From Candidatus Hermodarchaeota archaeon (GTDB lineage: Archaea; Asgardarchaeota; Lokiarchaeia; Sigyniarchaeales; SOKP01), in assembly GCA_048885525.1 (NCBI GenBank), contig JBHLLP010000003.1, positions 64,001 through 128,000 on the forward strand: 64,000 bases of DNA, given 5' to 3'. A program made the position numbers and the translations under genes. Shown here piece by piece: positions 1-64,000 of this stretch (its first letter is position 1; every line of letters begins with the position of its first letter). The notes below the pieces were generated by a model. The model was given only the letters and a program-made list of their open reading frames with translations, did not search any database and had not been told where the DNA came from.

Positions 1-1091
1 TGAAAATCAATCGATTCATTTTCAGATCCGAATAATATCTTATGAAGGTTATTTGGATCAATTTCTTTAATTGGAGTCTTATCAGTGTCAAATTCATAAT
101 GTTTCGCAACTTGAACAATTGTTTGCCATGAATAACCACTTTCAGATCCAAATCCAGGGATTTCTCGAATTGGTGTTTCTTCTAGAGTAAGATCTAAATC
201 AGTGCCTAAGAGTAATCCATAATCAAATTCCATAACATTCCCTAAACCGCTACAATATTTACAGCTTCCATGAGGAATATTAAATGAAAACATTTTATGA
301 TCCAAAGGAGGAAATGATATTCCACAATCAATACAAGCGAGATGTTCAGAAAAAATCTGTTCTCCTTGTTCTATAACCTCAACAGTAACTAACCCATTTG
401 ATAATTCCAAGGCAGTTTCAATAGAATCAGCCAATCTTGTTCTAATATCCTTTCGCATTACAAGCCGATCTATAATAACATTGATATTGTGTTTCACATT
501 TTTTTCCATAGAGATATCTTCGTCTAAGGTATATTGAATCCCATCTACTTCTACTCTAACATAACCTTGCTTTTTTAAATCTTGTAAAAGCTCTTTGTAT
601 TCTCCTTTTCTATCTCTAATCAGAGGTGCTTTAACAATAAATTTTTGATTTTCCTTTATAGAAGTTAATATTTGCTGAATAATTTGCTGAGGTGTTTGTG
701 GTTTTATTTCTTTACCGCAGTTAGGGCAATGAGGGATGCCAATATTAGCATATAATAGTCTATAGTAATCATATATTTCAGTTACAGTCCCAACTGTACT
801 CCTTGGATTTTTTGAAAGTGGTTTCTGCTCAATTGCAATTGCAGGAGATAATCCCTCAATTGAATCCACATCGGGTTTATCCATCTCTCCTAAGAATTGT
901 CTTGCATAGCTAGAAAGAGATTCGAGAAATCTTCGCTGTCCCTCAGCATATAACGTATCCATTGCCAAACTGCTCTTTCCACTTCCACTAATCCCTGTTA
1001 TCACAACAATCTTATTACGTGGGATTACAACATCAATATTTTTAAGATTATTTTGTCTTGCTCCTTTTATAATAATAGAGTTATCGTTCAT
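1..1091 (-). CDS. uvrA: Excinuclease ABC subunit A, N-terminal part (runs off window start)
   Basis: Not in ORF track. Manual translation from ATG at 1091: MNDNSIIIKGARQNNLKNIDV...ITGISGSGKSSLAMDTLYAEGQRRFLESLSSYARQFLG, plus CxxC zinc fingers. Lies directly downstream of uvrB. Confidence 0.96.
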   Translation of the reverse strand, partial: MNDNSIIIKGARQNNLKNIDVVIPRNKIVVITGISGSGKSSLAMDTLYAEGQRRFLESLSSYARQFLGEMDKPDVDSIEGLSPAIAIEQKPLSKNPRSTVGTVTEIYDYYRLLYANIGIPHCPNCGKEIKPQTPQQIIQQILTSIKENQKFIVKAPLIRDRKGEYKELLQDLKKQGYVRVEVDGIQYTLDEDISMEKNVKHNINVIIDRLVMRKDIRTRLADSIETALELSNGLVTVEVIEQGEQIFSEHLACIDCGISFPPLDHKMFSFNIPHGSCKYCSGLGNVMEFDYGLLLGTDLDLTLEETPIREIPGFGSESGYSWQTIVQVAKHYEFDTDKTPIKEIDPNNLHKILFGSENESIDF

Positions 1092-1133
1092 CCTATATTC
1101 TACATAATTTCAATTAAAAATATTACAAAAATT

Positions 1134-3140
1134 TCACGCTTTTATTTTGTTAGTTTCCTTTATTTCCTTGATTTTATCTCTTAAGTAAGCAGCATCTTCA
1201 AATCTTAATTCTCTTGCTGCCAAAAACATTTTGTTTTCTAAATACTCAATAACTGTCTCCAAATCTCCTTTTTTTTCTAATTGTTTAATTTTATCTTTTA
1301 CTTTTTGTTTTAATCGTTTAACTTCCCTATCTTTGAACTCTTTTTCTTCAGATAAGGACTTTAAAATATTTTTTTTAATAGTGTGAGGAGTAATTTTATT
1401 TTCTTCATTATACCTTATTTGTTTATTTCTTCTTCTATTTGTTTCGTCAATCGCTGCTTTCATGGCGGGAGAAATCCGATCTCCGTATAAAATTGCTTTT
1501 CCCTCGATGTTTCTAGAGGCTCTGCCAATAGTTTGTATTAGAGAACGAGTATCTCTTAAAAATCCTAATTTATCAGCATCTAGAATTGCTACTAACTGGA
1601 CTTCCGGTAAATCTAAACCTTCTCTTAATAGATTAATTCCAACAAGCACATCAAAAGTACCATCTCTCAATTGACGCAAAATTTCAAATCTTTCGACAGT
1701 ATCTACTTCTGAGTGTAAGTATGTTATTTTCAATCCTATTTCATTATAGTATTCAGCAATATCTTCAGCCATTCTCTTTGTAAGAGTTGTTATAAGCGTT
1801 CTACCATCTTTTTTAATTACTTTTCTTATCTCACCTAATAAATCGTCAATTTGATTTTTAGCAGGTCTTACTTCCACCAATGGATCAACGAGACCAGTTG
1901 GTCGAATAATCTGTTCTGCAGAAATTTCTCCACTTTTCTCTAACTCATAATCTCCTGGAGTTGCGCTCATAAAAATAATGTATTTAATTTTACTCTCCCA
2001 TTCTTCAAATGTAAGTGGCCTATTATCATAAGCACTTGGTAAGCGCCACCCATAATCTACAAGATTTTTTTTACGAGATCGATCTCCACCAATCATTCCA
2101 TGGATTTGTGGTATTGTTATATGAGATTCATCAACAACTATCAGAAAATCATCTGGAAAGTAATCCATTAAAGTCATGGGAGGAGTTCCCGGTGGTCTAC
2201 CATCCAAAGGTCTCGAATAATTTTCTATACCTTTACACCAACCCATTTCTTTCATCATTTCCAAATCAAATTTAACCCTTCTCTCAATCCATTGTGCTTC
2301 AGCAAATTTCTTCTGACTTTTAAAAAATTCAATTCTTTCTTCTAATTCTTCTTTTATTAACTCTAGAGCTCTTTCTTTATTTTCATCTGGAATGATAAAA
2401 TGCGTTGCGGGGAATATTCTATAATTAGGCACTTTATTTATTGGATTATTGGTTATCGGATGAATTTCTGTTATAGATTCAATTTCATCTCCAAATAAAG
2501 AAATTCTGACGCCATTATTTAGATACGCGGGATAAATGTCAATTATATCTCCTTTTACTCGTACATTTCCCGGTTTGAATTCAATTTCCGTTCGTTCATA
2601 ATTCATTTTTATAAGTTTCTTTAAAATTTCAGATCGTTTTATTTGTGTACCTACTTCTACATAGAGCGCAATTTTTTCCCAAAGATCTGGATTCCCCAAT
2701 CCATAGATACAGGACACAGTTGCAACTATGATAACATCTCTTCGAGTTCTTACAGCATGAGCAGCTGCTAGTCTTAGACGTTCAATTTCCTCGTTAACAC
2801 TAAAATCTTTTTCAATGTATAAGCCAGTAATTGGCATATATGCCTCTGGTTGATAATAGTCATAATAAGAAACAAAATAATGAACTGCATTTTGAGGAAA
2901 TAGTTCCTTTAGTTCATTATATAATTGAGCAGCTAATGTCTTATTAGGTGCCATAACTAAGGTTGGTTTTTGAATTTTTTGAATTATATTAGCAATTGAA
3001 AAAGTTTTACCTGTACCGGTGGCTCCTAATAATGTTTGAAACCTTCTACCTTTCTGAATATTAGTAGAAAGAATTTCTATTGCTTCGGGTTGATCTCCTG
3101 CTGGAAGAAAATCTGATTCTAATTTAAATTTAGCTATCAT
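1134..3140 (-). CDS. uvrB: Excinuclease ABC subunit B
   Basis: PAGDQPEAI, GATGTGKT, YYDYYQPEAY beta-hairpin, DESH, INLLREGLDLPEV, C-terminal UVR motif FEDAAYLRD. Confidence 0.98.
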   Translation of the reverse strand: MIAKFKLESDFLPAGDQPEAIEILSTNIQKGRRFQTLLGATGTGKTFSIANIIQKIQKPTLVMAPNKTLAAQLYNELKELFPQNAVHYFVSYYDYYQPEAYMPITGLYIEKDFSVNEEIERLRLAAAHAVRTRRDVIIVATVSCIYGLGNPDLWEKIALYVEVGTQIKRSEILKKLIKMNYERTEIEFKPGNVRVKGDIIDIYPAYLNNGVRISLFGDEIESITEIHPITNNPINKVPNYRIFPATHFIIPDENKERALELIKEELEERIEFFKSQKKFAEAQWIERRVKFDLEMMKEMGWCKGIENYSRPLDGRPPGTPPMTLMDYFPDDFLIVVDESHITIPQIHGMIGGDRSRKKNLVDYGWRLPSAYDNRPLTFEEWESKIKYIIFMSATPGDYELEKSGEISAEQIIRPTGLVDPLVEVRPAKNQIDDLLGEIRKVIKKDGRTLITTLTKRMAEDIAEYYNEIGLKITYLHSEVDTVERFEILRQLRDGTFDVLVGINLLREGLDLPEVQLVAILDADKLGFLRDTRSLIQTIGRASRNIEGKAILYGDRISPAMKAAIDETNRRRNKQIRYNEENKITPHTIKKNILKSLSEEKEFKDREVKRLKQKVKDKIKQLEKKGDLETVIEYLENKMFLAARELRFEDAAYLRDKIKEIKETNKIKA

Positions 3141-3271
3141 ACGGGAAGATTACTAACTTTATCACTCATTAAATATTAGAATTGAATTAATTTATTAAAG
3201 GTAAGACTTATGAAATTCTAATATATCATAACTTAAGATTTTTATTAATATATAAATAAAGATTTGGAAAT

Positions 3272-6200
3272 TTATGCCACTACTATTTCTTCTTGAGTAT
3301 CCTCAGCGCCTTCTAATGTTCGAGCAAGAATTATGAATTTATCATCTGGAGAGATCGAACCAATGAAGGATTCAAGATTATTAAGATAAATTGTAATTGA
3401 ACCTCCAAGATTGCCGATTACAAAAGAATCACCAATTTGAAATGTAAAACTGGAAAGAGGAATATATGTACTATTTATATATATTGAATCTACTGTTACA
3501 TTCAATTGTCCATCGTTTACGATTTTTATAGTAACTCTATTATCACTATCATCAATTCTAGAGGCTGGATCAACCGTAATACTATATAATTCTGAATCAA
3601 CGATTGCATTAAATACTGTTTCATACTCAGCGGTGGAATTAGTTGTTATTTTCGCAATAACTTCATTTGATTTGTTTATTTGAAAACCTGGAATATCAAA
3701 ATAAATCAAAGCACATTCTTGAATGCCTAATGAAGAATCTCCATAGAGGAATTCAATTTCATTAGGATTTGAAAAATCGAGTGACAAAGTACTATTAATG
3801 GTAACATTTACTAGGGTTATTGGGGCATTTCCAGTGTTCTTAATTAATAATGTACCTGTTTCATTCGCATTTATGTATGATACTGCGGATCCATCAATAT
3901 TTTCAATAATTTGAATATCTTCTTGATCTCTTATAGTGTGAATATATCCTATATCCGAAGTAACTGTAGTTCCATAACTTCCGGTGATGCAAACCAATAT
4001 TTCTTCATTGATATCTCCCCCCACATAATCAGTTGCATCTATAATAATTACATCTTCCGTATTACTTTCCAAGTTTATAGCTGTTGAAATCGTATGCCAC
4101 TTTTCGAAGTCAACTTCAGTTAAAGACTCCGTTAAATATACAGAATCTAATCCAAAAATAAGGTCTCCTGTATTTTTTACTTTTATGTTTAAAATTGTGC
4201 TTCCATTATCATACCGATATGCATAGGAGTTACTGAAATCTATTGGAATATGTTTTCTAAAATTTCTATCAAGAGCTGCTAATACTTCTGGGGATATTAT
4301 TCTTTCTTCACTCAATATCGAAAGAGAATAACTTTCTATATTAGATGTAAATAAAATTTCATCTCGTATATCATTTGGAGTAGCTACTCCTATCTTATTA
4401 TACAGTATAGGATAAGTAAGAGAAAAGATAGCTGATACGTCTGGTAAATAAACATTTGCTATTTCTCCAGGTTCGAGAATTAGGGCCCCACTTAGATATT
4501 CAATATTGGTTTCATTTATTCTATTTTCAATAGTGTCGTCGTTTAAATAAAATCTATCTAAAACTGTAGTAGTATCACCAATATTTTCCACCTCAAGGAA
4601 TATATCGACGTGAGACTGATTTTTTTGAATAACTATACTATTTTGCTTATTAATTCTAATTTCTCCGGGTATTGCTTCTTTAACAAAAAAATTGCTAGTA
4701 TGATTAGAGAAAGAATATGGTCCGTATGTCGCTACTGATTCAGCATCGACTTCAATAGAAACAACATCATCTTTTTGGAATGTGGTTCCTTGTGATTCTA
4801 TATCTATCCAAACCATATCTTCTTCTCCTTGTTCTATTGTATTACTTTCATTACTCATGACATAATCATACTCCAATCCATTGATTTTAACATTTGTAAT
4901 TGTTAAATCTTTTTTACCAGTATTTTGTAATTTAATGGTACCGTATCCACTATCAAAAACTTCTGCATTTCTAATAGTAAAACTAGAATCTAATGCAGTA
5001 TAATCTATTTTATATAACTTTACCATATGAAATCTGGAGAAGTATGTTGGAACAAAAACTATTGTATTATAAAGTCCATTATCAGGAATATGAGATTTCC
5101 ACGTTTGTCCATTGTCATCTGCTCGCCTATTAATCTCTTGAGCGTAATTCTTATCAAATTGATGATTAGCTTCATCAGGATTAGTTTTTTCACCAAAAAA
5201 CATTAACTTAACCAACTGACTATCAAACCAACTATCTTCCATCCTTCCATTTGTCAGATTATGATATTTACTTTCATCAAAAACTGCATTATCTGCCCAA
5301 TTATCTTCTTCCCAACCAGAATTTTTGTAACTAACATAGTGGTTATTGCAAATTTGAAGCATCCAAGTCCATTTTCCTTCATCTCCTCCTAATCCAGAAT
5401 ATAGAAAACCAAAATAAACTAAGACATAATCAGCCCCTAACCTACGAAATGCTTTTGCACTATAAATTTCATTAGTTTGCATCAAAGCCATACCAGTTAA
5501 GCCTATTCTAGTTCCATTTTTTGTAGCATTATCGTTAACAGTTGTCACATTACCAATTGGAGTAAGCCAATAACCATAATCCCACCAGGAAACTACTACA
5601 TCAGTTCCTTTTAGATTAGCTTTCATCCATGTTAATGTTTCTTCCCAATCATGAATAACTCCACCAGGTACCATCTGAACATATGAATGTTGTTGAATAG
5701 CAATTAACGACGTATGAGTAACTTGAGAATACAATAAAATCCCAATAACTAAATAGACTATTAAAACTTCTGTGTTTCCTACGGTACCTTTTAACTGCCT
5801 TCTCCTTTTTCTACTAACACCAACTTTTTTTTCTCCGGTGAAGCTACCAAAAATTTTCAAAATATTTACTAGTCCATATGCCCCAATTAATGCTGCTGCT
5901 GGAGCAAATATTAGAATTATACGAATCATACTTCCTGTAAAATAGTACATTAATAATATAAATGCGATTAAAAAGATATCTGCAGCGTTTAACCTCTTAA
6001 AACAAAAAAATATTCCTAAAGAGATTAATAATACAGGAATTAATGTATCATAGTAAAATACACTCCATGCGCTGGGCATTTGCTCTGCAATTGAAGCAAC
6101 TAACGCCATATCCCTACGTAATAAAGGGCTAAGAATAGTATTAAATCGAGCTCCAAAACCAAAAGGAATCACATCAGGAGCGATCCAAACAATCACTGCT

Positions 6201-7162
6201 AATATTAGAATTCCTGGAATAAGAGCCCATTTTATAATGTTTATTAGATTTTTATAAAAGTTGGGGTGATCATTTTTTTTTATTTGAATGATATGAAAAA
6301 TTATCAATATAATTGTAAAGAGAAAAATACCTCCTATTTCTAAACTTGAGAACAAAGATTCATGTCTAAATAATGTATATAAAGAAAATACTAATAAACC
6401 AGTACCTTGTACACCAGCATAAGAAATTAAAACATTTTCATTATATTTATTTGTTAAAACTAGTACTATACTAATTATTGGGATTATCAAAAAAACAAAT
6501 TGATACCCGCCCCAACTAAGAGACAAATAGCCTAAAAAAATTCCCCCAATTACGGAATGTGTAAACTTTCCATGTTTTACTGCCTTTAGAAAGAATAAGA
6601 ATGTCATTAAAGAAGCAAAAACACCAATAGTTTCATTATCGAAAAATCCTGCGGTAGTTCGTTGTAGGAACCCCGGATTAAATGCCAAGAAAAATGCCGC
6701 AAGCAAACCAGTTGAGCGATTTAAAACTTCCTTTCCTAAAAAATAAATGACTAATACGGTTAAACCACCCATAATTGCAGGAAAGAAGTAACAAATATAA
6801 TATAATGATATAGGAATCCCAAAAAAATGAAGAATTTTATAAATAGCTACCACAGTAAAAGTTAATCCCGGTCTTAACCCTCCTCGGTAAATACCTTGAG
6901 GATTCCAACTTTTAAGATCTACCCAATTAAAATATTCATAAATAGTGTGTGTGTTTAGGTACTCCGCATTATACCATTGGATCCAAGGGTCAAAAGCTTT
7001 AATTAGAAAAGTCCCTCTTAAAATTGGACTAATTCTTAATAGGATAGTTAAAAAGACAACTAAGAATATAGCTATAAAGAACAAAATATTACGTACTTTC
7101 AATGATATTGATGTTCTGAGACGATCACGGAAATTTCTTATTGAAGCGAGGATCTTGACCAT
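3272..7162 (-). CDS. aglB: Oligosaccharyltransferase AglB/STT3 with long C-terminal Ig-like extension
   Basis: FDPW, GFFDNE, multi-TM N-terminal half, WWDYG, DEGK (DK motif). Confidence 0.93.
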   Translation of the reverse strand: MVKILASIRNFRDRLRTSISLKVRNILFFIAIFLVVFLTILLRISPILRGTFLIKAFDPWIQWYNAEYLNTHTIYEYFNWVDLKSWNPQGIYRGGLRPGLTFTVVAIYKILHFFGIPISLYYICYFFPAIMGGLTVLVIYFLGKEVLNRSTGLLAAFFLAFNPGFLQRTTAGFFDNETIGVFASLMTFLFFLKAVKHGKFTHSVIGGIFLGYLSLSWGGYQFVFLIIPIISIVLVLTNKYNENVLISYAGVQGTGLLVFSLYTLFRHESLFSSLEIGGIFLFTIILIIFHIIQIKKNDHPNFYKNLINIIKWALIPGILILAVIVWIAPDVIPFGFGARFNTILSPLLRRDMALVASIAEQMPSAWSVFYYDTLIPVLLISLGIFFCFKRLNAADIFLIAFILLMYYFTGSMIRIILIFAPAAALIGAYGLVNILKIFGSFTGEKKVGVSRKRRRQLKGTVGNTEVLIVYLVIGILLYSQVTHTSLIAIQQHSYVQMVPGGVIHDWEETLTWMKANLKGTDVVVSWWDYGYWLTPIGNVTTVNDNATKNGTRIGLTGMALMQTNEIYSAKAFRRLGADYVLVYFGFLYSGLGGDEGKWTWMLQICNNHYVSYKNSGWEEDNWADNAVFDESKYHNLTNGRMEDSWFDSQLVKLMFFGEKTNPDEANHQFDKNYAQEINRRADDNGQTWKSHIPDNGLYNTIVFVPTYFSRFHMVKLYKIDYTALDSSFTIRNAEVFDSGYGTIKLQNTGKKDLTITNVKINGLEYDYVMSNESNTIEQGEEDMVWIDIESQGTTFQKDDVVSIEVDAESVATYGPYSFSNHTSNFFVKEAIPGEIRINKQNSIVIQKNQSHVDIFLEVENIGDTTTVLDRFYLNDDTIENRINETNIEYLSGALILEPGEIANVYLPDVSAIFSLTYPILYNKIGVATPNDIRDEILFTSNIESYSLSILSEERIISPEVLAALDRNFRKHIPIDFSNSYAYRYDNGSTILNIKVKNTGDLIFGLDSVYLTESLTEVDFEKWHTISTAINLESNTEDVIIIDATDYVGGDINEEILVCITGSYGTTVTSDIGYIHTIRDQEDIQIIENIDGSAVSYINANETGTLLIKNTGNAPITLVNVTINSTLSLDFSNPNEIEFLYGDSSLGIQECALIYFDIPGFQINKSNEVIAKITTNSTAEYETVFNAIVDSELYSITVDPASRIDDSDNRVTIKIVNDGQLNVTVDSIYINSTYIPLSSFTFQIGDSFVIGNLGGSITIYLNNLESFIGSISPDDKFIILARTLEGAEDTQEEIVVA

Positions 7163-7316
7163 AAGTTTTCAATCTTTACTTAATTAATAAGTATTTTTAT
7201 AACCATAATTCAATTTTGTTTATAAAAAAAATCCTTAAGATTAAAATTTATCTAACATTTTTTCTAACATTTTGTATAATTCTAAATAATCTAAAAAGAG
7301 TACTGAAAATTTTAAT

Positions 7317-8189
7317 TTGATTAAAAAAAAAGATATGATATATATGAGAAAATCAAGATTTCTCTTTAAAATTTATTACATCGGAGGTCAACAGTATCAT
7401 GGTTCTCAAAGACAAAGTGATGTTATAACAATTGAGCATTGCCTTTTAAATGCTTTAATAGAAAAAAAATATATTCAAAAACCGAATAATTCGGAATTTG
7501 AATTCGCAAGTAGAACAGATCGATTTGTTTCAGCGAGAGGGGCTTGTTTTACATGCGTAACTCAAAAAGAACCAAAATTAATGGAAATTAACAGTGTTTT
7601 ACCAAAAGATATAGGCATTTGGGCGTATTCAGAAGTACCCTTGGAATTTTCTTCAAGATATAATGCTATCTTGCGTCATTATGTATATATCGTTTCCACT
7701 CCAATATCTTATCTTCAAAATACATCGGGTTTGAACGTGGAGATAATGAAAGAAGCTTGCAAACAATTAGAAGGTCGTCATAATTTTGTTAATTTCTCAA
7801 AAAAGGAGATCGATATGATTAATACTATAAGAGATATGGATTCAGCTACACTATCAACAAAAGATGATTATCTAATTTTCCAATTTAAAAGCAAATCATT
7901 TCTTAGGCAACAAATCAGACGAATAGTTAAAAAGGTTTTGGAATTAGGAAAATACGAGATTACATATGATGATTTTTTAGAACTCTTTAATGATTCAAAA
8001 GCATTTTCTTATCAACCAGCAGATCCTAGAGGTTTAATTCTGTGGGATATAAAATTTAATGATGAAATTATGTTTATAGAAGATCAAAAATCAAAAGAAA
8101 GAAGAAATAATTTTTTCCAAACCAAGGAGCTTGAATTTGGTTTTAAACACCAGTTATTCAGAGCTTTGCAACAAAACGATTTTAGCTAG
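7317..8189 (+). CDS. truA: tRNA pseudouridine(38-40) synthase (start probably at a downstream ATG)
   Basis: YHGSQRQ, ASRTD catalytic Asp, GRHNF, SFLRQQIRRI. Confidence 0.9.
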   Translation: MIKKKDMIYMRKSRFLFKIYYIGGQQYHGSQRQSDVITIEHCLLNALIEKKYIQKPNNSEFEFASRTDRFVSARGACFTCVTQKEPKLMEINSVLPKDIGIWAYSEVPLEFSSRYNAILRHYVYIVSTPISYLQNTSGLNVEIMKEACKQLEGRHNFVNFSKKEIDMINTIRDMDSATLSTKDDYLIFQFKSKSFLRQQIRRIVKKVLELGKYEITYDDFLELFNDSKAFSYQPADPRGLILWDIKFNDEIMFIEDQKSKERRNNFFQTKELEFGFKHQLFRALQQNDFS

Positions 8190-9125
8190 CAAAGCTTGAA
8201 GTTGTATTTCCTCAGTCCCACCTTGACTTAATCTATATTCAAATTCAGCTAATAATTTTGATAATTCAATTTTTAAATCCTCTGGAATTTTTAGATCATA
8301 GATTTCTCTATGTAAATTCTTGATAATATTTTGTCCAGACAACCCATATTCTTTTATTAAATCATTTAAAAGCTTGATTGATAATTGTAATTGCCCTTCT
8401 ATTGCAGTGTTCAAAATTTCTTTTATTTTATCAGGAGGAACCTCTCCAGCAACGCGAAAAACGATCTCTTGATCAATTTTTTTAGATATTGTACCACATG
8501 ACTGCAAATAATTGATAGCTCGTCTACAATCACCTCGAGAAACATCTACTATAGCATTTAAGCCTCCTGGTGTTAAAGTAATACCTTCTTGTTTTGCTAC
8601 ATATTTTACTCTACTTTTTATATCATCGCCATTTAAAAAACCAAATCTGAATACAACACATCTGGATTGAATTGGTGGGATTACTTTATTAGAATAATTG
8701 CAAATTAAAACCATTCTACAGTTCTTTGTATATTTTTCCATAGTTCTTCTTAATGCTTGTTGAGCAGGTGCTGTCATATTATCCGCTTCATCTAAAATCA
8801 ATACCTTAAAAGGAATATCTATTGGAGGTCGTGCTTTCGCAAAATCTTTAATATAAGTTCTAATAACATCAATACCACGAGCATCACTAGCATTTAGTTC
8901 CAAATAAGTTCTATTTACTGCCATTTTTTGCCCATATAATTCTCTTACCATTGCTAACGCAGAAGTTGTTTTTCCTGTTCCTGCAGGACCAGCAAAAATG
9001 AGATGAGGCATAGATTTGTCTTTTATAAATTGCTTTAAGCGTTTAATAATTCCCTCTTGATTTACAACTTCATCCAACACTCTTGGTCGATATTTCTCAA
9101 CCCAAGGTCTATTCTCAAAAGACAT
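8154..9125 (-). CDS. rfcS: Replication factor C small subunit
   Basis: PWVEKYRP, GPAGTGKT, ELNASD, LDEAD, SRC motif; no intein. Confidence 0.97.
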   Translation of the reverse strand: MSFENRPWVEKYRPRVLDEVVNQEGIIKRLKQFIKDKSMPHLIFAGPAGTGKTTSALAMVRELYGQKMAVNRTYLELNASDARGIDVIRTYIKDFAKARPPIDIPFKVLILDEADNMTAPAQQALRRTMEKYTKNCRMVLICNYSNKVIPPIQSRCVVFRFGFLNGDDIKSRVKYVAKQEGITLTPGGLNAIVDVSRGDCRRAINYLQSCGTISKKIDQEIVFRVAGEVPPDKIKEILNTAIEGQLQLSIKLLNDLIKEYGLSGQNIIKNLHREIYDLKIPEDLKIELSKLLAEFEYRLSQGGTEEIQLQALLAKIVLLQSSE

Positions 9126-9226
9126 ATTATTTGAGTGTGATTTAAATTTTATAAAATTATATTAAAAATTAAATTTTCTTAATTCTTTATTAATATTCAT
9201 ATCTGATAAAAAACAATAAGATTAGT

Positions 9227-10531
9227 ATGACTGATTTTAAAATAACAAAAATAAAATCCAGATGGATCCTAGATTCAAGAGGAAATCCTACTGTCGAATC
9301 AGAGGTTTTCGCAGGAAAACTCCATTCTAGAGCTGCTGTTCCCTCTGGAGCATCAACAGGTGTTTCAGAGGCACTCGAACTACGTGATGGTGGAAAATCA
9401 TTCATGGGAAAACATGTATTAAAAGCAGTTACTAATGTTAACGAAATATTAGGAAAAAAATTAATCGGATTTGATGTGAGAGAACAGACTAAAATAGATG
9501 AGGAAATGATTTCCATTGATGGAACTGAAAATAAGAGTAATTTAGGCGCTAATGCGATTTTATCTGTCTCATTAGCAATAGCTAAATTAGCTTCCCAATT
9601 ATCAGAAGTCCCATTATTTGTTCATCTCTATAATATAGCATACAAGAAGACTCGAAATGATTATTTACTCCCCCTTCCATGTTGTAATATTATTAATGGA
9701 GGTGAACATGCGGGAAACAATCTATCTATACAAGAGTTTATGGTTTTACCAGTCGGTGCCAAATCTTTCTCCCAAGCTATACAAAATGTTGCTGAAGTAT
9801 ATCAAACCTTAAAGAAATTATTAGGAAAAAGATATGGACCTTCTGCAATCAATGTGGGTGATGAAGGAGGATTTGCTCCAAATTTATCTTTCACATCAGA
9901 GGCTGTGGAGATAATTGTTGAAGCAATTGAAACAGCAGGGTTTCTTATAGGCACAGATTTTGTATTGGGAATGGATGCTGCTGCTAGTGAGTTTTTTGAG
10001 GAAGGATCTTATAATATTGATGGTAAAAAGCTTTCTGAGGAAGAATTATTAGAATATTATATGGATCTAATCCATGAATATCCTTTCAAATCAATTGAGG
10101 ACCCTTTTGATGAAAAAGATTTTAGGAACTTCTCTAATATAACTGCAAAAGTTGATAAATCTATTCAAATTGTTGATGATGATTTAACTGTTACAAATAT
10201 AAAGATTCTCGAAAGAGCAATAAAGGAAAAAGCGGGAAACGCATTATTATTAAAAGTAAATCAAATAGGAACATTAACTGAAGCTATAAAAGCTGCAAAA
10301 ATGTCTTTCGATAATGGGTTTAATGTGATGGTTTCACATCGTTCTGGTGAAACAGAAGATACATTCATTGCAGATTTAGCTGTAGGATTATGTACAGGTC
10401 AATTAAAAACCGGTGCCACATGTAGATCTGATCGAACGTCTAAATTCAATCAATTATTAAGAATCGAAGAAATCTTAGGAGATAATGCGATTTACCCTAA
10501 TAATTTAGATTCATGGAAAAAGTTTGTCTAA
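9227..10531 (+). CDS. eno: Enolase
   Basis: DSRGNPTVE, PSGASTG, GDEGGFAP, LLKVNQIGT, SHRSGETED. Confidence 0.98.
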   Translation: MTDFKITKIKSRWILDSRGNPTVESEVFAGKLHSRAAVPSGASTGVSEALELRDGGKSFMGKHVLKAVTNVNEILGKKLIGFDVREQTKIDEEMISIDGTENKSNLGANAILSVSLAIAKLASQLSEVPLFVHLYNIAYKKTRNDYLLPLPCCNIINGGEHAGNNLSIQEFMVLPVGAKSFSQAIQNVAEVYQTLKKLLGKRYGPSAINVGDEGGFAPNLSFTSEAVEIIVEAIETAGFLIGTDFVLGMDAAASEFFEEGSYNIDGKKLSEEELLEYYMDLIHEYPFKSIEDPFDEKDFRNFSNITAKVDKSIQIVDDDLTVTNIKILERAIKEKAGNALLLKVNQIGTLTEAIKAAKMSFDNGFNVMVSHRSGETEDTFIADLAVGLCTGQLKTGATCRSDRTSKFNQLLRIEEILGDNAIYPNNLDSWKKFV

Positions 10532-11193
10532 ATAAAAATTTCATTTCTATTTATTTTTTTAATAAATCTATAAACATCAACATCAATTTCTTTTGCTTTT
10601 TTCTTATGAAATGGGAATGATTTTTCTAGAATCATTCTAAAAGGAAGAATGTTATCAATTTTCCAATTGGACTTTTCAATATAGTTTGCAATAAACTTTT
10701 TGACCTTTTTATTCGCCAAATGAATAGAATATACAATATCTGAAAAATAAAAGGCTTTTTTTAAAAATATCCTATCTGCATACTTAGTCTGTACTCCAAA
10801 TGGAGGATTCATAATAGTTGTTACTTTCATATTTTTTGGGATATGTTTATTTGAAATCTCTAAATATTCAATATCGGCACATAGAGGAAATATCCGATTT
10901 AAATCAAGTGTAAATTTATTTCGAGTTAAAATTTTTAAAGCTTTAATATCAATATCTACACTTAAAACATAGCTAGCATTGAAAAAAGCACTCACGATAG
11001 ATAATCTTCCTGTTCCAGCACCTAAATCTATAATAAATGCTTTATTAATATCATTATATTCAAATCCAGCATAATAAATTATATCTACAGCACATCTTGC
11101 ATCAATGGTATATTGTTCTAATTCAATTTTGGGATGGCTAAATGATTCGGTTTTTTGAATAATAGAGACTAATTCTTTTTTTTTAAATTTCAT
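10528..11193 (-). CDS. METTL5-family N6-adenine RNA methyltransferase
   Basis: PKIELEQY, DLGAGTG SAM-binding motif, MNPPFG, YSIH, FPFH; divergent from csl4. Confidence 0.88.
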   Translation of the reverse strand: MKFKKKELVSIIQKTESFSHPKIELEQYTIDARCAVDIIYYAGFEYNDINKAFIIDLGAGTGRLSIVSAFFNASYVLSVDIDIKALKILTRNKFTLDLNRIFPLCADIEYLEISNKHIPKNMKVTTIMNPPFGVQTKYADRIFLKKAFYFSDIVYSIHLANKKVKKFIANYIEKSNWKIDNILPFRMILEKSFPFHKKKAKEIDVDVYRFIKKINRNEIFI

Positions 11194-11295
11194 CCTAAAA
11201 AATGTTTGCTCTTTTTAAATTAATACATTAAATTTATTTATCTTATTTAATAATATTTACTTAAGGTAGAAAGAGTTTGAGAAATTAAAAAACTA

Positions 11296-11907
11296 TTGTT
11301 GATATTATTGAGTAAGAAATCCCTCAAAAATAAGGATATTGTTTTAACTGGCCAATATTTGGGTGTAGTGGAAGAATTCCTTCCTGATAAACAATCCACA
11401 TTTACTAAGGATGGCAAAATATTCGCCAGTAAAACAGGTATGATTACTATTAATGATAAAGAGAAGAGAATTGAAATAAGTACCCATCAAGAAAAAGATA
11501 GGAAGACTGTTAAAATAGGAGATACTGTTATTGGTGTAATTCTTTTTTTAAGACAATATTCAGTTGGTATTAATTTTTTTACTATAAATAGGAAAATACA
11601 TTTCAATTCAAGTTATTTTGGAAACATACACGTATCACAGATTTCAGATAGGTACGTTGAGAAAATAAACGATGCCTTTCAAATAACAGATATAATACGT
11701 GCGAGTGTTGTAGATCAGGAGTATAATGAATACAAATTAAGTACCATTGGAAAAAATTTTGGAGTTATATATGCTGATTGTGTAATCTGTGGAAATAATC
11801 TTACAAAAATCGGATATAATAAACTGAAATGTGAACGTTGTGGAAATGTGGAGAGTAGAAAACTTGCGAATGATTTTGGAAATGTAACGAATAATTTAAG
11901 ATTTTAA
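11296..11907 (+). CDS. csl4: Exosome RNA-binding protein Csl4
   Basis: GQYLGVVEEF N-domain, S1 domain IHVSQIS, C-terminal zinc ribbon C..CG..C..CG..ESRK. Confidence 0.92.
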   Translation: MLILLSKKSLKNKDIVLTGQYLGVVEEFLPDKQSTFTKDGKIFASKTGMITINDKEKRIEISTHQEKDRKTVKIGDTVIGVILFLRQYSVGINFFTINRKIHFNSSYFGNIHVSQISDRYVEKINDAFQITDIIRASVVDQEYNEYKLSTIGKNFGVIYADCVICGNNLTKIGYNKLKCERCGNVESRKLANDFGNVTNNLRF

Positions 11908-11945
11908 AAATTATTTTTACTTCTAAAAAATTCAAGTGTATATTA

Positions 11946-12164
11946 GTGAGAAAAGTCGGGAAAAAAGTTATTTATTTTTACAATAATAGTGGTTCATTAG
12001 ATAATACAATCCAATTTCTTGAAAACATTCAGAAGAAAGTGAATTACCTCAATCTAAATGTCTCCGTTGAAGGTAAAAACATTAAAGTCACACTTTTTGG
12101 CTCAAAAGATCTCCAAAATTTGGCAACAGAAAGATTGAAGGATCTAGCAAATCGGTATTTGTAA
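11946..12164 (+). CDS. Small hypothetical protein, possibly resembling the DUF2067 N-terminal domain
   Basis: 72 aa alpha/beta protein between csl4 and rpoL, the position DUF2067 occupies in some archaea. Confidence 0.5.
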   Translation: MRKVGKKVIYFYNNSGSLDNTIQFLENIQKKVNYLNLNVSVEGKNIKVTLFGSKDLQNLATERLKDLANRYL

Positions 12165-12259
12165 GAAATCAGTTTTTTTTATAAAACCATAAAAAATTTA
12201 TTATATTTTATATAATTTTTATTAATGTTATCAAATCTGTAGCATTAGGAATAATAATA

Positions 12260-12754
12260 ATGGCAAAAAAAAAAGCTGTTAAACCAGAAGAAAAAGAAGA
12301 AGAGGAAATGGATGAATTTGCAGAGGAATTACTAGAAGATAGTGAAATGGATGATATTTACCCCAAATTAAAAGAAAAAAAAGAAACAAAATCAAAACCT
12401 ACTTCTCTTGAAGAAACTATTGATGAGGAAGAATTAGAATTTGAACTAGAAGAAGAAGCGAGATTTCCAGATTATAAATACCTCAATTTGAGAATTAAAA
12501 AGGGAAGTGGTGAAAATGATTATGAATTATTCATTGAAGGCCAATCACATGGATTTTGTAATATACTTATAAAACATCTATTAGATATTGAAGGTGTTAA
12601 CATAGCAGCATATAAATATACTAAAATTGAACCGGCAACAATATTCATCCGTCTTGAGAAAAAATGTGAAATTAAAGATATTTTACATAAAGGAATTGAA
12701 TTATTACGAGAAGAAGTTAGCGAGGTTCAAAAATTATTTAAAAAACTAACCTAG
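12260..12754 (+). CDS. rpoL: RNA polymerase subunit Rpo11 (L) with acidic N-terminal extension
   Basis: IEGQSHGFCNIL...GVNIAAY matches the Rpo11/Rpb11 core; synteny with csl4. Confidence 0.82.
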   Translation: MAKKKAVKPEEKEEEEMDEFAEELLEDSEMDDIYPKLKEKKETKSKPTSLEETIDEEELEFELEEEARFPDYKYLNLRIKKGSGENDYELFIEGQSHGFCNILIKHLLDIEGVNIAAYKYTKIEPATIFIRLEKKCEIKDILHKGIELLREEVSEVQKLFKKLT

Positions 12755-12805
12755 CATTTTACTCTTTTTATAAAACTTTATAAGAATCCTTAATTCCATA
12801 TCTTA

Positions 12806-13258
12806 ATGGATTACGATTTTTTAATATCGGATTTAAATATTAATAAGTCACAAAAGATTATTGGGACCGATAAAGGCTTGGCTAAAATCGGAGATGCTAT
12901 TGTTAATTTAGTTTATTCTGTTGCAAAATCTGTTTTTTTAACTAAAAATAATCCAAACAACAAAATTGTTAGAACAGGAAAAAAAGTAAGTAAAAGTGTT
13001 TTAGAAGTAGCATTAAAACATGCTAATATGAAAAATTATGCAAAAACAAGAGCTGATGCTCATGATCTTGCTGATACAGTTGAAGCATTAGTAGCCTATG
13101 TTTGGTTAAGTAATAAAATGACCTTAAAGGAAATAATTAATTTTTTGGAAGAAAATCTTACTGGGGATTTATATAATAGATCTGAAGAACTTAAAAATGC
13201 AACTATAGCTTTTACAAATCTTTTAAATTATATTAAAAAATTTTTGCCAGAAAAATAA
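12806..13258 (+). CDS. Archaeal ribonuclease III-like protein
   Basis: LAKIGDAIVN and ADTVEALVA RNase III signature-like motifs, no dsRBD. Confidence 0.78.
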   Translation: MDYDFLISDLNINKSQKIIGTDKGLAKIGDAIVNLVYSVAKSVFLTKNNPNNKIVRTGKKVSKSVLEVALKHANMKNYAKTRADAHDLADTVEALVAYVWLSNKMTLKEIINFLEENLTGDLYNRSEELKNATIAFTNLLNYIKKFLPEK

Positions 13259-13262
13259 AAAG

Positions 13263-13823
13263 ATGAAAGATAATCCCATAACAATTGGATTCGATGATGC
13301 AAATTTTGATTTTCAATCAGAAATCAAATATACTCAATTAATTGGGGTTATTTGTCAAGGTACAAGAATGGTTAGTGTTTTACGAGATAAAATCATGATA
13401 GATGGGGATGATGCAACAGAAACCTTAATAAATTTGGCAAAAAAAAATGAAAAACACCTACAATATATTTTAACCCACACAATAACCTTTGGTGGATTTA
13501 ATCTTATAAATCTAGAGAAAATAAATTCTGAAATCCAAAAACCTATTATTGCTATAACTGAAAGAGAAGTAGATATTGACATAGTAACAAAGGCTCTTAA
13601 AAGCAAATTCCCTAAAACATATAAAAACAAATTTAGATGCATTATTGATGCTGGAAATTTATATGAAACGGAAATAATTACTGCAGGGGGGATGTCAAAA
13701 TTATTTTTCCATTGTAAAGGTATTGAAATTAAAGAAGTGGAATCTCTTTTAAAAAAAATTTGTATAGACTCCAAATTACCAGAATCAGTCAGAATGGCAC
13801 ATCTAATTGGAAAACTATTTTAA
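13263..13823 (+). CDS. DUF99 family protein (endonuclease V-like fold)
   Basis: IGFDD, IDGDDAT, ITFGGFN, LPESVRMAHLI. Confidence 0.85.
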   Translation: MKDNPITIGFDDANFDFQSEIKYTQLIGVICQGTRMVSVLRDKIMIDGDDATETLINLAKKNEKHLQYILTHTITFGGFNLINLEKINSEIQKPIIAITEREVDIDIVTKALKSKFPKTYKNKFRCIIDAGNLYETEIITAGGMSKLFFHCKGIEIKEVESLLKKICIDSKLPESVRMAHLIGKLF

Positions 13824-13839
13824 ATTTTAAAATTGGGCT

Positions 13840-14310
13840 TTAATCTTCCTCAATTTCATACTCTAAAATTTCACGGATTCTATCTCGTAAATCCGATCTT
13901 ATTGCAGACATTCCATATGTAGTAACACCCAACTTCTTCTGAACTTTTTTTGCGCTTAAAGCCTGAGGAAGATCTTGTTTATTTGCTATAGCAATAATTT
14001 TAGTGTTCATATAGCGTGAAAACTTATCATATATTTCTTTAGTCCTTTCAATGTTATCTTCTGTAGAATCACATACTAAAACCGCTAAACCCGTTCCCCT
14101 AATAAAATCTTGCCACATGAACCTAAACCGTTCTTGGCCTCCAAAATCCCAAATATTTACTTTTTTGCCATTAAGAACCGAGTCTTCAATTTCTAACCCT
14201 ACTGTTGGATTTGTATCTTTCGATATTTCTCGACCTTGGAGCAAGCTTAACAGTGATGATTTTCCAACACTACTCAACCCTAAAAAGCAAATTTTTGTTT
14301 TAGTTGAAAG
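13840..14310 (-). CDS. Small Ras-superfamily GTPase, Arf-like (start extended upstream of the track's TTG; non-canonical start likely)
   Basis: KICFLGLSSVGKS (G1, partly upstream of 14277), PTVG (G2), WDFGGQERFRFMW (G3), NKQD (G4), MSA (G5). Confidence 0.9.
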   Translation of the reverse strand, partial: LSTKTKICFLGLSSVGKSSLLSLLQGREISKDTNPTVGLEIEDSVLNGKKVNIWDFGGQERFRFMWQDFIRGTGLAVLVCDSTEDNIERTKEIYDKFSRYMNTKIIAIANKQDLPQALSAKKVQKKLGVTTYGMSAIRSDLRDRIREILEYEIEED

Positions 14311-14569
14311 AACTTTAAATCAACCTTCTCTAAATAGAAGTTTCTTAAGTAGAAAAGGCAAATTAAGCTTCAAAAAAGATAATAATATTCGTATATCATA
14401 AGAATACTATAATATAATACAAAGAAAATGTAATTTGAAATCAAAAAGGTTAACATTAATGTTGTTTTAAATATGCTTTTTGATTCATTTAATGAACTTA
14501 ATAAATAGACTTAAAAAAATAATCAATTAAAAATAAGAATATAATAAAAAATTTCAAGATAGGATTAAT

Positions 14570-15877
14570 TTAGGCTCCTGTGTTAATTTCCTTGACAATT
14601 CCCACGGCTACGGTTCTTCCCATATCACGGACAGCAAACCGACCCATTTCTGGAAAAGCTTCATATTTTTCAAGACACATTTTCTTGATAGGACTTAACT
14701 CTACAAGAGCAGATTCATTTTTCTTAAGAAACTTTGGTGAATCCTCAATCACAGCCCCTGTCTTTTGATCCATCTTTTTAAGTAGGCTGGTGAATTTAGC
14801 AGCAACCTGTGCTGTATGTGCGTGAATTACGGGAGTATAACCTTGCGCAAGTGCTGTGGGGTGCCAAATAACAATAATCTGTCCAGTCCATTTCCCTTTA
14901 GGGGTAATCACTGTTGGTGGATCACTTGGATGACCTAAACAATCTCCTCTACTTGCATCTGCCATTGTAATTCCTCGGATACTAAATCCTACGTTGTCTC
15001 CTGGTATGGCTTGTGGAATCTCTTCATGATGCATTTCAATACTTCGAACCTCCCCCTGAAAACCAGTTGGCATTATTATTATTTTATCTCCCTTCTTTAA
15101 AATTCCAGTTTCTACTCGACCAACAGGGACAACTCCTGTTCCTTTAATTCTATAAGCATCTTGAATGGGAAGCCTTAGGGGTTTACCAGTTGGCTTTTCT
15201 GGAAGAACAAATTGATCTATAGCATCAATCAGGGTTGGACCATCATACCAAGGCATCTTGTCACTTTTCCTTGAAAGGTTTTCCATTTGCATACCAGAAG
15301 TAGGGACAAAGGGTACTTCCTTAAGCTTAAAACCAATGTTTTTTAGAAGATCTCCAACAGCATCCTTACATTCATTGAATCTTCCCTCAGAATAATCATA
15401 AACATCAGCTTTATTAACTGCAACAACCATTTGTTTTACACCTAATGTTTGTGCCAAGTAAGCATGTTCACGAGTCTGTCCATTAGCAGCGATCCCAACT
15501 TCCATTTCACCTTTCTTCCCAGAGACAACTAAGATAGCAGCATCTGCCTGAGACGCACCAGTTATCATATTTTTTACGAAATCCGCATGGCCAGGTGCGT
15601 CAATGATGGTGAAATATTTTGATTTAGTCTCAAATTTTCTAAATGCTAAGTCAATTGTGATACCTCGTTGCCTCTCCTCTTTTAATCTGTCAAAAACAAA
15701 GGCATAAGACCAAGATTCTCTATCATATTCCTTAGCTAATTTTTCTAACTCACGTGCTTCTCTATCAGTAACTGCTCCTGTCTCAATAAGCATTGCTCCC
15801 ATCATGGTTGATTTACCGTGGTCAATGTGTCCAATAATCACAAGATTCAGATGTTCCTTTTCGACCATTTTCATCAA
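14570..15877 (-). CDS. tuf: Translation elongation factor EF-1 alpha (likely ATG start at 15868)
   Basis: GHIDHGKST, RGITID, DAPGH, NKAD, GRFAVRDMG. Confidence 0.98.
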   Translation of the reverse strand: MMKMVEKEHLNLVIIGHIDHGKSTMMGAMLIETGAVTDREARELEKLAKEYDRESWSYAFVFDRLKEERQRGITIDLAFRKFETKSKYFTIIDAPGHADFVKNMITGASQADAAILVVSGKKGEMEVGIAANGQTREHAYLAQTLGVKQMVVAVNKADVYDYSEGRFNECKDAVGDLLKNIGFKLKEVPFVPTSGMQMENLSRKSDKMPWYDGPTLIDAIDQFVLPEKPTGKPLRLPIQDAYRIKGTGVVPVGRVETGILKKGDKIIIMPTGFQGEVRSIEMHHEEIPQAIPGDNVGFSIRGITMADASRGDCLGHPSDPPTVITPKGKWTGQIIVIWHPTALAQGYTPVIHAHTAQVAAKFTSLLKKMDQKTGAVIEDSPKFLKKNESALVELSPIKKMCLEKYEAFPEMGRFAVRDMGRTVAVGIVKEINTGA

Positions 15878-16330
15878 TTTCCTTAATTTTTTTTGAATTA
15901 AATTTTCTAATTTTTAATTATCAAATAAAATAATTTTTATTAGATGTTAATTGTAAATGTTGTTGAGTTTATATTTTTTACTATATTTCAGCGTAATCAT
16001 CGAGTTTTAATAAGTATTACAATGAATAAATATCAATCCTTATATAGATAATTTTTAATTAAGATTTCTAATAATCTCACCGGATAATTAAATGGTTTTA
16101 TCCGATTAGAGTCTTATATTTTATCAATAAAATAAATAAAAGAAACTTAATTTTGTATTAGTTTAGTTTAAATTTGGACTTCAAGTGGAGTTCAATATTT
16201 CAAACTATATATTAATAAAGTTCATAATAATATTTTAAAAGAAAAAGTAAGCTTAACTAATTTAATTACATTTTTAACTTAATTTATATAAAAGAATTCT
16301 TCTATTGAGAGGTGATTTTTTATAAAACGG

Positions 16331-17287
16331 ATGCTAAAGGGGATTAATAAAACATTAAGTGCTTTAGGAATGGGATGTTTTGGTATTGGAGGTCCATTTA
16401 TGCGCTCCAATGGTTCTTATCTAGGATATGGAAAAGTAAATGATGAAGAATCAATAAAGACAATCCATAGGGCTATAGAACTTGGAATTACTATTTTTGA
16501 TACAGCAGATATATACGGAGTGGGCAGAAGTGAAAAAGTTCTTGGAGAAGCATTAAAGGAATATAGAGATGATGTTGTAATTGTTACAAAATTTGGTAGT
16601 GTTTTTGAGGAAGGAAATCCTCGTACTCTAGATAAGAAAGATACAAGTCCTAAATATATTCGCAATGCCCTTGAATCTAGTATGAGGCGACTTCAAACAG
16701 ATTTTATCGATGTCTATCAATTACATTCCAGTGGCCATGATATTAATGACGCAAGAAAAGTACAGATAATTTTAGAAGAATTAGTAGAAGAAGGATTAAT
16801 TGGTGGATATGGATGGAGTACAGATGATCCAAACCGAATGGAAGTATTCGCAAAAAGTGAAAAATGCAATTCAGTAGAATATACTATGAATATTACACTT
16901 ATAAATGATCAAATGATACAACTCTGCGAGAACAGCAATTTAATTGGATTGATAAGGAGTCCCTTAGCTTCTGGTATACTTACTGGGAAATATAATGAAC
17001 ACACTGAGATCCCAGCTGATCATATGTTAGCTGGAGTTGATTTTTCTCAAGATCAATATAAAAAAATAAATAGTAAGTTTCAAGAATTAAAAGAAATAAT
17101 AAGGCAGGATGGTAGAACACTAATTCAAGGACAACTTGGCTATCTTATGACTACCAGTGAAACTACAATCCCTATCCCTGGAGCAAAAACGGTTGAACAA
17201 ATTGAAGAGAATGCTAGAACTCTAGAATTTGGGCCTTTACCTACAGATATTGTAAAAGAAATTAAAACACTAATAGCAGATCTTTAA
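16331..17287 (+). CDS. Aldo/keto reductase
   Basis: SALGMG, FDTADIYG, TKFG, DFIDVYQLH, SPLASG, IPGAKT. Confidence 0.93.
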   Translation: MLKGINKTLSALGMGCFGIGGPFMRSNGSYLGYGKVNDEESIKTIHRAIELGITIFDTADIYGVGRSEKVLGEALKEYRDDVVIVTKFGSVFEEGNPRTLDKKDTSPKYIRNALESSMRRLQTDFIDVYQLHSSGHDINDARKVQIILEELVEEGLIGGYGWSTDDPNRMEVFAKSEKCNSVEYTMNITLINDQMIQLCENSNLIGLIRSPLASGILTGKYNEHTEIPADHMLAGVDFSQDQYKKINSKFQELKEIIRQDGRTLIQGQLGYLMTTSETTIPIPGAKTVEQIEENARTLEFGPLPTDIVKEIKTLIADL

Positions 17288-17438
17288 TTATATTAATAAT
17301 ATTCGAAGAATTATCATAGCATATTAGAAATGTTTTTGAATTGATGGAAGTTAATTTTATTCAAATTTTTAGATAATATTGATTTGATTCAAATAAGAAA
17401 TATAAACGAGTTGAAATTTAACTAAATAACAATTAATA

Positions 17439-19319
17439 TTGGTCGATAAAAAAGGGATTAAAATGGGAAATGGATATACTGGAAATATTTTAAGAATAGA
17501 TCTAGGGAATGAAAGGACCTCAATAGAAAATCCCGACGATATTTTCTACCGTAGATATATTGGAGGTGAGGGCATTGTAGCCTACTATCTCTTAAAGGAA
17601 TTAAAAGCTGGTATTGATCCACTAGGCCCAGAAAATAAATTAATCTTTGCAGCGGGGCCTTTAACAGGTTTGACTATTCCAGGAACGGGTAGAAATAGTG
17701 TTGGAGCGAAATCACCTTTAACAGGAGGTTTTGGAGAAGCAGAAGTAGGAGGTTATTGGGGTGCAGAATTAAAGCATACCGGATATGACGCTATAATTAT
17801 TGAAGGAAAAGCAAAAAATCCTGTTTATCTCTGGATAAACAACGGAGAAATTGAAATTAAAGATGCTGGCCATCTCTGGGGCAAAATTACAGGTGACACA
17901 CAAAAAATTATACAGGATGAATTGAATAATAAAAATATTCGTATTGCACAAATTGGTCCTGGGGGTGAAAAGTTAGTAAGATATGCTTGTATTATTAATG
18001 AATTAAGAGATGCTGCCGGAAGAACAGGGATGGGATGTGTAATGGGATCAAAAAATCTTAAAGCTATTGCTGTTAAAGGGAACAAAAAACCTGAAGCAAA
18101 AGACAAGGAGAAGCTTCGAGAATTAATAAAAATGTATAATGAAGTTTATCAAGAAACTATTGCTGGTTATTTTGAATTTGGTACTGGAGGTGATTATATG
18201 GAAAGATCTGCTTCTTCAGGTAACCTTCCTTTTCGAAATTTCAGAGACGGAGGATTCACTAATGCTAAAGCATTAGACCCCATAAATATTAAAGAAACGT
18301 TTGGTATGGAGAAAGATGGTTGTTATGCTTGTTCTATTCGCTGTAAAAAGATCATTAAGATTGAAAATCCTTGGACTATAGATTCCATTTATGGAGGTCC
18401 TGAATATGAAACATTAGGAGCGTTAGGTTCAACCTGTGGTATCGATGATGTAGCAACGGTATGTAAAGGCAATGAACTTTGCAATAAATATTCACTAGAT
18501 ACAATTTCAACTGGGGTTTCAATTGGATTTGCAATGGAATGCTATGAAAATGGAATTTTATCAGATAAAGATACTGATGGGATTAAGCTTAACTTTGGAA
18601 ATTCGGAAGCAATGATTCAAATGATAGAAAAGATTGCCCATCGACAAGGATTAGGAGATATATTAGCAGAAGGTGTTAAAAAAGCTGCTGAAAAGATAAA
18701 AAATGGTTCAAATAAATATGCTATGCATGTTAAAGGTGTTGAGATTCCAATGCATGAACCTCGCCTCAAACAAGGATTAGGTATTGGGTATGCACTCTCA
18801 CCAACTGGTGCAGAACATATGACTAATCTCCATGATGATTCAATTTCTCATAGTAGAGTTATGGCACGCCACGGTCCTATAGGAATATTAGAACCTTTAG
18901 AAATGAATGATTTAAGTCCAAAGAAGGTAAGAGCAGTACTATATCATACAAATTGGCAATATCTATCTAATGCATTGCTCATGTGTTACTTCCTTTCTTG
19001 GTCATATCATCATCTCACTGAAGTAGTACAAGCAGTGACTGGATGGAATACTTCAATATGGGAATTAATGAAAGCAGGAGAGAGGATTTCTACAATGGCA
19101 AGGGTATATAATACCCGAGAAGGATTAACTGAGAATGATGATTGGTTACCAGAAAGATTTTTCGAACCACATACTTCAGGAGCTCTGTCTGAAGTCTCTA
19201 TTGATCCTGAAAAGTTGAAAAGCGCAATTAAGACATATTATAAAATGATGGGTTGGAATGAGAATGGGATACCTACTAAAGCAAAACTTGAAGAATTAGA
19301 AATTGATTGGATTATCTAA
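17439..19319 (+). CDS. aor: Tungsten-containing aldehyde:ferredoxin oxidoreductase (likely ATG start at 17463)
   Basis: AKSPLTGG, GRTGMGCVMGSKNLKA, CYACSIRC, GPEYET, DTIS, DWLPERF. Confidence 0.93.
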   Translation: MVDKKGIKMGNGYTGNILRIDLGNERTSIENPDDIFYRRYIGGEGIVAYYLLKELKAGIDPLGPENKLIFAAGPLTGLTIPGTGRNSVGAKSPLTGGFGEAEVGGYWGAELKHTGYDAIIIEGKAKNPVYLWINNGEIEIKDAGHLWGKITGDTQKIIQDELNNKNIRIAQIGPGGEKLVRYACIINELRDAAGRTGMGCVMGSKNLKAIAVKGNKKPEAKDKEKLRELIKMYNEVYQETIAGYFEFGTGGDYMERSASSGNLPFRNFRDGGFTNAKALDPINIKETFGMEKDGCYACSIRCKKIIKIENPWTIDSIYGGPEYETLGALGSTCGIDDVATVCKGNELCNKYSLDTISTGVSIGFAMECYENGILSDKDTDGIKLNFGNSEAMIQMIEKIAHRQGLGDILAEGVKKAAEKIKNGSNKYAMHVKGVEIPMHEPRLKQGLGIGYALSPTGAEHMTNLHDDSISHSRVMARHGPIGILEPLEMNDLSPKKVRAVLYHTNWQYLSNALLMCYFLSWSYHHLTEVVQAVTGWNTSIWELMKAGERISTMARVYNTREGLTENDDWLPERFFEPHTSGALSEVSIDPEKLKSAIKTYYKMMGWNENGIPTKAKLEELEIDWII

Positions 19320-19378
19320 ACTTAATAAAAAGAGAGAGAAATATTCTTTATTATTACCTCCAAAAAATTTTTCTATTC

Positions 19379-19825
19379 TTAGAGTTTTAAATCCTTGAAT
19401 AATTTATCTTTATTTTTTCGTATTAAATCAAAGATTTCATTAATTTCTTCTTGGAAATTTACTTTTTCCCCGTCTAAATCATTAATTTCAACTATAACTT
19501 TGTTTTTTAAAAATTTCTCGAAAACTAGATCAATATCATAAATATTTACATGAGTCTCTTTAAAAAAATCTAAGAGATGATGTAAATAAAGAGCTTTAAT
19601 ATAACCTTTCTTATTTGAGTCCTTTTCATAAAAATATTTAAGTTGCTGGAAAATGATACCCTCATCGTTATCTTCTAATTTTATATCATCTTGATGATGA
19701 ATCGCCCATTCAAATCCATAATCAAGTGCTTTATTAATCAAATACGCAATATTATTTTTAATTCCGGCTTTTTTAGCCCATTTATTATGAATATACCAAT
19801 TTGGAATTTTTGAATCACTTCTCAA
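19379..19825 (-). CDS. Hypothetical protein with possible metal-binding His/Asp motifs
   Basis: PNWYIH, D...HH.D, LHHLLDF. Confidence 0.6.
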   Translation of the reverse strand: MRSDSKIPNWYIHNKWAKKAGIKNNIAYLINKALDYGFEWAIHHQDDIKLEDNDEGIIFQQLKYFYEKDSNKKGYIKALYLHHLLDFFKETHVNIYDIDLVFEKFLKNKVIVEINDLDGEKVNFQEEINEIFDLIRKNKDKLFKDLKL

Positions 19826-19930
19826 ATACCTTCTTTATTTGAATGATGAAAAAAATAAAAAATTATAGATTATTAAATTAAATTAAGAATTTATAAAAGT
19901 AATATAATAAATTATGGTGTTCTCAATACA

Positions 19931-20752
19931 ATGGTAAAAAGTAAAACGAAGTTTCCAAGGGAAGGAGAATTTGTAGTTGCTAAAGTGACAGAGGTGCAAG
20001 ATCAATATGTTTACGTTGATTTAATTGATTTTGAGGGTTTAGACTCTGAAGAATGTGCTAGAGGAATGATACATATATCAGAAATAAGTTCTCGATGGAT
20101 CAAAAATATACGTAATTATGTTCGAATTGGTCAAAGAGTAGTTTTACGAGTATTAAGGGTAGATACAGATAAGGGACATGTAGATTTGTCATTAAGACGA
20201 GTAAATTCTGCTCAAAGAAAAAATCGAATAAAAGAATGGAAATATGCATTAAAATTTGAAAATTTACTACAATTTCTTACAGAAACAGAAAATATTGGTA
20301 TAACACTAGATAAGGCATATGAGACAATAGGATTTCCTATCCTTGATTATTTCGATTCATATCAAGAAGCTGTTGAAAGTCTTAAAGAAAGTGGAGATGA
20401 ACTTCTATCTGAATTACCTGGAATGACGGATGGAACAAAATCGTCTTTATTAAAGATAATTAATGAAAATGTAAGTATTTCAACAGTGAGCATATCTGGT
20501 AAGGTTAAACTATCAATTCCTTCAGAAAATGGGATAGAAGAGATTAAAGATTCATTATTAAAAGCAATAAATGTAATAGAGCCAAAGCAAACCAGAAATA
20601 TTAATATTGATTATATTGCAGCACCATATTATCGATTAGAAATTGTTTCAAAGGATTATTTAGATGCAGAAAATATTTTATCTGACGCTTTAGAAATTAT
20701 TGAACAAAATGCTGAAAAATATAATGGATCTTTTGAATTTATTAGAGACTAG
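19931..20752 (+). CDS. eif2a: Translation initiation factor 2 alpha subunit (aIF2a)
   Basis: FPREGEFVV, S1 domain IHISEISSRWIKNI, HVDLSLRRV, AAPYYR; upstream of nop10. Confidence 0.95.
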   Translation: MVKSKTKFPREGEFVVAKVTEVQDQYVYVDLIDFEGLDSEECARGMIHISEISSRWIKNIRNYVRIGQRVVLRVLRVDTDKGHVDLSLRRVNSAQRKNRIKEWKYALKFENLLQFLTETENIGITLDKAYETIGFPILDYFDSYQEAVESLKESGDELLSELPGMTDGTKSSLLKIINENVSISTVSISGKVKLSIPSENGIEEIKDSLLKAINVIEPKQTRNINIDYIAAPYYRLEIVSKDYLDAENILSDALEIIEQNAEKYNGSFEFIRD

Positions 20753-20763
20753 AAATTCGAGAT

Positions 20764-20961
20764 TTGATATTAGATATGACAAAATACCTTCAAAAATGTA
20801 GTAATTGTAATAAATACGGATTACAAAATCCTGAATCAAAGTGCCGTTATTGCGGAGGTCAGCTAATTAATCCGAGACCTCCAAAATATTCTCCAATAGA
20901 TAAATATGGAAAATATCGACTAAAATATTTTAAAGAAAATTTCGATAAGAAGTTTAAATAA
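20764..20961 (+). CDS. nop10: H/ACA RNP protein Nop10 (likely ATG start at 20776)
   Basis: C..C..Y.L...C..CG, PPKYSPIDKYGKYR. Confidence 0.92.
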   Translation: MILDMTKYLQKCSNCNKYGLQNPESKCRYCGGQLINPRPPKYSPIDKYGKYRLKYFKENFDKKFK

Positions 20962-20963
20962 AA

Positions 20964-21632
20964 TTAACTAATTTCTATTTCTTCAGCAAATTTTTCATAT
21001 ATAAGGATTTTTGCGTTTTTTTCGGGCAAATTTGCAATGTCGTCTTCTTCAAATGGTCCATAATTTATAAGATCAATACCAACTAATGGAGGCGCTCCTT
21101 TTAAAAATCTTACGAGAACAAATTTAATTTTTTCTTTATCAGATGTAATCTTTGAATCCCCAATAATTAATTCTACTTCATTTTTCGATTTTGATTCTTC
21201 TAAAACAGGGCTTTTGGGTTCTAATACAGATTCAATAAGATCTTCAAATTTGGATTCCCCTTCTTCTCCATAAAGTGAAATTGCTTTCACTTTGTTATAG
21301 CCTTTTATAGAGCTTATTAAGTTCTGATATAATAACTTTTCTGCTTCAATAACATTATTCAAATTTATTTCCCCCATTAATAAAGCAGAATTTATTATTT
21401 TTATTTCCCGAATCTTTAAAAAATCTTTAAATAGAAAGGTAATATTTTCCTTGTAAGTGTTTAGTATATGATTTTTTAGATCATCTCTATTTTCTAATTT
21501 ATATTCATTAATAAAATTCAAAATTCTTTTATAATATTTAAAAAGTTCTTCTTTTAATTCGGTTAAATCTGTTTGTTGGAACTCTTCAAGCCAATGCTGA
21601 TAAAGTTTCTCATAATCTTTCTGCAAATCCAT
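20964..21632 (-). CDS. GINS complex subunit Gins15/Gins51
   Basis: Helical A-domain with R..KI, C-terminal B-domain LVRFL..PPLVGIDLINYGPF..DIANLP..NA; downstream of priS. Confidence 0.85.
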   Translation of the reverse strand: MDLQKDYEKLYQHWLEEFQQTDLTELKEELFKYYKRILNFINEYKLENRDDLKNHILNTYKENITFLFKDFLKIREIKIINSALLMGEINLNNVIEAEKLLYQNLISSIKGYNKVKAISLYGEEGESKFEDLIESVLEPKSPVLEESKSKNEVELIIGDSKITSDKEKIKFVLVRFLKGAPPLVGIDLINYGPFEEDDIANLPEKNAKILIYEKFAEEIEIS

Positions 21633-21697
21633 AAATATCGAATTTTTAGTAGAAGGTTTATATTATAAACAGTGATTTTAAGTTTAAATTTTTTAAC

Positions 21698-22987
21698 TTA
21701 TTTAGTTTTTGCTACACTTCTGCATAGCAGAAAAACAGCAATATGATGCGGGACCTCAACTATTTCTCCTTGTTTGTAAGGTCCATATGAAACACCCTTA
21801 ATTTTTGTTAACGGCACTTCACGTTCGATTATTTCTATCTTTTGAGTAAAAGCCTTATCACTTTGAAATACTATTGGATCTAATTTATCAATTGATTCGT
21901 CTAAAGGATTAAACATATCAAGATCATCATAATATATTTCTTGAGCTTTAAATCCGGTTTTCCCGTGCAAAGAGCCAGGATATCGAATTAATCGATGTAT
22001 ATCAATAGTAACAGGAATATCTACTTTGATTCCTATTTCTGCAACCATAGCTGATAAGAATTTGTGCCAAGCATTTAAACTAAAACCTACTAGTGTCCAA
22101 TTATTATTAAAATCACCCTTGATAATATTGCGAAAATTTTCTTTAAAGTTTATAAAATTCTCGATAATGTTTTGGCTTAAATTGAAGGTTTTTTTATCTG
22201 ATAGTATAGTTTCTATTTCGATATTTGGTTTTATTAATAATTTTTCAATTTCTTTAATTAATTTTTGAGACCATCCTATTGTATCTTTAGATAGCCCAAA
22301 GATATTTCCTCCTTTTTCTTGTAAACCTAAAATTTCAAATGAAATATTCTCTCCAGTGATATAATCAATAATTTCCCTACGTTCATCACTAGATAAAGTT
22401 CTAATTTTTTCATCTTCGATTTTCAAATGATACCCTCGGTGTCCTGAAAACGCTATTTTCATTTTTTCACGGCTAATATTAAAATCTTGATCCAAAAACT
22501 CATCAATTAATCTAATTATTTCAATTTTAGCAGTATTCAAACAATTTTCACAAATCCAATTTAATTTTTTTAACTTTAATTTACCGCATTTAGGACATTT
22601 ATCTATCATACCTTTTCCATTTTCTCCACACTCCTTACAATACCAGATATCATGATCTTCTTTACATGGAGTGTAGAAGTGATCAACGTCGATATCAATA
22701 ATCAAATCACAGCCAAGATAATCTTTTCCTTGCATATCCTGATATTCGGGTTGTAGGTAGAGTGCGCCACTAACATAAGCGTGTTTTGGAGGATTACTTA
22801 TGAAATATTTTTTCAAATTCATCGGAGAGTTAAATCCAATATGCCTATTCATTATTTTTTTCTCCCAAGGAATAAACCCAAATTCTCTTTGTTCAAAAAG
22901 ATTAACTATTGGAATTTCAGATTGATTTTCTTTATAGTAAGCTTGAAAAAGTCTTTTCAAATATTTCTCGTTAGTCATTTTTTTCAT
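21698..22987 (-). CDS. priS: DNA primase catalytic subunit
   Basis: QREFGF, DLIIDID, FSGHRGYH, VTIDIHRLIRYPGSLHGKTG. Confidence 0.95.
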   Translation of the reverse strand: MKKMTNEKYLKRLFQAYYKENQSEIPIVNLFEQREFGFIPWEKKIMNRHIGFNSPMNLKKYFISNPPKHAYVSGALYLQPEYQDMQGKDYLGCDLIIDIDVDHFYTPCKEDHDIWYCKECGENGKGMIDKCPKCGKLKLKKLNWICENCLNTAKIEIIRLIDEFLDQDFNISREKMKIAFSGHRGYHLKIEDEKIRTLSSDERREIIDYITGENISFEILGLQEKGGNIFGLSKDTIGWSQKLIKEIEKLLIKPNIEIETILSDKKTFNLSQNIIENFINFKENFRNIIKGDFNNNWTLVGFSLNAWHKFLSAMVAEIGIKVDIPVTIDIHRLIRYPGSLHGKTGFKAQEIYYDDLDMFNPLDESIDKLDPIVFQSDKAFTQKIEIIEREVPLTKIKGVSYGPYKQGEIVEVPHHIAVFLLCRSVAKTK

Positions 22988-24157
22988 TCATTTCTTTTCG
23001 GAATTTTGTTTTATTGAATGATTTTTGGTTTTAAGATTAATATAAAATAAGGGGTGAGATATTTGCCTTTGTTCTTGTAATTTTTTAGAAAAATAACCTT
23101 CTAAGCATAATTTATCTTTATATTTACTCGCCATGCATAGAGTATATGATTTTAAAGATTTGCATGAATATGGAGTATATCCTTTCTTAATTGCATATCT
23201 CACTTGATATGCAGTTTTTTCTCGATCAAAATCTGGTAAAGTTGAAAAAACATTGATAATTTCTTCTTCAGGATACTCGAGTGCATTTAAAATCCATAAT
23301 ATAAACAACCTTTCTGTATGTATTAAATTCTGGCCTTCTTGCGCTTTTGTAAGTATTTCCTTTATACAAGGGGGAAAAGATTCTGATATATCTTTCCCTT
23401 CCACATATTTGATATCTAATGAATATTCAAATTCTTCTTTCTTGAATTCCCATATTGCTGTTATAGAATCATGTAAATCCTTAAATTCTTGAACTTCAAA
23501 TAATTTTTGTTTAAATTTGTTTAAATTTGTAGAATCAACTACGTTTTGAATTAATAATTTCATCCTAACGTGTTCTTGTAATAATCTATTTATATTTTCA
23601 GGTTTGAGATATATATAACCATTCAATAAGGCATTATTCACTAATCTTCGATATTCATCCTTCAAATTAGATGTTAGTTTTAGGTAGTCTATGTAAGAAA
23701 TCTTAAAATTTGTTTTATACAATTCTTTCTGGTCTTTTACAACAATTTTTTTGTAAGTAATTTGGTTTTTTTCATAAATTACATCTAACTCTAAATCTCT
23801 ATAAATGTAGTATAAATTATACTCATTTTCTTTATTTAATTCACTGTAGGTGGTTTTGGAGTATATATTTGCTACGCGATTTGCAAGAATTTTATTATTC
23901 AAAATATAAAGTAAGATTCTTAGTATTAAATAAATAAAAATATTGGACTCATCAAAATCGTAATCAGTCACTTTTTCAACGTTATTGAAAGCATCATTGA
24001 ATAAATTTAAGATTTTGAGTTTAAGATTTTCATTTTTTTCAGATGTCATGATTTCATTAATAAAACTGAACGGATCTTCTGAAGCAATACCAGAATAGTA
24101 CTTTTTTAATGAAGGAAGCCATGGATACCGCTTTAATAAATCATAGATGTCACTCAT
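22988..24157 (-). CDS. priL: DNA primase large subunit
   Basis: RYPWL, FPPCI, NLIHTER, PDFD...T.YQV, YTPYSC (Fe-S cysteines). Confidence 0.92.
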   Translation of the reverse strand: MSDIYDLLKRYPWLPSLKKYYSGIASEDPFSFINEIMTSEKNENLKLKILNLFNDAFNNVEKVTDYDFDESNIFIYLILRILLYILNNKILANRVANIYSKTTYSELNKENEYNLYYIYRDLELDVIYEKNQITYKKIVVKDQKELYKTNFKISYIDYLKLTSNLKDEYRRLVNNALLNGYIYLKPENINRLLQEHVRMKLLIQNVVDSTNLNKFKQKLFEVQEFKDLHDSITAIWEFKKEEFEYSLDIKYVEGKDISESFPPCIKEILTKAQEGQNLIHTERLFILWILNALEYPEEEIINVFSTLPDFDREKTAYQVRYAIKKGYTPYSCKSLKSYTLCMASKYKDKLCLEGYFSKKLQEQRQISHPLFYINLKTKNHSIKQNSEKK

Positions 24158-24587
24158 TACCCAAAATTTCTCTAATATTAAATATAAATAATTAAAGTTT
24201 AAAAAACATGATGAGAATAAACTTTAATAGATTAAGAGTAAATTAATTTACTGATAATTTTAATAAATCTATTAATAAACTAATAAGTAATAAGTAAAGA
24301 GAAATTTTTTTAAACTACCACTAAATAATGAAAAAATTTTCTTTGAAATTTAATGTTAAATGCATTTTCTGACATTCAATCATATATTTTGAGAAATTTT
24401 TGGCTATGATGTTTTAAAGAACTTATATCTTGTTGAAAAATATTGACAATAGGAATTAATTAGTTTTTGAATGAATATAATTTCATATGATACATCTAAT
24501 TACTTCCTCTTCGATTGTTTTCTAATTTTTAACCGCAATTCGGATAAAAAATGTCCCTCCCTGCCTAGATAATTTTTTAAACTCAGG

Positions 24588-25190
24588 ATGAATACTATGA
24601 TTATGCGCAAGCCACCAATTACTGCATTCAAAAAAGATTTGTCACCAGAACAACGTGAAGAACTACTCAGAGCATTGAAAGCCCGTTTTGAGAAAAATAT
24701 GAACCGCCATAAAGGTCTTGAATGGGTTAAAGTACAAGTAAAACTGGAAGCTTTTACTGAAAAACTGTGGTCACTCAATGAAATGGAAAGAACTGGCGGT
24801 GAACCGGATGTTGTTGGTCATGATAAAAAGACGGGTGAATACATTTTTTATGATTGTTCAGCGGAAAGTCCTAAAGGCCGCAGAAATGTTTGTTACGACC
24901 GTGAAGGGCAGGAGGCGAGGGAAAAGAAAGGGGTGCATCCAGAAGGTAACGCTATTGATATGGCAGCTACCATGGGCATTGAACTTTTAACAGAAGAACA
25001 ATATCGAGAGTTGCAGAAACTTGGAAATTTCGATACGAAGACGTCGAGTTGGGTGAAAACACCTTCTAATATTAGAAAACTTGGTGGTGCCATCTTTTGT
25101 GATCGCCGCTACGACCATGTCTTCGTGTATCATAATAGTGCACCCTCTTTCTATGGCGTTAGGGGGTTCCGTGGCTCGCTAAGGGTCTAA
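24588..25190 (+). CDS. DUF4256 family protein, bacterial-like
   Basis: LKARFEKNMNRH, MERTGGEPDV, DCSAESPKGRR, FDTKTSSW, RGFRGSLRV; GC-richer than flanks. Confidence 0.85.
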   Translation: MNTMIMRKPPITAFKKDLSPEQREELLRALKARFEKNMNRHKGLEWVKVQVKLEAFTEKLWSLNEMERTGGEPDVVGHDKKTGEYIFYDCSAESPKGRRNVCYDREGQEAREKKGVHPEGNAIDMAATMGIELLTEEQYRELQKLGNFDTKTSSWVKTPSNIRKLGGAIFCDRRYDHVFVYHNSAPSFYGVRGFRGSLRV

Positions 25191-25461
25191 ATTTGTACTT
25201 TGAATTTTAAAATTTCTATGATTTTTGCTTTTGTTTTTTACGAGATGCATTTTGTGTTTGCACCCATTGTCCTTAAATTATTGATTGGGAAAAAAAAGTT
25301 CTATTTAATTTTCATTTAACTCGATTTGGTTTAATTTTAATCGATTCAGAAGAGAAACATGGAAAAATCGATAGAATTAAAATCTATTTCCCAAAAGTGT
25401 TAAAAGGAAAGACCAAATTGTTAGAATCTGATATTTTTTTTATGATTCCATCGTAGTTAAA

Positions 25462-26265
25462 TTAAAATTCGTCCATATCTTCATCTTCATCAAATTCTGC
25501 TTCTTCAACTCTAGGTGCTAAGAAGTAGCTCAATTCGCCACCTTCAAGAAGATTAAATATCATTTTTAAGGGGTGATCCGTTTTTAGAGATATTTCTAAC
25601 TTTTCCGTGATAGAAGCAATTTTTAATATGGCTTTTAAAAAAGTTAATGAATATGCTCCACTACTGGTTCCATTAATATCCGTCTCTATTAAGTCATCTT
25701 CGCTTAGATTATATTCCATTTCACCAATTTGTCCCGTTGAACTAAATATCAACCCCTGACCTTCTGTTGAGGTCATGTTAAGGATTTCTGAATATATTTC
25801 AGCATCTTTTATTGCTTCAACTAAAAACTCTGGTTCAATTACCCATTTTGAAGGATATTCGATTTTTAATAAGTTATCCATAGGAATTTCTTCAATGTCG
25901 ATATCTAATAACGCTAGGCTAAATGTTCTAGTACGTGTCATACCCTCGCGTTGCATTTTAATTTTTATTTTCTGATCAGCTTCATTAAAATCAATTTCAA
26001 CGGAGTCATTCGCGGCAGATCTCTTCAAAATTTTATCTAAATCATCTAAATTTAATCCAACTTTTGACTCCTTCGCACATTGATATTCATCAAAATTATC
26101 CTTTTTAATAGACAATTTTAATAAACAAATTCTACTAGGATCCATCGCTGAAATTGTAAACTCTTTAGGAGTAACTCGGAATTCCGTTTCATCAATAATA
26201 CTTGCTAGAGTTTCAACAATTCCTTTCAATATCCGACTATTTTCTAATTTTAGTTTAAAACTCAT
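25462..26265 (-). CDS. pcn: DNA sliding clamp PCNA
   Basis: AMDPSRICL, YSLTFL, DHPLKM, YFLAPR, acidic tail. Confidence 0.96.
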   Translation of the reverse strand: MSFKLKLENSRILKGIVETLASIIDETEFRVTPKEFTISAMDPSRICLLKLSIKKDNFDEYQCAKESKVGLNLDDLDKILKRSAANDSVEIDFNEADQKIKIKMQREGMTRTRTFSLALLDIDIEEIPMDNLLKIEYPSKWVIEPEFLVEAIKDAEIYSEILNMTSTEGQGLIFSSTGQIGEMEYNLSEDDLIETDINGTSSGAYSLTFLKAILKIASITEKLEISLKTDHPLKMIFNLLEGGELSYFLAPRVEEAEFDEDEDMDEF

Positions 26266-26444
26266 ATTCTTTCAGCAAAATTATTCAATTATAAATAAGA
26301 TAATATTATGTAATTCACATTATTAATAATGATTGATATTAGTCTTTTAATAATATCAACTTTAGGTATTAAATTAATTATTTATACTTATCCTAAATTT
26401 TTCAATTTGAACTAAATAAAAAAATGATTCATATTTAAAAAAAA

Positions 26445-26765
26445 ATGTCAATTCAGCACGCAAAACAAAGAATAGTCAAAGATATTACAATTAATGATGA
26501 ACGAATCCAAGTTACTGGGTTCATTAAAACTAGAGTTAATGAAAGTCAAATAATTCTAAATGATGAAACTGGGGAAATAAAAGTTAACATCTTAAGGATT
26601 GAGAATTTTGATTTTAAGGAGAATGATTTAATTAATGTTATTGGAGATCTAGAACTTCAATCTACAGGAGAAAAACTGATTAACGCAGATATAATTCAAG
26701 ATATGAATAAATTGAATTTTAAATACTATCAAAAATTGTATCAGCTTAAAAAGGACCTTGATTAA
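26445..26765 (+). CDS. OB-fold protein, RPA14/Rpa3-like replication protein A small subunit
   Basis: D.RIQVTG, LNDETG, INVIG, ADIIQDM followed by a C-terminal helix, as in Thermococcales RPA14; divergent from pcn. Confidence 0.7.
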   Translation: MSIQHAKQRIVKDITINDERIQVTGFIKTRVNESQIILNDETGEIKVNILRIENFDFKENDLINVIGDLELQSTGEKLINADIIQDMNKLNFKYYQKLYQLKKDLD

Positions 26766-26788
26766 GATATAAATTTTTAAAGGTTGGT

Positions 26789-27149
26789 TTATCGATCTAA
26801 AAATTTTTGTATTTCAAGGGTGTACCCATTAGGATCTTTTAAGAAAAAATGATAAATGTTGAATTTATGATTCATTTTAGGTTTATCTTTAATTTCTAGC
26901 CCTAATTTGATAAATTTATTATAAGTTTCATCTACATTATCCGCTATGAAAGTGATTATTGGACTTTTCTCTTTATAGATCAAATCCATATGCTCACAAA
27001 AAACCAATTTTACTTTGTTTATTAACATCGAATATCAAAAAAATAACTTGGTCTTTATACAAGGTTAAGCCTATGATATTTTGATAAAAATTAGCTGTTT
27101 TTTCATGATCTTTAGTTCCCAAAAAAGTGATAAGTTGCTTAAATTTCAT
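26789..27149 (-). pseudogene. VOC/glyoxalase family gene with a one-base frameshift (or a homopolymer sequencing error)
   Basis: ATG at 27149 reads MKFKQLITFLGTKDHEKTANFYQNIIGL...SKIGF then TGA. The other frame continues CEHMD...FFLKDPNGYTLEIQ. The junction is an A6 run at 26998-27003. Confidence 0.8.
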
Positions 27150-27311
27150 AAAACTCATTCTTTAAAAATTGGTTATTGGATATAGCTAAAATTTTCAAAC
27201 GATTTCACATTCATATAAAAATTTTATATAGTTTTATAATTAGGATAAAATTTTTTAAAGTTTAATATTTTTAAAAGTTAATTTTTTCAAATTTATTGGT
27301 TAATAATCAAT

Positions 27312-27647
27312 ATGGTGGAATTTTGTCCTAAATGTTCAAATCTTTTACGTAAAAGAAGAATAGATGACAAATTATTTTTAATATGTAAATGTGGTTATCA
27401 AAAGGAGTCATTAACAGATAATTACATAATAGAAAATCGTATCCAAGAGAAGAAGGACGAATTAGAAAAGAATTTACTAATTATTTCGGAAGAAGATAAA
27501 ATTATGGTACATCCTATAACAAAAAAAAATTGTCCTAAGTGTAATAACAAAGAAGCTGAAACCTGGCAAATCCAAATAAGAAGTTCTGATGAACCAAGCA
27601 CTCACTTCTTTAAATGTATTAAATGTAAACATACATGGCGTGAATAA
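27312..27647 (+). CDS. tfs: Transcription elongation/cleavage factor TFS (RpoM/Rpb9 family)
   Basis: FCPKC..LL, CPKC, QIRSSDEP, FFKC..C.HTWRE. Confidence 0.92.
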   Translation: MVEFCPKCSNLLRKRRIDDKLFLICKCGYQKESLTDNYIIENRIQEKKDELEKNLLIISEEDKIMVHPITKKNCPKCNNKEAETWQIQIRSSDEPSTHFFKCIKCKHTWRE

Positions 27648-27784
27648 TTTCTCATTTTATTAGGAACCAAATGTCCATTTAAATATATTAATAACTCTCA
27701 TTTTAGAAAAAGATTAAAAATTTTATTAATTCTGGGATATAACATCAAATTATTCTAATTTACTCTAATTTTCTACAGAATTGT

Positions 27785-28918
27785 ATGAAACGTTTAAAAA
27801 GCCTCGATACGTTTCGAGGATTAGCAATGTTATATATGTTAGTAGGGCACTTGATTACATGGTGGCCAGTTCCTGAAATAAAAGTTATTATGATGAGTTT
27901 TTATATTTCCATTCTTTCTCCATTAGGTGCCGCAGGATTTACTTTCACATCCGGAATAAGTACTTTTATATCTTATAGAAATCGGCTTATAAAAGTAGAA
28001 AAACTTGATAATTATAACCTTTCTCAAGTAAAATATGAATACTTATTTAGAGCATTGTTTATAATAATTCTTGGTTTAATTTATAATATATTTGTGGCAA
28101 TATTATACATGGATCCCTTACAAATTTGGGCGTGGTTCATATTATTAACTTTAGGAGTATGTCTATTAATATCATGGCCATTATTAAAGACATCAAAAAT
28201 ATTTAGATTAGTCCTTGGAGCGTTAATTTGGATATTTAATCAGATATTTTTAATTTTATTAACTCCATTTGAAGGGCAATTCAACTTATTCGGTTTTTTA
28301 TATCATGGTTTATATCATCCTATAGACCAAAACATTATTTTGTCATTTTTACCATTTTTTTTAGTTGGAACAGTTATAGGTGACATAATCTATGACCTTT
28401 CTCTCATTGATAATGATTTAGAAAAGAGGAAATCTGTAAAAACTAAGCTTTTATATCCCTTTATGTTAATAGGCACCATTTTAATTGTGATTGGGTTTTA
28501 CTTTTTGTATCCTTCTTTATTTACAGAAAAAGTTTTATCAATAAAATCAAATATATGGTGGTTAATGTATTCTTTAGGGATTGAAGTAATCTTAGTTTCT
28601 GTGTTCATTACTGTTGAAACTTATGAAATTTTTAAACCAGAAAAAAGTTATAGATTTTTATATTATTTTTCTTACTATTCTCTAACTGTTTTTTTATTAC
28701 AGAATATTAATTACTTCTTTTTTTATCAATCCTTATATTTTTATAATATTTGGTTTTATATTCTAATAACAGTTATAATCTATGGGCTTTTTTTGAGGTT
28801 TGCTTATAATAAATGGGGACTAAAATTTTCTTTGAAGATACAGATCGGGAGGTTGGCCTCTGGAGCAACCGAAAAGGTTATGAATAGATCTAGGAAAAAT
28901 TTGAGTAAAATATCTTAA
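27785..28918 (+). CDS. DUF1624/HGSNAT-like membrane acyltransferase-domain protein
   Basis: RLKSLDTFRGLAMLYM..GH, F.F.SGIS, about 10 TM helices. Confidence 0.72.
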   Translation: MKRLKSLDTFRGLAMLYMLVGHLITWWPVPEIKVIMMSFYISILSPLGAAGFTFTSGISTFISYRNRLIKVEKLDNYNLSQVKYEYLFRALFIIILGLIYNIFVAILYMDPLQIWAWFILLTLGVCLLISWPLLKTSKIFRLVLGALIWIFNQIFLILLTPFEGQFNLFGFLYHGLYHPIDQNIILSFLPFFLVGTVIGDIIYDLSLIDNDLEKRKSVKTKLLYPFMLIGTILIVIGFYFLYPSLFTEKVLSIKSNIWWLMYSLGIEVILVSVFITVETYEIFKPEKSYRFLYYFSYYSLTVFLLQNINYFFFYQSLYFYNIWFYILITVIIYGLFLRFAYNKWGLKFSLKIQIGRLASGATEKVMNRSRKNLSKIS

Positions 28919-28983
28919 TTCAGATTAAATAATTGTATTTTATATGCCTTTCTATTTTAAAATTTAGAGAATAAATAATCTCT

Positions 28984-29187
28984 TTAAGAAAGAACTTCTA
29001 GAATCTTAGTAAGAATTCTTGCTTTACCACCTGTAGATTGAAGTAAAGTTTTCCCACACACTAAGCATTCTACATCTGTGGCAGAACAACCAAATATGAT
29101 TTGTTGATTTCCACAGTTTAAACATTTAACGCGTAAAAACCTGCTTTTTGGTTGTGGAATAAGTTCTTTCTCTTTTTTATTAGTCAT
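28984..29187 (-). CDS. rps27e: Ribosomal protein S27e
   Basis: [23 protein letters not shown]. Confidence 0.96.
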
Positions 29188-29201
29188 AAGTATTCACATT
29201 T

Positions 29202-29483
29202 TTATACTTCAGTTAATTCAAGGCGCTTAACGCGATATGATTTAGCATATTGTTTTTTACCGCATTCAGTACATTCTAATAATGGAGTTGATTTCCTATT
29301 TAATTTTGCATTTTTATGGAAAATCTCCTTAGGAAATGAGCCGTATCCCGCCTTTTTCCTTTCTAATCTTCTCCTTCCATGATTGAGCATTCTTTCCTTC
29401 CCTTTTTTATAAAGCGAGACACTTTGCCTCGTATGTGATCTACAAGATGGACAATAACGGTTGACTGTTTTAGGGTACTTCAT
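29202..29483 (-). CDS. rpl44e: Ribosomal protein L44e
   Basis: PK...RYCPSCRSHT, YKKGKER, GYG, LECTECGK. Confidence 0.96.
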   Translation of the reverse strand: MKYPKTVNRYCPSCRSHTRQSVSLYKKGKERMLNHGRRRLERKKAGYGSFPKEIFHKNAKLNRKSTPLLECTECGKKQYAKSYRVKRLELTEV

Positions 29484-29644
29484 TTATCAGTAATCAACAA
29501 TTTTAAGTATATTTTTAGTAATTATTTATAAATTTTAAATTTTATTAGTTCAGATGGTTCTTTTTGTATAGCCATGGTGTAATAAAAAATAATTTAAATC
29601 TTATTTACATAATGTTAATAAAAACATAATGAATGAGGTTTTAA

Positions 29645-30562
29645 ATGTTCAAAGAGAAATTTAGTGAAGGAATAATTAGTGCTAAGCAATTTGATAGAGA
29701 AGATATTGAATATATTTTGAAAAAGGGGAAGGAAATGATTAATACTAAAAATTCAAATCTTCTTCAAGGAAAAATCTTAGCAACATTATTTTTTGAACCT
29801 TCTACTCGTACTCGTCTAAGTTTTGAATCTGCAATGTATAGATTAGGCGGAAATGTAATCGGATTCCATTCAGGAGATGTTTCTTCAATTAAAAAAGGTG
29901 AGAGTATTGCTGATACTATAAGAACAGTAGAAAATTATAGCGATTGTATAGTAATGAGACATTCGCTTGAAGGTGCTGCGAAGATGGCAGCGAAATTTAC
30001 GAGAATTCCGATTATTAATGCTGGTTCTGGAAGTGGAGAACATCCTACTCAAGCATTATTAGATTTATTGACAATAACAGAAGAATTAGGTCAATTAGAC
30101 GGATTGAATATAGGATTAATGGGTGATTTAAAATACGGTAGAACCGTACATTCACTAGCAATACTTTTATCAAATTTTGAAGTTAATATTTATTTCATAA
30201 GTCCAGTAGAATTAAAAATGAGAAATAGGGATAAAGATTTTTTACAGCAACGACATGTTAAATACAAAGAGATTACAGATTACAGGAAAATATTGAACAT
30301 TTTAGATGTTCTTTATATGACGAGAATTCAAAAAGAAAGGTTTGTTGATTCAGAAGAGTATGAAAGAATTAAAGGTTTTTACATATTTCAACAGGAAGAT
30401 CTTAAAGAAACAAAAGATGATTTTAAGTTATTACATCCATTACCAAGAATCACAGAGATTTCTCCTGATGTTGATAATTCAGAAAAAGCAGTTTACTTTA
30501 AACAAACTTTCTATGGAATTCCAATGAGGAAGGCACTCCTAGCGGAATTATTGACAGAATAA
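29645..30562 (+). CDS. pyrB: Aspartate carbamoyltransferase catalytic subunit
   Basis: FFEPSTRTRLSF, HPTQALLD, GDLKYGRTVHS, RIQKER, HPLP. Confidence 0.97.
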   Translation: MFKEKFSEGIISAKQFDREDIEYILKKGKEMINTKNSNLLQGKILATLFFEPSTRTRLSFESAMYRLGGNVIGFHSGDVSSIKKGESIADTIRTVENYSDCIVMRHSLEGAAKMAAKFTRIPIINAGSGSGEHPTQALLDLLTITEELGQLDGLNIGLMGDLKYGRTVHSLAILLSNFEVNIYFISPVELKMRNRDKDFLQQRHVKYKEITDYRKILNILDVLYMTRIQKERFVDSEEYERIKGFYIFQQEDLKETKDDFKLLHPLPRITEISPDVDNSEKAVYFKQTFYGIPMRKALLAELLTE

Positions 30563-30580
30563 TTTCTGAAATTCTATTTC

Positions 30581-32563
30581 TTAGATTAAGCATTCACTTA
30601 AAGAAATTGTACCTATTTTCGAATGAAATAACGTTTGTATAAATTTTTGAAACGACATTTCTTTTGGTTTTTTTTCAATAAATAAAGTCCCACCATTAAA
30701 AATTTCATCAAATTTTTTGATTAAAGTAATTCTTCTAAGCAGGGAAAGATTTGATTCTCTTCTGATTATCCTTGTGGAATATGCATTAATCTTTGGATTA
30801 GTTTTTACCATATTATTATACCAACAGTCCTTTAAATAGGTATCTTTATGAGGTTGACTTAGGATATAATTACTATTCTCAGCTTGATTTTTCTCATCGA
30901 TAATTTTTCTCATTAAAATTAAGATTTTTAATGCGAAATCTTCGCTATTTTCTGTTCTGTCAAGTTCTATTCCACAATGGTTTAAAATTGCTTCATTTAA
31001 ACCAAAAAAGCTAATGGATTTTATTGCATCTTTAAATATTTCAATCGAACTTTTGTTATAAATCCTTGTAGCTATGGATTCCCATTGTTTAAGAGAATTT
31101 AATTTCTTTTGTACCAATGACTCCTTAAATTTAAACAATTCGAATACAGAGTTTAATTTATGTTGTAATAGATCGAAAAATAAATCGTCATTTTGCTTTG
31201 CTTCTACTGAAATCAAGTGTAAATTAACTAAAATCTTATCTAAAATAACTATATCATTCTTGGGATTTTGTATCTGAATTAGAGATGAATTTAATAGACT
31301 AGAATAATCCTTATTGTAAATAATTAGCTGATCTTTATTATCATTACTGAGAAGATTTTTTATGATAAAGCTACTCAAATCTGATGAAAAAATTTTAGAA
31401 CACTCAAAAATAAGTAGTGGTTTTATGTGATTATTCTTCTGTTTTTTTAAAGAATTAAGAAAAATTTTATCTAATTTAATTTGATTTAAAAATTCCTCTG
31501 ATGATTTTTCATTGTAATTAAACTCTAATGATAAATGTGATTTACCATCATTATAGAGGGTATTAAATACGAGAATTTGAGAAGTAAAGAAATTATAATT
31601 GGATGATTGTATTTCTGGGAATTCTAAATAAGGAATAAATTGAGTATTAAAATCACTCAGAAGTAAATCCTCAGAATAAAACTGTTTTAATTTTTGTAGT
31701 AAATCTAAAAAATTCATGATTAAACTTGTATATTCTGTAGCATTTTTAATTCTCTGTGGCTCATTTGAATAAATTTTTGAAAGATAATTAATCAAGGTTT
31801 TTGAATTTATATACAAACTTAATGGTCTTAAACCCCAGTAATTTAAATGAAGTAAAGCAATTTCTCCCGTTAAATATAAATCTGCCAGGTTTTTTGGTAA
31901 GAGGTTTAAAAGTAAAAATTGCTCTGAAACGTCAGAACCTAATTTTTTAATAAATTCTTCTGGAGTAATCTCAGAATTTTTCGAATTAAATAGTTTAAAT
32001 GCTTCAAATGGAGGAGTTCCTAGCCGAGTTAATTTGTGTCTTACTTCTTCTAAACCATTCTCTAATAGTATTGCATTTATATACTCCCGCATTAATGGTG
32101 CAGTCATATATTCTATATTTGTTCTAGATAAACGCTCTTCTACCTCATGAGCTATTTGCTTTGCTAAATAACGCTCCAATTCACCCTCTCTCACTAAATA
32201 TTCCTCAATTTTTTTTATATCGAATACTTCTTTAGAGTATTTTGAAGTTCGGATCATCAGCGCCTTATTTTTTTTATTTAAAATTTGCTCAATAGATAAA
32301 ATCCTCTCGATAATTTGCTCTCCTAAATATGTAATTGAATATCCATCTTCTAATGATATAATTAAATCACTTTTCTTTAACGTGTTTAAATGGAAAGATA
32401 AGTTGCCAGAACTAAGATCAGTTCCAAAAATCTCTTTTTGAAGCTTTGAAAACGATAACGGAGTAGAACTATATTTTAATTTTTTTAAAATATCAACCCT
32501 TACCTTTTGACTCAGTGCTTTTAGTTGCTTTTCTAATATATTTTGATTTTTGTCGGTGTCCAA
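30581..32563 (-). CDS. ArsR-type wHTH + ATP-cone + degenerate class III ribonucleotide reductase (NrdD)-like protein
   Basis: KALS...RVDIL..L...SGNLSFHLNTL (ArsR); IRTS...FD..KI...TAPLMREYINAILLENG.EEVR...TRLG (archaeal NrdD ATP-cone); NrdD-like LLP...AD..LTGEI, GLNEA, NGG. Confidence 0.78.
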   Translation of the reverse strand: MDTDKNQNILEKQLKALSQKVRVDILKKLKYSSTPLSFSKLQKEIFGTDLSSGNLSFHLNTLKKSDLIISLEDGYSITYLGEQIIERILSIEQILNKKNKALMIRTSKYSKEVFDIKKIEEYLVREGELERYLAKQIAHEVEERLSRTNIEYMTAPLMREYINAILLENGLEEVRHKLTRLGTPPFEAFKLFNSKNSEITPEEFIKKLGSDVSEQFLLLNLLPKNLADLYLTGEIALLHLNYWGLRPLSLYINSKTLINYLSKIYSNEPQRIKNATEYTSLIMNFLDLLQKLKQFYSEDLLLSDFNTQFIPYLEFPEIQSSNYNFFTSQILVFNTLYNDGKSHLSLEFNYNEKSSEEFLNQIKLDKIFLNSLKKQKNNHIKPLLIFECSKIFSSDLSSFIIKNLLSNDNKDQLIIYNKDYSSLLNSSLIQIQNPKNDIVILDKILVNLHLISVEAKQNDDLFFDLLQHKLNSVFELFKFKESLVQKKLNSLKQWESIATRIYNKSSIEIFKDAIKSISFFGLNEAILNHCGIELDRTENSEDFALKILILMRKIIDEKNQAENSNYILSQPHKDTYLKDCWYNNMVKTNPKINAYSTRIIRRESNLSLLRRITLIKKFDEIFNGGTLFIEKKPKEMSFQKFIQTLFHSKIGTISLSECLI

Positions 32564-32832
32564 TTTAATTATTGACCCTGTTCTATTTCTTTAATTCTGT
32601 TTAACTAAATTATATGATTAATAGTTATATAAAAATTTAGGAATCTCCTAGCCGGTTGATGAATAAGGATAATATGTAGGTGATATCAGACCAAAATTTT
32701 AAAGAAACAATTTCATGATAAATCTTTTTTTTTAGAAATTAAAAATTGGACTACAATTTAATTTAATAAAAAAGAAATAAATATTTTTTATATTAGATAT
32801 TTAATTTTAAAATCAAGTAAAATGGTAATTTA

Positions 32833-33507
32833 ATGGCATGGAATGAAATAAAAAAAAAGTTAAGAATTGGAACTATTGGATTATGGGTTATTTTTGGATT
32901 AACTACCATCGTAATGGTAGCTCTTGTATTAGGAGATGTTTTTTCGTATGATGAGATTTGGATCCCGATAATTCCTATTGGCACTTTATTAGTATTAGCT
33001 ATTGCAACCACAATTGTGGATATTAAGTCTGAAAGGAAGATTAAAATCGGGATTGTTGGAATATGGACCATATTTGCATTAACTCTTATTGTATTCGCTG
33101 CGCTTATAATAGGTAAAGTTTTTCAACCCAGTGAATATTGGATACCTTTGATCCCTGTCGGAAGTTTGCTTATTTTGGCTATAGTTCCCACAATCTTAGA
33201 ATATACATCTGGAGATGTAAGATTTTGTCCTAAATGTGGAAAAATATATGCAAGAAAAGGTGGTTTTTGCCAAGAATGTGGTACAAGAATCCTTATAACT
33301 TGTCCTTCTTGTGGCACCAAAGTAAAGGGAAATCCTAAATTTTGTGTTAAATGTGGATCTAATTTAAGTGAGATGGAGATCATACAGACTCCTATATCCC
33401 AGTTTAAATTTAAAGCTGAAGGATATTCAGAAGTATGTAAACAGTGTGGAGCCCCAGCTAAACCAGATGCTAAGTATTGTGTATTTTGTGGATTTCAATT
33501 GTCTTAG
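32833..33507 (+). CDS. Membrane protein with two TM-hairpin repeats and C-terminal zinc ribbons
   Basis: Four TM helices in two similar repeats; six CxxC pairs (three zinc ribbons). Confidence 0.8.
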   Translation: MAWNEIKKKLRIGTIGLWVIFGLTTIVMVALVLGDVFSYDEIWIPIIPIGTLLVLAIATTIVDIKSERKIKIGIVGIWTIFALTLIVFAALIIGKVFQPSEYWIPLIPVGSLLILAIVPTILEYTSGDVRFCPKCGKIYARKGGFCQECGTRILITCPSCGTKVKGNPKFCVKCGSNLSEMEIIQTPISQFKFKAEGYSEVCKQCGAPAKPDAKYCVFCGFQLS

Positions 33508-33705
33508 TTCATCTATAATACAATTTAATTCAATATACAATCATTCTGGTATGACAGAAATACCTTTATAATGAAATTGTTTTCATTTTTTTATTTTTGG
33601 ACTTATAAGAATTGGACTCCTAATATTATAAATAATTATGAATTTGGTAGAAATTTATAAAAACTATTTTTCAATTAACTATAAAAAAAAAGGTATGATT
33701 TAAAT

Positions 33706-35469
33706 ATGAAAGATATTGAACAAATTGAAGAGCCTTACTTAATAGATACAAGTAAAGAGACTTTAAAAGAAGAAAAAGAATGGTTTTTTCAAATAGACTT
33801 TTTAAAAGTAGTAATGATTTTTTTAGTTATTTTTGATCATATGGTCCATTGGAACATTAAAAGTGAAATCGGTGTTACTCTATGGGAAAGAATCTCAATT
33901 CCTGTTTTTCTTGTAATTATGGGTTTTAATATGGGGAAATCATTTCAACAAGATGGTGATTTATCATTAAAGGAATTATATTCTTGGGGTTACTTTAAAC
34001 ACAAGATTTTGCGGTATATTTTACCATTTCTAGTTTTATATGCAGCATCAACCTTTATAGGGTTGTTTATGTATGGATTTAATCTCTCAAATATGTGGTA
34101 TGGGCAATTTTATCCAAATCATGGATTTATCCACTTGTTCATAGGATTCTTACCATTTTGGGGTCCTGGGAATTGGTTTATTCCTCTGCTCTTCCAATCT
34201 ATCTTAATCTTACCTTTACTCTACTGGGCATTTAGAAAAAAGCCAGTTTTAACATTAATTATATGTTTTGTTGTAGAGGTAGCATTACAATTAATGATAT
34301 TCTTCACAATTGGAAATATTGGATCTTATGAAGAATATCATATTCTCTATTTAATTATAACAAGTGCTTTATTTTATCTTCCCAGTATCGGTTTGGGGAT
34401 GTGGTTTTCTTTTGACCATGATTTAAAATCTAAACGAAATGTTTTTATGTGGATTTTATTTCCAATAAGTTTAGCATTTATAATAATGTATCAATTCTTT
34501 GGTTATAGAATACGGATTGATGGAGTACTACTTTTAAGAGGAGATTATCATTTCTTAATTATTCCATATTCTGCGTTTTTATTTTTGCTAGCATTGAGAT
34601 TCTTGCCTCAAAAATCAGAACAACCGATTTCGAGAGCTATTACCTTAATTGGAAAATCAACATATCATATTTTACTTACACAAATACTAGGTTATGGAAT
34701 GATTTTCGCTTTTTGGGGTACTCATTATATAATAGATATTGGGTTTCAACCCGATCAGGCACTAGATTTGATCATCGCTTGGATTTTGTTTATTTCATTT
34801 GGTGTCATGTGGTATAAAATAGACCAACAAAAGAGTGTTTTAAGGCGTGTTCTCTCCTATTTTAACCTATTTATAGTGTTTTCGTCAATCTTGTTTTTGA
34901 CATTTTGGGCTCAAGAATTATGGATCCCAATACCGCTAGTAATCATTATAATTTATGGAATTGCTGCTTTTATAACTAATTTTATTATTCAAAAACCACT
35001 TAATACAAAGATTCTGGCTTTTTGGACACAATTTGTATTGATTACGTTTATAATGATGGTTCTTCAAGTCGAAGTCATGCATCCTAGTGAGTTTTGGATT
35101 TCATTTATATTCATAATTGGATCGTTTATTGTAGCACTTATAGGCACTATTTTAGATACCATGAGAATTAGAGAATTGTTTTGGGGATTTTTCTTTCTAC
35201 TTTCAGCTTTTTTTATCCTATTCATATCTATTTATAAATTTTCTGTTTATATGGCGCACATTTATATATTATTATTCGAAGTTTGGGAATATGTTACAAT
35301 AATCGGATCAGTAATCATCGCGTTAGTGGCATTTAAGGCAACGGTTAATAGTTTTTATTTTTCGGATATAAAACCCATAAAATGGTACATTAAAGTTATC
35401 GTCATAGGTGCTGTGATATATAGTATGTATAACATTTCTTTAATATTTGAAATTCTTTCAAGATGGTAA
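33706..35469 (+). CDS. Acyltransferase-3 (OafA-like) family membrane protein with extra C-terminal TM helices
   Basis: IDFLK...IFLVIFDH, IPVFLVIMG, GNWFI, IGKSTYHILLTQ. Confidence 0.78.
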   Translation: MKDIEQIEEPYLIDTSKETLKEEKEWFFQIDFLKVVMIFLVIFDHMVHWNIKSEIGVTLWERISIPVFLVIMGFNMGKSFQQDGDLSLKELYSWGYFKHKILRYILPFLVLYAASTFIGLFMYGFNLSNMWYGQFYPNHGFIHLFIGFLPFWGPGNWFIPLLFQSILILPLLYWAFRKKPVLTLIICFVVEVALQLMIFFTIGNIGSYEEYHILYLIITSALFYLPSIGLGMWFSFDHDLKSKRNVFMWILFPISLAFIIMYQFFGYRIRIDGVLLLRGDYHFLIIPYSAFLFLLALRFLPQKSEQPISRAITLIGKSTYHILLTQILGYGMIFAFWGTHYIIDIGFQPDQALDLIIAWILFISFGVMWYKIDQQKSVLRRVLSYFNLFIVFSSILFLTFWAQELWIPIPLVIIIIYGIAAFITNFIIQKPLNTKILAFWTQFVLITFIMMVLQVEVMHPSEFWISFIFIIGSFIVALIGTILDTMRIRELFWGFFFLLSAFFILFISIYKFSVYMAHIYILLFEVWEYVTIIGSVIIALVAFKATVNSFYFSDIKPIKWYIKVIVIGAVIYSMYNISLIFEILSRW

Positions 35470-35600
35470 AGCAATTCTCCTCAAAATTTTTTTTTCTATT
35501 TTAACTTTTTAAAAAAGTAAGTTATTAATAATAGATGAGCCTTTACTAAAAAAAAAGAATTTTAAGCTTGTTTTAAGATCAGTAATAAATTTAATTGAAA

Positions 35601-35741
35601 TTAATTGATCTTCTGTCTTATTTCATTATTTTTAATTTCTAGATTTAATTCTTTAAATTTTGCTTTGTAATATTCTTTTGGATTCATTTCTCTCAAATCT
35701 TCCTTTTTAACTAACCAATCCTGTTTTTTTAGCGCCTTTAT
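35601..35741 (-). CDS. Putative 46-aa small protein with ATA start
   Basis: AAGGAGGT Shine-Dalgarno (35757-35750), then ATA ATA AAG GCG...: (M)KALKKQDWLVKKEDLREMNPKEYYKAKFKELNLEIKNNEIRQKIN*. Confidence 0.45.
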   Translation of the reverse strand: MKALKKQDWLVKKEDLREMNPKEYYKAKFKELNLEIKNNEIRQKIN

Positions 35742-36005
35742 TATTGATTACCTCCTTAATTTAGCGATTAAGAGCAAGGGCGAATGATATGTAAATAAGC
35801 TTGTGATATATATCCTTATATAATCAAAGTTAATTTATACTATTAAAAGGAAAATGGTAAACTTTTGAAGTATAAGTACATCGAAATGCATTTGATAAAA
35901 AAGATCGAAACCAATCTTAAAGAATAAATGAATAACTAGTTCCAACTATCAAAAGGTATAACTTATTTTTATAAAAAGTGATTTTTTAAAAAGGTGTTTA
36001 TAGAA

Positions 36006-36623
36006 TTATCGCGCTGAGACAGCAATCCTTTCAATTTCATCTTTACGTTTAACTGCTCTAGATTCCTGACTGTTATTTGCTGCTAGCATTAATTCTTGTG
36101 CTAAGTTTTCTTCAAACATCTTTTCATTAGCATGTGAACGAGCGCCAATAGCTTGAACGAGATATTTGATAGCTAAGTCAACTCGTCGCTGTGGAGCGAT
36201 ATCAACAGCAGAAGCGTATGAAATACCCCCCATTGCAATCTTTGTCGTTTCTTCTCTAGGAGCGGAATTGCAGATCGCATCTACTAAAACTTGGATAGGA
36301 TTTTCCCCTGTGACTAATTCTATTAGTGTAAAAGCATTTTTTAAACTTCTTAGAAGTTTGCTTTTTTTACCAGAATGATAAGAACTTTTGTGTCCTTTAA
36401 TTTTACTACCAATAAAACCAGGAGAGAGTAATCTATTTGAAAATCGTTCAATAATAGAGACCTTGGAGGACTTCCAGAATCTTTTATGCTCATGCCTACC
36501 GGCAGAATAGGGAACGATAATAGGTTTCAGATTAATATAATTTTCAAGTGTATTATCCGATACATTAATATCTGTAAAAGCCCATTTATTGAAAAGTCTA
36601 ATTTCTTTCTTTGTTTTACTCAT
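36006..36623 (-). CDS. rps7: Ribosomal protein S7
   Basis: LFNKW, SIIERF.N.L, GENPIQVLV.AI.NSAPREE, AVDIAPQRRVD, ERIAVSAR. Confidence 0.97.
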   Translation of the reverse strand: MSKTKKEIRLFNKWAFTDINVSDNTLENYINLKPIIVPYSAGRHEHKRFWKSSKVSIIERFSNRLLSPGFIGSKIKGHKSSYHSGKKSKLLRSLKNAFTLIELVTGENPIQVLVDAICNSAPREETTKIAMGGISYASAVDIAPQRRVDLAIKYLVQAIGARSHANEKMFEENLAQELMLAANNSQESRAVKRKDEIERIAVSAR

Positions 36624-36637
36624 AAACTATAACCTCT

Positions 36638-37081
36638 TTAGCGGAGCGGCTTTTCTTTCTTTCCTGTTAATAACGCTTCTAGTGAAACACCATTTACTTT
36701 TACAACTTTATACCTTACACCGGGGAGATCCCCGATACTTCTCCCTTTTGCTCCTCCAATTCCTTCAATAAGAACTCGATCATGCTCTTCTATGAAATTA
36801 AGGGCTCCATCCCCTGGAAGGAAAGCAGTTACTCCTTTTCCATTCTTTTTCAATTGGACTCTTACACACTTACGGATTGCAGAGTTAGGCTGTTTACTTT
36901 CTCGACCAACTTTTTGAAGAACTATTCCTAGAGCTTGACAGGATCCTTCAAGCGGATCTACTCGCTTTTTCAGTTGAATTTTTCTTCTTTTATACTTTGT
37001 TTTAGACCATCGAAATTTCTTTCGGTTGGTTTGAAGCTTTCTAGCTGCATAGAGTCCTTTTGGGCTGCCTATATCTAACAC
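36638..37081 (-). CDS. rps12: Ribosomal protein S12 (uS12); real start possibly ATA at 37072
   Basis: [38 protein letters not shown]. Confidence 0.97.
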
Positions 37082-37179
37082 CTATTAATAATTAATTGAC
37101 AAAACTTTAGTAGTAGAAAAAATGATTCTTTAAACTTAAAATTTTTGTATATTATGAAAAATTTATACTATTGAATAGG

Positions 37180-38436
37180 TTATTCTACTCTTAGATCAAG
37201 ACTTCTTATTGCATTATAACAAATATCTATGCATCCATTTAGATTGTCTGCAGAACATAAATCGGGAATATCTTTTTTAGAATGTACGTATTTTGAATCA
37301 TTATTTGACAAAAAGCAACTTACTTGAAAACCATTTTTCTCTGCTTTTTTTGTGAGAGTGTGAAAAATTAAATAATCACTTCCTGTTCCGAGTACCATTT
37401 TTGGACTTTCAAAAACCATTTTCTGTTGTGTATCTGAGGCTTTTAAGACGTCATTCAGATTATCATTTAATTTTTTTTTCTTAAATAATCCCGTCTCCTC
37501 AATTAATCCTATATAAGTACCTACCTTATCTATATTGATATTGTATGAGTTGTTTAAATCGTAATCATAATCTAATTCTTCAAAATGTTTAGAAAAGTAT
37601 TGTTTTGTCCCCCATATTCCCATTTCCTCTGCTCCACTCCATAAAAAGATTACATCTGTTTTTTCAAGAGGATATTGTTTGATTAATTTCGCTAGTTCTA
37701 ATAGAATTGCTACACCAGAGGCATTATCTATTGACCCTATGGAATCATTAGTCTTTTTCCTAAAAAAATTTATAAAAATTTCTGTAAGTAAAATAATTCC
37801 AATTATTAGGGATAGATTTCTTATCCATACGTATATGATATTAATATCAATTGCTGTAAACAATGCTAAAATTGACCAAAAGGAAAGAATTAAGTTTGTA
37901 AGTAGAGAAATGATAAGAAATAAAACCATTGAAAGGTATAAAGGTTTCATAACTTTGTATGGAAGATTTGATGAAACTGAATCATGATGAGCTGAAAATA
38001 TGATAACAGGTCTTTTTGGATATAAATCTTTTGCTTGAATTGTTAATATGACATTTTTTGATGTTCGTTTCTTTCCTAAAAATATAATTTTAGAATATTC
38101 AAAAGCATATTTCCCTCCGAAAATTAATGTTAGAAAAAATAGACCATAAAGAGGAAGTATTATCCAAATAAAAGTTGGGTATAATAATAATATCTCAATA
38201 ATTATATTAACAGTAAATATCGATAAAAAAAACAATTTCCTTAATTTGCTTGATGTTTTTGTCCATTCAAAAGACTCTAATTTTGCATCAAGATTCTTTT
38301 TATCTAGTTCTTTTAGGATATAATTTATTGTTTTTGTTTCACCATCAGTTGCAGCATAACGTTTAAATCCTAGCGATTTAACATGATTAATAGCAGCGCG
38401 CTCGTCATATAGATTCAATTTTGAAATAGTAATCAC
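37180..38436 (-). CDS. Membrane-anchored M28 family zinc metallopeptidase
   Basis: SAHHDS, GSIDNASG, GAEEMG, NID, SD, VHS..D; two TM hairpin insertions. Confidence 0.85.
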   Translation of the reverse strand: MITISKLNLYDERAAINHVKSLGFKRYAATDGETKTINYILKELDKKNLDAKLESFEWTKTSSKLRKLFFLSIFTVNIIIEILLLYPTFIWIILPLYGLFFLTLIFGGKYAFEYSKIIFLGKKRTSKNVILTIQAKDLYPKRPVIIFSAHHDSVSSNLPYKVMKPLYLSMVLFLIISLLTNLILSFWSILALFTAIDINIIYVWIRNLSLIIGIILLTEIFINFFRKKTNDSIGSIDNASGVAILLELAKLIKQYPLEKTDVIFLWSGAEEMGIWGTKQYFSKHFEELDYDYDLNNSYNINIDKVGTYIGLIEETGLFKKKKLNDNLNDVLKASDTQQKMVFESPKMVLGTGSDYLIFHTLTKKAEKNGFQVSCFLSNNDSKYVHSKKDIPDLCSADNLNGCIDICYNAIRSLDLRVE

Positions 38437-38499
38437 ATTAAATTGTTACTTTATGATTAAATTATTCGCAATTATTAAGTATAATTTAGTTAATAAAAA

Positions 38500-38976
38500 T
38501 CAGATATTTTTCGTGTTGATAATTACATTATCAACCTCATAATATCGTAATACTAATTCCTTAATTTTTCTTATCATTGATCCATCTTTGCCGATAGCTT
38601 TTCCACGGTCTTGAGGTCGTACTGTTATAATCACTGTTTTCTTTAGATTTCTACTCTCTTTAATTTCGATATTTTGAACCATTATTGAATTTTTTGTAGT
38701 TTGCAATATATTTTGAATGAACTGATTTAAGTTCTCGGAGAATGCAATAACATCTATTTTTTTTTGGAGCTTTGATTTTAAATCTTTAACATGTTCGCCA
38801 GCTTTTCCAATTGCTTTCCCTACGTCTTCTTCTTTTACTAAAAAAATAATAATTTCAGAGCCATTATCAGGTGATTTAAAAATCAAACAATCTTTTATAA
38901 TAGCTCCAGATATATTATTAAATAGCGAAATAAGTTCCATTGCTTCCCGATCAATCTTAATATTCTTTTTTAACAT
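38500..38976 (-). CDS. nusA: Archaeal NusA (two KH domains)
   Basis: VGKAIGKAG and RGKAIGKDG GxxG loops; downstream of rpl30e. Confidence 0.93.
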   Translation of the reverse strand: MLKKNIKIDREAMELISLFNNISGAIIKDCLIFKSPDNGSEIIIFLVKEEDVGKAIGKAGEHVKDLKSKLQKKIDVIAFSENLNQFIQNILQTTKNSIMVQNIEIKESRNLKKTVIITVRPQDRGKAIGKDGSMIRKIKELVLRYYEVDNVIINTKNI

Positions 38977-39004
38977 GCAAAAATCGCGTTATAAATTGTT
39001 AAAA

Positions 39005-39379
39005 TCATTTAGTTTTTAAGGTTATCAAATCTGAATCTCCAAAATCAATTATACCTATAATAGAAATCATGTAAGGCTTAGCGCAAGCCAGCCCTAAATC
39101 CCAACTTGAACCTTTGTATTTATAGATAAAAATTTGATCTTTTAAAAGAGAATTATAATAATTTAATTGATTCATTAATTCTTCAGGGCAATTATAACTT
39201 ACTATAAGCATTTTAAAGGGATTTTCTCTTTTTAATCTCTTCAGAACTTGATTTTTACCATAAACTATTTTACCAGTTTTGTATACAACTCTAAGATTGG
39301 TGTCAATATCAAATTCCTTAGTTTTTTTCCTACTTAGATCAACTTTCTCTGTTACAGTTTTACTTTTTCCCTTTGCCAT
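39005..39379 (-). CDS. rpl30e: Ribosomal protein L30e
   Basis: KTGKIVYG, NCP, YKGSSWDLGLACAKPY, D.GDSD. Confidence 0.92.
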   Translation of the reverse strand: MAKGKSKTVTEKVDLSRKKTKEFDIDTNLRVVYKTGKIVYGKNQVLKRLKRENPFKMLIVSYNCPEELMNQLNYYNSLLKDQIFIYKYKGSSWDLGLACAKPYMISIIGIIDFGDSDLITLKTK

Positions 39380-39486
39380 AGTATTATCAATCAGTATCTA
39401 TATATTAAGTTATAAGAATAATACTTTTTTAATTTTTTTTTAGGCACAATTTTGTTATTTGATCCTAATTAAAATTTTTCGATTAT

Positions 39487-40689
39487 TTACAGCTTTTTTT
39501 TCTTTTTTTTTAAGAGATCTAAATTCGCATCAAGATCAAACATAACACTCACACGTCCAGAACCAATTGGGCTAATTTGACCCACAATCACGTTTTCTGG
39601 TATCCCAAGTAAACGTTCTTCTTCTCCATAAAGACCAGCATCAAGTAGTTGATTAACAGTAACCTCAAAAGCAGCTCTTGCAAACACACTTGATTTTGAA
39701 CCTGAAATTCCATGTCTTCCAATAGATTGAATTGATCCAGAATAACACATTAGATCTGCTAAAATTAGGAGATGCCTCAAATCTACATCTAATCCTTGTT
39801 GTTCTAAGACTTTTTGAGATTCTAATATTATCATTCGACGTGCTGCTTCTACGCCATAAAGTTTTTCTATTTCATGAATGTGGTTTGACACAGTTCTTGT
39901 TATATCTACTCCTTCAATTTGTATTACACTTTGCATATTAGTACCTTCAGTTTTAATTATCCATTCTTTACTATCATCTGAAGGAGTCAATAATCCCCTC
40001 TTTACACCCCTAATCCCTTTTACAACTTTTTTAAGTATCTTTTCTCTTAATTTTTGCAGACTCTGCAGATCTTCTATTCCAGGATCTATAATTATAGAAT
40101 TTCCTTCGCGTTTTATTGTTCCTTTCTTTTTATAACGTTTTAAGATTTCTGGAATTTCGTTAATTTCAATTCCTTTTTTTTCACAAATTTCTGGTATTAA
40201 ATTGATAACAATATTCCAATTCACAAAATCTAAATCAACATCATGAGTAATTTGCTCTATGCGTATTTGTTCAATACGGTTATGAACATCAATTGCTTTA
40301 TCTTCGCTTTCATTATATGGTTCCTCAAGATAGATCGTCATTTGTGGTGTACTAGGAAACCTTCTCGCATCAACAATTTCTATTAGCCGAGGGAGTCCCT
40401 GTGTAACAGAGAACTCTTCTACTCCCGCATAATGAAAGGTACGTAACGTCATTTGAGTTCCAGGTTCACCAATTGATTGAGCAGCTACAGTACCCACAGG
40501 TTCTGAAGTTTCGACAAGAGCATTGGTAAAATTAATATATATTTTGTTTAATAAATACTCAAGTTGTTCCTCTTCTAAATCCTCGTCAATTAGTCTTTCC
40601 CTAATTTTATTTATTAAATCATCGGGAATTCCATCTTCTTTCAACATATTTAGTTGTTCTTCTAAATGCTCTGGATTTACTTTTGCCAT
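39487..40689 (-). CDS. rpoA2: RNA polymerase subunit Rpo1C (A'')
   Basis: [22 protein letters not shown] trigger loop, [13 protein letters not shown]. Confidence 0.98.
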
Positions 40690-40720
40690 TATTCTGTTCC
40701 TTTTTTAGTTAAATAAATAT

Positions 40721-43648
40721 TTATCCTAATTTTTCTTCTTTCCATTCTAAATAAGCTTTAGTTTCCTTACCACGCCAAATTGCGTTTTTGCCAGTTTCAG
40801 CTTCAAATTCTTCTATTAAAGCTTTATCATCCACTGTTTTTTTCTTTGGTTTTGGTTTATCTGCAGTTGTTTTAACGGGTTTTTTCTCAGAAACCTGTTT
40901 TTCTTTCGTTATTGATGGTTTTTTTGTAGGGCTTTCTTTGAGTACCTTACGTACTTCTTGAACATTTAAAGCTTTAGCTTTCAATAATAAAACATCCAAA
41001 TTTACAGCAGCACCATGATCTGTGTGCATGGCATCTATACCATCGTCCCCGAAACGGAATTGAATAATATTTTTGTCAGAGTTTCTGACAGTGCCATCAT
41101 TTTCAACAATCATATCTTGTAAAGCGTTTACTAATCTCCGTTGCATATATCCAGATGTGCTTGTTCGTACAGCGGTGTCTACAAGACCCTCTCTACCTCC
41201 CATGGCATGGAAGAAAAATTCTACTGGTTTTAATCCATTTCTATAGGAAGAAGATACAAATCCTCTCGATTTGGGAGAAAGATCATTAACCTTAAAATGA
41301 GGTAATGTTCTCATACTATATCCTCGATTAATTCTCTCACCTCTAATTGCTTGTTGTCCAACAACAGCAGACATTTGGCCTAAATTTAAAATATTACCTC
41401 GAGCTCCAGATTTTGTCATGATAACAGAATGGGCTTCATCTCCAATGAATTCTGCTGCTGTTTCTTCCGCTTGTTTTCTTGCTTCCGCTAATACCTGTCT
41501 AATTCGTAATTCTAATGTTTCTCTCATTGAACGTCCAGGTGCTCTTCTAAGAATTTTTGTATCATTTTCGTAAAAAGCATTTATTAATTTCTCAGACTCT
41601 AGATTTGCATCTTTTAAAATTTTTTGAATTTCTTCATATGCATGTCCATGTACATACACTTCATCTAATCCCATTGTCATCCCATTTTGCCGAATAACAT
41701 ATAAGAGCATTTTTGTAGCACTATCTAAAAATTGCGCACCTCGAGCATTCCCATGATCTTTAATAATTCGTTGTAATATACTATTTGATTGCATAGCACC
41801 AAAAGAATTCTCATCAACAGTTCCAGTTATTAATTTACCATTTTCAATGACTACATAAGCATCATAAGAACAATTTTCTTCTTCACAGATTTCACATTTT
41901 TTACAAAATTTGGACTTGACTTTAATGTTTAGATCATCTGGAAATAATGAACTAAAAATTTCTTTGCCAGAATACATTGGTTCTGGATCAGTAATTACAG
42001 GAGTGAGTTGAACCAAACTAAAATTAGGATTATTTTTATAAATATCTCCAAAATACAACAATTTTAGGGTGTCTTTCTTATTGTATAATGAATTTTTACT
42101 CGTAAATTGGAATACGCTTGAAATAAAATCTTGGATTCCACCAAGGATTGGTCCACCAAACCGTGGAGATAATATGTGTTCTTGAACTTTGAGAAGTAAT
42201 TCTGCTTCTGTACGGGCTTCTTCACTTTGAGGTACATGTAAATTCATTTCGTCCCCATCAAAGTCGGCGTTATAGGGGGGACATACTGTTAAATTGAGTC
42301 GAAAAGTCCTTCCTTCCATTATTTTTACTTCATGAGCCATTATACTCATTCGATGAAGTGAAGGTTGCCGATTGAATAAAACCAAATCTCCATCATTAAG
42401 ATGACGTTCGATTGTAAAACCCGGTGCGAGCATATCAGCTATTATCTTTCGATTTTTTACATACCGTAAATCAATTCTTCTTCGATCATTCCGAATGATA
42501 TAATTCGCTCCTGGATGTCTAAAAGGACCATTTAAAACCATTTGCTTCATTTCTTCGATATTCCAGTCATTAACATTCGTAGGGATTGTTAAAATTTTCG
42601 CAATTTCTATTGGAACTCCTACTTCATTAATACTGATATATGGATTAGGTGATATCACACTACGGGCCGAAAAATCAACCCTTTTACCGCTTAAATTACT
42701 TCTAAATCGACCCTCCTTACCTTTCAACCTTTGAGTTAAAGTTCTAAGTGCTCTCCCAGAACGATGCCTAGCTGGAGGTATACCAGACACTTGATTATCA
42801 AAATATGTTGTAATATGATATTGTAATAATTCCCAGAGATCTTCAACTATTAAATGAGGAGCTCCTGCATCAATATTTTCTCGTAATCTTTGGTTAATTC
42901 GAATAACATCTACTAATTTATGTGTCAAGTCATCTTCGGAACGAATACCGCTATCTAAAGTAATTGATGGTCTCGCACATACTGGAGGAATTGGTAAAAC
43001 TGTAAATACGACCCATTCTAACCGTGCATTTTCGGGTGAAATGCCAAGAATCCTAAGATCTATGTCACCAATTTTCTTTAAACGTTCTAAAATCTCAATA
43101 GGTGTTATTCTCCGTGAACCTTTTCCTTCTTCCTCTTCATAAAACGTAGTTGGTTTCTCGATAATTATCTTCTTTTTAGTAGCACCACAATAAGGACAAA
43201 TTTTTGCTTTTCTTGCTCTTTTAAATACAATCTTAGCAGCATCCTCATCACCCTCGAAAAATATTTTTCGATGTGTTATTTGTTCTTGCCTGAATTTCTC
43301 TTTTTCATCTTCCGTGAGCATTAATTTGCTGCATTCCGGGCAAATGCTTCTCAAAACCTTTAAAACTTTTTTAGCATAACCTACGTGAATAACTGGACGA
43401 GCGAGTTCTATATGACCAAAATGGCCCATACAATTGCTTACTAGATTACCACAAGTCTGACATCGTTGTCCAGGCTCGATAGTACCTAATCTCTGGTCCA
43501 TCAGACCACTTGGTATTGGTAGTCCATCCTCGTCATAGGTGTCAGCAGTAATAATTCTTGCTGCAGACATCTTACGTATTTCATTTGGACTTAAGAGACC
43601 AAATTTTATTTTTTCTATCATCTTCGTCCTACTGAAGGTATAGCTCAT
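40721..43648 (-). CDS. rpoA1: RNA polymerase subunit Rpo1N (A') with C-terminal extension
   Basis: CQTC..C.GHFGHI, GKRVDFSAR, YNADFDGDEMN active site, GGREGLVDTAVRT. Confidence 0.98.
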   Translation of the reverse strand: MSYTFSRTKMIEKIKFGLLSPNEIRKMSAARIITADTYDEDGLPIPSGLMDQRLGTIEPGQRCQTCGNLVSNCMGHFGHIELARPVIHVGYAKKVLKVLRSICPECSKLMLTEDEKEKFRQEQITHRKIFFEGDEDAAKIVFKRARKAKICPYCGATKKKIIIEKPTTFYEEEEGKGSRRITPIEILERLKKIGDIDLRILGISPENARLEWVVFTVLPIPPVCARPSITLDSGIRSEDDLTHKLVDVIRINQRLRENIDAGAPHLIVEDLWELLQYHITTYFDNQVSGIPPARHRSGRALRTLTQRLKGKEGRFRSNLSGKRVDFSARSVISPNPYISINEVGVPIEIAKILTIPTNVNDWNIEEMKQMVLNGPFRHPGANYIIRNDRRRIDLRYVKNRKIIADMLAPGFTIERHLNDGDLVLFNRQPSLHRMSIMAHEVKIMEGRTFRLNLTVCPPYNADFDGDEMNLHVPQSEEARTEAELLLKVQEHILSPRFGGPILGGIQDFISSVFQFTSKNSLYNKKDTLKLLYFGDIYKNNPNFSLVQLTPVITDPEPMYSGKEIFSSLFPDDLNIKVKSKFCKKCEICEEENCSYDAYVVIENGKLITGTVDENSFGAMQSNSILQRIIKDHGNARGAQFLDSATKMLLYVIRQNGMTMGLDEVYVHGHAYEEIQKILKDANLESEKLINAFYENDTKILRRAPGRSMRETLELRIRQVLAEARKQAEETAAEFIGDEAHSVIMTKSGARGNILNLGQMSAVVGQQAIRGERINRGYSMRTLPHFKVNDLSPKSRGFVSSSYRNGLKPVEFFFHAMGGREGLVDTAVRTSTSGYMQRRLVNALQDMIVENDGTVRNSDKNIIQFRFGDDGIDAMHTDHGAAVNLDVLLLKAKALNVQEVRKVLKESPTKKPSITKEKQVSEKKPVKTTADKPKPKKKTVDDKALIEEFEAETGKNAIWRGKETKAYLEWKEEKLG

Positions 43649-43801
43649 AAATCCAAAACCTCTATATTTTCATTCATATACAAAATACCTCCAAATAACA
43701 ACCCTCATTAATAAAATTTGAAGAAGAAGTACGATTCATGGGAGAAAATATCCTCTATAACAGTTATAAAATGCTAATCTTAAAAAATAAGAGTACGAGT
43801 C
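43645..43801 (-). promoter_or_regulatory. rpoA' leader with two ATGA-coupled upstream micro-ORFs
   Basis: uORF1 43739-43674 (MNRTSSSNFINEGCYLEVFCI*) and uORF2 43677-43645 (MNENIEVLDL*), each with an SD-like motif; each stop overlaps the next start. Confidence 0.45.
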
Positions 43802-43944
43802 TTCCACTGTAAGTTAATAAAGATAACAAATATTAAAAATTTTACTGTTTTGGGCATTTTAAATTTTCGAATATATTTAAATAGGCGAATTTGCATTTGA
43901 TACTTTAAATATTTTTTTCACTAAAAAAAAAAAGAGAGGTAGAA

Positions 43945-45450
43945 ATGAAAGATTTTCAAAAAGCAAGATTATTTAGTTTAATCTTTATGAGTATTCTTAT
44001 TTTTGGATTGTTAACATTCAATGCGAAAGCAGATAATGGCCCCCCCACTCCTGAAGAAGCGTTCGGCTCTGGTCATACATTTGAAGAAGGCTATTGGGAT
44101 ACAAATGTATTTAATAATTCAAAATGGGATCACCCTGAAGTTAATAACATGACATCGTGGCTAAATAATACTTGGAATATCAAATGGATTAAAGAAGGAA
44201 ATTTTGAAATGGGTATGCTAGCATTTGTTAACAAAACACATTTTGAAATGGGAGAATATTCAACATATACAACACCAGCACAATTTTGGTGGCAACATGC
44301 TTATTTGAATGGTTCAGAAATTCTAATTGCATCAATGCATTGTGCCTGGTTTGGTTTTGATGATACTATCATAGCTGATGATAATTATACGGATGGAGAA
44401 TCCATAAATCCATTTTTTTATATGGGTGTAGCTAATAAAGAGATGCGAGAACAAGTGGGTATTTATTCAAATCCTCGAACTGAAGTAACGAATATAGAAA
44501 GAACTGTAAGTGGGCCCATCATCACATATACTTGGAGTTATAAATATAATGATATTATTTTTTATGTACCACATACCGATAATGTTAGTGGAACAAGAAT
44601 TTTTGATTGGGGTTTTGATTATGATGATCCCGGTTCTTATATTAATGGATCATCAGTAATCGGTAATCAAACTTATGTTATGTATACGTATACTTTGGAG
44701 ATAGATACAACTGCTGGTGAGGCTATCTTGCATCAAGATTATGAAATAGGAGAGTTTGGTGTTTTAATGGCAAGGATTTCAAATGTCAGCCCTTGGGTAG
44801 AGGTAGGGGATGGAGCCCCTGGATATATGCCAGATAGTTGGGCAATGGCATTAGGTACATGGAGTTTCATCATGGCAGATCAAGATTGGGCAATGACAGA
44901 TCACGAAAAAGGAGAAATTAATGCTACTGTTCATAAAACAGGTTTAACTACTGTAGAAACGACTTTAGGAGGATCTCATGCATTTGATTTTGGATTTAGT
45001 CAAAAACCAACATATGAGCTTACAGATATTGGGGGAACCACACCTAATACATATCCAGTTCTTTATGAATGCTTGGATGTTAATCATGATTCAGAATTTA
45101 TTGAATTTGTTTCAGGAATGCTTCCATTAATGGGGAATTTTGCTAGATTGGTAATTAGTTATGCTGTTAATCAAACAAATCAATTTACAAATGGAATTCC
45201 TTTTGAAGATGCATGGGACGGATTTCATCCTAATGAAACTGCAGCTTTCTTTATTACTTGTTATCCTAAGTATGGTGAGAGTGGAGGAGGAAAACTCCTT
45301 CATGATCCGGTATTTACAGCATATTTTGATGCAAGTAAAGAAAAACCGTTTATATCAGGTTATTATATTGAAATTCTGACTATAACTTTAATAGTAGGTA
45401 TATCAGTTTTTATCATTTCAAAGATGAAATTTAAAAAACTAATTCATTAG
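43945..45450 (+). CDS. Secreted surface glycoprotein with Loki-CTERM-like C-terminal anchor
   Basis: Signal peptide (AKA|D), many N-x-S/T sequons, C-terminal ISGY + TM helix + KMKFKK. Confidence 0.75.
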   Translation: MKDFQKARLFSLIFMSILIFGLLTFNAKADNGPPTPEEAFGSGHTFEEGYWDTNVFNNSKWDHPEVNNMTSWLNNTWNIKWIKEGNFEMGMLAFVNKTHFEMGEYSTYTTPAQFWWQHAYLNGSEILIASMHCAWFGFDDTIIADDNYTDGESINPFFYMGVANKEMREQVGIYSNPRTEVTNIERTVSGPIITYTWSYKYNDIIFYVPHTDNVSGTRIFDWGFDYDDPGSYINGSSVIGNQTYVMYTYTLEIDTTAGEAILHQDYEIGEFGVLMARISNVSPWVEVGDGAPGYMPDSWAMALGTWSFIMADQDWAMTDHEKGEINATVHKTGLTTVETTLGGSHAFDFGFSQKPTYELTDIGGTTPNTYPVLYECLDVNHDSEFIEFVSGMLPLMGNFARLVISYAVNQTNQFTNGIPFEDAWDGFHPNETAAFFITCYPKYGESGGGKLLHDPVFTAYFDASKEKPFISGYYIEILTITLIVGISVFIISKMKFKKLIH

Positions 45451-45560
45451 TAAAAACTAAAATATATTAAATTTCAATATCTTTTTTTTAAACAAAATAG
45501 ATATAATTTCTAACTGTTTTTAAAAGAGTTTAATTTAATACTATATTTAAATAACTATAA

Positions 45561-46169
45561 ATGAAGATAATTGACTTTTTTCGAAGTAGAATAATATTAT
45601 TTCTTATTCAAATATTACTTCTAAGCTCTTTTATTTATAGTTTGGGATACTTTTTCAAAATTAATTTTGATGCAGGTACATTAATAGAACAAGAAGTGAT
45701 TATTCAGTTTTTAGCAAATTATATCTTGTTTGATGACTTATTGGGTTTATGCTTTATTTATATAAGCTGGATAATCGTATCATTATTGCCTATTTTCATT
45801 TTTAATAATTTTAAGAAGGCATATTCGATGAATTTAATGACATTTTTCTTTCCAAATTTTTTTCTTTATGTTTTTTTATGGAAGTATTCACCAGATTATT
45901 TTAATTTAAATTTTCAATTTCATCTTTTACATACAATCTTGCTTGGATTAGTAATTATTGGGATTTCAATAGGACTTTCACTATTAATAAAGAAAATTAC
46001 TAAAAAAGAAGTAATAACTCAAATCGAAGATTTATCTATCTTAGCAAGTGAAGGCAAAAAAGTGTGTCCAAATTGTGGAACTGAATTTGAATCTGTCCCT
46101 AAATTTTGTTATAAATGTAATACAGATCTATCAATAATAACTGGTAATAATAATGGAAATAAACAATAA
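45561..46169 (+). CDS. Membrane protein with C-terminal zinc ribbon
   Basis: About four TM helices, CPNCG...FCYKC; overlaps the next gene by 17 nt. Confidence 0.75.
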   Translation: MKIIDFFRSRIILFLIQILLLSSFIYSLGYFFKINFDAGTLIEQEVIIQFLANYILFDDLLGLCFIYISWIIVSLLPIFIFNNFKKAYSMNLMTFFFPNFFLYVFLWKYSPDYFNLNFQFHLLHTILLGLVIIGISIGLSLLIKKITKKEVITQIEDLSILASEGKKVCPNCGTEFESVPKFCYKCNTDLSIITGNNNGNKQ

Positions 46170-47616
46170 AAAACAATCATTAGAGAGACTATTTAACCCG
46201 GAAAAGGTTGTAATTTTTAAAATAAATCAGAGCATTTCTTTTTTTATAGAAGGATTTAAAAGACAAGGTTTTGATTTAGAAAAGTTATTTTTAATTTCAA
46301 CAAAAGAGAAAGAGTTTTTGGGTTTAAGATGTTATAATACGATTGAGGGAATTCCAGAAGATACAATTGATCTACTAATTTTATCAATAAGGAGAGATTT
46401 GCTTATAGAGTCTTTAGAACACATTTTATCAAAAAAAAAAGTAAGGTTTATCCATATCTTTACTGCAGGAACTGGGGAATTTGATGAATTAGGTATTGAA
46501 ATTGAGCGAAAGCTAAAGAGGTTATTAGATAATCATCAATTTACAAGAGCAATAGGCCCTAATTGTATGGGTTTATATAGTCCACGTGGAAAAACTGCTT
46601 ATTATTCCTCATTTCCTGTAGAGAGAGGTAAAATTGGTCTTATATTTCAATCAGGAGATTTACATTCTAAAATGATAAAATTTGGTTCACGAAGATATAA
46701 TCTTAGGTTCTCAATTGGAATAAGTATAGGTAATTGTATAGATCTACAAATCTCAGAAATTTTGGAATATCTCAATAATGATGTTGAAACTGATGTAATA
46801 TGTGTTTATTTCGAAGGAATTTCACCATTCCACAAAAATGAGGGAAAAAGATTATTGAATATTCTTAAAAAAATGGAAAAACCAGTTTTATTTATGAGGG
46901 GTGGAAGAACTTCAAGAGGTCAAACCGCTGTTTTGACTCATACAGGAGCTATAGCGACAAAAGGTGATATTTGGAGTGCGATCTATAAACAAACCACTAT
47001 TATTGAAGTTCCTCCTTCTTTGGATGAACTAATTGAATATACTTTTCTTTTTTCAAGTTATATTTCTCGGTTTCGTACATTAAAGAAGAGTGTTATTTAC
47101 CCTAAGCAAAAAAGAGCTCTAGTAATTCTTTGGTCTGGTGGTTTTGGTATATTGGCAACAGATACCTTAATAGAGCTAGGATTAGAGTTACCTTATTTTG
47201 AAGGTGATGCTTTAGAGAAGTTAAAAGAAATATACCCAATAAAGGTTGGTAGTTTATCAAACCCTTTTGATTTACCTTGGATAACACACCAAAAAGTGCT
47301 AGTGGATGTGTGTAAATCCGCTATTAACGAGAATTTTGATTTAATACTTGTTGAAACCGATGCTTGGAAAGATATGGAAGGTGAACGTTTCAAAGGTTAT
47401 TATAATAATTTATTAGAGTTAAGAGAGTATGTTGAATCATTAAATAAGGTATTTATTATTATCCTACATCAATATCCTAGTGAATCTCAAGCAAAATTTA
47501 ATCAACTACTATTGAATAATAATTTCATTGTTTATCCTACAATTGAAGCTGCTGCTAAATCATTTTTGAAATTATATGAATATGGAAAAAAGTTAAGCAA
47601 GATAAAATCAAAATAG
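46153..47616 (+). CDS. CoA-binding protein, acyl-CoA synthetase (NDP-forming) alpha-subunit-like
   Basis: FTAGTGE, IGPNCMG, FQSG, SIGN..DL, THTGA phospho-His loop, SGG.G, SNPFD. Confidence 0.82.
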   Translation: MEINNKKQSLERLFNPEKVVIFKINQSISFFIEGFKRQGFDLEKLFLISTKEKEFLGLRCYNTIEGIPEDTIDLLILSIRRDLLIESLEHILSKKKVRFIHIFTAGTGEFDELGIEIERKLKRLLDNHQFTRAIGPNCMGLYSPRGKTAYYSSFPVERGKIGLIFQSGDLHSKMIKFGSRRYNLRFSIGISIGNCIDLQISEILEYLNNDVETDVICVYFEGISPFHKNEGKRLLNILKKMEKPVLFMRGGRTSRGQTAVLTHTGAIATKGDIWSAIYKQTTIIEVPPSLDELIEYTFLFSSYISRFRTLKKSVIYPKQKRALVILWSGGFGILATDTLIELGLELPYFEGDALEKLKEIYPIKVGSLSNPFDLPWITHQKVLVDVCKSAINENFDLILVETDAWKDMEGERFKGYYNNLLELREYVESLNKVFIIILHQYPSESQAKFNQLLLNNNFIVYPTIEAAAKSFLKLYEYGKKLSKIKSK

Positions 47617-47784
47617 TAAACAGATCCTAATTTTTTTTTATATATTTTTGTTTTTTCTCCTAATTTAATAATTCTTTAATTAAGTTCAATTTTATTTTAG
47701 AGTAAAATCTAAAAATCTAAATCTAATGTTTAACACACGTTATATAAAATAATTTCAGTCTCAGTTATTTAATAGATCATAAAA

Positions 47785-49263
47785 ATGGTTAGTGCGATGA
47801 ATAAAAAATCCTTAGATCTTTTATTTAAACCCCGAAATATTGCAATATTTGAAGCAAAAGAAAAATTTGGATATTTTATTGAGGGTTTTAAACAACAAGG
47901 ATATAATTTAGAGAAATTATTTTTAGTATCACCAGCAGAGGAAGAGATCTCTGGTATAAATTGCTATAAATCGATTGATGACATACCTGATAATGCAATC
48001 GATTTACTGATTTTAGCGGTTAGAAGAGAATTACTTATGCCATCTTTAGAAGAAATTACATCGAAAAAGAAAATCAATTTTATACATATTTTTACTGCGG
48101 GAACAGGAGAATTCGATGATATTGGTGTGAAAATTGAAAAACAATTAAAAAATTTTTTTGATAATCACACTAATATAAAAGCTATAGGTCCTAATTGTAT
48201 GGGTATTTATTGCCCCGGTGGAAAGACTGCATATCTCCCTAGATTTCCACTAGACGATGGGAATATTGGATTAATTTACCACTCTGGCGATTTACATTCA
48301 AGAGTAATAATGTACGGATATAGTAGATATCAACTTACGTTTTCAAAAGGAGTAAGTATAGGCAATTGTGTAAGTTTGCAAGTGACGGACTTTTTGGAAT
48401 ATTTTGAAAATGATAATGATATTGATATAATTAGTGTATATTTTGAAGGTTTTTCAAAATACCAAGAATCAGCAGGAAAAAAGTTATTAACTATTTTAAA
48501 AAAAATAAAAAAACCCATATTATTTTTAAGAGGAGGAATGACAGATCGCGCTCAATCAGCAGTTCAGACTCATACTGGTTCTTTAGGATCAGATGAAAGG
48601 ATATGGGAAGGAGTTTTTAAACAAACACCATTGATTGAAGTGGGAAGTTCTTTAGATGAAATGGTTGATTATTTGTTTATTTTTCATAGCTTTTTTAAAA
48701 AATATAGAGATTTAATATTTGAAGAACGAATCAAATATTTTCCTAAAGGTAATAATGTCCTAGTTATTATGTGGTCAGGGGGATTAGGAATTCTTAACAC
48801 TGATACTTTAACAAAACTAGGCTTTAATCTACCTTTATTTGAAAGTGAGATAAAACAAAGATTAATGGAAATATATCCAATTAAAGTAGGTTCTCTCAAT
48901 AACCCTTTAGATTTACCATGGATTTCCCGATCAGAAAAATATGTTGAATTATGTAAGGCTGCAATTACAGAAAATATTGATCTTATAATTATGCACACTA
49001 ATGCATTTGGTTATGAAGACAAAGAGAGGTTTGAAAGATATTACAATAATTTAAAAGAAATTCGGGATCATATTGAGTCTTTAAATAAGATTTTGATATT
49101 GATTTTGGCAGATACTCCCACTAAAATTCGTAATGATTATTATCAACTTCTTATTGATGCTAACTTTATTGTTTATCCGTCTATTGAGCGTGGTGCTAAA
49201 TCCTTCTCAAAATTGTACGAATTTGGTAAGAAAATAGAGAGATTAAATAAAGAACTTAACTAA
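47785..49263 (+). CDS. CoA-binding protein, acyl-CoA synthetase (NDP-forming) alpha-subunit-like (tandem paralogue)
   Basis: FTAGTGE, IGPNCMG, SIGN, THTGS, WSGGLG, NNPLD. Confidence 0.82.
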   Translation: MVSAMNKKSLDLLFKPRNIAIFEAKEKFGYFIEGFKQQGYNLEKLFLVSPAEEEISGINCYKSIDDIPDNAIDLLILAVRRELLMPSLEEITSKKKINFIHIFTAGTGEFDDIGVKIEKQLKNFFDNHTNIKAIGPNCMGIYCPGGKTAYLPRFPLDDGNIGLIYHSGDLHSRVIMYGYSRYQLTFSKGVSIGNCVSLQVTDFLEYFENDNDIDIISVYFEGFSKYQESAGKKLLTILKKIKKPILFLRGGMTDRAQSAVQTHTGSLGSDERIWEGVFKQTPLIEVGSSLDEMVDYLFIFHSFFKKYRDLIFEERIKYFPKGNNVLVIMWSGGLGILNTDTLTKLGFNLPLFESEIKQRLMEIYPIKVGSLNNPLDLPWISRSEKYVELCKAAITENIDLIIMHTNAFGYEDKERFERYYNNLKEIRDHIESLNKILILILADTPTKIRNDYYQLLIDANFIVYPSIERGAKSFSKLYEFGKKIERLNKELN

Positions 49264-49341
49264 TTTTTCAAAGTTTTGATTTTTAAATTTATAGATTTTC
49301 TAATGCAAAACAATTTATGTTGTTCATAATTTATTTATTCA

Positions 49342-50319
49342 ATGTTAGGAGAATTTATAGCAATTTTAGCTGTGCTAACCTTTGTTGGATCTAATGTAAT
49401 TTTTCGTAAAACAGAGCACGAGGTAACACCAGCTTTTATCAATTTTTTCAGAACTGGTATAGGCACCTTAACATTTATAATTATAATTTTATTTTTAAAT
49501 CAATCAAATCTCATTTTTATGCTTCCATGGGAATTATGGTTAGTGTTAATTTTAAGTTTCATTTTTGGACAAGTGATTGGGGATACAGCATATTTTATTG
49601 CACAAAAAGAATTAGGTACTACCATAGCTCTAGCAATTTCTATGACATTCCCTCTTTTTACTTTTATTTTATCTCTCATTTTTCTTGATCGCCAATTTAA
49701 ACTCAACTTAATTATATCATTAATTCTAATTGGAATAGGAATTACGATTATTGGAAAATCCAAAATAAATTTTAAGAATTCAATATATGAAAAAAGCACT
49801 ATCAATAAAATTTCCATTAAAACCAGATTTCAAGAATTTTTTAGTAAAAATATCATTAAAGCAATATGTTTTTGTTTTATAGCATCTCTCGGATGGGCTA
49901 TTGGTGCTGTTTTAATTGATTTTGGAATTATTCAAATAGACCAAATTATTCATGCTGAAGAATTAAGTTCTATTATAGGGAATGTTATTAGATTCCCATT
50001 TGCATTACTGATCTTAAGTGCAATGGTATGGAGAGAAAATAAAATAAAAAAAAGAAAAGAAGATTCACCAAATCAAAAGAAAAGTGTCCATACATGGATA
50101 CTACTATTGGTTGCTTCAATTTTAGGAACATCGTTAGGGGCATATCTGTATACTGAATCTGTACATATAGCTGGGGCAAGTGCGGTATCTTTGATTGCAA
50201 GTGCTGCCCCTTTATTTGCACTTCCACTAACTTATTTTATAAATAAGGAAAATATAACAAAATGGGGTTTTCTAGGTGTAATTTTGACTATTATAGGAGT
50301 AATAATTATATTATTTTAG
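49342..50319 (+). CDS. DMT/EamA family transporter
   Basis: Ten TM helices in two repeats; INFFR, P.F..ILS.IFL, PLFA....INKE. Confidence 0.88.
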   Translation: MLGEFIAILAVLTFVGSNVIFRKTEHEVTPAFINFFRTGIGTLTFIIIILFLNQSNLIFMLPWELWLVLILSFIFGQVIGDTAYFIAQKELGTTIALAISMTFPLFTFILSLIFLDRQFKLNLIISLILIGIGITIIGKSKINFKNSIYEKSTINKISIKTRFQEFFSKNIIKAICFCFIASLGWAIGAVLIDFGIIQIDQIIHAEELSSIIGNVIRFPFALLILSAMVWRENKIKKRKEDSPNQKKSVHTWILLLVASILGTSLGAYLYTESVHIAGASAVSLIASAAPLFALPLTYFINKENITKWGFLGVILTIIGVIIILF

Positions 50320-50333
50320 ATAGAATGCTTGTT

Positions 50334-51428
50334 TTATTCATAATATTGTTCAAATAATTTTAATTCCTCTGAAATTACTTTTAATTTTGCCATTTCCTCT
50401 TCTGTTGGTGCCTCTTCCTTATAAATGTCATATTCTTTCAATTTGAGACTTTTTCTAACTTGCCTTTCTAATTTATTTATTTTTTGCTTTGTGGCAAAAA
50501 ATTTTATTATCTTGAACTTCAATTTAGTCAGAGGTTTCTCCCATTCTTTTATAAATTCACCATCTTGAATTTCCTTTAAAATTTCAGTCATCTTTGGTAT
50601 TAAATGAATTTTTCTGAATCGTATACCCCTACTCATAGCTCCGTATTGGCTTGTTTGAGAATGAAAATCCACTTGTTTAATTAAACCAACATCTGCCATC
50701 TTCTTATATGTATAAGACATCTCATTACTCATATACATTTCAACTAGTACTGCTTCAGGAGGGTATCCTGCTTCAATTAAAGTATAAATACTTGATAATA
50801 ACACTCTGCCAAATACTGGTCCAAATGCTTGTTCATTAAATAGATCTAACTCAGCTTCTTGTTTGAAAGTTAGCATTATTGCACCTTTTTTTAGTGTTCC
50901 AATTCCTTTAGCAAGAGCAAGCAAAAGTTCTTTAGCTTTTCCTGATGCATCTTGCTCTATAGCGATAAAACTAAAGAATCCTTCATTTTTCAAATAACTC
51001 TCTCTCACACCAACTCCTATCATTTTGGGTGCTATTAAGAGAACATCTACATTTGGTGGAGGCTTCAAAATCTTAAAACCGACGTTATATCCACTAGCAA
51101 ATACAATTGTGGATTCTAACTTAAGGTTTGGTTTAATTTCTTTCTCAAAAATTTCATTTAAAATCTCATCAGGGATTAATATAAATACTATATCAGATTT
51201 CTGAGTTGCTTCTTTAATAGAAAATACAGAAAAGTTATCACTTTCTGCAGTTCTCCAGTAATTATCTTTAATGTTTCCTATAATTACATTTAGCCCAGAA
51301 TCTCTTAAATTAAGGGCTTGGGCTCTACCTTGATTTCCGTATCCAACTATACTAATTGTCTTATTGTTTAAAGTTGAAAGATCTCCATCTGTCTCATGAA
51401 AAATATCTACCATACTTAATATCTCCAA
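50334..51428 (-). CDS. ilvC: Ketol-acid reductoisomerase (likely ATG start at 51413)
   Basis: GYGNQGRAQALNLRDSG, LIPDE, APK, E..LDLFNEQ, SQTSQYG. Confidence 0.9.
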   Translation of the reverse strand: MEILSMVDIFHETDGDLSTLNNKTISIVGYGNQGRAQALNLRDSGLNVIIGNIKDNYWRTAESDNFSVFSIKEATQKSDIVFILIPDEILNEIFEKEIKPNLKLESTIVFASGYNVGFKILKPPPNVDVLLIAPKMIGVGVRESYLKNEGFFSFIAIEQDASGKAKELLLALAKGIGTLKKGAIMLTFKQEAELDLFNEQAFGPVFGRVLLSSIYTLIEAGYPPEAVLVEMYMSNEMSYTYKKMADVGLIKQVDFHSQTSQYGAMSRGIRFRKIHLIPKMTEILKEIQDGEFIKEWEKPLTKLKFKIIKFFATKQKINKLERQVRKSLKLKEYDIYKEEAPTEEEMAKLKVISEELKLFEQYYE

Positions 51429-51486
51429 ATAAATACTTTATATGATATAAGAAAGAGCTTTCTTAAATAATAGTCGAAATAATTTT

Positions 51487-52095
51487 CTATTGCAATCGAT
51501 CGTAATCTAATTTATTCTTTTCAAGTATTCTAATAACAAGCTCTTTGAAAATTAATTCAATATTATAATTCTCTTTTGAAGATGTTTTATAAAAAATACT
51601 TTCTTCATGCCTTTTCATGAATCTATCAATTACTAAACCATCAACTCTCGCTTTTTCGTCTGCAGTCTTTATAAGATCACTTTTAGCTCCAATAAACATC
51701 CTAGGTGTATGTTCTTGGTTATAATCATCCAGCCGTTCATACCACCAATCTAATCTCAGTAAAGTTTGAATATCAATTAAATCGAATACCATAAAAATTC
51801 CGTTCGCCCCATTGATGTAATAAGGAAACAATTTTTTGAATTGTTCCCTTCCACCAAAATCCCATATACTAAGTCGTACGAATGAATCATCACCGTTTAC
51901 AATAACAGGAACATCTTTTGTGTAGAATTCAATACCGAGTGTTTCTTTAGTATTAACATCAAATGTATCAAAACATAATCTTTTTGCGATACAAGTTTTC
52001 CCTACTCTTTCTTGACCCAATATACAGATTTTAAAAATATAACTAGGCTTCTCTTTATCATCCATATTCATAAGAGGAGCATTAAATTTAGCCAT
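51487..52095 (-). CDS. Rab-like small GTPase
   Basis: FKICILGQERVGKT, TLGIEF, IWDFGG, YINGANG, GAKSD, TSSK. Confidence 0.88.
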   Translation of the reverse strand: MAKFNAPLMNMDDKEKPSYIFKICILGQERVGKTCIAKRLCFDTFDVNTKETLGIEFYTKDVPVIVNGDDSFVRLSIWDFGGREQFKKLFPYYINGANGIFMVFDLIDIQTLLRLDWWYERLDDYNQEHTPRMFIGAKSDLIKTADEKARVDGLVIDRFMKRHEESIFYKTSSKENYNIELIFKELVIRILEKNKLDYDRLQ

Positions 52096-52205
52096 GATTC
52101 TGATATTTTTTTATTATTGAAATTATCTAAATCTTATAATTAAAAATAAAAGCCGAGATTTATAAGTTTTGTACATAGTAACTTAACAACGATGTTGAAT
52201 GAGAT

Positions 52206-52670
52206 TTGAATGAAAAACAATTATTTCCAGATTATGAACCAAAAACAACTCCAGATACCATCTATGATTATTTAAGAAAACCAGATTCATTTGTTCATAA
52301 GATTCTAGAGGAAATTGGTCAACCGAGCTTAGAAAAACTGAAGCTCATTGTAGACTATTTTCATAGATATAAAAAGGCTGCAGATATGAATCCTGGAGGA
52401 TATGAAGAAGGAAATATTGCGATAGGAGCTAGCCAAGATCAATATTATCCCTCAGAAGAGGAGATCCTTGTTTCTGAATTGGGTAAAATGATTAAAGATA
52501 TTATTACTTCATATTCAAAAAAGCAAATTGAAAAAATTAAACAAAAAGAAAAAGTTCTCTCTCAAGCAATAATGTTTAATGAAATTATCTTTCGACATGT
52601 AGATGTAATGGGATCTGGTCGATTTTTTTATGCTGAGAAGAAGAAACCAAAAGTTGAGTTAAAATTATAA
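52206..52670 (+). CDS. Hypothetical protein
   Basis: 154-aa ORF with host-like codon usage filling the intergenic space; no family recognised. Confidence 0.65.
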   Translation: MNEKQLFPDYEPKTTPDTIYDYLRKPDSFVHKILEEIGQPSLEKLKLIVDYFHRYKKAADMNPGGYEEGNIAIGASQDQYYPSEEEILVSELGKMIKDIITSYSKKQIEKIKQKEKVLSQAIMFNEIIFRHVDVMGSGRFFYAEKKKPKVELKL

Positions 52671-52696
52671 AAATTCTATACCATTTTATGAAATAT

Positions 52697-53767
52697 TTAA
52701 GAGTTGATGCCTCTAGTGAAGGATTTTAAATTTAAATTTCCATTTGTAACGATTTCTACATAGGATGGTTGCATATGTTGCCAAGATCCACTATTCAATA
52801 TTTCTACATCCCGATTGTTTATCTTTCCGTAAGAAAAACCACTATGATGGGTATGTCCATATATAACGTGATTAATTTTTGAAAAGTTATACTTATCATC
52901 CTCTAAAAAATCTTTTATTCTATCAAAATAATAAACAGGATTACTCGTATTTTGCCACTTATTCATAATGCGCATGTTAGTCTTAATTAATTTAAATTCT
53001 ACAGGACTTAATCCTGAAAAAAGTGTATTTATTGATTCAATTGACATGTTTTTTAGTGAAACTAGCTCTTCTTTCATCTGATCTAACGAAATAGGTTTGA
53101 TTTTTCTTCCCTCTTTAATCACTTCATTCCAAAAATAATCGAAGGTTTCTTTTATTTCAAAATTATTATTGGAAATTAAAGATTTCCATATCTGCCCTAC
53201 AAAAAATCGATACATATCACTATCAAATTGATATCCATGTGTCATAAAACAGTAATAATCCGTGTCTAAATCAAGTCCTTCAATTTTTATTTTCTTTATT
53301 GGATTATTTTCAATTTGATCTCGTGAATCGTATAATAAAAGTATGGCTTCGTTATTGTGCTTTTTTAGTAATAAATAGTGACAGTATAATTCTTCATTAA
53401 ATAATTCGCTAAAATCGCTATTTTTAAACTTGTTCAAAAACTTATGTTCCCGACGTTTAAATTTTTCATCATAATCTCCAGTAACAGGAATCTCATGATT
53501 TCCAAGGGTTATAATAAGATTATTTGATTTTTTAATGTCAAGCAAAAGTTTAAAAATTTCTTGGATTTTTTTCCTTTTTAAAATACCTTCGGGAACATCC
53601 ATACATAAATCAATAAAGTCTCCCAGTATTATAAGAGCTTGTAACTCACTCCCAAATTCTCCATTAATAATGTCCTTTAAAAAGTGAATAAATAAATCCC
53701 TTTCACAATCCAAGGAACCTAAGTGAATGTCCGAAACAATTAATATCTTTGGTTTGATTTCACCCAC
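52697..53767 (-). CDS. Calcineurin-like metallophosphoesterase
   Basis: SDIHLG, LGDFID, GNHE, THG, YGHTH, NSGSW. Confidence 0.88.
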   Translation of the reverse strand: MGEIKPKILIVSDIHLGSLDCERDLFIHFLKDIINGEFGSELQALIILGDFIDLCMDVPEGILKRKKIQEIFKLLLDIKKSNNLIITLGNHEIPVTGDYDEKFKRREHKFLNKFKNSDFSELFNEELYCHYLLLKKHNNEAILLLYDSRDQIENNPIKKIKIEGLDLDTDYYCFMTHGYQFDSDMYRFFVGQIWKSLISNNNFEIKETFDYFWNEVIKEGRKIKPISLDQMKEELVSLKNMSIESINTLFSGLSPVEFKLIKTNMRIMNKWQNTSNPVYYFDRIKDFLEDDKYNFSKINHVIYGHTHHSGFSYGKINNRDVEILNSGSWQHMQPSYVEIVTNGNLNLKSFTRGINS

Positions 53768-54278
53768 TTTTTATCATACCTTTATCGTATTTATTATTAA
53801 AATCTAATTAAAATAGAATACACTAAAATTATTAAGTAGATTGCTTAAAGTTTAAATTTGAGTATAAAAGAAATAAAGAATAAAAAATAAGAATTTTAAA
53901 AAGTCTTAAATTATACCTCAAAAATATTATATTGTAAAATTTATCAACGGTAAACAGGAAGAATTTTTATCTTCTATAATATGGACTAAAGAATCATTAA
54001 AAAATTCTTCCCAACTATAAACAAGTTTATATTACTAGGATCACAATTGTATCATTTGAAATCTAAAATTGATCAATTCTAATTAACTGAATTCACTAAT
54101 AAAAAATTTGTTAATTTTTTTGATGAATTTTTTTTGTCGACTAAATTTGATTGATCAGATTTATCGGATTAATGATGATCAAACAACATATTTAAATATA
54201 AGAAATACTAATTAAAATTTAAATACACTTTAAAAAAAAGAATAAAATTTTAATATAAATTAGTGGAGGAATAAAAAA

Positions 54279-54485
54279 ATGGCCGCATTTGCATGGAGTC
54301 CACTACGGGCTCTAATGAAGAAAGCTGGAGCAGAAATCGTAAGTCGAGCCGCAGTTGATAAATTAATGGATTATTTAGAAGAATATGCAAAAAATTTAAC
54401 TGGTTGTGCGCTTGATATTGCTAAACACTCCGGCAGAAAGAAAGTAACCGCTGCAGATATGAAAATCGCTATCGGCTTAGTATAA
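54279..54485 (+). CDS. Archaeal histone (HMf-type fold)
   Basis: LMKKAGAEIVS..AV, AKHSGRKKVTAADM; GGAGG SD upstream. Confidence 0.93.
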   Translation: MAAFAWSPLRALMKKAGAEIVSRAAVDKLMDYLEEYAKNLTGCALDIAKHSGRKKVTAADMKIAIGLV

Positions 54486-54532
54486 GTCTTTAAAGAAGGT
54501 TCATTTTTATGCGATTTTAATATTTCCAGCAA

Positions 54533-54550
54533 TTTTTTTTATTTTTTTAT
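54533..54550 (+). terminator. Putative oligo-T archaeal terminator after the histone gene
   Basis: TTTTTTTTATTTTTTTAT about 50 nt after the stop codon. Confidence 0.4.
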
Positions 54551-54628
54551 TATTCTTCTTATATACACTCCAAATAGATATATTCATGGACTATTTTTTA
54601 GATAAAAAAAAAAATTAAATGAGAATAT

Positions 54629-55099
54629 TTAAGAAGTGTATTTAGTTGTTGCTTCTGAATATATAGTATCTTTAGCATAATCAAAAGATGCTATATGGTC
54701 AGGTGTTACTGAAATTTTTACCCATTCTCCTATTTCGGATAAGCCTTTATAATAACCTTTTGCTTCCTTTTGAGGCATGTATCTACTGAATATGGAAATT
54801 GCTGTTTCTTCTAAAATCTTCTCATCTATATTTGCTTTACCATAAATTATAACACCCCTAGTTGGTGGCCCATATTCATCAATTAGGATTGTAACACTAT
54901 TATTTCGACCAAAATTTCGCACCCTTCTACTAGTTTTAGGTGCTCCTATAATTATTTTCCCATTTTCATAATTATACCACACAGGTACAGCATGAATAGT
55001 GCCATCTTTATTATGAGAACATATTCTAGCAACTTTAGCAGTTTTTATAAATTCTTCAATTTCCTTATCAGTTAAATGAGGAGGTTGTGTATATGACAT
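54629..55099 (-). CDS. Pyridoxamine 5'-phosphate oxidase-like (FMN/F420-binding split barrel) protein
   Basis: DGTIHAVPVWY, RVRNF.RN..V.ILID, GVIIYGKA, SFDY. Confidence 0.82.
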   Translation of the reverse strand: MSYTQPPHLTDKEIEEFIKTAKVARICSHNKDGTIHAVPVWYNYENGKIIIGAPKTSRRVRNFGRNNSVTILIDEYGPPTRGVIIYGKANIDEKILEETAISIFSRYMPQKEAKGYYKGLSEIGEWVKISVTPDHIASFDYAKDTIYSEATTKYTS

Positions 55100-55278
55100 T
55101 TTAGCCCTCTATTTAATATAATAAAAAAAAGAAAGAATTATTATTTATAAATGCAGTATCTTTTTAAAGCTCTATATTTATTTCAGTGTATTCAAAATGC
55201 TGTTAATTTAATATAATAATAATAATTTTACTGAATATAGTTCAAATTATTTTTTATAACAAAAGGGAAGTTAAAATA

Positions 55279-55833
55279 TTGTTAGAAAGGTTTAAAGAAT
55301 CACCTAAAGATAAATATGTTATTCTAATTACGCTATTTGGCTTAGCTATAGTAATATTGACTTATATACTAATTTTCATGCCTATTGAGGTGGCAGTTCC
55401 AACTTATGGAATTTTAGATTACGAATTTGCCTGGACTCCCGAAAAAGTAGGAATTATCTTTTCAGTATGGGGTGCTGATGGTATAAATAGACAAATATCG
55501 GCAATATATTGGGATTTTTTGTATATTATAGGATATGTTTCTTTGGCTCTTGGATTGATTTTCCTGGTGTTAAGGAGATCAGAAGGAAAAATTCGAACAC
55601 TTGGACTTTATTTTACTCTTACACCTTTTTTAACAGGAATTTTTGATATTATCGAAAACATAAATCTATTAATAATGCTGAGCACTCCTATCTCAATCTC
55701 GACAATAAATCCATTTATAGCATCCTTAAGTGCATTAATAAAGTTCATTTTTTTATTTTCTGCAATAGCATATTTTATTATAGCTATAATTATCTTAGTT
55801 ATAAATAGAGTTAGAAAGCATGAAAAAAAATAA
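55279..55833 (+). CDS. Hypothetical membrane protein
   Basis: Four TM helices; YEFAWT, WDFLY, FDIIEN, KF motifs. Confidence 0.7.
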   Translation: MLERFKESPKDKYVILITLFGLAIVILTYILIFMPIEVAVPTYGILDYEFAWTPEKVGIIFSVWGADGINRQISAIYWDFLYIIGYVSLALGLIFLVLRRSEGKIRTLGLYFTLTPFLTGIFDIIENINLLIMLSTPISISTINPFIASLSALIKFIFLFSAIAYFIIAIIILVINRVRKHEKK

Positions 55834-55912
55834 CAAATTTTAATTTTTTTAATTTAATTACTAAATCTACTTACTTTCTTTTTTTAAATTTTCTATAATT
55901 TCTACATTATTT

Positions 55913-56095
55913 ATGACAATAAACATTAGTTGTATTAAATGTGGAGGTTCGATGTCAAGCAATAATATATTACGTTCAGATGGGAATAAGTTAACGCAAC
56001 ATTATTGTAACAGTTGTGGATATCATTATGAATCAGGATTTCGTTATAACTCATTAACTAAACAATATATTAAATATATACGTTTTAATCCTTAA
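55913..56095 (+). CDS. Small zinc-ribbon protein
   Basis: CIKCGG...CNSCGY, 60 aa. Confidence 0.55.
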   Translation: MTINISCIKCGGSMSSNNILRSDGNKLTQHYCNSCGYHYESGFRYNSLTKQYIKYIRFNP

Positions 56096-56106
56096 TTTCA
56101 TATATT

Positions 56107-56601
56107 CTAAATTTCTATTGTCTTTTGCATCCAAATTATATCAAACGGTTTGTTGAACTTTTTAGCAATATTTTTAAACCTTCCACATTCACTAAAACCA
56201 TGCTTTTTATGAAATTTTAAACTCTGTTTATTTAAAGATGATAGGTGAACAAGAAATACGGAAATTCCTTTACTTATTGCATCTTCTACCAATTTATTCA
56301 ACAAAATCGTACCAAAGCCTTTATTAGTATATTCAGGTTTAATGAAATAACTTAATTGTCCAGTATGCTTGAAATTATCATAGGGTAAATAATTTCTTAA
56401 AAAGGCGAAGCCTGTAATTTCCTGTCCGATTTCTAGAATAATAAATGAAATAGAGTCTTTAATTAGGTGATTTATGAAGTCAATATTAACCTCTTTTTCA
56501 GAATATACTGCAAATCCATTTATAACATGATAATTAAAAATTGATAAAATAGAACTTATGTCAGATTCTTTTAAGTCCCTAATTTTAAATTCATACTGCA
56601 T
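56107..56601 (-). CDS. GNAT N-acetyltransferase (YncA/Pat-like)
   Basis: IFNYHV, NKGFGT.LL, N..SLKFHKKHGF..CG, DIIWMQK. Confidence 0.88.
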   Translation of the reverse strand: MQYEFKIRDLKESDISSILSIFNYHVINGFAVYSEKEVNIDFINHLIKDSISFIILEIGQEITGFAFLRNYLPYDNFKHTGQLSYFIKPEYTNKGFGTILLNKLVEDAISKGISVFLVHLSSLNKQSLKFHKKHGFSECGRFKNIAKKFNKPFDIIWMQKTIEI

Positions 56602-56683
56602 TAATAGTACTTAATTTAGCTTTGGCATTTAAGATTATTTTACTTAAATGTATAGTTTAATATTTGGTTGATCATATACATTT

Positions 56684-57208
56684 TTAGCTAGAATACTTTT
56701 CGAAAAGAATTTCTGTTATAACATTAAAAGCTTTTTCAACATTTACCCCTGTTTTAGATGACAATTCAATAAAAGCAGCAAGATTGTATTTTTTTGCTGC
56801 TAAAATTCCATCATCTCTAGTGATTGCTCGAAATTCGATCAAATCTACTTTTGAACCAATCAACATTATAGGTATATCCCCCGCATGTTCTCTGATAACT
56901 TGAGTCCAATCTGGCAAGTGATCTAGGGATTTTTGATTGGTGATATCGTATAAGAAAAAAGCACCATTCGCACCTTTGCTATATTGAGATAGTAAAAATC
57001 GAAATCTTTCTTCTCCTCCAAAATCCCAAATTTGTAATTTTACCTTTTTATCTCTAAAAGATGTTGTCTTAGAATAGAAATCAACGCCTATTGTTAATTT
57101 TAGATCTTCCATAAAAAATCCCGAAATGTATCTCATTGTGAGTGAAGTCTTCCCAACGGAAGCATCACCTAACATCATGATTTTAAAAGTGTAATCGTAA
57201 TCTGTCAT
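56684..57208 (-). CDS. Rab-like small GTPase
   Basis: FKIMMLGDASVGKTSL, TIGVDF, KLQIWDFGGEERFR, GSKVD, LSSKTG.NV. Confidence 0.92.
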   Translation of the reverse strand: MTDYDYTFKIMMLGDASVGKTSLTMRYISGFFMEDLKLTIGVDFYSKTTSFRDKKVKLQIWDFGGEERFRFLLSQYSKGANGAFFLYDITNQKSLDHLPDWTQVIREHAGDIPIMLIGSKVDLIEFRAITRDDGILAAKKYNLAAFIELSSKTGVNVEKAFNVITEILFEKYSS

Positions 57209-57341
57209 TTTTTCGATTGCTCGGATATTTTGAGATTCTCTTAGGGAATTAACAAAATAAATTTAAAATTATTATTGAAATTTACCTAATAATAATTAAT
57301 TTTTGTCTAATTTAAAATTAATATTTTATTATAAGTAAAAA

Positions 57342-57983
57342 TCAAATTAACAATATGAGAATATTAAAGCAAGAATGAGCAATTGAACAAGGAATTATTG
57401 AATAATTATAGTACACATAAATTAGAGATAGCAATATACCAAAGATAAAATAATACCCAAAAAAAGTTATAATTGTTGTTATTGGTACTAATAATGGAGG
57501 GAGATGATAAATTGTAAAAAATATTGAAGAAATAATAATTGAATAGCTTATCTTCAATTTTGTTTTTATTTTTTGTATAAGATAGCCTCTGAAAAAAGCT
57601 TCTTCGCAAGGACCTATAATAATTATTTGTAAAATTACCAATATTATTAATTGACCCAAATTAGGTAGAATAGGAGTTGTGTCTATAACACCTTCTTGTC
57701 CAAGTTCGATAAATTCAGAACCAAATAAATTCCGTACGATAAAATCCCTAAAAAAAATGATTATATAATTCCCAAAAAAAAAGAAGAGGATTCCAAAACT
57801 TAAGCCTGATATGATTTTAATTAAAATATCTTCATTTTTTTGAAATCCCATCTGGTTTATAGCATCTTTAAAAGAAATTTTTTCCAATTTACTAGAGACT
57901 AAAGCTGGAACAATAACAAATAAAAGTTCAAAAATTGTTAATCCTATCAAAATCCAAGGATTTTCTCCCAACTGTATAGTCAT
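57342..57983 (-). CDS. CPBP (Rce1/Abi-like) intramembrane glutamic protease
   Basis: EEAFFRG, FTIYH, AH..FN. Confidence 0.88.
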   Translation of the reverse strand: MTIQLGENPWILIGLTIFELLFVIVPALVSSKLEKISFKDAINQMGFQKNEDILIKIISGLSFGILFFFFGNYIIIFFRDFIVRNLFGSEFIELGQEGVIDTTPILPNLGQLIILVILQIIIIGPCEEAFFRGYLIQKIKTKLKISYSIIISSIFFTIYHLPPLLVPITTIITFFGYYFIFGILLSLIYVYYNYSIIPCSIAHSCFNILILLI

Positions 57984-58076
57984 TCTTTTTATACAAATGT
58001 TTTTAATTAGTACTCAAAAATCAAAAAATTAAATATCTCATTATTATTATTTTTAATTCTATTATTTGTAGTTTTA

Positions 58077-59357
58077 ATGACAGTTAGGAATAAGAGTGTA
58101 AAAATAGAATTAAAAAAATTCAATATTCATTTTAATAATAAAGAAACTACTAATAATCCAGGATTAACAAAGGAACAACTGCTATTAAAGGATCTTAAAG
58201 CTATTGCAAAAGAGTACTTAATTGTTGAAAAATTAAAAAAAAATTTTGTTAACATACTATTGAAAAACCTAAATAACATAGATTTCTCAACGTTCATCAA
58301 TTTTCCCCGATTTTACATTAAAGAAGAAAATTTAAAAAAGGGGGTTTCTTCCGCTAATGTTAGAGGATTAAATGTTGTAAGTGTTGACGGAAGTTCGGTT
58401 ACTAAAAAATTTATGAATGTAGATTTCTCATTCTTAAAGGCCATCGCAGTAAAATATTATTTCCAAAAAAATCATACTGCAAACATTATTTATTATCCTG
58501 ATTTAAGTGGATTTAATAATTATTATGTACAAGCAAATTTCCTCAATCAAGATGAAACTGCTGTAGAAACTAAAGTCTCAATTGACATGAATTTCATGGA
58601 AATCAACCTTTTGAATAACCTAATAAGAAAATCTCCTGATATTGATATGATAATAATTGATGGATCGATTGTTATTATGCCAATTAATTTATTATTCTCC
58701 AAAGATCCAGAAATATCGAGAAAATATGATAAACTTCTGAAAGAATATCATACTTTATATTCATATTGTAAAGAAAATGGGATAATATTAATCGGCTCAA
58801 TTAAAGATACGAGAACTTCGGCATTAGCACATCTTTTACGAGATTCGATTCAATTATTAAAGCCAAGCTATTCAAACTTAACTGACTTTATTAAAATAAA
58901 TTACCGAACTATAATTGAATTTTTCTCAGATATTGATTTATTTAATCGTCTATTGAAGAAGGCTGAAAGATCTTGCATTTTTAACTGTAAAAGAGAAATT
59001 GATAAAATAAGAGACACGGGCATTAAAAAAGAAATTCCTTACTATTTTCCTCTGTCATTTTATGCATTTTATTTAAAAACTGCTCACTATGATACTCCTT
59101 GTAGAATAGAATTCTTTATGGATGAAAATCACGCTTATAAAAAAGCATCAGAGAAAGCAGATTTAATTTCTTCCATATTATTACCAATTTCAAGTTTGAA
59201 TGAATATTATGGTTTACCAATTCCTCAAATAGAAGCTCATAAGAGAACAGTTTTTAAACCTAAAGAAGTAGACTTATTACTTAATAATTTAACTAGGACT
59301 TTAAATACCCATGGTATTTCTCTATTAGAAAAAAGAAGAAATAGAAGACCGTTTTAA
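58077..59357 (+). CDS. nurA: NurA-family nuclease
   Basis: SVDGS, IIDGSI, IGSIKD, RIEF, YGLPIPQIEAH. Confidence 0.82.
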   Translation: MTVRNKSVKIELKKFNIHFNNKETTNNPGLTKEQLLLKDLKAIAKEYLIVEKLKKNFVNILLKNLNNIDFSTFINFPRFYIKEENLKKGVSSANVRGLNVVSVDGSSVTKKFMNVDFSFLKAIAVKYYFQKNHTANIIYYPDLSGFNNYYVQANFLNQDETAVETKVSIDMNFMEINLLNNLIRKSPDIDMIIIDGSIVIMPINLLFSKDPEISRKYDKLLKEYHTLYSYCKENGIILIGSIKDTRTSALAHLLRDSIQLLKPSYSNLTDFIKINYRTIIEFFSDIDLFNRLLKKAERSCIFNCKREIDKIRDTGIKKEIPYYFPLSFYAFYLKTAHYDTPCRIEFFMDENHAYKKASEKADLISSILLPISSLNEYYGLPIPQIEAHKRTVFKPKEVDLLLNNLTRTLNTHGISLLEKRRNRRPF

Positions 59358-60049
59358 TAAGTCTTATATGTTAATTTATTTAGAAGAATATCTTCAAAGA
59401 AAATATGACGTTTTTCTACAATTTCATTTTTATAACCCAAATTATTAATTATTCTATTTAATTCTAATAAGTTCGTCCTGCTTGATGTAATACAATAAAT
59501 CTTACTTTTTTTCTCTAAATTTAGAAAAAGTTTTGCATCTTTAAGAAAATTGATTAAAGTTTCGTTTCCTTTTACTCCACCTGCCCAACTATAATCAATG
59601 TTTTTTTTATAATCATCTTTATTTATTAATTCTGAGGATGGCAAATATGGGGGATTGAAAACAATAATATTAAAAGAATGCTTTAAATTTTCTGGAAAAG
59701 ATGTAAATAAATCAGAATGTAAAAATGTTATTTCTTCATTGATCTGATTTGCTGTTTCGTTTAGTTGAGCACACCTTATAGCATCTTCCAAAATATCCGA
59801 CGCATAAATTTTTGGATTAAATAAGGGATTTTGATTTTTGAGCAATTGAAAAAAAATAGCGATTATACCGGTTCCAGTTCCTAAATCTAAAATATATTTA
59901 ATCTCACTTATCTCAATATCATTAAAATGAGTGTTAGTAATCACTTGTTTGAAATAATCAATTAGGAGATAACTATCATCAGAAGGAGCATATACATTTT
60001 GATAATCGCAACTTATTGTAGGGTCAGGTAAGGAAGGAATGGGCTTCAT
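59354..60049 (-). CDS. HemK2/PrmC-like methyltransferase
   Basis: VYAPSDDSYLL, LDLGTGTG, FNPPYLP, WAGG..G. Confidence 0.88.
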   Translation of the reverse strand: MKPIPSLPDPTISCDYQNVYAPSDDSYLLIDYFKQVITNTHFNDIEISEIKYILDLGTGTGIIAIFFQLLKNQNPLFNPKIYASDILEDAIRCAQLNETANQINEEITFLHSDLFTSFPENLKHSFNIIVFNPPYLPSSELINKDDYKKNIDYSWAGGVKGNETLINFLKDAKLFLNLEKKSKIYCITSSRTNLLELNRIINNLGYKNEIVEKRHIFFEDILLNKLTYKTY

Positions 60050-60912
60050 TTTTTATAAATTTTTTTTAAATTATAAAAAATTTTGCTAATTTTAATAAAC
60101 TCTTCAATATTAAAGTTAAAAACTTTCTTATTCTCTAAATTATTTTTGATTAAAATCATAAGAATTTCATCTTTTGTATACTGATTATCTTTTTGAGTGT
60201 TAAGAAAAAGACTGATAGCATTTGCAATGTTCTTATTCTTATATGGCATTATTCCTGCAATGAATTTTAGAAAAAAAGTTTTACAATCCATATTTAAGAG
60301 GAAAGGATTTATATTCTCCTTAGGTTCTATTTTCATTAGAGATAACGTGATATTTGGCATAGGGTAAAAACTATTTTTTGATATATCTGTTTTTAAAATA
60401 GGTTTCATAAATGCGTTGACACTAATACTGATCCGTGAGTAATTTTTATAAGTTTCATAGAGAAAAATTCTATTAGCAATAGTACTTTCAATTATTAATG
60501 TTCCTTTTGGCGGTTTTATTTTAAAAAATATTTTTTCTAATAATGGTCCGGTAATTGAATAAGGTATATTCGAAATGACTTTATTGTAAGTAGGTATTTC
60601 AATTTCAAGGATATCTCCATTTATAATTTCAATATTATTATAATTAGAGAATTTATCTTTTAGGTATAAACAAAGACGACGATCTATTTCAATTCCATAG
60701 ATTTTTTTACCATTTTTTGCTAGTTCTTCTGTTAATGCTCCTAATCCGGGTCCAATTTCTAAAATTACATCGTTTTGAGACACATCAGAAACTCGAATTA
60801 TTTTCTTTATAACATTTTTATCAATTAAGAAATTTTGACCAAACTTTTTATTTGGCTTTACCTCTAGTTGCTTCAAAATGAGTTGTACATCTCTTTTATT
60901 CATGAAACTCAT
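60046..60912 (-). CDS. ksgA: 16S rRNA adenine dimethyltransferase KsgA/Dim1
   Basis: GQNFLID, LEIGPGLGALT, SNIPYSIT. Confidence 0.94.
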   Translation of the reverse strand: MSFMNKRDVQLILKQLEVKPNKKFGQNFLIDKNVIKKIIRVSDVSQNDVILEIGPGLGALTEELAKNGKKIYGIEIDRRLCLYLKDKFSNYNNIEIINGDILEIEIPTYNKVISNIPYSITGPLLEKIFFKIKPPKGTLIIESTIANRIFLYETYKNYSRISISVNAFMKPILKTDISKNSFYPMPNITLSLMKIEPKENINPFLLNMDCKTFFLKFIAGIMPYKNKNIANAISLFLNTQKDNQYTKDEILMILIKNNLENKKVFNFNIEEFIKISKIFYNLKKIYKK

Positions 60913-61553
60913 TCATACTTTTGAGTTTTGCTAAAAAGGTAGTATTTTACATCTCTTTGAAGTTCTTTAATAATTCTCTGGGCGATTAATTTAGGAGGGT
61001 TAGAGATACTAGTTCTATCAGCAATATCTTGAAAAGTTCCGAACTTTTGTCTCTCTCTAGCCTCAAGAATTTCCCACATATGTTTTTGTCCTATACCTGG
61101 TAATAATTTTAGCGCATGCATTCTTGGTGTGATTGAGGTAGAATTATTAAAGAAATTTACGAATTCTGTTTCATATTTCAATACTTCCTTTTCGAGAATT
61201 GGCTGAATTAGAGCTTTGGATGTGCTAGTTAAATCGTTATAATCAATTTTTTTTAAAACATCTTTTAATTTATCCTCTAATAAGAATACTTCATATGTCT
61301 TTTGTTCTTGGACTACTATATTAGAGTTTTTATTCACTTTGACTTCATAGAGAACAAAATCTGGAAAAGTAAGAACTTGCGCTATTGGAGTTTTAGCCCA
61401 ACTAGGTTTATCCTCTTCGGGGTGCCCATGTATTAATAAATCTAGGATTACAACTTCCCGAAATTTCTTTATAAATTGCTTTTTCTTCTTCGGTCCATTT
61501 CGAAAACTTCTTCTGCGTGGAGGACCTCTGTATCGCTCTCTTCTTTCCATCAT
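60909..61553 (-). CDS. DUF655 family protein (HhH, putative RNA-binding)
   Basis: ILDLLIHG, FVNFFN, PRMHALKLLPGIGQKHM; between rpoF and ksgA. Confidence 0.88.
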   Translation of the reverse strand: MMERRERYRGPPRRRSFRNGPKKKKQFIKKFREVVILDLLIHGHPEEDKPSWAKTPIAQVLTFPDFVLYEVKVNKNSNIVVQEQKTYEVFLLEDKLKDVLKKIDYNDLTSTSKALIQPILEKEVLKYETEFVNFFNNSTSITPRMHALKLLPGIGQKHMWEILEARERQKFGTFQDIADRTSISNPPKLIAQRIIKELQRDVKYYLFSKTQKYE

Positions 61554-61719
61554 TACTATTTATTTTTTTTTTTACTTTTCCGATTACCATTTCAAAATTT
61601 TAATTTTAATGAACTACATAATTCGATGGGATTGTTCATTAGAAATATAGAGATTGAGACTTATAAATTCTTCGAATTTTAAAATCAAGAGTCTAAATTT
61701 TATAATTGGGAGAGCAAAT

Positions 61720-62085
61720 TTAAGATGTTTTTATATCCTCTATTTGATATAATAGCTCTTGTAATTGTTCATCTGTTAAAGTTTTCCCAGTAAAACTTTT
61801 TTCTAGGATTATTCGTAATTCCACAACTGATTGCGGATCGATGTTAATAATATTTATCGCGTAAATTTCCTCAATATCGTATTTATCCATTAATAATTTC
61901 TTTACTTTACTCGCTGTTTTTACGTCATATTTTGCAAATTTATTTACGTAATTATATGTTATTTCTTGGAAATGAGACATTCCTTCATCACTATCAATCT
62001 CTAAAAGCTTTTCCTTCACGTTTTCCATTAATTCTTTTACTTCAGGTATAGAGACAGTTTTTTCATCTATTTTTCTTCCTGACAT
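61720..62085 (-). CDS. rpoF: RNA polymerase subunit Rpo4 (F)
   Basis: VSIPEVKE, YVNKFAK, INIDP....ELR.IL; synteny. Confidence 0.88.
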   Translation of the reverse strand: MSGRKIDEKTVSIPEVKELMENVKEKLLEIDSDEGMSHFQEITYNYVNKFAKYDVKTASKVKKLLMDKYDIEEIYAINIINIDPQSVVELRIILEKSFTGKTLTDEQLQELLYQIEDIKTS

Positions 62086-62104
62086 AATTATTCATATATA
62101 AACT

Positions 62105-62416
62105 TTAGTTGGCATTAAATGAAATTGGATTTAACCTTAAATGTTCTTTTCCAATAATTAAAGTCTTTTTAGAATTACCTAATTTTACTTCGACTAAATA
62201 ACAGCGACCTCTTTGACCTATTATTGTTCCAGTACGTCCATGATATCTAGAATGAGGCATTCCCCGTTTATGTTGGGAAGGATCTGTAATTATATCTACT
62301 TTATCATCTAGATTATAATCTATCAAATATTTTTCAACAGAACCCAATCCTCTTTTCCGGACATTTTTTCTGTGTTTATGCCGAGTTTTAGTTCTAAAAC
62401 CACGATGCTTGGTCAT
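62105..62416 (-). CDS. rpl21e: Ribosomal protein L21e
   Basis: GFRTKTR, GMPHSRYHGRTG, EHLR. Confidence 0.96.
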   Translation of the reverse strand: MTKHRGFRTKTRHKHRKNVRKRGLGSVEKYLIDYNLDDKVDIITDPSQHKRGMPHSRYHGRTGTIIGQRGRCYLVEVKLGNSKKTLIIGKEHLRLNPISFNAN

Positions 62417-62535
62417 GAGGTTTTTTCACCTTAAAAATTAATCTAATGAAAATAATTCTATTGATTTAGTAGAATTATTTATGATAACTTATTTATTTTT
62501 TGATTTTAACCTAAGAAAAACAAATGATTTCATTA

Positions 62536-63900
62536 TTAAAGGGAAATTTCAAGCACATTCAATTCTTTACATACTAATTTGTTTTCAAAAATCTCTGAAA
62601 AAGAAGGAGCTGTCCGACCTTCATCTCCACTAATAAGTTCTTTTATATATGTTCCCCCTTGAGTTTCTATAATAAATTCGAAGATATTTGGTTTAATATA
62701 TTTGCCATCTATGCTGTAAATTATTTTTTTTCTAATTTTATCAGCACGTCGATGAGATACTCGATAGGGGGTTCTCTGATGAATTTCTTGATTTTCTAAA
62801 GATTTCTTCAATTCTACTACTTTTTGGTTAAATTGTTCTTTATCAATTTTATTTTTAGCTGTTACAAGAGCCTTATAAACTTTTTTTGTATTTTTTGCTT
62901 CAGATTTTAATCTAATTATTTCCTTCTTTCTACTGTATTTCAAATTAGTAATTCTTATCTTTTTTTTATTATTTCTATTAATTTTCCTTTCTATCTTCTT
63001 TAAATCAAGATTTCTAATTTTAGGGTTTCGTAATTCAAGAATAAAAGGTCTTCCTGAGCCTAACATCTTTACATCAATGTCTTCTCTTCCAGCACCATGG
63101 AATTTTGAATCACTTGCTTTTGATTCATTAATAAACTGAGGACTTATTAAATCCTCCACACTTATTAGATATTGCTTTCCAGTATAATTGCATGATTCAC
63201 AACCTTTTCCCATACATTTCTTACAATGCCAGTGGGTTTGTGGAATTCCTCTTATCAGCTTATTATATCTCCCATAAATATAAAGCGATTGTAAAATTAA
63301 CTCAATATGAAAAGAGTCATAATCTAAAGATATTATTAATAATACTTCAGGATTACTAAATTCAGGAGGTTTATTGAGATTTTTAGAGAGCTCTTTTCCT
63401 AATACACGATTAAAATGACTTTTAAAGGATTCTGCTTCTAAAAGATGAAACTCGGTTTTAAATTTATCTTCTTGATTAATAATCAAACTATTGGGACTTG
63501 AACCTATTAAAAAGTTATTGAATTCAATTCCTTCAAGAAGTTGAATTGACTTTTTTGAATATTTTTGAATAACTGAAAAAATGTTATGGCATAAAAAGCA
63601 GATTTGATTTGAATCTTTCTTAACATAATTTAAACCTTCATTAGTTAAGACTTTTTGACTTGGAGGATAAATAGCGTTTTCAGCTAATAATCTCAAATTA
63701 ATTATTGCCTCTTTTTGAAGAATACTATCTCCAGATAAGAAATTCCTATGATTTTCCATAGTTAAAGAGAGTAACAATGAATTACCTCTATCATAGTTTG
63801 TTGTATTTGATCCTAAAAGAGAAAACATTCTACCAAGACAATGAATGCAGATATAATATTTCTGATAAATTTCTAGAACTTTGTCAAAAATCATGCTCAC
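62536..63900 (-). CDS. pus10: tRNA pseudouridine(54/55) synthase Pus10
   Basis: C.HCLGR.F, GRYNKL.RGIPQT, FHGAGREDIDV, GRPF, QGGTYIKELISGD.GRT. Confidence 0.94.
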   Translation of the reverse strand: MSMIFDKVLEIYQKYYICIHCLGRMFSLLGSNTTNYDRGNSLLLSLTMENHRNFLSGDSILQKEAIINLRLLAENAIYPPSQKVLTNEGLNYVKKDSNQICFLCHNIFSVIQKYSKKSIQLLEGIEFNNFLIGSSPNSLIINQEDKFKTEFHLLEAESFKSHFNRVLGKELSKNLNKPPEFSNPEVLLIISLDYDSFHIELILQSLYIYGRYNKLIRGIPQTHWHCKKCMGKGCESCNYTGKQYLISVEDLISPQFINESKASDSKFHGAGREDIDVKMLGSGRPFILELRNPKIRNLDLKKIERKINRNNKKKIRITNLKYSRKKEIIRLKSEAKNTKKVYKALVTAKNKIDKEQFNQKVVELKKSLENQEIHQRTPYRVSHRRADKIRKKIIYSIDGKYIKPNIFEFIIETQGGTYIKELISGDEGRTAPSFSEIFENKLVCKELNVLEISL

Positions 63901-64000
63901 TTAAAATAAGTAAATAATTACTTATTGCTTTTATCAAGAAAAGAAATTGTAGTAAAAAAATTTTAAAATTAAAATTTATTTTTCTATATAATTTTTATTT

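Follow-up and report, generated by a model that had tools for sequence, protein, structure and literature searches.

RESULTS

Organization of the locus

The window, by which we mean the whole 64-kb stretch of DNA that was analyzed, carries a gene whose product joins a winged helix (wHTH) and an ATP-cone to a body with the fold of NrdD, the class III ribonucleotide reductase (RNR). We refer to this product as the dead-NrdD protein, and the features of its locus are collected in Table 1. The gene is convergent with pyrB across a gap of 18 nt, as the sequence-only reading had stated, and this convergent pairing is kept in 80 of 80 loci and was also seen in Baldrarchaeia and Culexarchaeia. A block consisting of rpoA-L30e-nusA-rps12-rps7 directly precedes the gene, and in none of the 80 loci does the gene adjoin nrdD. 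The possibility that the dead-NrdD protein serves as a PyrI substitute partnering PyrB was rejected because a normal pyrI is present on contig C14; the idea is also countered by the Baldrarchaeial and Culexarchaeial loci, in which pyrI adjoins pyrB.

Table 1. Features of the dead-NrdD locus (positions in the window)
Feature	Position	Strand	Description or basis
Dead-NrdD ORF (putative regulator)	30581..32563	(-)	660 aa, TTG start; wHTH, ATP-cone, and dead NrdD body
ArsR/SmtB-type winged helix, residues 1-99	32267..32563	(-)	a1-a2-a3-a4-b-b-a5; Pfam DUF7347 and AF2 model
Divergent ATP-cone, residues 100-180	32024..32266	(-)	Beta hairpin and four helices; Pfam PF03477 and fold match
Linker and NrdD-fold body, residues 181-660	30584..32023	(-)	PF13597, AF2, Foldseek, and alignments
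pyrB (aspartate carbamoyltransferase)	29645..30562	(+)	Pfam OTCace_N and OTCace; convergent with the dead-NrdD gene
CCGACAAAA box (9-mer)	32548..32556	(-)	+8 to +16 of the dead-NrdD ORF; candidate operator (or RNA element)
BRE/TATA promoter block (TTCCTAAATTTTTATATAA)	32625..32643	(-)	Conserved; about 70 nt upstream of the CCGACAAAA box
Upstream block A (ATATCACCtacATATTATc)	32667..32687	(-)	At least 90% conserved, 78 loci
Block C (TATTATTTAGTTAAGCAGAATTAAAGAAA-like)	32586..32613	(-)	Conserved; around the presumed start of transcription and the 5' UTR

Column conservation in the BRE/TATA block is at least 80 to 90% over 78 loci. Blocks A and C were considered as regulon-defining motifs and rejected, since whole-genome PWM scans place both at one promoter only, with scores of 31.6 here versus 19.9 at the next best site for block A and 32.8 versus 18.7 for block C. 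An Rfam search of the leader of the gene gave a C/D-box at chance level (E = 0.65) as its sole match.

The N-terminal winged helix

The assignment of about 90 N-terminal residues to an ArsR wHTH, made in the sequence-only reading, held. Pfam DUF7347 (PF24038) matches residues 14 to 88 with an E value of 7e-11 (42.6 bits versus a cut-off of 27.6 bits), and the ArsR models remain under their cut-offs (HTH_20, 24.4 versus 27 bits; HTH_5, 17.1 versus 22 bits). Comparison of an AF2 model of residues 1 to 192 with HlyU, CzrA, and NolR gave TM scores of 0.75 to 0.83 (normalized to the target) and rmsd values of 2.0 to 2.5 Å over about 95 residues, and the model shows the complete ArsR/SmtB topology with the recognition helix present. 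This helix bears an S-x-H-L-x-x-L signature, and H58 and L62 are invariant. Besides H58, residues 1 to 99 contain no conserved Cys or His cluster across the family. Topology, recognition-helix signature, and structural fit are the points of likeness to the ArsR/SmtB repressors (HlyU, CzrA, NolR, and BigR), which are small stand-alone dimers sensing metals or thiols. Unlike these repressors, the dead-NrdD protein would have the ATP-cone and the pseudo-enzyme as its sensor, and its dimerization probably comes from the NrdD body.

The ATP-cone

The cone begins right after wHTH helix a5, with strands at residues 103 to 105 and 111 to 113 followed by four helices. PF03477 matches residues 103 to 174 at 19.3 bits, under the gathering cut-off of 25.8 bits, and passes the cut-off in the homologues P0153, P0171, P0203, P0174, and P0136 (27.9 to 33.5 bits). 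Because a sequence profile of the cone found no cone among PDB chains at E values up to 1, a fold search was required, in which Foldseek showed resemblance to NrdR (9a6n and 9gex), the LbNrdB cone (5olk), and the S. thermophilus NrdD cone (9d3x); the fit to 9d3x has an rmsd of 1.9 Å over 88 residues. R105, R159, E160, R175, and R180 are invariant, and R105, R175, and R180 fit the basic residues with which a cone is expected to meet the phosphates. The description of this region as a well-conserved archaeal NrdD-type ATP-cone held with one qualification: the cone is well conserved inside the family, yet it is divergent from characterized cones, and its fold matches theirs. The dead-NrdD cone carries R-T where canonical cones carry K-R, as does the real NrdD of the same genome. 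Binding of ATP or dATP by the cone is inferred, as we have no nucleotide-binding data.

A NrdD fold without catalytic elements

The remainder of the protein retains the RNR fold. Pfam NRDD (PF13597) matches residues 196 to 655 at 63.8 bits and covers model positions 4 to 504 of 562; the last ~58 positions, which hold the Zn site and the Gly loop, have no counterpart. The AF2 model has a mean pLDDT of 84.8, and the top Foldseek matches are all class III RNRs (8p28, 9dca, 4coi, and 1h79; probability of 1.00, E values of 1e-18 to 1e-11). The NCBIfam equivalog model for NrdD, TIGR02487, scores 52.8 bits versus a cut-off of 326 bits. Identity between the dead-NrdD protein and the genome's own real NrdD is about 20%. 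The dead-NrdD protein shares with class III enzymes (those of T4, T. maritima, P. copri, and S. thermophilus and the genome's own) a homologous ATP-cone and 10-stranded barrel, as well as a linker motif that reads TRLGxP here and TRIGMP in the real NrdD.

All catalytic elements have been lost. In the alignment with the genome's own NrdD, RPFC is replaced by RPLS, no Cys is found at the site aligned with the finger loop CCRKF, and neither CxxC...CxxC nor RVTGYY is present. Both Cys residues are missing in all 13 aligned family members and in 7 distant homologues. GEIALLH aligns with GDIHVHM of the real NrdD, whose HxH lies at the site of the HxHD motif, the motif through which P. copri NrdD holds the triphosphate of its substrate (PMC11226230); the NxN flap is gone as well. 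Set against NrdD, the protein is without thiyl Cys, second Cys, HxHD, NxN flap, Zn ribbon, and glycyl-radical loop, and it has an additional N-terminal wHTH. The claims of the sequence-only reading of an eroded NrdD body of about 470 aa, of an absent Cys after RP (RPLSL), and of a missing C-terminal CxxC Zn site and glycyl-radical loop all held, and its conjecture would have failed had the body not adopted an RNR barrel, which it does.

Conservation is unevenly distributed along the protein. Column conservation is 0.71 in the wHTH and 0.80 in both the ATP-cone and residues 191 to 250, and it is lowest (0.44) in the half of the barrel matching the finger-loop side of the real NrdD. Residues 436 to 575 reach 0.63 to 0.66, and the NLH strand, GLNEA, and SQPH remain conserved. 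Clusters of invariant residues are found in the recognition helix and in the cone, and N447 is the sole invariant residue of the barrel. The predicted dimer interface is formed by helix 201-221 and strand 235-247, both of which are highly conserved. Prediction of a homodimer of residues 185 to 660 gave a score of 0.74 versus 0.00 for the best of three controls, with contact agreement between runs of at least 74%, a partner pLDDT of at least 81, and an interface that uses helix 201-221; the predicted dimer is built on the same helices as that of NrdD. In calibration, the mark for a homodimer was passed by 20 of 30 proteins solved as one-chain pairs; the corresponding figure for proteins solved as single chains was 1 of 23. 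It is possible that the score stems from likeness to solved NrdD dimers rather than from binding by this copy.

Distribution of the family

The dead-NrdD gene was found in 33 of 101 sampled Asgard genomes, representing 7 of 23 families, with one copy per genome, and a homologue is present in a Culexarchaeon. The database holds 481 homologues, the best 120 of which are all 596 to 671 aa long and carry both PF24038 and PF13597. Every homologue examined is catalytically dead, so that the alternative in which homologues keep the Cys and Gly motifs and this copy decayed recently is not borne out. At 80 species-level loci the gene is 47 to 75% identical, and it is under purifying selection and not decaying. 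Older relatives display graded decay: Jord-, Baldr-, and Culexarchaeal proteins keep a Zn ribbon and a vestigial, degenerate Gly loop and have no Cys, and the Odin form has neither ribbon nor loop. The GTDB family of the window bears a short form of 650 to 675 aa, and other families bear different long forms.

No nrdG lies within the window, as the sequence-only reading had noted. A real NrdD is encoded on contig C23 of the same genome, nrdG on contig C62, and a class II RNR (nrdJ) elsewhere. A real NrdD was not found in G158 (99% complete) and G159 (98% complete), both of which carry orthologues, or in the closed genomes G135, G138, and G143, which carry more divergent dead forms. This persistence without a real NrdD argues against an obligate NrdD partnership, and the dead-NrdD protein is independent of a real NrdD. 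The NrdR model TIGR00244 has no match in this genome, and NrdR is present in 1 of the 101 sampled Asgard genomes.

A conserved 9-mer at the gene start and upstream of RNR and replication genes

An exact CCGACAAAA occurs at the +8 position of the dead-NrdD ORF in 71 of 81 loci, and it is under nucleotide-level constraint. Codon 3 is NCC although the residue that it encodes varies (S/A/T/P), and codon 4 is GAC in 73 of 73 cases, against a share of 83% for GAT among the Asp codons of dead-NrdD genes. Across 948 kb of related loci, the 9-mer was counted 75 times at the gene start, with 3 further copies outside it. It is also the sole conserved non-promoter element of the nrdD leader in 22 loci of the GTDB family. 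For nrdJ, about 10 of 30 loci, or roughly a third, have CCGA(C/T)AAAA at position -36, and most of 29 orc1/cdc6 loci carry CCGACA(A/T)AA upstream of the gene. In this genome, the nrdD leader element is at about 40773-40781 of contig C23, and the orc1/cdc6 upstream region is at about 8390 of contig C28. In the dead-NrdD gene, nrdD, and nrdJ, the box is situated ~62 to 70 nt downstream of the TATA box. What is new here is this element at +8, common to the nrdD leader and to the upstream regions of nrdJ and orc1/cdc6 in the GTDB family.

The exact 9-mer is not overrepresented genome-wide (18 copies versus ~17 expected). Of 28 box copies in this genome, 10 are intergenic, compared with 12.6% of the DNA, and 3 of these 10 precede nrdD, nrdJ, and cdc6. 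Further copies precede genes for a heliorhodopsin (by 490 nt), a TFB (by 324 nt), and an MFS transporter, and another is at +8 of an M29 peptidase gene; in the absence of conservation data, we have assumed these to be chance occurrences.

The shared conserved box was found only in the GTDB family of the window. A box in forward orientation before nrdD is absent in 4 genomes without the dead-NrdD family, and no box was found near nrdD or near the homologue's own gene in 3 genomes of three other families with long-form homologues. It is also absent from the gene-start region of the homologue in Baldrarchaeia and Culexarchaeia. Since the samples are small and differ in GC content, this tracking of box and protein across lineages is suggestive only. 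Both the asymmetry of the box and its occurrence as a lone copy are unusual for a dimeric wHTH, and it may be that another factor binds the box or that it acts in RNA. That it is a binding site of the dead-NrdD protein is an inference for which we have no binding data.

DISCUSSION

The domain architecture and fold of the dead-NrdD protein are established by the analyses above, as are its catalytic loss, the purifying selection on it, its independence from a real NrdD, and the sharing of the conserved box; its DNA binding, its nucleotide binding, its claim to the box as a site, and the sign of any regulation are inferred, without experiment. On balance, we lean toward a dimeric regulator that senses ATP/dATP and controls genes of dNTP supply and replication and that would be a functional analogue of NrdR. 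In this model, the protein is a noncatalytic descendant of NrdD whose body keeps the enzyme's dimer interface and would thereby join two ArsR-type winged helices and two ATP-cones. ATP or dATP at the cone would change how the protein oligomerizes or how its DNA-binding heads are arranged, and an effector bound at what was once the specificity site, on the dimer interface, may add to the switching. The protein would then bind or release the CCGACAAAA box at its own gene, nrdD, nrdJ, and orc1/cdc6, so that dNTP synthesis and replication initiation would be tuned to the nucleotide pool in a lineage without NrdR. The sequence-only reading had proposed a pseudo-enzyme regulator linking nucleotide pools to DNA binding, and that proposal is supported by the fold, the lost catalysis, the conservation pattern, and the shared box. 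This model does not account for blocks A and C or for the convergence with pyrB, which is universal.

The relation to NrdR, the bacterial repressor of RNR operons that consists of a Zn ribbon and an ATP-cone, is one of functional analogy only, and the dead-NrdD protein lies outside the NrdR family. Both have a DNA-binding head followed directly by an ATP-cone, the cone folds are alike, and in both cases a putative or known operator is common to RNR genes and the regulator's own gene, although for the dead-NrdD protein no binding data exist. The head of NrdR is a four-Cys Zn ribbon, whereas that of the dead-NrdD protein is an ArsR-type winged helix, and unlike NrdR the latter has a 480-residue dead NrdD body attached. 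NrdR recognizes paired 16-bp boxes at promoters of RNR operons, in dependence on ATP/dATP, whereas the candidate here is one 9-mer that lacks symmetry and follows the TATA box. A broader precedent is provided by trigger enzymes and pseudoenzyme regulators such as BirA and PutA, as in these an enzyme scaffold with ligand sites controls transcription. BirA and PutA are still active enzymes, whereas the dead-NrdD protein is without catalysis and has the cone and dimer helices as its best-conserved parts.

The alternative that survives best, and that remains possible, is that the dead-NrdD protein is a regulated member of a dNTP/replication regulon and not its regulator, with CCGACAAAA read by another factor such as an Orc1/Cdc6 paralogue, a small RHH protein, or an RNA-binding factor. 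The wHTH and cone might then be used, for example, in nucleotide-dependent binding to chromatin, an origin, or RNA polymerase or in a pyrB-linked role. In favor of this alternative, the box also precedes orc1/cdc6, whose product is a winged-helix DNA binder; the box is single and asymmetric; the gene directly follows rpoA-L30e-nusA-rps12-rps7 and is convergent with pyrB in 80 of 80 loci; the pyrB pairing reaches Baldrarchaeia and Culexarchaeia, where the gene-start box is absent; and blocks A and C, unique to the dead-NrdD promoter, could be the protein's real operator. However, the box was found only in the GTDB family with the short form and was absent in other families with long forms, which fits coevolution of a factor and its site; Orc1/Cdc6 is universal and the box is not; and the fusion of a DNA-binding head to an ATP-cone has one known use, in NrdR, where it controls RNR genes.

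It is unlikely that the protein is an inactive subunit that heterodimerizes with the real NrdD for allosteric modulation, a second possibility raised by the sequence-only reading and now disfavored. This explanation draws on the NrdD-type dimer helices, which are among the best-conserved parts, on the dimer predicted through them (possibly a reflection of likeness to solved NrdD dimers), and on the existence of a real NrdD and NrdG in this genome. Against it stand the near-complete and closed genomes that carry orthologues or divergent forms and in which a real NrdD was not found, the invariant ArsR-type recognition helix, which it leaves unexplained, and the lack of any locus with the gene beside nrdD. 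Least likely is that the barrel still serves a different, nonradical nucleotide chemistry: parts of it are conserved (the NLH strand, GLNEA, and SQPH), but nothing is left of the two Cys residues, HxH, NxN flap, Zn ribbon, or Gly loop, the finger-loop half is the least conserved, and N447 is its lone invariant residue.

A bolder version of the regulator model can be entertained as a possibility, namely, that in this Lokiarchaeial family a small "S-phase" regulon has as its master switch the winged-helix factor derived from a dead RNR, reading the ATP/dATP pool via its surviving allosteric sites and jointly controlling both RNRs, its own gene, and orc1/cdc6 via CCGACAAAA. If true, this would parallel, on the archaeal side, the eukaryotic scheme in which winged-helix G1/S factors coregulate RNR and CDC6. 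The box before orc1/cdc6 hints that, in the prokaryotes most closely related to eukaryotes, replication initiation is coupled to the supply of precursors. Control of dNTP supply in archaea is largely unknown and NrdR is nearly absent from Asgard genomes (1 of 101 sampled), and the dead-NrdD family offers a concrete, testable candidate. It would exemplify a transcription factor with a dead RNR subunit as its sensor, in which the parts of the allosteric sites (ATP-cone and dimer helices) are the best kept and the catalytic elements are lost.

In the literature that we searched, we found no paper on the dead-NrdD family; a Tn7 preprint cites nrdD solely as a transposon attachment site (10.1101/2025.07.27.667033). 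NCBI records commonly label dead-NrdD proteins "anaerobic ribonucleoside-triphosphate reductase," and this label can falsely imply class III RNR capacity where it is absent, as in the g6 genomes and in the closed ones mentioned above.

Domain organization and loss of catalytic elements in pseudo-NrdD

The 660-aa pseudo-NrdD of the window joins a winged helix and an ATP-cone to a body with the fold of class III ribonucleotide reductases that lacks their catalytic elements. Pfam places a DUF7347 winged helix above its cut-off at residues 14-88 (E 7e-11), with the ArsR-type models HTH_20 and HTH_5 scoring slightly below their own cut-offs, followed by a weak ATP-cone at residues 103-174 (19.3 bits versus a cut-off of 25.8) and the NRDD family at residues 196-655 (63.8 bits; model positions 4-504 of 562). 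The NrdD equivalog model gave 52.8 bits versus a cut-off of 326. The AlphaFold2 model, with 92 homologues as input, had a mean pLDDT of 84.8, and all of its best Foldseek matches were class III reductases (E 1e-18 to 1e-11, probability 1.00), including those of P. copri (8p28), S. thermophilus (9dca), T. maritima (4coi) and T4 (1h79). Absence of this fold would have refuted the sequence-only reading of the C-terminal body as a dead NrdD; the fold is present.

Modeled separately, residues 1-192 formed two halves, the first superposing on the ArsR/SmtB repressors HlyU, CzrA and NolR (TM 0.75-0.83, rmsd ~2 Å) and the second on the ATP-cones of NrdR, LbNrdB and S. thermophilus NrdD. Because Foldseek E-values were weak for this two-domain query (6e-3 and above), the argument for the two halves rests on TM and rmsd. 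A homodimer was predicted for residues 185-660 with a score of 0.74 (best of three controls, 0.00); at least 74% of contacts agreed between runs, partner pLDDT was at least 81, and the predicted interface includes the conserved helix 201-221. Of proteins solved as one-chain pairs, 20 of 30 reach the mark used for this score, compared with 1 of 23 of those solved as single chains. The predicted pairing may nevertheless reflect likeness to solved NrdD dimers and not binding by this copy.

The same genome (99% complete, 87 contigs) encodes a real NrdD on contig C23, in which RPFC, the CCRKF finger loop, CxxC...CxxC and RVTGYY are all present, an NrdG activase on C62, and a class II-like reductase with an ATP-cone and an NPCGE motif on C27, so that a check for separate nrdD, nrdG and nrdJ genes found all three, the last being class II-like. 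Aligned with the real NrdD, pseudo-NrdD has RPLS where the enzyme has RPFC, lacks a Cys at the finger-loop position and has no conserved NxN flap. Its GEIALLH aligns with the HxH segment of the enzyme (GDIHVHM), the site at which P. copri NrdD has its HxHD motif for binding the substrate triphosphate (PMC11226230), and its C-terminus ends ahead of the Zn ribbon and Gly loop. The same losses were seen in alignments of 13 family members and 7 distant homologues. Judged from sequence alone, pseudo-NrdD and all homologues looked at are catalytically dead. The claim that the Cys after RP and the C-terminal Zn and Gly elements are missing thus held, and the opposing possibility, a recently decayed copy whose homologues keep the Cys and Gly motifs, did not.

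Contig C57 of this genome encodes another dead NrdD paralogue, 601 aa long. Its ATP-cone and that of the real NrdD are near-identical. The paralogue has RPFS for RPFC and lacks the winged helix, the finger-loop Cys and the C-terminal radical domain. Many genomes of the same family have copies of 600-630 aa, two of which contain an in-frame TAA, and the paralogue could be either a duplicate in decay or a subunit with a regulatory role. In related genomes, some nrdD and nrdJ genes fall within open frames as long as 1100-1690 aa (e.g., genome:contig G154:C45, G157:C21, G161:C119 and G159:C238), a length that tentatively suggests inteins.

Coordinates of features discussed in the text
Feature	Sequence	Coordinates	Strand	Remarks
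Pseudo-NrdD ORF	Window	30581-32563	-	660 residues, TTG start
pyrB	Window	29645-30562		Convergent with pseudo-NrdD gene; intergenic 30563-30580
Promoter-flanking block A	Window	32667-32687	-	≥90% conserved over 78 genomes
Promoter-flanking block C	Window	32586-32613	-	≥90% conserved over 78 genomes
Double-Zn-ribbon membrane protein and acyltransferase-3 genes	Window	32833-35469	+
601-aa NrdD paralogue	L002 (contig C57)	709-2514	+
Ribbon-helix-helix gene	L140	1075-1287	+	70 aa, CopG-type
NrdR-NrdD ORF	L220 (genome G082)	466-2886	-	806 aa

Distribution and conservation

A database search returned 481 homologues, of which the best 120 are 596-671 aa long, have the same Pfam pair and are named by their submitters either "anaerobic ribonucleoside-triphosphate reductase" or HxlR/ArsR regulator. 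A relative is encoded in 290 GTDB species genomes, and the best 80 of these loci are all Asgard except for one contig filed in a bacterial bin. Locus L078 (DATKTW010000033.1), filed as "Candidatus Nanopelagicaceae bacterium," has the complete Asgard gene order around its pseudo-NrdD gene and is probably mis-binned. The survey across Asgard and TACK archaea that the sequence-only reading had proposed was positive for a Culexarchaeon (TACK) and for 33 of 101 evenly sampled Asgard genomes (each at least 85% complete), with exactly one copy in each of the 33. By GTDB family, the gene was found in f1, that of the window (18/19), f3 (2/2), f9 (3/3), f10 (1/1), f11 (2/2), f21 (5/6) and f26 (1/1); within this sample it was not found in f13 (0/10), f31 (0/20), f19 (0/7), f16 (0/5) and others. 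The short form of 650-675 aa is that of f1, and forms of 712-780 aa occur in other families. Long forms from Jordarchaeia, Baldrarchaeia and the Culexarchaeon have lost the catalytic cysteines and keep the C-terminal Zn ribbon and degenerate Gly loops (RNIGPY, RLTGAY and KNLNTY); an Odinarchaeial form also lacks the Zn ribbon. By sequence, these forms make up a graded decay series from an enzyme-like ancestor.

Column conservation within the family was 0.71 in the winged helix, 0.80 in the ATP-cone and linker, 0.80 in residues 191-250, 0.44 in residues 251-435 (the finger-loop region in real NrdD) and 0.49 in the last 85 residues. Invariant over 92 sequences are H58 and L62 in the recognition helix, R105, R159, E160, N163, R180 and others in the ATP-cone, and N447 as the sole such residue of the barrel. 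We have little doubt that the gene is conserved and not decaying.

Gene neighborhood

The order in 80 loci is rpoA'-rpoA''-L30e-nusA-rps12-rps7, then the pseudo-NrdD gene on the same strand, convergent pyrB and L44e; rps7, rps12, pyrB and L44e were tested, and the others are genes that we take to be rpoA', rpoA'', L30e and nusA from the standard archaeal operon order. All 80 loci keep the convergent pair; in 79 of them the two 3' ends overlap or are separated by less than 45 nt. The pair recurs with pyrI adjoining in Baldrarchaeia and a Culexarchaeon (L211 and L212). Typically, 136-300 nt separate the pseudo-NrdD gene from rps7, which makes a promoter of its own probable. In the window, genes for a double-Zn-ribbon membrane protein and an acyltransferase-3 sit in this interval, which is empty in most related genomes and holds one to three such genes in others.

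Conserved elements at the pseudo-NrdD gene and at reductase genes

The 130 nt 5' of the start are conserved far above expectation for 47-75% protein identity and hold block A (ATATCACCtacATATTATc), a BRE/TATA block and block C, which surrounds the expected transcription start. Neither block A nor block C recurs elsewhere in the genome. Both contain CATATTAT, and the two copies flank the TATA box at a distance of ~60 bp from each other. They could be an operator of pseudo-NrdD itself, a possibility for which there are no binding data.

Of 72 loci, 62 have GTG or TTG as start codon, and the 9-mer CCGACAAAA ("the box"), a candidate operator also without binding data, lies exactly at +8 of the ORF in 71 of 81. 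Codon 3 is NCC in every case while the encoded residue differs (Ser, Ala, Thr or Pro), and codon 4 is GAC in 73 of 73, compared with GAT for 83% of Asp codons in these genes. In five loci whose ORF is called from a downstream ATG, the readable sequence before that ATG fits the motif outside the called ORF, and in L075 the complete 9-mer precedes the ATG in another frame. This codon bias despite varied residues, together with the motif outside called ORFs, places the constraint on the nucleotides. A count across 948 kb of related loci gave 75 copies of the 9-mer at the start of the pseudo-NrdD gene and 3 elsewhere.

At nrdD (22 loci of the same family), the box is the only conserved element beside the TATA box and lies ~63 nt 3' of it; the spacing is ~70 nt in the pseudo-NrdD gene. 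About 10 of 30 nrdJ loci have CCGA(C/T)AAAA at -36, ~62 nt beyond a TATA-like block, and nrdJ of the window's genome has a second copy of the box, CCGACATAA, at -263. In that genome the box also lies 205 nt upstream of orc1/cdc6, and most of 29 orthologous upstream regions have the variant CCGACA(A/T)AA. Ten of the 28 genomic copies of this variant are intergenic, compared with 12.6% intergenic DNA, and three of the ten precede nrdD, nrdJ and cdc6. The exact 9-mer is not over-represented in this genome (18 copies; ~17 expected). In three other families neither nrdD nor the homologue's own gene has the box nearby, and it is likewise missing from the Jordarchaeial, Baldrarchaeial and Culexarchaeial loci of the homologue. 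One copy in the window's genome (C6:77309) lies 65 nt upstream of a ribbon-helix-helix gene.

A putative nucleotide-sensing regulator and its rivals

In the simplest model, pseudo-NrdD would be a dimeric nucleotide-sensing repressor or activator whose operator would be found at the two reductase genes and the replication initiator gene as well as at its own. We favor this model by a modest margin; that pseudo-NrdD binds nucleotides, that it binds DNA and that the box is its site are all inferred. By analogy, it may functionally resemble NrdR, the bacterial RNR repressor; no NrdR was found in the window's genome, and only 1 of the 101 sampled Asgard genomes has one. The literature that we searched held nothing on the winged helix, ATP-cone and NrdD architecture or on DUF7347.

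The main rival, which remains possible, has a different factor reading the box, with pseudo-NrdD merely one of its targets. A second holds that pseudo-NrdD is an obligate heterodimer partner of real NrdD. In two near-complete genomes of a sister genus (G158 and G159) and in three closed genomes of a neighboring family (G135, G138 and G143), the only NRDD match is weak and is the pseudo-NrdD homologue, and real NrdD of the window's genome found no match in that sister genus (0/4 genomes). The persistence of homologues where no real NrdD was found is evidence against such a partnership, which we regard as unlikely.

Returning to pseudo-NrdD as a regulator, a DNA-binding head on NrdD has arisen at least twice, an inference from sequence that rests on an NrdR-NrdD fusion in the one sampled lineage with NrdR. 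In G082, a genome of another Asgard family, an 806-aa ORF joins a full NrdR module (Zn ribbon and ATP-cone) in frame to an NrdD body that retains its active-site cysteines. The frame stops just past the first C-terminal CxxC, and the radical domain may have been split off or frameshifted. The match of the NrdR model TIGR00244 in a sister genome of G082 also falls within a long frame, of 809 aa.
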